This document shows positions 1 through 32,212 of a stretch of 32,212 bases of DNA, in pieces (position 1 is the stretch's first letter; each line of letters begins with the position of its first letter). A program made the translations under genes and the position numbers. The notes beneath the pieces were generated by a model. It made no database searches, was not told the DNA's origin, and worked only from the letters and a program-made list of their open reading frames with translations. This stretch comes from a candidate division WWE3 bacterium RIFOXYD1_FULL_39_9 (GTDB lineage: Bacteria > Patescibacteriota > WWE3 > UBA101185 > UBA10185), in assembly GCA_001773295.1 (NCBI GenBank), contig MEWG01000047.1, positions 1-32,212 of the forward strand, written 5' to 3'.

Positions 1-23
1 ATATCTTTTGTTGGTAATATCAA

Positions 24-1040
24 TCACAATTTTTCCTTTCTATCTTTATCAATCAATAGTTTATCAATCACATTATGAACTCTTAAAGCATTACTCATGT
101 TGCAAATAGAAGAGTATTCTTCTTTCATAAGTACTTTATAAACGTGTTGATATAAATTCCGTAAAGAGAACTTTAAATCAGTTTCAAAGAAACAACTTGA
201 TACTCTTTCTTGAATTGATGGAAGAGAATAATAATCTCCATACGTTTCTTCTTTTTTACAAAGAGTAGTTGATATATTCAAAAAATGATTATCAAAAATC
301 CATCTTCTCTTTCCTGTCAAAAGATGCATTTCAAAACAATCAAACTTCCTACCGTCAACAGGAACAATAAAGATATTATCACACTTAGAATACTTCAATC
401 TAACTGCATATGTAGGGTCTGAAGAGTTATAATCAAGAATTGGTTTTGTATCTACAATCTCTCCTTCTATAAATGTTCCTGCTACCCAATTTAAAATGTC
501 GATTGCATGGCTCGCATCCCTTACAAACCCCCTTGTATAGTAAAAGACAATACTTTGAATATCATTTTCTTTCTGGATATGTTCTATTGCATATCTTATA
601 TATTGAGAAAATCTTCTTCCATAATTGACGATAACTTGAATATTAGATTCTCTACAAAGCCAATCTATTCTTGTTGCTTCATAGATATTTTGTCCTGCTG
701 GCTTTTCAAGGATGATAACTTTAGGTAGGGTATTTGGTCCTGCATGTTGTCTTGATATTTCTTCTATCATTGCTAAGTGCGTAGAAGTAGGAGAAGCAAT
801 AACAATAACATCTGCTATCGTTTCATGAAAGCCAAGAGCGATTTTGCAATTCCATTTATCTGCTGCTCGTTCTGCTTTTACTTCATCTACATCTCTTACC
901 CATGTAAGTTCAAAATTAGGATCAGAATAAACAGCATGGGCATGAGTCAATGGAAATTCTGTATTTGGAGAATCTAAATGATCCAGTTTTAAACCACCGA
1001 TTGACCCTGCACCTATTAGACCAACGGTAAATTTATTCAT
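24..1040 (-). CDS. Gfo/Idh/MocA-family NAD(P)-dependent oxidoreductase
   Basis: 338 aa. N-terminal Rossmann glycine motif (GLIGAGSIGG). Family-typical EKP motif (VIILEKPAG) and NYGRRF. Confidence 0.7.
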   Translation of the reverse strand: MNKFTVGLIGAGSIGGLKLDHLDSPNTEFPLTHAHAVYSDPNFELTWVRDVDEVKAERAADKWNCKIALGFHETIADVIVIASPTSTHLAMIEEISRQHAGPNTLPKVIILEKPAGQNIYEATRIDWLCRESNIQVIVNYGRRFSQYIRYAIEHIQKENDIQSIVFYYTRGFVRDASHAIDILNWVAGTFIEGEIVDTKPILDYNSSDPTYAVRLKYSKCDNIFIVPVDGRKFDCFEMHLLTGKRRWIFDNHFLNISTTLCKKEETYGDYYSLPSIQERVSSCFFETDLKFSLRNLYQHVYKVLMKEEYSSICNMSNALRVHNVIDKLLIDKDRKEKL

Positions 1041-1042
1041 TT

Positions 1043-1792
1043 TTATTCTCCTGGTTGTTTTGACTGCAACTTTCTGTTGACAAGTATTTGTGGATTGTCA
1101 AGTATGAAATCTACAATTTCATCTACTGTAATTGTTTCCCATCTATTTTGAGAAACAAAATGCTCTATGAGAGTTTTGATAACTTCAAAATCTTCTTTAT
1201 AGTCTAACGTCAATCTCAATCCTGGCCAATTATAAATTCCTTCTGCTGCAAGATTTTTAAATACAGTAAATTTTGGAGCTAATCTAATTAAGTTCCATCC
1301 TGTATGTTGACGAAAACTTCCATTAACTCTTTTGTTTATTTCTTTCAATACTTCTGTATTGTATATTTGAATATCGCTACCATCAAACCATGATCTTGGA
1401 TTTATATTGCTTACATGCACATCATATAAAATATGAGTTATATAGCGTTTATAAATTTCATGCAACTTATCTATTTGAAGTGGGTCTAAAAGTGGACAGT
1501 CTGAAGTAACATCAACAATAGTATCAATGTTGTAAAACGTAGTGCAACAAATTACTCTTTGCATTACGTCTTCTTCACTACCAACAAAAAAATCAATTCC
1601 ATTATCTCTACAATAATAAATTATCTCTTGACTGTTTACAGTCGTTGCTACAATAATTTTATCTAAACACTTTGCTTGCTTAACTCTATCTATCATCCAT
1701 TGAAGTATCGGCTTGCCTAAAACTTCCATCATTACTTTGCCGGGAAGTCTACTGCTGCCCATCCTCGCTTGGATTATTGCTGCTGTTGTCAA
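1043..1792 (-). CDS. Sugar-nucleotide cytidylyltransferase (NeuA/SpsF-like, CTP_transf_3 type)
   Basis: 249 aa. N-terminus AAIIQARMGSSRLPGKV..LGKP is the signature of acylneuraminate/SpsF-type cytidylyltransferases. Lies 2 nt upstream of the oxidoreductase gene. Confidence 0.7.
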   Translation of the reverse strand: MTTAAIIQARMGSSRLPGKVMMEVLGKPILQWMIDRVKQAKCLDKIIVATTVNSQEIIYYCRDNGIDFFVGSEEDVMQRVICCTTFYNIDTIVDVTSDCPLLDPLQIDKLHEIYKRYITHILYDVHVSNINPRSWFDGSDIQIYNTEVLKEINKRVNGSFRQHTGWNLIRLAPKFTVFKNLAAEGIYNWPGLRLTLDYKEDFEVIKTLIEHFVSQNRWETITVDEIVDFILDNPQILVNRKLQSKQPGE

Positions 1793-1793
1793 T

Positions 1794-2336
1794 TTACAAT
1801 CTCCTTGTAGAAGTTTTGTAAAGCATTATTTCAATAATTAAATCTTTATCTTCATTAGATAAAGTTACTTGTCTTGCATTTATTCCGTACTCTTTAAACT
1901 TGTCTTTCCAAAAACTATCTCTTTTCTTATCGTTGCTTTCGTATTCTAATTCAAAAATAACTTCTCTAATTCCTACAGAAGCAATATTTTTTAAACAAAT
2001 AATGCACGGTTCGAGAGTACAATATAAAATTGAACCAAACGGAATTTCACTTGACTGCATTGCCATTTGATTGATAGCGTTTTGTTCTGCATGAATAGAT
2101 CTACACTCTTGGTATTTTATCGATCCGCTATCATCTGGAAGTGTCAATCTTCTAAGGCAATACTTATCTCCATCATCAGTGCATTGTGGTTGACCAGGAA
2201 GACTTCCGTTGTATCCTGTTGCTAATATCCTATGGTTAAATACAATAACTGCTCCTGTTGGTCTACTATTACAACCAGAACGAGAAGCAGCAAGTTTAGC
2301 CATAGCCAAAAAGTATTTATCCCAGGATAGTCTCAT
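1794..2336 (-). CDS. dCMP deaminase (zinc-dependent CDA fold)
   Basis: 180 aa. Zinc/catalytic motifs HAEQNAI and PCIICLKNI (HAE...PCxxC), preceded by TGYNG. Confidence 0.85.
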   Translation of the reverse strand: MRLSWDKYFLAMAKLAASRSGCNSRPTGAVIVFNHRILATGYNGSLPGQPQCTDDGDKYCLRRLTLPDDSGSIKYQECRSIHAEQNAINQMAMQSSEIPFGSILYCTLEPCIICLKNIASVGIREVIFELEYESNDKKRDSFWKDKFKEYGINARQVTLSNEDKDLIIEIMLYKTSTRRL

Positions 2337-2659
2337 TATTGTACTAACTCCAAATTAGAATAGTTGACCAATACTGGTTTTTCTCTTTCTGAAAAAACAA
2401 CAAGAGCTGCTTTAAAATATTCTTTTGGAAAAAAGATATTGCCAACTTCATCTTCCCATTCGATAAAGCCATTTGAAAGTGTTCTATATCCAATAAACAA
2501 ACCAATTCTTTCTTCGATTGGTTTTTCTTCCCATGATTTATATTTCTTTAATGGTTTGCCTGGTTTTGCTTCTCTGCGCTGCCACATTCTTTGTAAAGTA
2601 CTTTTTACAATTACTTTATCGCCAAGTTTAAAATTGCTTGATCCAATAATTTTTACCAT
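2336..2659 (-). CDS. Hypothetical protein
   Basis: 107-aa ORF packed tightly between the ThyA-like and dCMP deaminase genes. No motif recognised. Confidence 0.5.
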   Translation of the reverse strand: MVKIIGSSNFKLGDKVIVKSTLQRMWQRREAKPGKPLKKYKSWEEKPIEERIGLFIGYRTLSNGFIEWEDEVGNIFFPKEYFKAALVVFSEREKPVLVNYSNLELVQ

Positions 2660-4381
2660 TTATTCTTTCCTTAAATATTCTTTCACTATATCAATTTGAA
2701 AACCATAACAGTGAAGTCCTTGACTATAAAAAGTAAGCGGCCCTGGCTCAACTCCTAATTCATTTGCAATGTATTCGTTAAGCAAAGTAAAGCCGCCCAT
2801 GTTTTCTGGAAAGCCGCAATTACCAGTTATTGAGATTAAGTTGTTTCTTCGCATAACAAAATTAGTATTTTTATTATTTACACACCAAACAAAACCACTA
2901 TAATTTTGTTTTTTCAAACCATTGTTATCAAAATGTTGCCTTTGAATCATAGACTCTTTTCTTTTTGAAAGATAAATTGCTCCATCGCCTTCATTTATGA
3001 TAGAGTGATATCCTAATGAATAAGATAACTTTTGGAACCATTGAAGTCTATCTTTTTTAATTGAATAAAATATTTTGTTTGTATCGCTTCTGATAGATCC
3101 GTCTGCCATAATCATGGTGTCAAACAAAGCTTTTCTGTCTTCATAAACCAAATCCAATAATTTTTCTATAGGTTCTCTTTTTGGAATTAGATTAAAAATC
3201 CATTTAGAATATTCTACAGGTATATAGAAAACATAACTTTCAACATTAATACCATTTGGATATTCCTTGTTGGCAATTTTATATTTTGTTGTTTCAACAA
3301 ATCTTTCTGAAAAATTGATGTTTAATTTGTTTAAAATATCTCTAATTTCTTTATGATATTTCTTTTTTGTTTGATATATTTCTATCGCATTGCAATCCTG
3401 TTTATAAGAAGCATCTGTCAAAACCCATCCGAGTAACGATGCCTTGTCAGATCCTATAGACCAAGATCCTCCAAAATACGGAGCTGCTAATGGTATAAAA
3501 GATCCATCTTTTGGTTGGATTTTTTCCGCTTGAGTATATTGATATTCTTGTATGATTCTTTTGCGTCCTGAATGCGTTACATATTTATGTAAAACTCTAT
3601 GATTAGCGGTAACAAGTTGATCAACTCTTTCCGTTTTTAAATGGTACATTGTTTCATTAACAACTGGATACTTAACTATGTTTGAAATATCGCAATATTC
3701 CAGTTGCCATTTATCTAAATTTAATGAACAAACAGTATCTTTATTTTGGTTTATTGTATTTATATTTTTCCATCCGTTGTTTGTTAATACTTCTGAATCA
3801 TCACTTATGCAATACAAGTCCCATGATCGATAAATGATACCAAGACAAACTTTATTCTCTTTCACTTTGATATCTATACCCCTAAGGCACGGAGAAGTCC
3901 TACGTTCCGTTTCATTTTTATATGGCTTGTCATATCCAAAGTTAGTATCTGGATCGCCTACAGTAATAAAAGGATGGTTATTACCGTATCCTTTTTCTTT
4001 TAAATGCCGAATGCTCCATTCAAGTTGAGACTCGTATTTATTAGAATAAACATTTCGCACCTTGCCATTGATCCAAGTAGCGTATCTATACTCTTCATTA
4101 GTAGATAGATTAGGGTCCATAAGATAGTTGGCAAAGTATTGCTCTATCTTTTCATCTGTAGTTGTTGGTGATACTCCTTGAGGCATAATCGGCGCAAGCG
4201 GTCTTGTATGTGGAAATTGAATAATACCAGCAGCAACAGGAAGTTCAAGTCTGTAATCTCCTTTCATACTGCCTTCTGTAATTTCATATTTAATTCCGTA
4301 TTTCCAACAACAAGAAAGAAGCATGAAATATGCTTCGTCTAAAGTATTTGCATTGACAAATCCTGGCATAAATTTATCCAT
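2660..4381 (-). CDS. Thymidylate synthase-family enzyme (ThyA-like or dNMP (hydroxy)methylase) interrupted by an intein
   Basis: The exteins carry the catalytic-Cys context TSPCLRGID. The YRSWDLY / CGFPENMGG pair corresponds to the ThyA RS-D..G-PfN motif, and the C-terminus has GLHCYG. 242 aa of extein plus a 331-aa insert. Confidence 0.8.
   Translation of the reverse strand: MDKFMPGFVNANTLDEAYFMLLSCCWKYGIKYEITEGSMKGDYRLELPVAAGIIQFPHTRPLAPIMPQGVSPTTTDEKIEQYFANYLMDPNLSTNEEYRYATWINGKVRNVYSNKYESQLEWSIRHLKEKGYGNNHPFITVGDPDTNFGYDKPYKNETERRTSPCLRGIDIKVKENKVCLGIIYRSWDLYCISDDSEVLTNNGWKNINTINQNKDTVCSLNLDKWQLEYCDISNIVKYPVVNETMYHLKTERVDQLVTANHRVLHKYVTHSGRKRIIQEYQYTQAEKIQPKDGSFIPLAAPYFGGSWSIGSDKASLLGWVLTDASYKQDCNAIEIYQTKKKYHKEIRDILNKLNINFSERFVETTKYKIANKEYPNGINVESYVFYIPVEYSKWIFNLIPKREPIEKLLDLVYEDRKALFDTMIMADGSIRSDTNKIFYSIKKDRLQWFQKLSYSLGYHSIINEGDGAIYLSKRKESMIQRQHFDNNGLKKQNYSGFVWCVNNKNTNFVMRRNNLISITGNCGFPENMGGFTLLNEYIANELGVEPGPLTFYSQGLHCYGFQIDIVKEYLRKE
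2819..3811 (-). mobile_element. Intein with in-frame LAGLIDADG homing endonuclease (331 aa, residues 191-521 of the precursor)
   Basis: Starts CISDDSEVLT (block A) and has VTANHRVL (block B). Two LAGLIDADG-like motifs: LLGWVLTDASY and LFDTMIMADGS. Ends ISITGN followed by the +1 Cys (CGFPEN). Boundary codons were checked on the nucleotide sequence: tgc at 3811-3809, aat at 2821-2819, tgc at 2818-2816. Confidence 0.8.
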
Positions 4382-4479
4382 TAACTATTCCTCTTCTTTT
4401 TCATTTCTTCATATCCTTCTTTGAAAAACCATCCTATGATAAGTCCGCAAATAAACATTATCAAAAGTTCTTCTGTCAT
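4381..4479 (-). CDS. Small hydrophobic protein (32 aa), possible membrane peptide
   Basis: Hand-translated MTEELLIMFICGLIIGWFFKEGYEEMKKKRNS. Its TAA shares one base with the ATG of the ThyA-like gene (TAATG). Below the ORF-track length cut-off. Confidence 0.35.
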   Translation of the reverse strand: MTEELLIMFICGLIIGWFFKEGYEEMKKKRNS

Positions 4480-4485
4480 TTTTGT

Positions 4486-4731
4486 TTATCCTTTTTCTGT
4501 GAAGGAGTTTACCATTGCTTTGTCTAATTGGTTGCAAAGTCTATCAAGACATAAACGGCAAATAAAAACACGACTTTTGAATATATCAAACTCTCTAACA
4601 TTTGGAATTTCTACAACTTGCGGAACATAACTACTACAGAAAGAACACGAAGCATTTACATTTTCAAATACGTTTGGCTCTGGTCTTGGATTTGAAATTA
4701 CTTTTGCTTTACTTAGATCAATTTTATTCAA
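4486..4731 (-). CDS. ClpX-type C4 zinc-finger protein
   Basis: 81 aa with a TTG start preceded by AAAAGGAG. CSFCSS...(22 aa)...FICRLCLDRLC resembles the ClpX N-terminal zinc finger pattern CSFC...IC..C...C. Confidence 0.45.
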   Translation of the reverse strand: MNKIDLSKAKVISNPRPEPNVFENVNASCSFCSSYVPQVVEIPNVREFDIFKSRVFICRLCLDRLCNQLDKAMVNSFTEKG

Positions 4732-4766
4732 GTTATATTCTCCTTTTAGTTTTGCTTTTCTGGTCG

Positions 4767-5366
4767 TTACGCGGCCTGCCGCGAATGTTCAGCGAGCCTC
4801 AAAAGTTCGTCCCTGAAAGCGATGGGTGTTGCGTTCGCTTCCTTCTTGCCTAAGGTCGGCTTGTTGCGATCTTTTCCACGCTGATCGTGGAAACCAATCT
4901 GATATGCGCCCATAGGGCGCGCCCATCTGAGTTCAAACGGCGCTACCTTGCCGACGTAATAAAGCCATGTTGCCTTGTTCGCTTTGTGACCATAAGCCGA
5001 CTGCCAGACCTCGCAAGTCCAACCGATACCATCAACAGACTTCACCCACGCGCCTTTTTTTGGCTTCGTTAAACCGAAGAAATTCCAAGCATATGTTTGT
5101 GCAGGGTGCTCCAATACACCGCCGTTGATTCTTACGGCGGCAAGCGCTGCATAAAAACAGCCACCATCTAACCACGGCACGTTGTGCTTGCCTCCCCATC
5201 GAGTGAAATTCACCTTAGCCATCTTCCCCCACTTCTGGCATGGTGGATGCGCAACAACAGGATTGAATCCTACATATTTTCTTGCGTCTCTGCCCACGTC
5301 CCAAGGATCGACAAAATTGAGTCCGAAATAGACGCCATTTTTCTCCACAAACAAAGCTGAAATCAT
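4767..5366 (-). CDS. Compact C5-cytosine-methyltransferase-like protein lacking a recognisable SAM-binding motif I
   Basis: AHPPCQKW matches motif IV (PCQ), and GVLEHP about 40 aa later matches motif VI (ENV). DQRGKDR may be QxRxR, and NATPIAFRDEL may be motif X. The N-terminus ALFVEKNGVYFGL stands where LFxGxGG is expected. The start at 5366 is preferred because GGAGGA lies 7 nt upstream; the track start is 5381. The ORF is about 53% G+C by hand count. Confidence 0.55.
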   Translation of the reverse strand: MISALFVEKNGVYFGLNFVDPWDVGRDARKYVGFNPVVAHPPCQKWGKMAKVNFTRWGGKHNVPWLDGGCFYAALAAVRINGGVLEHPAQTYAWNFFGLTKPKKGAWVKSVDGIGWTCEVWQSAYGHKANKATWLYYVGKVAPFELRWARPMGAYQIGFHDQRGKDRNKPTLGKKEANATPIAFRDELLRLAEHSRQAA

Positions 5367-5679
5367 AGGCCAGTCCTCCATATCATTACTATACCTTTAA
5401 TTTCTCCTTCTACCTACGAAGCAAAGTTCGCAGGTAGGTAGAGCATTATAGGCACATCAGCCGGTCGCTCTGAATCTTCATATATGAAGATTATAGTTTG
5501 CGAAGAAGAGCGGAGCCCGATCAAGGGCCAGTGTCACCTTGCGGCTCCATATGTATTCTATACTATTAATCTTACCCCTCCTATTTAATGGATTTTGAAA
5601 TCGTTTGGTTGGCTTTTACCAACCGCGTTTCATAAAGCACCTCCATCGTTTGTCAATGAGCGATTAATCATATGGTATA
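5367..5679 (-). promoter_or_regulatory. Long structured 5' leader or candidate ncRNA upstream of the MTase-like ORF
   Basis: No long ORF. Four stems: 5607-5624 (GGTTGG/CCAACC), 5512-5548 (GGAGCC..CAAGG/CCTTG..GGCTCC), a 20-nt perfect palindrome at 5473-5492, and 5410-5441 (CTACCTAC/GTAGGTAG) just before AAGGAG. A 5-codon mini-ORF MKRGW at 5616-5633 sits behind a GGAGGTG SD. An internal TTCAGA-N18-TATAAT lies at 5445-5474. Confidence 0.35.
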
Positions 5680-5685
5680 CAGCTT

Positions 5686-5716
5686 ATTATAATAAGATTT
5701 TTTGAAAAAATAAAAG
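5686..5716 (-). promoter_or_regulatory. Conserved promoter-like motif, copy 1
   Basis: Minus strand reads CTTTTATTTTTTCAAAAAATCTTATTATAAT. One of five near-identical intergenic copies (T-rich box, 9-10 nt, TATTATAAT). Confidence 0.5.
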
Positions 5717-5724
5717 ACGATTGG

Positions 5725-6351
5725 CTATTTTTTGACGTAGCTTTTATCAAGCTTTTTATCTATATGGAAAACTTTATCTCCTGCCTCACACAATATATCA
5801 TTTTGTGTAACGATAATAATTTGCAAGCTAAGTTTTTCGCTTATCTCTTTTACCATTTTAGCCGCTCGTTTATGCAGATTGCCAGCAGCAGAATTAAGAT
5901 GGCGAAATGGTTCATCGAATAAAAAGCAATTCATTTTCTTTGGTTCTTCTAAAGACCATAGGGTTGGCCGAAGCGCAAAAGATGCCACATCTACAATACC
6001 AAAACCAGTCCCATACATCGGTCTTCTTTCTTTGCCATCTTTAACAAACAAAGGAGATGCTTCTGTTCTGCCTCTTTTAATATCGAATCTGAGTTTTAAT
6101 TCATATGCATCTTCTCGAAAGATGGCTGTCATAGCAAGAGAAGCTAATTCGTTCAATCTAAATTCTAACAAAGATTGAGTTTGAAGTGCTATCAACTGGA
6201 TTATAGTTTGTGCTTTTTGACAGTTTATCAAATGCTCTTTGTTTTTCTCTATTGATATCTTATAACTTTTTACTTGCTCTAATATAGCATCTCTTTTTCC
6301 TTTTGCTCTATCTAATTTAGACCTTAGCCTTGAAGTTGAATCGTATCCCAT
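5725..6351 (-). CDS. sbcC: SbcC/Rad50-like ATPase, C-terminal half (coiled coil plus lobe II)
   Basis: 208 aa. Walker B/D-loop FLFDEPFRHLN. Signature-like segment GTGFGIVDVASFALRP. N-terminal heptad-rich region. RBS GAGGAAG lies 6 nt upstream of the ATG. Confidence 0.6.
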   Translation of the reverse strand: MGYDSTSRLRSKLDRAKGKRDAILEQVKSYKISIEKNKEHLINCQKAQTIIQLIALQTQSLLEFRLNELASLAMTAIFREDAYELKLRFDIKRGRTEASPLFVKDGKERRPMYGTGFGIVDVASFALRPTLWSLEEPKKMNCFLFDEPFRHLNSAAGNLHKRAAKMVKEISEKLSLQIIIVTQNDILCEAGDKVFHIDKKLDKSYVKK

Positions 6352-6587
6352 GAATACTTCCTCTCAAGAGATTGAACACCATTTTCAAATTTGACTTCAA
6401 GTTTTTTTAACGATGCTTCTTTTTCGTCTATTAGTTTAGATAATTGTTCTACTGTTTTTATCTTATCTCTTTTTTCAAGGTCTTGCATAATAGCAGATAA
6501 AGCACCTTCTGCTCTGGACTTTGCAGTATCGGCTTTATCAACTACAGATTTCATCTTAAGAAGTTTTTCTGCTAATTTGTTATCCAT
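6324..6587 (-). CDS. Coiled-coil protein (possible additional Rad50 arm segment)
   Basis: 87 aa, K/E/L heptad-rich. RBS AAAGGAAAT. Overlaps the next gene by 28 nt. Confidence 0.45.
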   Translation of the reverse strand: MDNKLAEKLLKMKSVVDKADTAKSRAEGALSAIMQDLEKRDKIKTVEQLSKLIDEKEASLKKLEVKFENGVQSLERKYSWDTIQLQG

Positions 6588-6598
6588 TATTATTTCCT

Positions 6599-6802
6599 TT
6601 ATTTAAAAACAATATCTACAATCTTCTGTTGTATTTCATGTCTTGCTCTGGATTCTGCAATATACAAAGTAGCATCTGCTATATTTCCTTCTGCCGAGAT
6701 AACTCCTTTAATCATTTTAATGGCATCGACAATAGGTTTTATATCTTCTTCTTTTAATCCCTTTTCAATTGCTACTGTTACAGAATGATATTTATTACTC
6801 AT
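6599..6802 (-). CDS. Hypothetical protein (67 aa)
   Basis: The start was moved to MSNKYHS because that ATG forms an ATGA overlap with the SbcD stop (6799-6802). Confidence 0.45.
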   Translation of the reverse strand: MSNKYHSVTVAIEKGLKEEDIKPIVDAIKMIKGVISAEGNIADATLYIAESRARHEIQQKIVDIVFK

Positions 6803-7689
6803 TGTTGCATCCACCTCCATATAATATTTTTTACATTATCTTCTGTCTTATTCGCATTTGTATGCTCTTGCATATTCTTTCTAAAATTTAATTTAATGGA
6901 GTAATCCATTTTCATCGAATCGATATAAGTATCTATTCTTTCGTCCATCTCTTTTTGTACATTGATATGAGTCCTAACAACAACCGATTTGTCTATTGGT
7001 ATTTTTATCTCTTCAATGGAATTATCTTCTGCATACCAAAGATAAAAGCATGGCTGATGGTCGATCTGATCTGCATCCATTCTCATTACAGAACCAGCAT
7101 TGACAATCCTTCTGTTATTAACTTCTATATCGAATCTTGTATGATTGTCTCCGCTTAGAATTAAGTCGTATCCTTTTAACTCTTCCAAAATGTCATACGC
7201 ATTTCTGGTTTCAAACATTGCTTTTTCTAAACTGATTTGCATATGAACGAGACAAATATATGGCTCTTCGTCTCTTCTCTTTCTTCTTGGTTTTGGCTCT
7301 ATTCCATAAGGAAAACCTACTACTTTAAAACCATCGCAATCTATTGTTGTTTCATGATTTAAAATAACTTCTGCTTTGTTTGCTTCTTGTAATACTGCAA
7401 GGCCGGACTTATTAAATAGCTCCAAGTTATGGTTTTGGTTGTCATGTTGACCTGGAATACAAATAAATTCCGGCATATATTCAAGAGCAATGCGAAGTAG
7501 CTCGGGAGAAGGCTTCCAATAATTAAAGACATCCCCAGCGATTAATAAGGGAATATTATATTTGTCGCATATCTGATTAGCGTACTTTGCTTTATTTATT
7601 TGCGCTTGCATGAAATCATCTACACGACAAGTAGGGGTATCTTCTCTCCAGTGCCAATCAGAAGCAAGTAGTGCGGAAGGTTTTTTCAT
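6799..7689 (-). CDS. sbcD: SbcD/Mre11-family metallophosphoesterase nuclease
   Basis: Phosphoesterase motifs LLASDWHW, IAGDVFN, GQHDN and SGDNH. The start at 7689 (MKKPSALL) forms an ATGA overlap with the upstream stop. The longer track start lies inside the upstream gene. Confidence 0.8.
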   Translation of the reverse strand: MKKPSALLASDWHWREDTPTCRVDDFMQAQINKAKYANQICDKYNIPLLIAGDVFNYWKPSPELLRIALEYMPEFICIPGQHDNQNHNLELFNKSGLAVLQEANKAEVILNHETTIDCDGFKVVGFPYGIEPKPRRKRRDEEPYICLVHMQISLEKAMFETRNAYDILEELKGYDLILSGDNHTRFDIEVNNRRIVNAGSVMRMDADQIDHQPCFYLWYAEDNSIEEIKIPIDKSVVVRTHINVQKEMDERIDTYIDSMKMDYSIKLNFRKNMQEHTNANKTEDNVKNIIWRWMQQ

Positions 7690-8780
7690 TTCCAGTCTCC
7701 TCCGCACAAAGGGCATTCCTTCGGTGCCATCAGTTTATATTCTGTAGCCACTTTCTTATATTCTTTTTCTGCTTTCTCTAACTCTTCTTTGGCATCAATT
7801 ATTTTATTCTCTATTTCTATAAATTGGTCTATCTCTTTTCTAAGAGAATCAATTTCATTTCTTTGCTTTAGCAATAAAGATATATCTTCTTTTGCTTTAA
7901 CAATAGAATTTGCTCTTTCTATTTCATCTTCTAAATCAGCTATCTTATTTTCTATTGATTCTAATTCTGCTATCTTGTTTTCTATAGTAGATATTTCTTG
8001 CTTCAAAGATATAAGTTGTTCGATTTCTTTCTTGGCATTTACTGTAAGTGGTTTATATCTGTCTATCTCTTTTTGAAGTTCTATTATTTTGCTTTTACCA
8101 TTTCTTAATCTCTGCTCATCATTTCTAATAATAGATAAACTGGATTCTATTTGCTCAAGTTCCGTTAATTCTTTTTCAGCAGAATCAACCCAATTAAAAT
8201 CTTCTACTTGTAGTTCTGCTCTTATTAGTTCTGCTTCTTCTCTTTTTATTGTTGCTCTTGTATCCCTTATTTCACTATCAGCATTTCTAAATGATGTATC
8301 TATATCTGAAAGCGAAGCAATTTGATTTAGCTTCCTGCCTATTTCTCCTGGCTTATCTCCTACAAGAAAATGTGGATTGTCTTGCTCTTGAAAATTAATC
8401 TCGCTCATATTCAAGGGATTAGATACTTCATCTGGTACTCTTGTTCCTACTGCTTCAAGTGGTTTTGTTAATGTAGATATTCTATATTCATTTGACTTTG
8501 GTCCTTTGACTCTTGATATCTCTGTTCCGTCTTCAAATACAACAGTAAATATACACTCGCCGGTTAATTCAAAATCGCCATTTTTCTTTTTCTTCTTTAT
8601 CCAATCAGAAGCAAATTCGTTTCCGCTTGGATCATTATCTTTAAGCCATTTAAGTCCTTTAAGTATTGCCGATTTGCCTTTATCAGAAACACCGCAAATT
8701 ATATTGACATTGGGAGAAAGATCGAAAGTCTCTTTCTCCCATGACATAAAGTTTTGGATTTTGAATTGCTTAAATTTCAT
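7686..8780 (-). CDS. sbcC: SbcC/Rad50-like ATPase, N-terminal half (lobe I, coiled coil, terminal CxxC zinc hook)
   Basis: MKFKQFKIQNFMSW...NIICGVSDKGKSAI (Walker A), then about 190 aa of E/K/L/I heptads. Ends KECPLCGGDWK, a CxxC hook 5 residues before the stop. The ATG at 8780 is preferred over the TTG at 8849. Confidence 0.7.
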   Translation of the reverse strand: MKFKQFKIQNFMSWEKETFDLSPNVNIICGVSDKGKSAILKGLKWLKDNDPSGNEFASDWIKKKKKNGDFELTGECIFTVVFEDGTEISRVKGPKSNEYRISTLTKPLEAVGTRVPDEVSNPLNMSEINFQEQDNPHFLVGDKPGEIGRKLNQIASLSDIDTSFRNADSEIRDTRATIKREEAELIRAELQVEDFNWVDSAEKELTELEQIESSLSIIRNDEQRLRNGKSKIIELQKEIDRYKPLTVNAKKEIEQLISLKQEISTIENKIAELESIENKIADLEDEIERANSIVKAKEDISLLLKQRNEIDSLRKEIDQFIEIENKIIDAKEELEKAEKEYKKVATEYKLMAPKECPLCGGDWK

Positions 8781-8976
8781 TTTATTAAGTCTTTTAAATC
8801 TAAAATTCCTTTTGGTTTTTCTATAGTTGGATCTCCTGCAACAATCCAATACGCATATGTTACTGCTTGAAAAATATTTGCTGCTTTTAATTCCCCAATA
8901 TCAACAAAGTATTTATAAACAATAGAATCAATTTGCTGTTTTTCTTTTGCTGCTTGTTTTAAAGCATCTTATTGGC

Positions 8977-9552
8977 TCATTTCTTCATTGCCTCTTTCGC
9001 TTTTTTAATCAGTTCTTTTTCTTCTTTAGAAAACTTATTCCTACAAATAAACGGATATACTTTCTGATAAATCTTTTTCCATGTTTCATTCCAACCAAAT
9101 CTTGGATACTTAGGCAAAGCTTTTCTTTTAGGAAACGCCAAAAAATAATACTTACAAATTCTTTTGTATTCAGGAATTGTTATTCTCTTGCGCTCTATCT
9201 TTCTTTCATTAGGATGGATTATCAACTCCTTAATTGGTGGTTGTTCTATATAATCAGCACATCTTCTTAATAGTTCTGGAAGAGATATTACTTTATGTAA
9301 TCCATATCTGCGCCAACTTCTTTCTAATTTACCTTCAAATGAATTTGCGTTTCTATGAATGACGCCTCTTAAACAACCAAGTCTATCTTTACCGCCACAC
9401 TCTTCTGATTTAAGTTTATGTTTATGATCCAGTACACACTCGGCTTTATCAATACAAACTCCAAGAATAGCACACTTGCCATCTTGCTTTTTAAATTGCT
9501 TCTCTCTTAACTCTGCAAGTTCTTTTGAAGTAATAGATATAAGTTTAGACAT
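8977..9552 (-). CDS. Endonuclease VII-like (beta-beta-alpha-Me) junction-resolving nuclease, tentative
   Basis: 191 aa. GKCAILGVC...CVLDHKHKL...GCLRGVIHRNANSFEGK resembles the endonuclease VII pattern C..C...DH.H...G..RG.L...N...G. Confidence 0.45.
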   Translation of the reverse strand: MSKLISITSKELAELREKQFKKQDGKCAILGVCIDKAECVLDHKHKLKSEECGGKDRLGCLRGVIHRNANSFEGKLERSWRRYGLHKVISLPELLRRCADYIEQPPIKELIIHPNERKIERKRITIPEYKRICKYYFLAFPKRKALPKYPRFGWNETWKKIYQKVYPFICRNKFSKEEKELIKKAKEAMKK

Positions 9553-9560
9553 TTACTTTT

Positions 9561-10136
9561 TTACTTTCTATTATAATATACATCATAAAGTTTCTCTGCA
9601 TATCCATTCTTTTTATACTCTGGCCCATTATACTTATAAGCAAAGTCATTCCAATTTCTGTCTTGTAGCTCATAGGCAAGACCTACATTCTTAATGTAGT
9701 TACAGAAAGAAATTAGATGTTCTCTTTCAGAATCTTCCATTGCATTTACAAAATCGTAAACATCTGCAAAGCCACAATAAGCATGATTAACTCCGAGAAT
9801 TTGAAACTTGCCCCACGAAGCAGACATATAAGCACAAGCTGGATTGCATAATTTTGCTGCGTTTAATCTCTTCCATTCTTCTTTTTGATTCTTACCATAG
9901 AATTTCTTTGTCCATTTAGGATAAGAAATAGTCGGATACTCTCTATCATATTTATGTTGTGTTAAACGAGAAAACCAATGGCCTTCAAATAGAATAACAG
10001 GAAGGCCATCTTCAGAGAATCCTCCATTCGGCGCTTCTACTTTTGCTACCGCTTGAATAGCGGCAACTTCACACTTCAAAATTTTAGCAGCTTGTTTATA
10101 GTCTGCTAATGTCAGAGTATTATTTTTACTGCTCAT
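9561..10136 (-). CDS. N-acetylmuramidase-family endolysin (DUF3380 type)
   Basis: 191 aa. ILFEGHWFSRLT, SASWGKFQILGVNH and FAYKYNGPEYKKNGYAEKL match the conserved blocks of the phage N-acetylmuramidase family. Confidence 0.75.
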   Translation of the reverse strand: MSSKNNTLTLADYKQAAKILKCEVAAIQAVAKVEAPNGGFSEDGLPVILFEGHWFSRLTQHKYDREYPTISYPKWTKKFYGKNQKEEWKRLNAAKLCNPACAYMSASWGKFQILGVNHAYCGFADVYDFVNAMEDSEREHLISFCNYIKNVGLAYELQDRNWNDFAYKYNGPEYKKNGYAEKLYDVYYNRK

Positions 10137-11321
10137 TTAAAATCTCCTTGGAGTTTTAAACATAAGCATTTTTTCTACTTCTTTCCAAACAGAGCCAACA
10201 ATATCTTGCAACTTATCTTGTAGATTATTATCTTCGATATACTCTATCAAATTATCTTTACTCTTTTTTATATCAAATTCTTTTGCTACAATTCCTTTTG
10301 TATCGCTTGCCCAATGCTCTGTTAATTTTAAGAAGTCAATGCAAGATTCAACATCATGCAGACCATAAGATTCATAGATAGGAATTACAACTCCGCTCTT
10401 TCTTTTCTTTCCTGTAAGCTTATTTTTAATAACTTCAATTTGCGCCATACTCCCTATCTTATGTTTTAAATTCATTGCTTCTTCTGTAATACTTTTAATT
10501 GAATTAAGATACAGTTGATGAAATGAATAGAAGAACGGAGCATCCCCGCCAGAAGTTACCCAATCAGTCTGGCCAAAACCACTTTTAAATCTTTGTCTTG
10601 TTTGCTGAATAATAAATAGAGCACTATCTGTGCGCTTTATATTGCCATTAATCATTCGCAAAGCTTCTCCTATATGCTTTGCTTTCTCTGCTTTATATGA
10701 TCCTTTAAGTTCTGTTACCGCTTCTGCACTCTTAGCGTTTTTGATAGCGTTCTTATATTCTCTTTCCATTTCTTCATCGGAAGTTAGAGAATCAAGACTA
10801 TCCAAAACCCAAATAAAAGGTCTTCTCTGTTTACATTTAATTAAGATATTGCCTTTAAAATCTTGGATAGTCTCAGAAGGAACTGGTTCTCCATCGTCAT
10901 AGTTCGGTGCTTTCAATCTACCTGAAGTAAGGTCTTCTGGGTCTTTTGGTGCTAACGGAGGGAATAAATAATCAAGATCAAAAGAAAGAGATTGCTCCCC
11001 ATCATCATAAATAAATTCATATTCTTTAAACTTAGGATCGACAGCGCAACACGCAAGCATAGTTAGCATCAATACAGTTTTTCCAGAAGCAGATTTGCCT
11101 GGAATAGTATTGATAGAGCCTAAAGCAAAGGCTCCCTTTGGGTTGTCGCTACAAGCACAGTTGACCAAAGTAGAGCCAGAAGGAATCAATCTATCTTCTG
11201 TTATCTTTTTAGGGTCTGGACCTACATACTCTTCTGGCTCATTCTCTTTTGTTCTGTCTCTATTCTCTATCTGCTCTGCCGCCGCACTTCGTCTTCGTCT
11301 TTTTTGAATAAGTTCTGCCAT
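10137..11321 (-). CDS. RecA/UvsX-family recombinase ATPase
   Basis: 394 aa. PSGSTLVN...INTIPGKSASGKTVL (Walker A), FIWVLDSLDSL (Walker B) and IIQQTRQRF...TSGGDAPFFYS (RecA L2/GG region). Confidence 0.7.
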   Translation of the reverse strand: MAELIQKRRRRSAAAEQIENRDRTKENEPEEYVGPDPKKITEDRLIPSGSTLVNCACSDNPKGAFALGSINTIPGKSASGKTVLMLTMLACCAVDPKFKEYEFIYDDGEQSLSFDLDYLFPPLAPKDPEDLTSGRLKAPNYDDGEPVPSETIQDFKGNILIKCKQRRPFIWVLDSLDSLTSDEEMEREYKNAIKNAKSAEAVTELKGSYKAEKAKHIGEALRMINGNIKRTDSALFIIQQTRQRFKSGFGQTDWVTSGGDAPFFYSFHQLYLNSIKSITEEAMNLKHKIGSMAQIEVIKNKLTGKKRKSGVVIPIYESYGLHDVESCIDFLKLTEHWASDTKGIVAKEFDIKKSKDNLIEYIEDNNLQDKLQDIVGSVWKEVEKMLMFKTPRRF

Positions 11322-11327
11322 CTAATT

Positions 11328-11549
11328 TTATTCTCCATGATTGCCATATCTCAAAAAATATAAAAACTTATCCTTGTCCACATACCATCGGCCAAATACT
11401 TTCTTGCCGATGCCATATTTGGCAAGCCATTTTATTAGTGTTGGTAGGGTAATTTTATAGCCTCTGGCCCTGGCAATTTCTAATGCTTCTGTAGTAGAAA
11501 TTCCAGGGCCTTTAACTATTACCCCTATTTTATTTGGGGGGTCTGTCAT
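11328..11549 (-). CDS. Small HTH (excisionase/MerR-like) DNA-binding protein
   Basis: 73 aa. ISTTEALEIARARGYKITLPTLIKWLAKYGI...GRWYVDKDKF fits the Xis-type winged helix pattern. Confidence 0.4.
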   Translation of the reverse strand: MTDPPNKIGVIVKGPGISTTEALEIARARGYKITLPTLIKWLAKYGIGKKVFGRWYVDKDKFLYFLRYGNHGE

Positions 11550-11552
11550 AAG

Positions 11553-12734
11553 TTATCGCCGTCGTCTACGAGTTGTAGTTTCTGGTTCTGGTTTACTTTC
11601 TTCTTTTGTGACAGGCTTTCTCTGTCTGCGCTGTACTTGCGGTTCTGGTTCTGGCTCCGGTTCTGGCTCCGGCTCATCTTGCGGATTATTAAATGCTTCT
11701 TCGCAAGCATTGTAATCTTCATCCGCACACTCATTACATTCAGGATGCTGATTGAAGTCTACGCCAAATTCTCTTTTCTTAGGGCATTTGCATTCATTAT
11801 CATCAGGCGGGAAAGAGCCTTCATCTTCTGTCTCTTGCTTCTCTTCTTTCTTGAATCGACTGCTCCGATTAGGCTTTTTCTCTTCCTTGCTTTCTTTGCT
11901 TTCCTTATCGTCTTTCTTTTGGTTCTTCTCTTTGTTCTTTGTATGGGCTTTGGTTATATCTCCAGTGCCACCAGTAAGAACAGAAGTCAATTGATCGTAA
12001 GTAGGAATTACAAGTAATTGATCCAATGGATAGACTTCATCAAGAATAGAGTCCTCATAAGAACTTCGCTTTGCAAAATCAACACGATCCGCTTTAACAA
12101 AAGGAAATTTACCGAGCTTCTCTTCTTTGCCGCGCCACTCTACTGTTTTACCATCTTCCAAATCCCAAAATAACTCCAATCCTTTTTCACCCATGTAGAC
12201 TTCACCCATGAGGATTTTTTCAAATAGATGATAGGAGTGCTCCCACAATCTAATTTCATCATCAGCATTAAGATCAATGATGTTATACAAGCAACGCCAT
12301 TTTGGCTTCAAGCCTTCAGCAAGTTTTCCATCCGGGTCTTCTTCTGGGTTGTCAAGCAGTCTTGCTCTCTCTTCACATACAGGGCAAGGCAAGCCAAATG
12401 TCTCAAGAAGACAAAGTGTCTTCTGTTGCTCTGGTCCTACTCCGTTGTGAATAGCAAATTCAAGTTTATAATCTACATCACCAGGAACAAGACCGGTCGG
12501 CTTGCCTGAGAACTTCCGCATTGTTTCATACCAATCCATCGAAACTTCAAACGGTAGAATATCAAACTTATTTGGTTCCCTGCCATGCTTTACTTTATCT
12601 ACCCACTTAACTTCACGATCTCCTAATGCTTTGAAGGAAAGAATAGTGGATGCTTTTCCTTCTCTGTTCTCAGCGCTGTCTTTGGTTTTGTTTTTTAGCT
12701 TCTCTCTTCGCTCTTTCCAACTTGGCTTTGCCAT
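11553..12734 (-). CDS. gp32-like ssDNA-binding protein, tentative
   Basis: 393 aa. FAIHNGVG...CLLETFGLPCPVCEE resembles the gp32 zinc site. Long charged low-complexity tail with (EP)6 and terminal RRRRR. Confidence 0.4.
   Translation of the reverse strand: MAKPSWKERREKLKNKTKDSAENREGKASTILSFKALGDREVKWVDKVKHGREPNKFDILPFEVSMDWYETMRKFSGKPTGLVPGDVDYKLEFAIHNGVGPEQQKTLCLLETFGLPCPVCEERARLLDNPEEDPDGKLAEGLKPKWRCLYNIIDLNADDEIRLWEHSYHLFEKILMGEVYMGEKGLELFWDLEDGKTVEWRGKEEKLGKFPFVKADRVDFAKRSSYEDSILDEVYPLDQLLVIPTYDQLTSVLTGGTGDITKAHTKNKEKNQKKDDKESKESKEEKKPNRSSRFKKEEKQETEDEGSFPPDDNECKCPKKREFGVDFNQHPECNECADEDYNACEEAFNNPQDEPEPEPEPEPEPQVQRRQRKPVTKEESKPEPETTTRRRRR
11641..11676 (-). repeat. Tandem hexanucleotide repeat encoding (Glu-Pro)6
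   Basis: The plus strand reads GGTTCT GGTTCT GGCTCC GGTTCT GGCTCC GGCTCA, inside the SSB-like tail. Confidence 0.8.
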
Positions 12735-12759
12735 AATAATTCTTGCTCCTTTTATTTAA

Positions 12760-12963
12760 TCATTTACATGCATGTTTGTGTGGCCGATGTCCTATGTGTA
12801 TTCCTTTGCAATACTCACAATAATAAGGGCTTAACTTCCACACTAAAACAGATTCTTTCTTTTTATAAATCTCTTTGATTGCTACTTTTGCTTCTTCTAT
12901 TGAAGCATATTTTTTCTTTCCCTTGCAAGCATTTCTTTTCTTTCTGGCATTTTTAGAGGCCAT
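12760..12963 (-). CDS. Small basic protein with C-terminal Cys/His cluster
   Basis: 67 aa. K-rich N-terminus, then YYCEYCKGIHIGHRPHKHAC. Confidence 0.45.
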   Translation of the reverse strand: MASKNARKKRNACKGKKKYASIEEAKVAIKEIYKKKESVLVWKLSPYYCEYCKGIHIGHRPHKHACK

Positions 12964-12978
12964 TAAATTACCTCATAG

Positions 12979-13464
12979 TTATTTTCTCCTTCTTTGATTA
13001 ACTGCATTCCTCGTTTCTTCATCTGCTTTTTCAAGCTGAACTTTCCTTACGCCTTGTGTTTTAGAAGTAGTTGCCCAATAGCCAAGAGCAAGAAGTTCTC
13101 TCTCTTCCCGAAGAGAATCGCTTCTTGCTCTGAAAACATTTATGCATTCTTTCAACAATTCCAAATCGTATTCAAGAACATTGATTTCAGCTACCAGCTT
13201 TTGATACTTATCATCAATTTTAATTTCTGCATCTACTTCCGATACTGTCATTTTTTTATTAGCCAAATTAATAGTAGTTATCCTTAGTTTGGCTTCATAT
13301 ACTGCCATCTCCTCTTTCTTGTCTCTTAAATCTTTAGAGACTTTTGTTTTCTCTTTTGCATACTTCATAATCAATTCTGGATTATCTTGATTGTTTAGTT
13401 CAAGACTATCTAAATTGATTTTAATTTCGTTTTCATAATCAAAATTAGTCCAGTCAACAGACAT
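12979..13464 (-). CDS. Coiled-coil hypothetical protein (161 aa)
   Basis: The start was moved to MSVDWTNF, which has AAGGAG 6 nt upstream. The 17-codon track extension would run into the tRNA gene. Confidence 0.55.
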   Translation of the reverse strand: MSVDWTNFDYENEIKINLDSLELNNQDNPELIMKYAKEKTKVSKDLRDKKEEMAVYEAKLRITTINLANKKMTVSEVDAEIKIDDKYQKLVAEINVLEYDLELLKECINVFRARSDSLREERELLALGYWATTSKTQGVRKVQLEKADEETRNAVNQRRRK

Positions 13465-13481
13465 TACTTCTCCTTTTCTTT

Positions 13482-13558
13482 TGGTGCCGCTGCCTGGACT
13501 CGAACCAGGAACCAAAGCCTTATAAAGACTACGCTCTAACCTATTGAGCTACAGCGGC
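13482..13558 (-). tRNA. tRNA-Ile, anticodon UAU (reads AUA), CCA encoded
   Basis: Hand-folded 77-nt cloverleaf. Acceptor stem GCCGCTG/CAGCGGC, D stem GCTC/GAGC, T arm CCTGG-TTCGAGT-CCAGG. Anticodon arm TAGTC-TTTATAA-GGCTT has one 27:43 mismatch. 5-nt variable loop and 3' ACCA. Confidence 0.8.
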
Positions 13559-13562
13559 ATAG

Positions 13563-13599
13563 TTTGCTTATGCCAAGAATTAGACTTGGCATAAGCAAA
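13563..13599 (-). other. Perfect 15-bp stem-loop directly 5' of the tRNA
   Basis: TTTGCTTATGCCAAG-7 nt-CTTGGCATAAGCAAA. There is no U-tract, so it is either a terminator for the small upstream ORF or a tRNA processing structure. Confidence 0.4.
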
Positions 13600-13619
13600 T
13601 AGTTGAACTTAATTACTCC

Positions 13620-13775
13620 TTACTTTACAGGATCAAGTTCTTTGGTGCGCTTAACAACTACCTTGACGTCCCCGCCAACAGCTTTAGTAACAGCATCCTT
13701 GATAGACGCCACCAACTTGCCATCAGCCATTTCAGTCTCTTTACTTCTAATAACGATAGAAAAAGCTTTCTTCAT
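13620..13775 (-). CDS. Small hypothetical protein (51 aa)
   Basis: Hand-translated MKKAFSIVIRSKETEMADGKLVASIKDAVTKAVGGDVKVVVKRTKELDPVK. Strong SD GGAGGTGA lies 5 nt upstream. Below the ORF-track cut-off. Confidence 0.45.
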   Translation of the reverse strand: MKKAFSIVIRSKETEMADGKLVASIKDAVTKAVGGDVKVVVKRTKELDPVK

Positions 13776-13799
13776 TTAATCACCTCCCTTCTATATTAA

Positions 13800-15878
13800 T
13801 TATCCTGCACTCAATTGATACAATGGAAACACAATATCTCCCCATCCGTTAGCATAAGTAACAGTTTTCAAGGCTTCATAAACATCTGTCAATCTTATCA
13901 TCGGGTCTTCATCCCCTCTTTTCTTTTTCTTTTGATCCGATGAAAGAGCTATCTTTGTAATGTATCCTATGACTGCTCGGCGAACGTTCTCTGCATCTTC
14001 TCCCTTTTGTTTTATCTTGTATATAATATCTTTGATTCGCGCCCAGGATTCGCCGTTCGCTAATGACTGGCATAAATCCTTTATCTCTGCTTCAAGCGGC
14101 GTAAAACTGTTAATAGCTGTTATGATCGCTTCATCTTCAAGATCGATTACTTGGTCCAGTATTTTCAAAGCATCTCTCGGACAGCCATCGGCAGTATCTA
14201 TAATTGCTTGAATAGCTTTATCTGGAAATGAGCCAACATCTTCTTTCTTTAGAGTTCTGAGAAGAAGGGTTTTCATTTCTGTATCATTCAAAGGGTTGAC
14301 TTTAAATGTATGGCATCGGCTATGAATGGTTCCGATAAGTCTTTGCGGGTCTGTAGTACAAAGAATAAAATAAACCCAAGGCGGTGGCTCTTCCAAAGTT
14401 GTCAAGAAATTATTCTGTGGAATGTTCTTCTCGGACGCACCGCCAGAGCCTATCATATGGCAATTATGAACAGGTAAACCGTTAGCGAAATAAGACGGAT
14501 GATTTTTAACTTGCAAATCATAACAAATTACATATCCTTGATCTTTTTCTTTATCTCCGATAATACTTTGGAAACATTCGTCATTATTTCCTCGTTTGTA
14601 AATCTCAGAATTTGCCAGCCTAATTCCTTTAGTTTTGCTGTTTTCTTTATATCTCTCAATATAATTTTTTTCGCACCGTGACTCTTTCCATCTACTTCTA
14701 TTGCAAGCTTCAGTTTCTTGTTGCCAATATCTACTTTGTAGCAAGTTGGATAGCCAGGAAATCTTCCACCAAGCGGAATAGCAACTTCCATAGGCCAATT
14801 CAATGCTTTTGACAATAAGACTTGTGGCTTTGTGAACTCCCCATTCCCTCCACGAGGAACAGGGCACAGGTGCAATGTTCCATTTGTCTCTTTTGTAGAT
14901 TTCATTTTTTCTACATACTCTAAATTGAACATGGGATTTTTCTTTTTCATTCGCTTGGAATGTTTCTCTCCTATATAATCTCTCATTTCTTGAGACATAT
15001 TTTTCCAAGCTTTTGCTACGCTCTTGCTGCGTTTTTTTCTGGCTTGTTCTGTATTGCATGTCGCTCTGTATTCTGGATGCTGCCGCAAATTCTCGTTGGC
15101 ACATTTCCTCCCACAAAATCGATTCCCCAATTTTTTGACAGGCTTGCCGCATATCAAACATAAAGACCGAGATTTTGTCATTGATAAATTGTGACATTCT
15201 TTGGAGCAATATTTCTGCCATTTCCGAATTACTTTGTTGCACGTCGCGCAATATTTGATTTCTCTCATTTGTTATTCCTATAAATTCAGAATCAAGCGGA
15301 TAAATTATATCATCAGAAGTAAGGTTTTGCGCTTCTACCCATCCCTTTGAAGTAAAAAATAAATGATCTTTAGTTGTATAAATATTTCTATCTTCTGAAA
15401 AAGTTAATTTAATAAGTCTATCAAAAGATATTTTATTTTGCGATACAGCGACAACTTTATCTTTGCCATATAAAGAAACAATATCTTGATCAACTTTAAT
15501 TTGTTCAATTGGGATATTGCCGCTTGGCGTTTCGATCATAGTTCCAGCAGGAAAACATTCTTCGATAAGCCAAACCCTACACTTTGCAACAGATGGTTTA
15601 TAAGAGATACTTCTTTTCAATTCCTTAATGGTATCTGCTTTAACATCTCCACCATCAATCTGATAGAAGTCTGGACATTCATCGATAGGCATACCAAGAA
15701 GCTTCTCTGCAACGATTCTTCCTGTTGTGCTCTTGCCGCTTCCTTTTGGACCCATAAACAACCAAGCGTGTGGCAAGTCTTTTTCTCTGGAAAAGATTGT
15801 CTTAATACTATTGACCATATCTACATTACCAACAATTTCATCTAATGTCTTTGGTCTGTATGTAGTTTGAAGCGGCAT
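13800..15878 (-). CDS. dnaX: DNA polymerase III gamma/tau-type clamp loader (AAA+) interrupted by an intein
   Basis: TYRPKTLDEIVGN, FMGPKGSGKST (Walker A) and CRVWLIEE (Walker B), then the insert, then CHMIGSG...FLTTLEEPPPWVYFILCTTDPQRLIGTIHSRC (sensor/SRC motifs). Confidence 0.85.
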   Translation of the reverse strand: MPLQTTYRPKTLDEIVGNVDMVNSIKTIFSREKDLPHAWLFMGPKGSGKSTTGRIVAEKLLGMPIDECPDFYQIDGGDVKADTIKELKRSISYKPSVAKCRVWLIEECFPAGTMIETPSGNIPIEQIKVDQDIVSLYGKDKVVAVSQNKISFDRLIKLTFSEDRNIYTTKDHLFFTSKGWVEAQNLTSDDIIYPLDSEFIGITNERNQILRDVQQSNSEMAEILLQRMSQFINDKISVFMFDMRQACQKIGESILWEEMCQREFAAASRIQSDMQYRTSQKKTQQERSKSLEKYVSRNERLYRRETFQANEKEKSHVQFRVCRKNEIYKRDKWNIAPVPCSSWREWGVHKATSLIVKSIELAYGSCYSAWWKISWLSNLLQSRYWQQETEACNRSRWKESRCEKNYIERYKENSKTKGIRLANSEIYKRGNNDECFQSIIGDKEKDQGYVICYDLQVKNHPSYFANGLPVHNCHMIGSGGASEKNIPQNNFLTTLEEPPPWVYFILCTTDPQRLIGTIHSRCHTFKVNPLNDTEMKTLLLRTLKKEDVGSFPDKAIQAIIDTADGCPRDALKILDQVIDLEDEAIITAINSFTPLEAEIKDLCQSLANGESWARIKDIIYKIKQKGEDAENVRRAVIGYITKIALSSDQKKKKRGDEDPMIRLTDVYEALKTVTYANGWGDIVFPLYQLSAG
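14463..15557 (-). mobile_element. Intein (365 aa, precursor residues 108-472) with no recognisable in-frame endonuclease domain
   Basis: Starts CFPAGTMIETPSG (block A) and has TTKDHLFFT (block B). Ends YDLQVKNHPSYFANGLPVHN followed by the +1 Cys. Boundary codons checked: tgt at 15557-15555, aat at 14465-14463, tgc at 14462-14460. The central ~247 in-frame residues are W/C/R/S/Q-rich and look like off-frame translation. Confidence 0.8.
14528..15268 (-). CDS. DUF559/Vsr-like (PD-(D/E)xK) endonuclease with two FCS-type zinc fingers, nested in the +1 frame of the dnaX intein
   Basis: 246 aa. C-terminus YKVDIGNKKLKLAIEVDGKSHGAKKI..RDIKKTAKLKELGWQILRFTNEEI matches the DUF559 pattern (D..IE.DG..H...D..R...L...G..vlRF). 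N-terminus has CATCNK..KYCSKEC and CLICGK..RFCGRKC. Own RBS AGGAAT lies 7 nt before the ATG. Confidence 0.7.
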   Translation of the reverse strand: MREIKYCATCNKVIRKWQKYCSKECHNLSMTKSRSLCLICGKPVKKLGNRFCGRKCANENLRQHPEYRATCNTEQARKKRSKSVAKAWKNMSQEMRDYIGEKHSKRMKKKNPMFNLEYVEKMKSTKETNGTLHLCPVPRGGNGEFTKPQVLLSKALNWPMEVAIPLGGRFPGYPTCYKVDIGNKKLKLAIEVDGKSHGAKKIILRDIKKTAKLKELGWQILRFTNEEIMTNVSKVLSEIKKKIKDM

Positions 15879-15903
15879 AATTTAAACTTTCCTCTTATTA
15901 CTT

Positions 15904-15933
15904 ATTATAATAAAGAAATTTAGAAAAATAAAG
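15904..15933 (-). promoter_or_regulatory. Conserved promoter-like motif, copy 2 (upstream of dnaX)
   Basis: Minus strand reads CTTTATTTTTCTAAATTTCTTTATTATAAT. 25 nt further downstream is the dnaX ATG, with AGAGGAAAG as RBS. Confidence 0.55.
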
Positions 15934-15963
15934 ATTGCTTATATTCACGTAACAGTTTGGAGT

Positions 15964-17277
15964 TTATCCTCTGAAAAAGTTTGCCATTCTATAATTACTA
16001 TTTCTTTGTTTTCTAATTTTATGAATAGTAGTTTTTTGTTCTTCTGGTAGTGTCTTTTTAACTTCTTTCATTTGCATTCTTCTTGTTCTAACAATCTCTT
16101 TATACTTTTGATAAGCATCGCTTTTTGGCTGTGCCTGTCCAAGACCTTTACACCAATAATCATTTCTTAATAATACTTTACACATTCTACGCCATGATGG
16201 AGCCCAGCATTTACTTTCAAGTTCTGGCGGTGCTTCTTCTGGAATAATCGGATAACCCCTTCTGTGCCACCCGTGAATAAACTTTTTAAATCTAAGCGTG
16301 TAATGACTTCTCGTTTTCTTCGGCATTGTTTGCAGAAGCAAATTACAAAAGCTTTTCCATGTATGGTTATCAGGTTTTGTTATTTTATTATAACCACTAA
16401 TGTTGCCATTTTCTTGAACATAAAGCGCTCCAGAATTTGCTCCATTTACTCTTGCAACTAATTTAAACCATGTATTCGGTTCTAAAATATGATAAAGCCA
16501 CAATCCTCTTCTCTGATCGTCTCCAAATGGTTGACACAATCTTTGATGCGATAAAGGGACACCCGCCATTTGCATCTTATCATATATTTTATTGTGAGGT
16601 TTTTCTGGATATTTAGCGTGATACTTCCAAATGTCTTGAGTAAGCCAATCGTAAATAGGATATACGTTATAAACATTATCTGCTATTTTTGTTGTCCATC
16701 TATAGTTGTTGAACATTAAATCTCTTTTTTCCCAAGTAGCAATAGCACAATATCTATGGAGACTTTCTTGTGCTCTGATTCCAATAAAAGCAGCAGTAGG
16801 TTTGTCTTGGCTATACCACTCTCCAACCCAAACAATAAACTCTTCAAACTCCATCTTAGCAACGCCAAACGGATAGTCTTTTTCTGTTTTTATATATGGA
16901 TAATTTGGCTTTTCTCTTATCCAAATATCTTTCTTTTCTTCATCCCAACAAACCCATCTCGGCTCATAATTTGTAACAGCATTTCTTAAAAGCATTGGAA
17001 TACAAATCCAATGCGGATCAATATACTCTTTGTAAATCTTGAACATTTCTTTTGCGTGTTTTATAGTCTCTGCATATTGTGCTTCAAAGTCTATATACAT
17101 GACTCCAACTTTTCGCTTCCTACGCATTGCTTCTTCCATAACAAGATGAAACATAACACTACTGTCTTTACCGCCAGAAAAAGCAACATAGATTCTCTCA
17201 AAATTATCAAATACTATTTTAACTCTTTCTCTTGAAGCCGTTAATACATTGTAGTTTTTATATCTTTTTACACCCAT
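15964..17277 (-). CDS. ibrA: IbrA-like PAPS-reductase-family PP-loop ATPase with long C-terminal extension (DUF3440-like)
   Basis: 437 aa. PP-loop VAFSGGKDSSVMFHL, GIRAQES and a W-rich C-terminal region. Sits directly downstream of a ParB-like gene, as in ibrBA pairs. Confidence 0.7.
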   Translation of the reverse strand: MGVKRYKNYNVLTASRERVKIVFDNFERIYVAFSGGKDSSVMFHLVMEEAMRRKRKVGVMYIDFEAQYAETIKHAKEMFKIYKEYIDPHWICIPMLLRNAVTNYEPRWVCWDEEKKDIWIREKPNYPYIKTEKDYPFGVAKMEFEEFIVWVGEWYSQDKPTAAFIGIRAQESLHRYCAIATWEKRDLMFNNYRWTTKIADNVYNVYPIYDWLTQDIWKYHAKYPEKPHNKIYDKMQMAGVPLSHQRLCQPFGDDQRRGLWLYHILEPNTWFKLVARVNGANSGALYVQENGNISGYNKITKPDNHTWKSFCNLLLQTMPKKTRSHYTLRFKKFIHGWHRRGYPIIPEEAPPELESKCWAPSWRRMCKVLLRNDYWCKGLGQAQPKSDAYQKYKEIVRTRRMQMKEVKKTLPEEQKTTIHKIRKQRNSNYRMANFFRG

Positions 17278-17289
17278 AATAAACCGCCA

Positions 17290-18438
17290 TTAATAAATGT
17301 CAGATTGTCTATTTGCATAAGCTTCGTCCATGGTAACTTCTTCACGGTCATTAGCTTTAAGCCATTTATTCAAATATTTTAGAGCAACTTCGTTTGCTTC
17401 GTTCTGTTGTTTCTCAGACATTAGAGAAAATCCACCTCTAAATGTAGACGGAATACCTGTAGCATAACACATGGCAGCTTGTCCAAGCCATGCTATTCTG
17501 TTCATGGCGCTATTTGTTAGGTAGTGTTCGCAAGAATGTTTCCACTCCTTTATAACATGTTCAAGTGTAGCAGCAAATTTCTTTGGGTTAGATAAAAACT
17601 TTTTATACTCTTCTTCGCACTCGCTTTTAGTTTTTCCATGCATTGTAGTATTATAAAAACCAGCCTTATAACATTCCCATTTTTCATATGTGTGGAAAAT
17701 CCTATTTTCATCACTCGTGTTTACTGTTCTAAATTCTTTATCTTCTTCTTTAAAATCGTCTACATCATCGCTCAACTCTTCAAAATCAGATTCGGTTACT
17801 TCTCCTTCAACATCCCATGCTTTTGAAAATTCTTGATCTGAAAATAATTCGATAAGCCCTGTTATTTGACACAAGCGCAAAATTTCATCTTCATCCATTC
17901 CAAGTTCTCTTGAAATTTTTTCATTGTCCCAATTTCTTCTTTTTAATTCTAAGACAATATCAGACATCTTTTCTATCTGATGTTTGCCCCTTGCGCGATT
18001 ATGTCTAATAGTTGCCGCTATTCTATCTGATTTTGATTCTCTTTCATGATTTATAATAGCAAGAGGAAGATAACCTAAAATTCTTTTCTTCGCTTCTTTT
18101 GATTCTTTGCCGACTCTATTTCTATGAAAGCCGTCTACTACTTCGAATATATCTTGTTCATTTCTCCATGCGACAATTGGTTGCGTATAGCCGTCTTCAC
18201 ATATTGATCTTTCAAGCAGTTTCATTTCTGGAGGAGCTACAGAATTTGGATTATAATCATTTGCATGAACCATGTCTGATTTAATCCACTGCACACAATC
18301 AACAGGCTCATTTTTAAATGGACTATACTTGTGAAGTTCTTTTCTTATTTCATTAATTGCTTCGATTAAATCTCTTTGGTTTAAAATATCAAGAGATTTA
18401 AATAAGTCTTTCGATTTCTTAATAACTTCTTTTTTCAT
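17290..18438 (-). CDS. ibrB: IbrB-like ParB/sulfiredoxin-domain protein
   Basis: 382 aa. NDYNPNSVAPPEMKLLERSICEDGYTQPIV...VVDGFHRNR...IRHNRARGKH is the ParB N-terminal domain core (DGxHR). Its ATG overlaps the DnaE stop (ATGA at 18435-18438). Confidence 0.7.
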   Translation of the reverse strand: MKKEVIKKSKDLFKSLDILNQRDLIEAINEIRKELHKYSPFKNEPVDCVQWIKSDMVHANDYNPNSVAPPEMKLLERSICEDGYTQPIVAWRNEQDIFEVVDGFHRNRVGKESKEAKKRILGYLPLAIINHERESKSDRIAATIRHNRARGKHQIEKMSDIVLELKRRNWDNEKISRELGMDEDEILRLCQITGLIELFSDQEFSKAWDVEGEVTESDFEELSDDVDDFKEEDKEFRTVNTSDENRIFHTYEKWECYKAGFYNTTMHGKTKSECEEEYKKFLSNPKKFAATLEHVIKEWKHSCEHYLTNSAMNRIAWLGQAAMCYATGIPSTFRGGFSLMSEKQQNEANEVALKYLNKWLKANDREEVTMDEAYANRQSDIY

Positions 18439-21400
18439 TTTGTCGCTTCCTTAAATGCTTTGCTGAACTCTTCGATTCCTTTTTCAAACAGTTCTCTATT
18501 TCTTGGATTTCTCAATACCGCAGATGGATGAAGGCTCCAAACTACATATGCTTCTAAAGATTTAATCCATTGTCTTTGCCCTGCTAATGTAGTAATGCCT
18601 CCATCCTTTCCTGTAAATGCTTTCAAGCAAATGTTACCACAAGCAAGAACGAGTTTGCATTTAGTCTTCTTTAATTCATCCATTAACCAAGGAAGACATG
18701 CTTGTATATGATCTTCTTTCGGCGTCTTTGTTTTTGAAGGATAGCATCTACAGGCGTTTGAAACATATACATCCGATCTATTGATATTATACTTTGCTAA
18801 AGTACTCCAAAGCAAATCGCCAGCGGGACCAATAAATCCCATTCTTTTAATTGAACCATCTCTCATTTGTACTCCAATGTCTTCTCGTCTTCCTGGCGCT
18901 TCGCCGATTACAAATATATTATACTTTCCAATGCTCGTTAATATTGGCTCTTGCGCTTCTTCTGCTAAACTGCATCGCTTGCACTTTGATATTCTTTCGC
19001 TTCTATACTTTATCTTTTCAGCTTTCAAAATTCTATCTTGCTTCTGTATTAGTTTATTTGATCCTCGCCCACATTCAAAAGGCAAGTACTCACTTAGGTT
19101 ACTTGGAATTGATTCTGGATCATAGGCATCTATCTTTTCTAATGTCTCTTCTATTTTTGTTTTCTTCTTGGCAACAGGATTAATATTAAAAAAGCCTTTG
19201 TTCTTTGGTTTTGCTACTATCTTATTTTCTACACACTTTAAAGCATTACTTTCTCCAAAAGATTTAATTTCTGCAAACGGAGTATAAAGACAATTATCTT
19301 TTATTGTCCACCTTAATGCATCTGATATTCCTATCTTCGGCGGCATTATAGATAAGCCAATTTCTTTTGCTTCATCTATGATATGTTGTTTATGCTTTTG
19401 AACATCTTTCTTCTTTTCATCATATTCACCATAAGATAGAGTAGCACAAAAAAACTCTACTGGATAATGCGCTTTTAAATATGCAGTACGATAAGCAATC
19501 AAAGCATATGCAGTACTATGCCCTCTTCCGAATCCATAACGTGCCCAATGAAGAAGACCGTCCCAAAATTCTCCAGCTTCTTTAGGGCTAAATGTTTTTT
19601 GTTTAGCACAACCATCAACAAATTGCTTTTTATATGGCTCGAATTCTTTAGGGTCTCTTTTCTTTCCTATAACTCTTCTAATACTATCTGCATCTGATTC
19701 TGACATTCCAGCCATTCTGGAAATTACTTTCATCACTTGTTCTTGATACACGAGCTGGCCGTATGTATCTTTTGTAATATCTTCATATATAGGATGATCT
19801 TTATCCCAATGCTTTCCTTTCTTTCTTTCAACATATTCTTCCGTCATGCCGGATTCCGATGGTCCTGGTCGTATAAGAGCAAGTGCAGCGTTAAGATGTT
19901 CAAAGCAAGAGATACCCATTTGAGTACATAATTCTGTCAACGGCCTTGCAGATACTTGAAACAAGCCAGCAGTTTTTCCAGAATCAATAAACTCAAATGC
20001 TTCAGGGTCTTCTTCTGGTATTGTTTCTATTTCAAAGCTTGAGTTGGATTGTTTTATTAAAGTTCGGCACTCTTCTAATACAGATATTGTAGCAAGACCG
20101 AGCACATCAAGTTTCATAAGTCCTTGATGCTCGCAGTTTTTCATATTCCAATTTACTACTTGATAATCTCCACGCTTTACAAGAACGCATCTTGTTCCTT
20201 GTGTTAAATCTTCTCCACTTATAATTACTCCAGCGGCATGTCTTCCAGCATTTCTAAACTGTCCTTCAAGTTTTAAAGCGAGTTTAATTTGCTTTGGATG
20301 TTTCTCTGCAAATTGTTTTGCTTCTGAATTTCTTTCAACAGCATATTCTATTGCACTTCCTTCGTGATCTGGATTGTCCCATATAGAGTTTGCCATATCC
20401 GATACTTCATCATTAGGCAAATCAAATACTCTTCCTATATCACGAATAACCGCTTTACTTTTCATCTGCATTTCAGTAGAGATATAAGCAACATTATTCT
20501 TACCGTAGATTTCAAATAAAGCATCTACTGCTTGCTGTCTATATCTCTTTTCAATATCTAAATCAATATCTGGTAGATCATTGCGGTCCTCAGAAAGAAA
20601 TCTTGAAAAAGGAAGATCATATTTAATTGGATCAAGTCCTTCTGTAATATGAAGTAAATGAGCTATCAATGCTCCAGCTACACTTCCACGACCAGGGCCA
20701 ACTCCCCATCCTTTACTCTTACAATATAAAACAAAATCTTGAACGATTAGAAAGTATCTTGAGAAGTCTTTCTTGCCAATCAAAGCAAGTTCTGTTTCTA
20801 ATCGTTCTTTGTATTCTGTTTTTCTATCAAGGCCAAATTCTCTCAATCCAATTAAGCATCTACTTTTTAATTCTTGAAATTCACTTTGCTCTGATATTTT
20901 ATAAGGAAGATTGGGAAGAGATATATTTTGTTTCTTTATTTCAAAGTTAGAACATCTTTCAGCTATTTGAACGGTTCTTTCAATTGCTTTATATACTTCT
21001 CTCTTTGTAAAGTCTCCTTGCTTTTCAAAGGCTTGAAGCATTTCATCTGCTGTTCTCAAATGAAGACCCTTAAATCCAAACCTCCATCTATTAGGATCAT
21101 TCCACTTAGCATTACTTTGAATAGCTAAAAGAACTTCTTGCGCTTCCCAATCTTCCTCAAGGATATAGTGATTGTCATTGGTTGCAACTAATGGCCATTC
21201 ACTATAATCTTTTTTTATCTTTGCATGAAGTTGTTTCTGGCTCTTGATATTGTGCGGCATAACTTCAATAAATACAGAATCTTTATTTGCTTTCTCATCT
21301 AAGTCTCTAACAAATCTATCAGAAGCATTTATAACAGAAGCAGCGCAACCAGTAAGAAAGATCAAACCATCAAGATTAGAATTTAGAATTTGTTCATAAT

Positions 21401-21758
21401 CGCATCTTGGCCGATGATAGAATCCTTCGAGGCTTGCTTTTGTTAACCACTTGCAGAGAGTTCTCCACCCATTTATATTTTCTACAAGCACTGTTAGATG
21501 GCTTCGCTTTTCTCCTTTGTCTTTCTTATTCATATCCGAAACTACATAGAGTTCGCAGCCGACAACAGGAAGTATATTGGCTTTCTTACATTCCTGCTGC
21601 CACTCAATTGCGCCGTCTACATTTCCGTGATCTGTTAAAGCAATAGATTTAAAGCCAAGCTCTGCTGCTCTTTTAATGTAGTTAGCAGAAGTACCAAAGC
21701 CATCAAGCCAGCTCCGGGTGGAGTGCAAATGCAGATGAACAAAAGAACTGTTATCCAT
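18435..21758 (-). CDS. dnaE: DNA polymerase III alpha subunit (DnaE type, PHP domain) fused to a C-terminal family-4 uracil-DNA glycosylase domain
   Basis: 1107 aa. PHP motif FVHLHLHSTRSWLDG...LTDHGN. Polymerase core GPGRGSVAGALIAHLL, LPDIDLDI, GRHAAGVII, GLMKLDVLGL and YGQLVYQEQVM. The last ~183 aa are UDG-like. Confidence 0.9.
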   Translation of the reverse strand: MDNSSFVHLHLHSTRSWLDGFGTSANYIKRAAELGFKSIALTDHGNVDGAIEWQQECKKANILPVVGCELYVVSDMNKKDKGEKRSHLTVLVENINGWRTLCKWLTKASLEGFYHRPRCDYEQILNSNLDGLIFLTGCAASVINASDRFVRDLDEKANKDSVFIEVMPHNIKSQKQLHAKIKKDYSEWPLVATNDNHYILEEDWEAQEVLLAIQSNAKWNDPNRWRFGFKGLHLRTADEMLQAFEKQGDFTKREVYKAIERTVQIAERCSNFEIKKQNISLPNLPYKISEQSEFQELKSRCLIGLREFGLDRKTEYKERLETELALIGKKDFSRYFLIVQDFVLYCKSKGWGVGPGRGSVAGALIAHLLHITEGLDPIKYDLPFSRFLSEDRNDLPDIDLDIEKRYRQQAVDALFEIYGKNNVAYISTEMQMKSKAVIRDIGRVFDLPNDEVSDMANSIWDNPDHEGSAIEYAVERNSEAKQFAEKHPKQIKLALKLEGQFRNAGRHAAGVIISGEDLTQGTRCVLVKRGDYQVVNWNMKNCEHQGLMKLDVLGLATISVLEECRTLIKQSNSSFEIETIPEEDPEAFEFIDSGKTAGLFQVSARPLTELCTQMGISCFEHLNAALALIRPGPSESGMTEEYVERKKGKHWDKDHPIYEDITKDTYGQLVYQEQVMKVISRMAGMSESDADSIRRVIGKKRDPKEFEPYKKQFVDGCAKQKTFSPKEAGEFWDGLLHWARYGFGRGHSTAYALIAYRTAYLKAHYPVEFFCATLSYGEYDEKKKDVQKHKQHIIDEAKEIGLSIMPPKIGISDALRWTIKDNCLYTPFAEIKSFGESNALKCVENKIVAKPKNKGFFNINPVAKKKTKIEETLEKIDAYDPESIPSNLSEYLPFECGRGSNKLIQKQDRILKAEKIKYRSERISKCKRCSLAEEAQEPILTSIGKYNIFVIGEAPGRREDIGVQMRDGSIKRMGFIGPAGDLLWSTLAKYNINRSDVYVSNACRCYPSKTKTPKEDHIQACLPWLMDELKKTKCKLVLACGNICLKAFTGKDGGITTLAGQRQWIKSLEAYVVWSLHPSAVLRNPRNRELFEKGIEEFSKAFKEATK
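18438..18986 (-). other. Family-4 UDG-like domain at the C-terminus of DnaE (residues ~925-1107)
   Basis: CKRCSL..., VIGEAPGRRED...GFIGPAGDLL (motif A with a ~9-aa insertion), NACRCYP, ACLPWL and SLHPSAVLRNP (motif B). The cysteines are spaced as in the 4Fe-4S family-4 enzymes. Confidence 0.75.
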
Positions 21759-21760
21759 TA

Positions 21761-22039
21761 TTACTTTTCTTTCCTAACTCTTTTCACTTTCTCAACTGGC
21801 TTTTTCTTATCTGCCCACATCTTTTTAAATCGTTCTGATGCTGTTGCCTTTTGTTCTTCTGTTCGCTTTCTCATACTGAAAGGATTCTTGCCTGTACGAT
21901 AAGCAAACAAAGCGCAATCTTTACTTTCGCATTTAACTATCATTCTTTGTCCACCAATACAAGAACTACAAAACTCTTTGATAGCTTTCATCGGCGACCC
22001 AAACTTCTTACCGTGTTCTGTTTCTGTGAACTTATTCAT
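21761..22039 (-). CDS. Hypothetical Cys-rich small protein
   Basis: 92 aa. FCSSCIGG...VKCESKDCALFAYRTGKNP, then a basic tail. Confidence 0.45.
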   Translation of the reverse strand: MNKFTETEHGKKFGSPMKAIKEFCSSCIGGQRMIVKCESKDCALFAYRTGKNPFSMRKRTEEQKATASERFKKMWADKKKPVEKVKRVRKEK

Positions 22040-22256
22040 TTAATTTTTTTCTCCTGTTGAAATAATTTTTATTCTTCGGCATCTTGATAGGTCTTATTGC
22101 GTACTTGCTCGTTAGTACTTTCTTATTGTCTTCAAATTGAATTAGTATAGAGTTCATATAGCCTTTAGCCAATACTCTACATTTGTTCCCCTTCCTTTCC
22201 GGCAAATGAGAAGTCCAATGCCATACATAATCGAAGTTATTACTGACAAGATTCAT
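22032..22256 (-). CDS. Hypothetical protein (74 aa)
   Basis: The start was moved to MNLVSNNF because its ATG forms an ATGA overlap with the upstream stop (22253-22256). The track's longer version overlaps the upstream gene. Confidence 0.45.
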   Translation of the reverse strand: MNLVSNNFDYVWHWTSHLPERKGNKCRVLAKGYMNSILIQFEDNKKVLTSKYAIRPIKMPKNKNYFNRRKKLNE

Positions 22257-22480
22257 AGTGGATTCTCTACTGTGACAGATAGCGGTTGTAATGGTAAATT
22301 GAAAGTCAGCAAACTGATATAGATAATTCCTGTTTCTGCAATTACTTTCTTTTCCTCTGTTGTAAGTTGCCAACAAGTAACGACTATGCCGGTTTCATCT
22401 TTATGCGCTGGCAACGGTTGATATTCTGGTTGATCTTTTGCATAAATACAATTCTCTTCTTTGAAATGAATAGGTATCAT
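22253..22480 (-). CDS. Hypothetical protein (75 aa)
   Basis: The ORF is translationally coupled to the next gene. No motif recognised. Confidence 0.45.
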   Translation of the reverse strand: MIPIHFKEENCIYAKDQPEYQPLPAHKDETGIVVTCWQLTTEEKKVIAETGIIYISLLTFNLPLQPLSVTVENPL

Positions 22481-22522
22481 AATTTATCCTCTATATTCTC
22501 TTGTTGATAAATTGTCATTTCT

Positions 22523-22789
22523 TTATCTCATAGCAGATGAAGTATACGAACCAACACCAAGAACAAAACCGAAGTCATACCAGCTGCCATTATTATAGAC
22601 AGCATAGACAGCAGTAGAATCACTAAACAAAGATACAATAAAAGAAATAGGAATAATCATTCCATGCCATAAGCCACTCCAGAAACCTACTTGATTCATA
22701 GTCAATGCAAATTGACAATCAACTTTATCTGCACAAGAAGTAATAAGCAATAAAAAAAACAAAGAAGTAATCAATTTAATGTGTTTCAT
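22523..22789 (-). CDS. Small lipoprotein/membrane protein
   Basis: 88 aa. Signal peptide with lipobox MKHIKLITSLFFLLLITSC, followed by hydrophobic segments. Its ATG overlaps the HNH stop (ATGA). Confidence 0.55.
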   Translation of the reverse strand: MKHIKLITSLFFLLLITSCADKVDCQFALTMNQVGFWSGLWHGMIIPISFIVSLFSDSTAVYAVYNNGSWYDFGFVLGVGSYTSSAMR

Positions 22790-23037
22790 TTTTTTCTCCT
22801 TTCTTTTTCATCATTTCTATGCCAAGATTTTTCGCATGGCCAGCACGTTAACATAAGATTGTCAGGATCATTTGTTCCGCCATCTTTTCTATGCTTTATA
22901 TGGTGGATATGCCCTTTCATTTTTCCATTGTTCTCTTTGCTGCCTTTCTCCAAATACAATGCGCAGCCACATCGCTTGCATTTTTTACCATCTCTTTCAA
23001 AGACAAATTTCTTTCGTGCTTGAGATTGTCCAGACAT
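22786..23037 (-). CDS. HNH endonuclease
   Basis: 83 aa. CKRCGC...HIHHIKHRKDGGTNDPDNLMLTCWPCEKSWH (HNH with flanking CxxC pairs). Confidence 0.8.
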   Translation of the reverse strand: MSGQSQARKKFVFERDGKKCKRCGCALYLEKGSKENNGKMKGHIHHIKHRKDGGTNDPDNLMLTCWPCEKSWHRNDEKERRKK

Positions 23038-23045
23038 GGTACTCT

Positions 23046-23076
23046 ATTATAATAGATTTAGTTGAAAAAATAAAAG
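23046..23076 (-). promoter_or_regulatory. Conserved promoter-like motif, copy 3 (upstream of the HNH gene)
   Basis: Minus strand reads CTTTTATTTTTTCAACTAAATCTATTATAAT. Only 8 nt (AGAGTACC) separate TATAAT from the HNH ATG, with no SD, which implies a leaderless or near-leaderless mRNA. Confidence 0.5.
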
Positions 23077-23970
23077 CTATGTAGGCATGAGTCTAAGCAT
23101 GGAGTCGATATCGTTTAAAGCTTCTCTCATATCTAATTCTTTAAATATCTCTTTTAGTTTTGGCTTATTCAAGACTCCGCGCTTTATATTCTTAGATATG
23201 TTTTCTGGCTTATCTACCATCTCTGTATTTTTTAAATCCATTAATCTCTTTGACAATTCAAAAGACTTTAAATCATCAAATGCTTTTCTTTCAAATTTAT
23301 TTGGAGAGTATTGGCCAGCCATAACAGCTTTTCTAAACGCTCTATAGGAGCCGAACTTTTGCATAATAGACAAAGCTGTTTTTTCTCCAACACCAAAGCA
23401 GCCTGGAATATTATCTCCACTATCTCCTGTCATGGATCGATAGTCCAACCACTGACAGGGGCGCAATCCTTTTACTCTTTTGAAGTTGCTTGAATTTAGA
23501 TATCTGACTTTGGCAATCGATACAGGGTTATATATACTGACATCTTCGTTTATTAATTGATAGAAGTCTTTGTCAGAAGAAACAATTACTACATCCTGCT
23601 CTTTAGTTTCTTGGGCGAAAATAGCAATGACATCATCTGCTTCGGTATTGTGTAGCTCAAAGTAGTCAATAGGAAAGCATAGCAACATCTCCTTAATCTT
23701 AGGCATTTGTAAGTGTAGTTGTTTGATCTTTTCTTCATCTTTGATTTTGTCTCTTTCTTTATAGGCAGGATATAGCTTCTTTCTTTTGATGGAGTGTCCC
23801 CCATCAAATACTATCATTACTTTGTCAACATGACTAAATTTATCTAAGTAATGATATAGCGATTCAAAGAAGCCATATATGGCTTGGGTAGGAAAACCTT
23901 TTTTGGAGGAAAGTGTTTGGGAGGTATTGCAAACGAAAGCAATATTGTTTCCGTCGAGGATTAGAATCAT
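23077..23970 (-). CDS. 5'-3' exonuclease / flap endonuclease (Pol I N-terminal domain family)
   Basis: 297 aa. ILDGNNIAF, YPAYKERD, TEADDVIA, SSDKDFYQL and GDSGDNIPGCFGVGEKTA (H3TH). Confidence 0.85.
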   Translation of the reverse strand: MILILDGNNIAFVCNTSQTLSSKKGFPTQAIYGFFESLYHYLDKFSHVDKVMIVFDGGHSIKRKKLYPAYKERDKIKDEEKIKQLHLQMPKIKEMLLCFPIDYFELHNTEADDVIAIFAQETKEQDVVIVSSDKDFYQLINEDVSIYNPVSIAKVRYLNSSNFKRVKGLRPCQWLDYRSMTGDSGDNIPGCFGVGEKTALSIMQKFGSYRAFRKAVMAGQYSPNKFERKAFDDLKSFELSKRLMDLKNTEMVDKPENISKNIKRGVLNKPKLKEIFKELDMREALNDIDSMLRLMPT

Positions 23971-24222
23971 TTAACTAATCTTCCATTTCATTTGTCTACA
24001 CAAACGAACCGCTTCTTTCTTTGTCTTCTTTGCATCCATCCAAAAGTCATAATTATCAACAACAAAAATTGCCCATAGTGTTTCGCCGGTTTCGTTTGTT
24101 TGAGAAATGTGTACGTTTAGATTTCGCTTCAAGGCATATTGAATTGCTTCTTCATAAAAATAAGAAGACTTTTCTTTAAGTTCTTTTGCCCATTCTGTTT
24201 GTTCTATTTCTTCTCTGGTCAT
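23971..24222 (-). CDS. Hypothetical protein
   Basis: 83-aa ORF abutting the FEN gene start. No motif recognised. Confidence 0.45.
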   Translation of the reverse strand: MTREEIEQTEWAKELKEKSSYFYEEAIQYALKRNLNVHISQTNETGETLWAIFVVDNYDFWMDAKKTKKEAVRLCRQMKWKIS

Positions 24223-24225
24223 ATC

Positions 24226-24585
24226 TCACACAAGAATAATTTTGTTTTTAGGTTTCAACTTCTTAAACTTCTTTATTGTATCTTCTGTTCCGCCTGTTCT
24301 GTCTTGCGAAACACAAGCAATAAGTATATCTGAATCTTGAGCAATGAAAGAATTTCTAATGTGGCCAGCAGACTTTCCAAGCAAGCTCCACTTAGCATAA
24401 TAAATTGTAATAGGAACTTGCTTGGATTTAGCTATGTACTCTGCAAAGGCATCACCACCTTCAGAACAACCACCAGAAACGATTTCATCTCCATCTTCAT
24501 ATATAGATTGAAATGCTTTGATGACTAAGTTTTTATCAGCAAAAGTGTTTCTTCTTCTTGAGCCGATGATGCCTATCTTTTTCAT
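24226..24585 (-). CDS. SLOG-superfamily protein (DUF2493/DprA-LOG-like)
   Basis: 119 aa. IGIIGSRR, VSGGCSEGGDAFAE, GKSAGHIRN and RTGGTEDTI follow the DUF2493 SLOG pattern. Confidence 0.55.
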   Translation of the reverse strand: MKKIGIIGSRRRNTFADKNLVIKAFQSIYEDGDEIVSGGCSEGGDAFAEYIAKSKQVPITIYYAKWSLLGKSAGHIRNSFIAQDSDILIACVSQDRTGGTEDTIKKFKKLKPKNKIILV

Positions 24586-24587
24586 AA

Positions 24588-25805
24588 CTACTTTTTCCTT
24601 CGTCTTGTAGTTACTGGTTTTTCTTCTTCAATGACTTCCTCTTCGCCGCTCATATCCACAGTTTCAACTTCTTCTTCTACAGATGATTCGTCCACAACTT
24701 CATCTTCAACAGTCTCTTCTGTTTCTTCTTCGGTAGATTCAAACAAGCATACGCAATGTTCAAAATCTTCGGCACAGAATTTCAGACGTTCTCCAAGTTG
24801 AACAGTTGAAAGATGCTTCAAAATATCTGCAAGTAAAGTAGGATGTACTTTGATTGAATTTTCTTTTCCTTTATAATCGATTTCAATCTTTTCTGTAACA
24901 GAACCGAGAGGGCCTTTGCCAATACAAGTAAGTTTATCTTTGGAGAATACCATTTCAATAGCGCGGTCTTGGTCAAACTCTTCTGTAACAAGAGTTTCAA
25001 CACGCCGAATAACATCTCCAGTTCCTTGCGGCAATGCTACTTGATCCCCATCGACATCAAAGAACCCCCAAATCTGCTCTGGATATTCTCCGCCAAGAAC
25101 ACGACAAGAGATAACTGTGTTCTCGTTATTCATGAAGTGCATCCAGGCATCTTCTACAATATACTTTGTAGGATTGTATGTCTTCATGTGCTTGGCAACA
25201 TTAGCGGGCAGCAGAAAGTCTTTAGCAATGTTGTCATTGAGATAGAACATAGTACCCCTGTAGCCGTCACAGGAGATAGCAAAAGCCTTATCATCGTCTT
25301 GCACAAAGAAAATGCAAGTCAGTTCTGGCTTTGTGATATTCTTCGATGCAGAGAAGACGCAAAACGTAGCCGCCTTAGAAAAGTTCGAAGGAAGCTTCAT
25401 CCACTTTTTACTATTGCTTTCTGGCGGATTAGCTCCTTGCTGTCTTGTAGTTTGAATTGTTTTAATGATAGCTTCGAATCGATTGTTGTCAGAGATAAAA
25501 ACTTTATCTTCTTTCTGGTCAATAAAGACTTCATCAAAAGGAAGTTTGGCAATCAAGTCGTAAAACTCTTGCGCTTTAATACTTCCAGTAATGCCTGAAT
25601 TGAACTTCTGAGCTACAGAGATTTCATCATTGTCAGTCCAGATTCTATCTGGAGAAAAGTTAAAGTGAGTGCTGTTCTCTACCACCTCCTTATTTGCAAT
25701 TCCTGGGCGCACTTTTACCAATGCGTCAAGCAGATGCTTTCGATTGATTTTGTTTTTCGTTTCTGTTTCTTTTTGCTGAGTTGTTGCAGTTTTTCTTTTA
25801 GCCAT
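24588..25805 (-). CDS. Sliding clamp (DnaN/beta-like), tentative
   Basis: 405 aa, of which ~340 aa is core, with a basic N-terminal tail and a very acidic C-terminal tail. The N-terminal pattern LLDALVKV...THFNFSPDRIWTDNDEISV resembles the DnaN domain I start. Sits among replisome genes. Confidence 0.5.
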   Translation of the reverse strand: MAKRKTATTQQKETETKNKINRKHLLDALVKVRPGIANKEVVENSTHFNFSPDRIWTDNDEISVAQKFNSGITGSIKAQEFYDLIAKLPFDEVFIDQKEDKVFISDNNRFEAIIKTIQTTRQQGANPPESNSKKWMKLPSNFSKAATFCVFSASKNITKPELTCIFFVQDDDKAFAISCDGYRGTMFYLNDNIAKDFLLPANVAKHMKTYNPTKYIVEDAWMHFMNNENTVISCRVLGGEYPEQIWGFFDVDGDQVALPQGTGDVIRRVETLVTEEFDQDRAIEMVFSKDKLTCIGKGPLGSVTEKIEIDYKGKENSIKVHPTLLADILKHLSTVQLGERLKFCAEDFEHCVCLFESTEEETEETVEDEVVDESSVEEEVETVDMSGEEEVIEEEKPVTTRRRKK

Positions 25806-26721
25806 TTAAGTTAGTCTCCTTTTTTATTTTAGAAAAAAATGATTTCTTGATATACATATTTGATTTTTTGGTATGGCCGCTTCCTAAAATAGTGCGATTA
25901 TAAAACCAAGACATTATTCTTAATCTCTCTTGCTCGGACCATCCAAGTTCTTTTTGTTCTTCTGTTATCTTGTTTTTATACATAGCGTCCGATCTTCTAA
26001 ACCACATAGGAATAGGCATGATGCCACTTTTTTCTATAAACATGCATCTTGCCCATGCCTCTTGCGGATCGGAATTAAAACCAATAAGAGCATAAGACCT
26101 TATATTAGAACGCTTGACGCCTAAATCAGTAAGCAGTTTGACCGCTGAAATCCATTTGTCTATATAAGAATTATCATCAAGGGCTATTCGTAAAACAGCT
26201 TTTTTGATTCTGGCGAATTGTCTCGCGTGATACTTCGTTAAAATTCTAACGTCGATGCCGCCATTAAAATCAGCCCATCCCCACTCATCTACCAGCCCAT
26301 TAATAACCTTTTGAAAATGACTTCCAGACGAAGCCAAGATATTGTTGTCGCAAACGATAGGTAGGTTTGGCCATTCATCAAGTTCTGTAAACTTGCCTTC
26401 TGTTTTTCTTACAAGACAGAACTTGCACTTCCTTATACACCCATAGGTTGTTTTGGTTGCCAGCGGTTCGAATCTCTGTAAAACTCCTTTGATATCTCCC
26501 GTATCGACAGTAACTCCAGAAATACCAGAAAGAAAAGAAGGCATAGCCTTAACAGCAGGGCCACCAACTACAACAGGAGAAAACTTATAAGAAGTTTTCA
26601 AGTGTGATTTTAATTTAGGAAGTAGCCAAGTGAATGGGACGCTTATAAAAGTCGTCCCATTCACTTCCCACTGTATCCAAGACTTTGGCCACTTTGCTTT
26701 TCTATACTTTTGCTTGTTCAA
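25798..26721 (-). CDS. Radical SAM enzyme with short N-terminal B12-binding-like region
   Basis: 307 aa. CxxxCxxC cluster motif YGCIRKCKFC at nt 26416-26439. VVVGGPAV lies upstream. ATGA overlap with the upstream gene and an 8-nt overlap with the clamp gene. Confidence 0.65.
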   Translation of the reverse strand: MNKQKYRKAKWPKSWIQWEVNGTTFISVPFTWLLPKLKSHLKTSYKFSPVVVGGPAVKAMPSFLSGISGVTVDTGDIKGVLQRFEPLATKTTYGCIRKCKFCLVRKTEGKFTELDEWPNLPIVCDNNILASSGSHFQKVINGLVDEWGWADFNGGIDVRILTKYHARQFARIKKAVLRIALDDNSYIDKWISAVKLLTDLGVKRSNIRSYALIGFNSDPQEAWARCMFIEKSGIMPIPMWFRRSDAMYKNKITEEQKELGWSEQERLRIMSWFYNRTILGSGHTKKSNMYIKKSFFSKIKKETNLNG

Positions 26722-27407
26722 ATTTTGCCTTTTTCAATGCGATATTTATAGGTAGCAACATGCAGGTGGGTGGTTACGGCGCCTTGGAAATTCTTTCTAA
26801 CAAGGTCTGCAATTTGTTGATTGGTCATACTTTTAAACTTGCCAGACTTGACACCTTCAGCGATGAATTTGCCGACTCCAATGGGTTTTTTGCCATTTTG
26901 TTTGTCTGGTTTTTTTGTTACTTCTTTTTCTACATCATTCTTTTTTGTCTCTGCCTTGGTGTCTTCTTTCCCCTTTTCTTTTTTAGGTTTTTTGGTTTCC
27001 GCTACTTTCTTTTCAGGCTCCGGCTCGACTGGTTTGGTTTCAACTACCGGCTCCACTTTCGCTTTAGCTTTCCCGCCTTTCTTTTTCGCGGCTTTCTCAA
27101 CAACAGGAGCTTCTTCTACAACAGACTCATCAATCTTTTCAGGTTCGCATACACAGGGGACTCCAAACAGATTGGCAACATCAATATCAAGAACGCGCAT
27201 CAATTCAATTTCATCAGCAGAGAATTTGTCCTTGTCTTCTGGAAGCAGATCTTCATTTGCAGTTTTAATAATCTCTTCTGTCATTGCTTTTATAGTATGG
27301 GTTTTCTTTGTATCATACATAATAGGATCATCTGGAGAAAGAATCTTCTCGTTAAAAGTCTTCACCAGTCCAGCAAGCATAGCTTTTGTAACATCGGATT
27401 TGTTCAT
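26718..27407 (-). CDS. Lys/Glu/Pro-rich hypothetical protein, possibly DNA-binding
   Basis: The preferred start is MNKSDVTKAM at 27407, with AAGGA 8 nt upstream. The track start at 27473 would put the conserved TATTATAAT promoter box inside the first codons (MSYYND). Central KKPKKEKGKE-type low complexity. Confidence 0.5.
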   Translation of the reverse strand: MNKSDVTKAMLAGLVKTFNEKILSPDDPIMYDTKKTHTIKAMTEEIIKTANEDLLPEDKDKFSADEIELMRVLDIDVANLFGVPCVCEPEKIDESVVEEAPVVEKAAKKKGGKAKAKVEPVVETKPVEPEPEKKVAETKKPKKEKGKEDTKAETKKNDVEKEVTKKPDKQNGKKPIGVGKFIAEGVKSGKFKSMTNQQIADLVRKNFQGAVTTHLHVATYKYRIEKGKI

Positions 27408-27458
27408 GAAGCATTCCTTTCGAGTATGTTTTTTAGTATGTGGTAGCGGATTCATATC

Positions 27459-27488
27459 ATTATAATAAGACATTCCAAAAAAATAAAG
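27459..27488 (-). promoter_or_regulatory. Conserved promoter-like motif, copy 4
   Basis: Minus strand reads CTTTATTTTTTTGGAATGTCTTATTATAAT. Confidence 0.5.
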
Positions 27489-27512
27489 GGCATCAAAAAA
27501 TAAATTTATTTT

Positions 27513-28127
27513 TCAAAAGCTATTGATTTCGTTGCATTTTTCCTCGGCTATTCTTTTTTTAACTATTTGGTAACACTCGTTTGAGCAATACTTTCTTTTT
27601 CTAAAAGCCCAAATTTGTTCAAGTTTGCCACTGTCATATCTTTTTCTTTTGATTTGTTTCTTGCATTCTTCACAATATATAATAGGTTCACAAAATTTGC
27701 GCGGTCTATTTGTTCCGCCAATTGGATTTATATCACCTGTTTTTGCAAGCTTTCTTCTTATCGTGCCGGTACTAACTTTTATTTTTTTGCTTATAGCTGT
27801 CAGGCTCATTTTCTTTTCATCATATAAATATCTAAGCCAAGCACAAAAATCATCCTCAAAGCCAGCTTCTCTGCTGAGAAACATTAGTTTATAATCTGTT
27901 TGATTCTTTGTTTGGTATGTATCATCTATAGATACATCTTTTAAAAGTTCCCATCTTTCTTTATCTTCTAATATATATCGAGGCAGCAGCCGAGAATCTT
28001 CGATAGAATAATCATATAAAATTCTTACGATGCAATAAAGACAATCATGGAATTTATCTTTATCTTCGTCCTTATTTTCACAATCAGCGCAAGGACTTCT
28101 TCTGGCTGGTGGAGTCATTGATATCAT
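27513..28127 (-). CDS. HTH plus zinc-finger DNA-binding protein
   Basis: 204 aa. CADCEN...HDCLYC, the HTH-like MSLTAISKKIKVSTGTIRRKLAKTG, and the FCS-type finger CEECKK...KYCSNEC. ATGA overlap with the helicase stop. Confidence 0.5.
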   Translation of the reverse strand: MISMTPPARRSPCADCENKDEDKDKFHDCLYCIVRILYDYSIEDSRLLPRYILEDKERWELLKDVSIDDTYQTKNQTDYKLMFLSREAGFEDDFCAWLRYLYDEKKMSLTAISKKIKVSTGTIRRKLAKTGDINPIGGTNRPRKFCEPIIYCEECKKQIKRKRYDSGKLEQIWAFRKRKYCSNECYQIVKKRIAEEKCNEINSF

Positions 28128-29668
28128 TTACCCCACCATGAATCCAGATATGGCCTTCCGATAGAAAGACAATTTAAAATCCACAATTGACCAGTAGCAG
28201 AGTATTCGTCATCTCTTTTTTTGCCCAATAGAATACGGTATAAACCAGAATCCTTTTCTTGTTCTTTCTGATTTACCATCATAGATAAATCGCATTCGTT
28301 TAAACCAGCAACACCTTCTTGCCAGTTACCACGCTTTAAATCTTTGCCGTCTCTTACTGTGTTTCCTTGGTGGCCTGTTATGGCGAGTATATTTCTTTCC
28401 TGCGCGATAGATTTATGATCGATAAAGACATCTTCTATTCCATGTCTTTTCTCTGAATATCTTTGGGACGGTATCATCTTATTTGCATAGTCTGTTATCA
28501 GAATGCTTGGGATAATATTCTCATACTCTTCTAAGTTTTGAAGATACATTCTCAAATCATCCATGGACTTTGATCTGGCCGGCCAGCGAACAAAGATAAA
28601 CTTTCCTGCTCTCTTGTTTATTCTATCAAACAAATTGCGAATTTTTAGAGCACTTGGTAGGTCCAGCTTCTTTCTCTTCTCTTTCTTCATAAAAGTCGAA
28701 GGCTCGAAAGAAAACCTTTGTTTATTATTAGTGTTCTGGCAAGCTGTACACGGTTTATAATCCGTTGGATAGTTATCAGGGGTGCAAGCAGTACCAGCTA
28801 AACTTATTAAACTCTTTTTATTTGTTCTACTGTTCGGATGTGGGCACAACCCGTTCTGATTTAGATTGCAGTCCCATTGCGGAATATAAATTCTGCCTTC
28901 TTTCTTCGGCAGTCCAGTTACCCATTGATAAGAGCGAGTAACGATCTGTGGCTGGCTCATTTCAAAAGAGACATAAAGAACATCTTGCCCGCTCATGACT
29001 CCCCACCAAGCACACTGTAGGAGCCACCAGGACTTTCCTACTCCTGTATTACCGACAAAAGCGACAAGCATTTCTCTTTCAAGATCGCCAACTATTCTAC
29101 CAAATTCTCCAGGAAATTTGAGCACTACCCGATTAGAAGAGTTTTCGGAAAAGGTTTCTACCAGCGGATCAATATCTCTAAATATATCTATTCCTCTTGT
29201 CTTTTGGCGAACAACTCTTTGGTATGTTTTCGCCAGCGCTTCTCCTTCTTCTATATTATTGCTTATGATAGATTTATTTAGAGACACCCTCAAATCGTCC
29301 AAAGAACAAAGCCTGAAATGTTCTTCGGTTTGTTTGAGAAGATATTCAACATTTAAATTTCCTGCTTGCTCATACTCTTCTGATATCTCTGTGAGAAAGT
29401 CTGTTATTTCATCTGCTGTTTCTTGCTGGAAATTTACTTTTGTTTTTGCGTGAAAGATATCTTGAATGTGTAGTCCTGGGCATAGCTTAAACTCTTGATA
29501 GTATTCAAGGCACCATTCCGCAATCGTCTTTACGAATTTAAGTTTTAAAGAGTTTTGTCTGTATATCTCTTTTACTTGCCTCAAATAGTCCGAGTTGGTA
29601 ATCATCGCTGTTACGATACGCCGTTCAAGCCTATTATCCGGCGGCTTTAACCTTGAAATGATTGGCAT
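28124..29668 (-). CDS. dnaB: DnaB-family replicative helicase
   Basis: 514 aa. N-terminal helical domain, then FVGNTGVGKSWW (Walker A), LYVSFEMSQPQIVTRS, ILITDYANKM (Walker B) and ITGHQGN. A Cys-rich ~90-aa insertion (CNLNQNGLC...CTPDN...CTACQ) lies within the RecA fold. Confidence 0.75.
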   Translation of the reverse strand: MPIISRLKPPDNRLERRIVTAMITNSDYLRQVKEIYRQNSLKLKFVKTIAEWCLEYYQEFKLCPGLHIQDIFHAKTKVNFQQETADEITDFLTEISEEYEQAGNLNVEYLLKQTEEHFRLCSLDDLRVSLNKSIISNNIEEGEALAKTYQRVVRQKTRGIDIFRDIDPLVETFSENSSNRVVLKFPGEFGRIVGDLEREMLVAFVGNTGVGKSWWLLQCAWWGVMSGQDVLYVSFEMSQPQIVTRSYQWVTGLPKKEGRIYIPQWDCNLNQNGLCPHPNSRTNKKSLISLAGTACTPDNYPTDYKPCTACQNTNNKQRFSFEPSTFMKKEKRKKLDLPSALKIRNLFDRINKRAGKFIFVRWPARSKSMDDLRMYLQNLEEYENIIPSILITDYANKMIPSQRYSEKRHGIEDVFIDHKSIAQERNILAITGHQGNTVRDGKDLKRGNWQEGVAGLNECDLSMMVNQKEQEKDSGLYRILLGKKRDDEYSATGQLWILNCLSIGRPYLDSWWGK

Positions 29669-29674
29669 AGTATA

Positions 29675-30415
29675 TCAATTTTTCCCAAGATACCAGTTTT
29701 GAATAAACTCTTCTTTTGAAGAGTTTTTAATTTTTTGATCTTTCCATACTCTTGCCTCAAAGAGTTTTGACATTGCTCTTTCAAAAGCTAAATACATTTT
29801 CGGCCATTTGTTTTTATGTTTAAGCAATTTCGCTTGATTTTTACCGCATATAAAAGGACAAACTACACAACCAATTCTATTAAATCCTTCATCATATAAA
29901 TTACAATACTTTAAATTATTTATTTCTATATAATCCCATATTTCCCACTCTGAAAATTTAAATATAGGTTTATAAATAATATTCTTTTGAAATTTATCTA
30001 TTCTTGGTTTTTGTCTTCTTTTAAAAGATTCTTCTGCCCTTAGCCCCATTAATCTATGTTTAAGTTCTATTTTTTTTGCAGGAATCTTTTTCAGGGCATC
30101 GCAACACCATCGAAACTTCTTCGTAGGATATCCCTTTTTTACAATCAATTCATAAAAAGATTTCTCTGGCCTTAAAAATATTACTTCTGGATAATTTTGT
30201 TTAATGAATTTAACAACTTCTGGAGGATCAATTCCGGTTGCAGAATAGTAGCTCTGATATTTAACTCCAGAAACTTTCGTTAAATGCTCAAGAACAACAG
30301 AGTCTTTACCTCCAGAAAATCCAAGAAAATAACCTTCAGGCGGTTCATTCTTTTTTATAAACTCTATCGCTTCTATATAAGGATCAAAATAACATCTTAG
30401 TTTATCTTTTGGCAT
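29675..30415 (-). CDS. PAPS-reductase-family PP-loop ATPase (second paralog)
   Basis: 246 aa. GFSGGKDSVVLEHL, FRWCCDALK, GLRAEESFKR and GCVVCPF. Confidence 0.75.
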   Translation of the reverse strand: MPKDKLRCYFDPYIEAIEFIKKNEPPEGYFLGFSGGKDSVVLEHLTKVSGVKYQSYYSATGIDPPEVVKFIKQNYPEVIFLRPEKSFYELIVKKGYPTKKFRWCCDALKKIPAKKIELKHRLMGLRAEESFKRRQKPRIDKFQKNIIYKPIFKFSEWEIWDYIEINNLKYCNLYDEGFNRIGCVVCPFICGKNQAKLLKHKNKWPKMYLAFERAMSKLFEARVWKDQKIKNSSKEEFIQNWYLGKN

Positions 30416-30423
30416 AGTATATC

Positions 30424-30669
30424 TTATCTTCTATCAGAAGCATAGATTATTTGTTGAATAGGAATACCGAGAAGTTCTTTTAATTTTCTATCTATAAATG
30501 GGTGTGTATATGAACCAGCTTGAATTAAATTATCATAGCTTTCTCTGGCTTTACACGCTCCGCAAGTAGCATTGCGGACTTTAGAGATGCCAAACAAATG
30601 AATACCGCATTCATTGCATGGGCTAACCGGCTCTATACCTTTGATCGCGATAGTGCGTACTTGTTCCAT
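30424..30669 (-). CDS. Small Cys-rich (zinc-ribbon-like) protein
   Basis: 81 aa. CNECG...CGACK. Overlaps the sigma gene end by 37 nt. Confidence 0.4.
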   Translation of the reverse strand: MEQVRTIAIKGIEPVSPCNECGIHLFGISKVRNATCGACKARESYDNLIQAGSYTHPFIDRKLKELLGIPIQQIIYASDRR

Positions 30670-31643
30670 TGTTCTCTCGTTTCTATGAAATTATTACAAC
30701 TTTCCTCAAGGAAAAATAATATTTGATCTTCAACACTTCTTCTTTCTGCTTGCGCTATTACCTTTATATCTTCTGCTAAACCATGATCTTTTTCAAAAGA
30801 TAGAATAATAAATTCTTTTTTATTTAATTTAGATATCTCTTCTTGTTTTTGTGTTTTATTTTCTTGTATTTGCTTTGGTTTATTTCTTTGCTTACCCCAA
30901 CAATTAGCGCAAACTTTAACTTTTCTATTAGTTGGAATCATAGCTCCGCATTTACATCTTCGCGGAGGAACAACTCCTTCAATTGCTTCTATATCTTTTT
31001 CTTTTTCTGGCAGATAAGTAATAATTCCTTGTGGTGCTGGGCAACCTTCTACTTTTAGCGCCGTTATACTTTGATTGTCTTCCATATATTTTTTGCCTCT
31101 TTTTACAATCATAATACAGGCTTGAGCATATATTTGACTAATTCTGGATTCTGTAACTCCAAGCTCAAAACCAAGTTCTTTCATTGTTTTTTCTTCGCTT
31201 ACAATACTTTTAACAATATATCTTTTTCTTTCTGAAAAAGTATCTATCAAATTAGATAGTATTTTTGAATGTTGTTTTGAACAATATGATTCTTCTGTAT
31301 TTATTTTAGATTTGACAGAAAGACAATTTTCAATTGGAACATGTGTTGGGTTATCTTCGCCATTAATTTTTATTTTGATTCGATGATTTCTGGATAAATA
31401 ATCATTGTCTCTTAAGAAGTTTAAAATCTCAAAATTAACTTTATGGAAAAGATATGATTTAATATTCATCCCTTTTGATGGATCAAAACTATCTACAGCT
31501 TTTATTAAACCTTCATATGCAGTGCTTTTAATTTCATCGCGTAGATTATATATGCCAGTTTTCTTAACAAACAAATAAGCGATTTTATCTGCATACTTGA
31601 TATGGCTTTCTATGGTCTGCTCTCTGTTAGGTGAACTGTACAT
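30633..31643 (-). CDS. Sigma-70-family factor (group 3/FliA-SigF-like) with C-terminal zinc-ribbon and RHH-like extension
   Basis: 336 aa. Region 2 is AYEGLIKAVDSFDPSKGMNIKSYLFHKVNFEI. Region 4 HTH is TMKELGFELGVTESRISQIYAQA. These are followed by CKCGAM...CANC and then FIILSFEKDHGLAEDIKVIAQAERRSVEDQILFFLEE (strand-helix-helix pattern). Confidence 0.75.
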   Translation of the reverse strand: MYSSPNREQTIESHIKYADKIAYLFVKKTGIYNLRDEIKSTAYEGLIKAVDSFDPSKGMNIKSYLFHKVNFEILNFLRDNDYLSRNHRIKIKINGEDNPTHVPIENCLSVKSKINTEESYCSKQHSKILSNLIDTFSERKRYIVKSIVSEEKTMKELGFELGVTESRISQIYAQACIMIVKRGKKYMEDNQSITALKVEGCPAPQGIITYLPEKEKDIEAIEGVVPPRRCKCGAMIPTNRKVKVCANCWGKQRNKPKQIQENKTQKQEEISKLNKKEFIILSFEKDHGLAEDIKVIAQAERRSVEDQILFFLEESCNNFIETREQWNKYALSRSKV

Positions 31644-31654
31644 TGTAGATTATA
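31644..31654 (-). promoter_or_regulatory. Perfect -10 box 5 nt upstream of the sigma gene ATG (candidate leaderless start)
   Basis: Minus strand reads TATAAT CTACA ATG, with no SD. The T-rich upstream box of the five-copy motif is absent here. Confidence 0.35.
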
Positions 31655-31685
31655 TTTTCGCCTCTGAAATCGCTTTTCTCTAACT

Positions 31686-31707
31686 AACCCATAGTCAGCT
31701 ATGGGTT
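31686..31707 (-). terminator. 9-bp perfect hairpin between the 56-aa ORF and the sigma gene
   Basis: AACCCATAG-TCAG-CTATGGGTT. There is no clear U-tract, so assignment as a terminator is weak. Confidence 0.3.
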
Positions 31708-31747
31708 GATACTAAATCAGAGCATAATCGGCTTTAAATATGTTCTC

Positions 31748-31918
31748 TTAATCATAGACACTATAAATATTCCCAAGATCGTCCACGTCCGTTATATCAA
31801 TGTTTGTTATTTTACCATTACAGACTGCCGAATATACCGAAAGAAAAAGAGTTCCTTTAAAATATCTCCAATCTACCCAAGCGCCATAAGTTTCATTTTT
31901 CGTATCCTCCATTCTCAT
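31748..31918 (-). CDS. Small hypothetical protein (56 aa)
   Basis: Hand-translated MRMEDTKNETYGAWVDWRYFKGTLFLSVYSAVCNGKITNIDITDVDDLGNIYSVYD. AAGGAAAC lies directly before the ATG, which is 19 nt downstream of motif copy 5. Preferred over the antisense plus-strand ORF 31706..31957. Confidence 0.45.
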   Translation of the reverse strand: MRMEDTKNETYGAWVDWRYFKGTLFLSVYSAVCNGKITNIDITDVDDLGNIYSVYD

Positions 31919-31937
31919 GTTTCCTTATTGTTATTTC

Positions 31938-31968
31938 ATTATAATAAACAAAGCTGAAAAAATAAAAC
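31938..31968 (-). promoter_or_regulatory. Conserved promoter-like motif, copy 5
   Basis: Minus strand reads GTTTTATTTTTTCAGCTTTGTTTATTATAAT. It abuts the stop codon of the upstream partial gene. Confidence 0.5.
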
Positions 31969-32210
31969 TATTCGTTGTACTTCAAATATTCAACGTACTT
32001 TTTAAATGGCGCAGAGTCTCTTCCTATTCTATCTGGATCAGCATTGGACCAATTATAAGAAAGCCAATCTGCATATTCTAATATGAATTTGCGGGCAGAT
32101 ATAATATCCATTTTTAAAGCTTCTTCATCTTTGTCGTTTATCTTTCTATTGTTTTTATATTCTATGATACTTCTAATTCCATATTCTAATTTACCAAGAG
32201 AAAATGGTTT
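31968..32210 (-). CDS. 3' end of a minus-strand gene entering from beyond the window (partial, 80 codons)
   Basis: An open frame runs from the window edge: ...KPFSLGKLEYGIRSIIEYKNNRKINDKDEEALKMDIISARKFILEYADWLSYNWSNADPDRIGRDSAPFKKYVEYLKYNE, with TAG at 31968-31970. Confidence 0.45.
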   Translation of the reverse strand, partial: KPFSLGKLEYGIRSIIEYKNNRKINDKDEEALKMDIISARKFILEYADWLSYNWSNADPDRIGRDSAPFKKYVEYLKYNE

Positions 32211-32212
32211 GC

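Follow-up and report, generated by a model that had tools for sequence, protein, structure and literature searches.

A single-gene cassette of PHROG 12600, with a predicted pared-down cytosine-5 methyltransferase-like fold, in a low-GC phage

On the contig MEWG01000047.1, assigned to a candidate division WWE3 bacterium, a GC-rich segment interrupts a phage region of low GC content, which raises the question of what its gene encodes and how much of the surrounding DNA arrived together with it. The original prediction described a foreign island consisting of an ORF that resembles DNA cytosine-5 methyltransferases (C5-MTases) and lacks the SAM motif, preceded by a structured leader of about 300 nt, the whole inserted between a phage promoter and its gene. 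Its three hand counts of G+C (32/60 at 4801–4860, 33/60 at 5101–5160 and 17/60 at 4381–4440) were all exact on recount. In the following, the window denotes the complete stretch of 32,212 nt that was analyzed, and all positions refer to it. The gene and its surroundings comprise these features:

5725..6351, minus strand: C-terminal ATPase piece of a split SbcC/Rad50-like protein, the upstream neighbor
5364..5379, minus strand: Shine-Dalgarno sequence GGAGGA, 7-nt spacer and true ATG (5366–5364), from the sequence and the starts of the homologues
5363..5386, minus strand: candidate upstream mini-ORF of 7 codons, MIWRTGL-stop, read from the sequence
4767..5366, minus strand: ORF of 199 aa, member of PHROG 12600, predicted minimal C5-MTase-like fold; stop codon at 4767–4769
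4758..5395, minus strand: mobile cassette, delimited by DNA similarity to other phages (blastn, junction alignments)
4486..4731, minus strand: Cys-rich ORF of 81 aa with native composition (GC3 0.195), the downstream neighbor

The ORF at 4767–5366 on the minus strand has a GC content of 50.8% compared with 35.2% for the window, and its GC3 is 0.53 compared with 0.195–0.31 in four flanking phage genes; the contrast is therefore not due to amino acid composition. At a resolution of 40 nt, GC steps from 0.20 up to 0.50–0.65 at ~4745 and stays at or above 0.40 as far as ~5560, except for a short dip at 5060–5099 and a second one at 5360–5420. This sharp change of composition is all that speaks for the island being an assembly chimera, or for its GC content being a mere by-product of the amino acid composition, and the probability of such an explanation is practically negligible. 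The same 12-kb region is present in a 107-kb ENA scaffold, a Logan contig and a JGI contig, all from different samples, and a single mismatch in L015 is the sole difference across these three independent assemblies, in which the sequence of the ORF is identical. A by-product of amino acid content is in turn contradicted by GC3 (0.53 against 0.20–0.31 in the neighbors), which does not depend on that content.

The mechanical ORF call gives a protein of 204 aa starting from the ATG at 5381. All homologues (45 of 45 aligned) begin at the equivalent of the ATG at 5366, and the protein is accordingly 199 aa long. Landmarks along the ORF are HPPC (C43), EHP (E86), YGH-x-A-x-K (K131) and TP-x-x-F (P181). 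The TGA of the candidate mini-ORF MIWRTGL overlaps with the main ATG in the arrangement ATGA.

Comparison with other phages places the borders of the transferred DNA close to the gene. The closest relative (L003) lies on a contig from a phage with 53% GC and shares 93% identity at the protein and 87.8% at the DNA level, the similarity being confined to the gene and ~10–25 nt on each side. In blastn alignments L003–L008 show 87.8% identity over window positions 4760–5366, and L009–L014 show 74.5% over 4762–5390. The cassette thus defined consists of the gene, ~10 nt past its stop codon and up to ~25 nt ahead of the ATG, the latter containing a cluster of stop codons and the Shine-Dalgarno sequence. 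The dN/dS ratio of the ORF in comparison with L003 is 0.06, which indicates a functional, horizontally moved single-gene cassette. Homologous genes were found in unrelated contexts (L003, L009, L019, L020 and 80 genome loci). The view of the segment as compositionally foreign and horizontally acquired is thereby borne out by GC3 and by the gene-limited DNA similarity to a 53%-GC phage. Foreign codons, a patchy distribution, similarity confined to the gene and its absence in sister phages together characterize the gene as a moron, which would have been taken up as a single-gene cassette from a GC-rich phage lineage by a low-GC groundwater phage. As judged from these alignments, transfer was confined to the gene, and the gene is under purifying selection.

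The gene for the SbcC C-terminal piece is the last one common to related phages before a variable slot. The nearest relative (L111, 91% DNA identity) has another ORF at this slot, and two further relatives (L112, L114) take other routes from the SbcC C-terminal gene to the CTP-transferase gene. Comparison of these loci demonstrates a hypervariable slot downstream of the SbcC C-terminal gene in related phages. We found no sister phage in which this gene is joined straight to the 81-aa gene, and the latter is absent from every related phage locus examined. These loci lend no support to the idea that the island had landed between the first promoter copy and the gene at 4486–4731: L111 diverges already ahead of the promoter, inside the 3’ end of the upstream gene, and the more distant relatives do not carry the 81-aa gene either. 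We also considered the 81-aa gene as a part of the cassette and rejected this: the small ORF located at that place in L009 is unrelated, and the GC3 of the 81-aa gene is native.

The 199-aa protein belongs to PHROG 12600, a family without assigned function (E 4e-59; residues 6–203 of the 204-aa ORF call match profile positions 3–197 of 203). The family comprises 4,904 clusters at 90% identity and 2,163 at 50%, and is carried by tailed phages (up to 100 kb in size), prophages of GC-rich Proteobacteria and microviruses. Scans with Pfam, NCBIfam and PADLOC yielded no model matching the protein or 50 of its relatives. Neighboring genes of family members encode helicases, N6/N4 and D12 methylases, ParB, DnaB and RecT, i.e. 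loose modules of DNA replication and modification; a conserved partner gene was sought in the PHROG 12600 loci and none was found. Fusions were uninformative, with one NUDIX domain and one pair of HNH_3 and AP2 as partners, the family match being split into two stretches in the latter protein. For one microvirus member, Ebor Gp8, an HHpred search has led to the call “putative DNA methylase” (PMC11980548).

Across 77 diverse members (at most ~50% identity) the residues C43, H40, E86, P88, Q122, K131 and P181 are invariant. H40-P41-P42-C43 is conserved to 99–100%, and the nucleophile motif common to the whole family reads HPPC-x-R-W. The window protein contains P42-C43-Q44 as well as L85-E86-H87-P88. 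Of the PCQ proposed for motif IV, the Pro-Cys part is therefore upheld by the family and the Gln part is not: position 44 varies between A, Q, E and S, and Gln is found there in just 25% of the family. The Glu of LEHP, expected about 40 residues after PCQ, was indeed located 43 residues past the Cys. Regarding motif I, FxGxG is absent from the protein, and ALFVEKNGVYFGL stands in its place. The description as lacking the SAM motif holds in this respect; it does not extend to the remainder of the motif, as the region reads L5-F/Y6-V7-x-x-x-G11-x-Y13 across the family, with the aromatic F/Y6 conserved to 100% and G11 to 95%. An acidic residue on β2 (D/E20) is conserved to 91%. Conservation of this kind would fit a SAM site in reduced form. 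An invariant family-specific block, R26-D27-A28-R-x-Y31-x-G33, sits where motifs II and III belong. A motif-VIII-like YGH-x-A-x-K-x-TWL and a motif-X-like helix TP-x-x-F are also invariant.

The AlphaFold (AF2) model of the protein has a pLDDT of 91 and a pTM of 0.88. When compared with the PDB by Foldseek, the top 32 matches are all C5 DNA MTases, although these matches are weak (best E 3e-3, TM 0.39–0.43); the leading one, M.HaeIII, has a probability of 0.96 with ~200/199 residues aligned. In BFVD the matches (E values down to 2e-5) are small proteins from phages, and some of these carry the name cytosine or SAM methyltransferase. The order of elements in the model (β1, β2, β4-PPC, helix, β5-E, β6, β7, C-terminal helix) is that of the C5-MTases. 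HPPC follows the strand at 37–39, as expected for motif IV, and the invariant E86 ends the strand at 83–88, as expected for motif VI, where the sequence is E-H-P and not E-N-V. For motif I, there is neither a glycine-rich loop in the family nor a helix after β1 in the model, and the edge strand of motif III is missing from the predicted fold. No target-recognition domain was found between motifs VIII and IX in the model or the alignment; between β7 and the C-terminal helices there are ~35 poorly conserved residues (140–172; pLDDT 68–81).

Sequence profiles gave no corresponding signal. PF00145 did not match any of 51 members (46 metagenomic and 5 from phages) at E ≤ 10. Profile HMM searches of all PDB sequences with three alignments of rising depth returned just a chance L3 match, and hhalign against M.HhaI or a shallow M.HhaI-family alignment stayed below 3% probability with the motifs not aligned. 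The M.HhaI query was checked to be identical to 10mh_A. This comparison is weak because the profile is shallow (Neff ~2; members of the M.HhaI family all at least 71% identical), and the fetched loci contained no canonical C5-MTase for building a better one. The resemblance to the C5-MTase catalytic core proposed originally nevertheless gains from the agreement of the fold search with the family-wide invariant residues, as does the retention of the Cys nucleophile and the motif-VI Glu together with the loss of the glycine-rich SAM loop. In the model the protein looks like a pared-down C5-MTase catalytic domain of the Rossmann type.

Upstream of the gene the situation is different. Between the ATG and the SbcC C-terminal gene we located the following features:

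5686..5714, minus strand: phage promoter motif copy 1, TTTATTTTTT-N10-TATTATAAT, from a motif search
5367..5685, minus strand: orphan non-coding leader between phage promoter and gene, GC 0.43
5607..5644, minus strand: Shine-Dalgarno sequence GGAGG, 5-codon mini-ORF MKRGW and hairpin GGTTGGT/GCCAACC, from sequence and folding
5512..5548, minus strand: GC-rich extended hairpin GGAGCCG...CGGGCTCC, from folding, with no T-run after it
5473..5492, no strand assigned: perfect 20-bp palindrome AATCTTCATATATGAAGATT, unique in the window
5445..5474, minus strand: sigma-70-like TTCAGA-N18-TATAAT, 10/12 matches, one of 5 such sites found compared with 5.7 expected
5409..5442, minus strand: strong hairpin with a stem of 9–11 bp, directly upstream of the cassette boundary

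The leader elements listed originally (mini-ORF, hairpins, palindrome and TTCAGA-N18-TATAAT) were each found at their place, and the leader is indeed devoid of long ORFs, none in 5367–5724 exceeding 36 aa. Shine-Dalgarno sequence and mini-ORF MKRGW occupy 5644–5616, and the hairpin at 5624–5607 contains the stop codon of the latter. All five copies of the phage promoter motif (TTTATTTTTT-N10/11-TATTATAAT) were recovered as well. However, the leader did not hold up as part of the gene’s island. Among ~90 relatives with a readable gene an upstream ORF lies within ~240 nt, usually abutting, and none has a comparable leader; in each close relative checked DNA similarity ends ~0–25 nt upstream of the ATG. 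The sole leader-side feature common to other cassettes is the stop-codon cluster ~20 nt upstream of the ATG. Seen from these alignments, the cassette does not include the 300-nt leader, which represents orphan non-coding DNA. We considered whether the leader had decayed from the 3’ end of a donor gene and dropped this idea, there being no coding signal.

The leader could still matter for expression in two ways. As a cis-regulatory RNA (riboswitch, attenuator or translational switch) it might control the imported gene; a stem in which the region of the AUG at 5366 pairs with sequence upstream of it could, for instance, open upon binding of a ligand or translation of a mini-ORF. The leader folds more stably than shuffled sequences (z = -4.0 overall), and within it the 120-nt segment 5380–5499 reaches z = -7.5 on the transcribed minus strand compared with -4.2 on the other strand. 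The local MFE structure hides the AUG and part of the Shine-Dalgarno region, and two mini-ORFs follow Shine-Dalgarno-like sequences, one of them being that which overlaps with the main ATG. We nevertheless consider a regulatory RNA quite unlikely. Rfam 15 contains no family matching the leader: at E ≤ 10 the region 4300–6200 yielded nothing beyond two chance-level sRNA matches, one covering the first 75 nt of the leader on the opposite strand, and the gathering score was reached in the whole window by a tRNA alone. More than 110 loci were searched with blastn, nhmmer and six-frame tblastn, and none contained a homologue of the leader. Three scans of IMG/VR for exact patterns of the leader, one of them with an 18-mer from the 5’ arm of the hairpin at 5512–5548, were without match, no terminator-type T-run follows any of the stems, and a comparable leader is missing from the ~90 relatives. 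Alternatively, a part of the leader (~5405–5560, GC 0.44–0.62) might have arrived together with the gene from its immediate donor as a self-regulated cassette, in which the gene would have its own sigma-70 promoter at 5474–5445 and the palindrome would be the operator of a dimeric repressor. This is also unlikely. With 0.01 expected per window, the palindrome is well outside what chance would produce; it abuts the -35 hexamer, and the leader is richer in GC than the other intergenic gaps (0.21–0.39). On the other hand, the predicted internal promoter is present only at the chance level of such matches, and the predicted overlap of its -35 box with the palindrome exists, yet amounts to just 2 nt. 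The palindrome has neither a second copy nor a half-site in the 32 kb and no exact copy in IMG/VR, a candidate repressor travelling with the gene is absent, and so is such a region in the closest cassettes. The hairpins and the palindrome may or may not regulate expression. Most likely, the gene would be transcribed from the phage promoter copy 1; no other copy of the motif was found ahead of the leftward genes that extend from there to the end of the window. Translation would start at the ATG at 5366 behind GGAGGA.

As to the function of the product, we lean towards explaining the locus as a whole by a horizontally acquired single-gene cassette whose pared-down C5-MTase-like product would transfer methyl groups from SAM and have a role in anti-restriction. 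By analogy to the C5-MTases, Cys43 would attack C6 of a flipped pyrimidine and Glu86 would protonate N3. C5 would thereby be activated for transfer of a group, most probably the methyl group of SAM. The enzyme would have little sequence specificity or obtain it from a partner, and the modification would presumably shield the phage DNA from restriction by the host. It is also conceivable, if rather doubtful, that the protein keeps the nucleophile chemistry of the C5-MTases and does not transfer methyl groups from SAM; it might use another cofactor, form covalent adducts with DNA or RNA, promote deamination or exchange at C5/C6, or have ssDNA or RNA as its substrate. Such a departure would agree with the lack of the FxGxG loop, of the helix after β1 and of motif III, with the R26–G33 block at the place of motifs II and III, and with the presence of the family in ssDNA microviruses. 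Nanopore calling of Ebor virion DNA found just 1.58% 5mC (PMC11980548), a low value that gives no indication of extensive C5 methylation by the truncated homologue in this virus. CmoX, a phage C5-MTase homologue with a non-methyl C5 transfer (PMC12783734), goes beyond plain methylation and so provides a precedent for this fold working with an altered cofactor. Yet F/Y6, G11 and D/E20 fit a reduced SAM site, the gene travels without a partner for cofactor synthesis such as CmoA, and the closest BFVD neighbors include annotated SAM-dependent methyltransferases. Only tentatively do we extend the argument to PHROG 12600 as a whole, as a minimal C5-MTase-fold enzyme that carries out a non-canonical Cys/Glu reaction on nucleic acids and acts as a portable one-gene counter-defence. 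Such a reaction may take the form of SAM-independent or non-methyl chemistry at C5/C6 of pyrimidines, or of a modification that ssDNA or replicative intermediates would receive irrespective of their sequence.

Should the family prove active, it would represent the smallest C5-MTase-type catalytic unit known and would show that the fold still works when trimmed of the target-recognition domain and the glycine loop. It would also be a very common and at present unannotated phage counter-defence gene, uncalled in two GenBank phage records. The significance of the window by itself is modest: it presents a clean, recent transfer of a single gene from a GC-rich phage lineage into a recombination-prone slot of a low-GC phage, and the leader, from which the finding takes its exotic look, is without comparative support.

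Among known systems, the C5-MTases of PF00145 (M.HaeIII, 1dct/3ubt; M.HhaI, 10mh) are the best structural matches. They share with the window protein the core order of strands and helices, the nucleophile loop PPC-x-x-W/F after β4, a Glu ending β5 ~40 residues past the Cys, a YG...basic motif on β6/7 and, at the first residues of a C-terminal helix, (N/T)-(A/V/T)-P. In contrast to these enzymes of ~330 aa, the window protein has 199 aa and lacks the target-recognition domain, the FxGxGG loop and the motif III strand. It features EHP in place of ENV, the Gln position of PCQ varies within its family, and matches to Pfam or in profile-profile comparison are absent. PHROG 12600 also includes Gp8 of the Rhodobacter microvirus Ebor and proteins of the phages Persinger (Pseudomonas), Jess A and RapA (Caulobacter) and PQ43W (Ralstonia). 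The phage members share 34–63% identity with the window protein, are of the same length class and carry the invariant residues, whereas the microvirus members are shorter (163–165 aa). The gene is not annotated in the GenBank records of PQ43W and MW202476, and the annotated members bear names only, none being characterized. Among the members compared, the window copy is the only one that combines a low-GC phage with a long leader.

CmoX is the DNA cytosine C5-carboxymethyltransferase of Synechococcus phage S-B43, encoded beside the phage Cx-SAM synthase CmoA, the source of its cofactor (PMC12783734). PHROG 12600 differs in that it travels alone and has no canonical cofactor loop; the two are likened by description, not by sequence. 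Orphan methyltransferase “morons” of phages serve against restriction (review cited in PMC9239249 and PMC11499846). The known enzymes of this kind are recognizable Dam, Dcm or N4 methyltransferases whose SAM motifs are complete and which carry a DNA-recognition element, unlike PHROG 12600. In the same manner as these morons, however, the PHROG 12600 gene moves as a single gene among unrelated phages including microviruses, and resides in DNA-metabolism modules, often next to other methylases.

The GC-rich island differs clearly from the surrounding phage DNA (51% GC in the ORF vs 35% in the window), and the three G+C counts made by hand in the original prediction were exact on recount. In 40-nt steps the GC content rises from 0.20 to 0.50–0.65 near position 4745 and stays at 0.40 or above up to about 5560, except for two dips, a short one at 5060–5099 and another around the start codon. 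The contrast sits at the codon level, with a GC3 of 0.53 in the island ORF vs 0.195–0.31 in four flanking phage genes. The same 12-kb region was recovered in a 107-kb ENA scaffold, a Logan contig and a JGI contig, all from different samples, with one mismatch (in comparison contig L015); a chimeric assembly is therefore excluded. Mechanical ORF calling yields 204 aa. The Met at 5366, with GGAGGA 7 nt upstream, is the start in every homologue and gives the 199 aa predicted earlier.

The island is a genuine and clear-cut example of horizontal transfer. Its nearest relative (P0001, 93% protein identity) comes from groundwater phage contigs of 53% GC, and the DNA identity of 87.8% is confined to window positions 4760–5366; the next relative (P0003, 80%) aligns across 4762–5390. 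According to junction alignments, the unit common to the cassettes comprises the gene, ~10 nt past the stop codon and ~20–25 nt before the ATG, the latter containing a stop-codon cluster and the SD. Four loci carrying the gene (L003, L009, L019, L020) each have a different upstream gene, 12–28 nt away in the first three; in L020 it is a RecT gene at a distance of 136 nt. In most of the 91 loci with a readable gene, an upstream ORF on the same strand adjoins or overlaps it, and in none is the nearest upstream ORF more than ~240 nt away. Comparison with L003 gave a dN/dS of 0.06 (dS 0.63), which means strong purifying selection on the gene. Its GC3 has hardly shifted towards that of the recipient, an indication of recent uptake from a phage lineage richer in GC.

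No conserved partner was found among the neighbors of the family gene. They encode SF2 helicases, N6/N4 and D12 methylases, DnaB, ParB, RecT, PolA and integrases, and the neighborhood is a DNA replication, recombination and modification module. A helicase lies immediately upstream in at least 4 genome loci (SF2-type in L028, L066 and L072, SNF2 in L009). The SNF2 helicase of L009 (1364–3976), the phage with the 80%-identical cassette, itself contains an intein.

Relatives of the host phage were traced via the gene upstream of the island, the C-terminal piece of an SbcC/Rad50-like ATPase which appears to be split (window 5725–8849, minus strand). This gene and other features noted in the window and in the relative L111 are:

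24–1792, minus strand: phage-encoded CTP_transf_3 and GFO_IDH_MocA proteins
1794–2336: dCMP deaminase gene, adjoining the thymidylate-synthase-like gene
2660–4381, minus strand: thymidylate-synthase-like protein, 573 aa (TIGR03283, E 6e-12)
5725–6351, minus strand: C-terminal part of the apparently split SbcC
6799–7716, minus strand: SbcD, after the SbcC N-terminal part and followed by two small ORFs
7686–8849, minus strand: N-terminal AAA_23 part of the apparently split SbcC
13482–13558, minus strand: tRNA-Ile, anticodon UAU (ARAGORN; Rfam 68 bits)
L111, 915–1181: different Cys-rich ORF in the slot of this relative, overlapping the stop codon and end of the SbcC C-terminal gene

The split SbcC/SbcD order is kept in relatives down to 35% identity (L105–L115). 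Six IMG/VR relatives (35–39% on SbcD) retain the order RecA, SbcC-N, SbcD, SbcC-C; the island gene, the 81-aa gene and the thymidylate-synthase-like gene are absent from all six. L111, the closest relative phage, shares 91% DNA identity with the window up to position 5799, where similarity stops within the 3' end of the SbcC C-terminal gene, short of promoter copy 1; its slot ORF has a Cys-rich N-terminus (CxCxCG...SCGC) and no Pfam match. In L112 and L113 (67% protein identity) a promoter of similar type is followed by a ~160-nt leader and then directly by the CTP-transferase gene, while L114 and L115 (58%) carry two other small genes ahead of it. Gene content just after the SbcC C-terminal gene is thus highly changeable, which makes this slot a turnover hot spot. 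An arrival of the island between promoter 1 and gene 4486–4731, as proposed earlier, may have occurred but finds no support in these loci, with L111 diverging before the promoter and the others differing in the slot.

Several further features of these phages were observed. The thymidylate-synthase-like protein is interrupted by an intein-like insert weakly matching the intein N-terminal splicing region, and together with the dCMP deaminase it hints at a modified-pyrimidine pathway. In L114 (7511–12636) CTP_transf_3/GFO_IDH_MocA are followed by a DegT aminotransferase, NeuB and an epimerase, which looks like a phage-borne block for nonulosonic-acid or CMP-sugar biosynthesis. The tRNA-Ile gene borders a 284-nt intergenic gap with a GC content of 0.39.

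The phage promoter motif TTTATTTTTT-N10/11-TATTATAAT was confirmed in five copies:

5686–5714, minus strand: promoter copy 1
15895–15932, minus strand: promoter copy 2
23037–23074, minus strand: promoter copy 3
27450–27487, minus strand: promoter copy 4
31929–31967, minus strand: promoter copy 5

At copy 3 an ATG lies 8 nt past the -10 element, so the mRNA may be leaderless. The relative L112 has a motif of this kind at 5522–5555.

All elements originally listed for the leader between promoter copy 1 and the island gene were found in place. Chance does not account for the perfect 20-bp palindrome (0.01 expected per window). It overlaps the supposed internal promoter TTCAGA-N18-TATAAT by two bases only, and such promoter-like sites occur at chance level (5 sites vs 5.7 expected). 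We consider a promoter-operator module improbable. A dedicated regulatory RNA appears less probable still. The leader does fold better than dinucleotide shuffles (z = -4.0), with the signal concentrated at 5380–5499 (z = -7.5 on the transcribed strand, -4.2 on the other). In the local fold the AUG region is paired with upstream sequence, and a 7-codon mini-ORF ends as ATGA on the main start codon; this would fit translational control, for which a search for leader homologues in more than 110 fetched loci and IMG/VR gave no comparative support, as none was found. Rfam returned no family, the sole overlapping match at E≤10 being a chance-level sRNA on the opposite strand of the first 75 nt, nor was a coding remnant detected. 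Both the limits of DNA similarity and the junction alignments place the leader outside the conserved cassette. The two features that gave the island an exotic look, the leader and an insertion between a promoter and its gene, are not supported. Its GC content (0.43) is somewhat higher than that of other intergenic gaps (0.21–0.39), and part of it may, as a conjecture, stem from the immediate donor. Orphan spacer DNA is our default reading.

A full-length match (E 4e-59) assigns the island protein to PHROG 12600 ('unknown function'); Pfam, NCBIfam and PADLOC returned no match. Its transfer draws attention to a large, still unstudied family, with 4,904 clusters at 90% identity in a word-indexed search and 2,163 at 50% identity in an exhaustive one (E≤1e-3). 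Nearly all members are ~200 aa long without a Pfam domain, and they occur in phages of Ralstonia, Pseudomonas, Caulobacter and Xanthomonas, in several microviruses, and in regions resembling prophages in Alpha-, Beta- and Gammaproteobacteria, most of them GC-rich. Among longer members, P0146 (364 aa) contains HNH_3 and AP2 domains at residues 185–274 and matches the family in two stretches, and P0172 (513 aa) has a C-terminal NUDIX domain. The 'putative DNA methylase' label of the 163-aa member in microvirus Ebor rests on an HHpred match only (PMC11980548). In two GenBank phage records the gene is uncalled, though intact:

L001 (Ralstonia phage PQ43W), 4001–4582: unannotated member
L102 (MW202476), ~1501–2111: unannotated member directly after an annotated N6-adenine methyltransferase

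The AlphaFold2 model (46-sequence alignment) is confident (pLDDT 91, pTM 0.88) and comprises beta1 (2–5), beta2 (19–22), beta4 (37–39), a less confident loop/helix region (41–70), a helix (70–81), beta5 (83–88), a short helix, beta6 (116–121), beta7 (132–138) and, beyond a stretch of low conservation, two C-terminal helices. The predicted fold resembles a C5-MTase core, if weakly: in a Foldseek search of the PDB the first 32 places are all C5 DNA methyltransferases (M.HaeIII, DNMT3A/B, DNMT1, ZMET2, DIM2, M.HhaI), aligned over almost the full length with a best probability of 0.96, but with weak scores (E 3e-3, TM 0.39–0.43). BFVD matches, down to E 2e-5, are small phage proteins of ~200–250 aa, some named cytosine or SAM methyltransferases. 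Over 77 members at or below ~50% identity, Y13, A28, H40, C43, G83, E86, P88, Q122, K131, L135 and P181 are invariant, and the blocks H-P-P-C-x-R-W, G-G-V-L-E-H-P, Q-x-x-Y-G-H-x-A-x-K-x-T-W-L and T-P-x-x-F-x-x-x-L are conserved. In position and order they match C5-MTase motifs IV, VI, VIII and X, a mapping made by eye on the M.HhaI sequence (checked identical to 10mh_A) and reproduced by no alignment tool. Sequence-profile methods gave no link between the family and C5-MTases, the sole C5-MTase profile built being shallow and thus a weak test. The window protein has the Q of the 'PCQ' noted earlier, a residue shared by just 25% of the family.

On balance we favor an imported one-gene cassette that encodes a predicted minimal enzyme of C5-MTase fold and would serve in restriction protection. 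It would most likely be transcribed from phage promoter 1; Cys43 and Glu86 would activate a pyrimidine in DNA, which would probably be methylated in a SAM-dependent manner with little intrinsic sequence specificity, and the modification would protect against restriction. Non-SAM or non-methyl chemistry is a less probable but live alternative, and several observations favor it: the lost cofactor loop, an RDAR-x-Y-x-G block specific to the family, members in ssDNA microviruses, low 5mC in Ebor, and the precedent of CmoX, a phage C5-MTase homologue using another cofactor (PMC12783734).

In comparison to C5-MTases, the absence of FxGxGG seen in the window protein extends to the whole family, which has L-F/Y-V-x-x-x-G-x-Y instead; the family also lacks the helix after beta1, the motif III strand and the target-recognition domain. 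Membership in PF00145 fails on several defining features, and 'C5-MTase-like at the nucleophile step' is the best-supported inference on the island protein.
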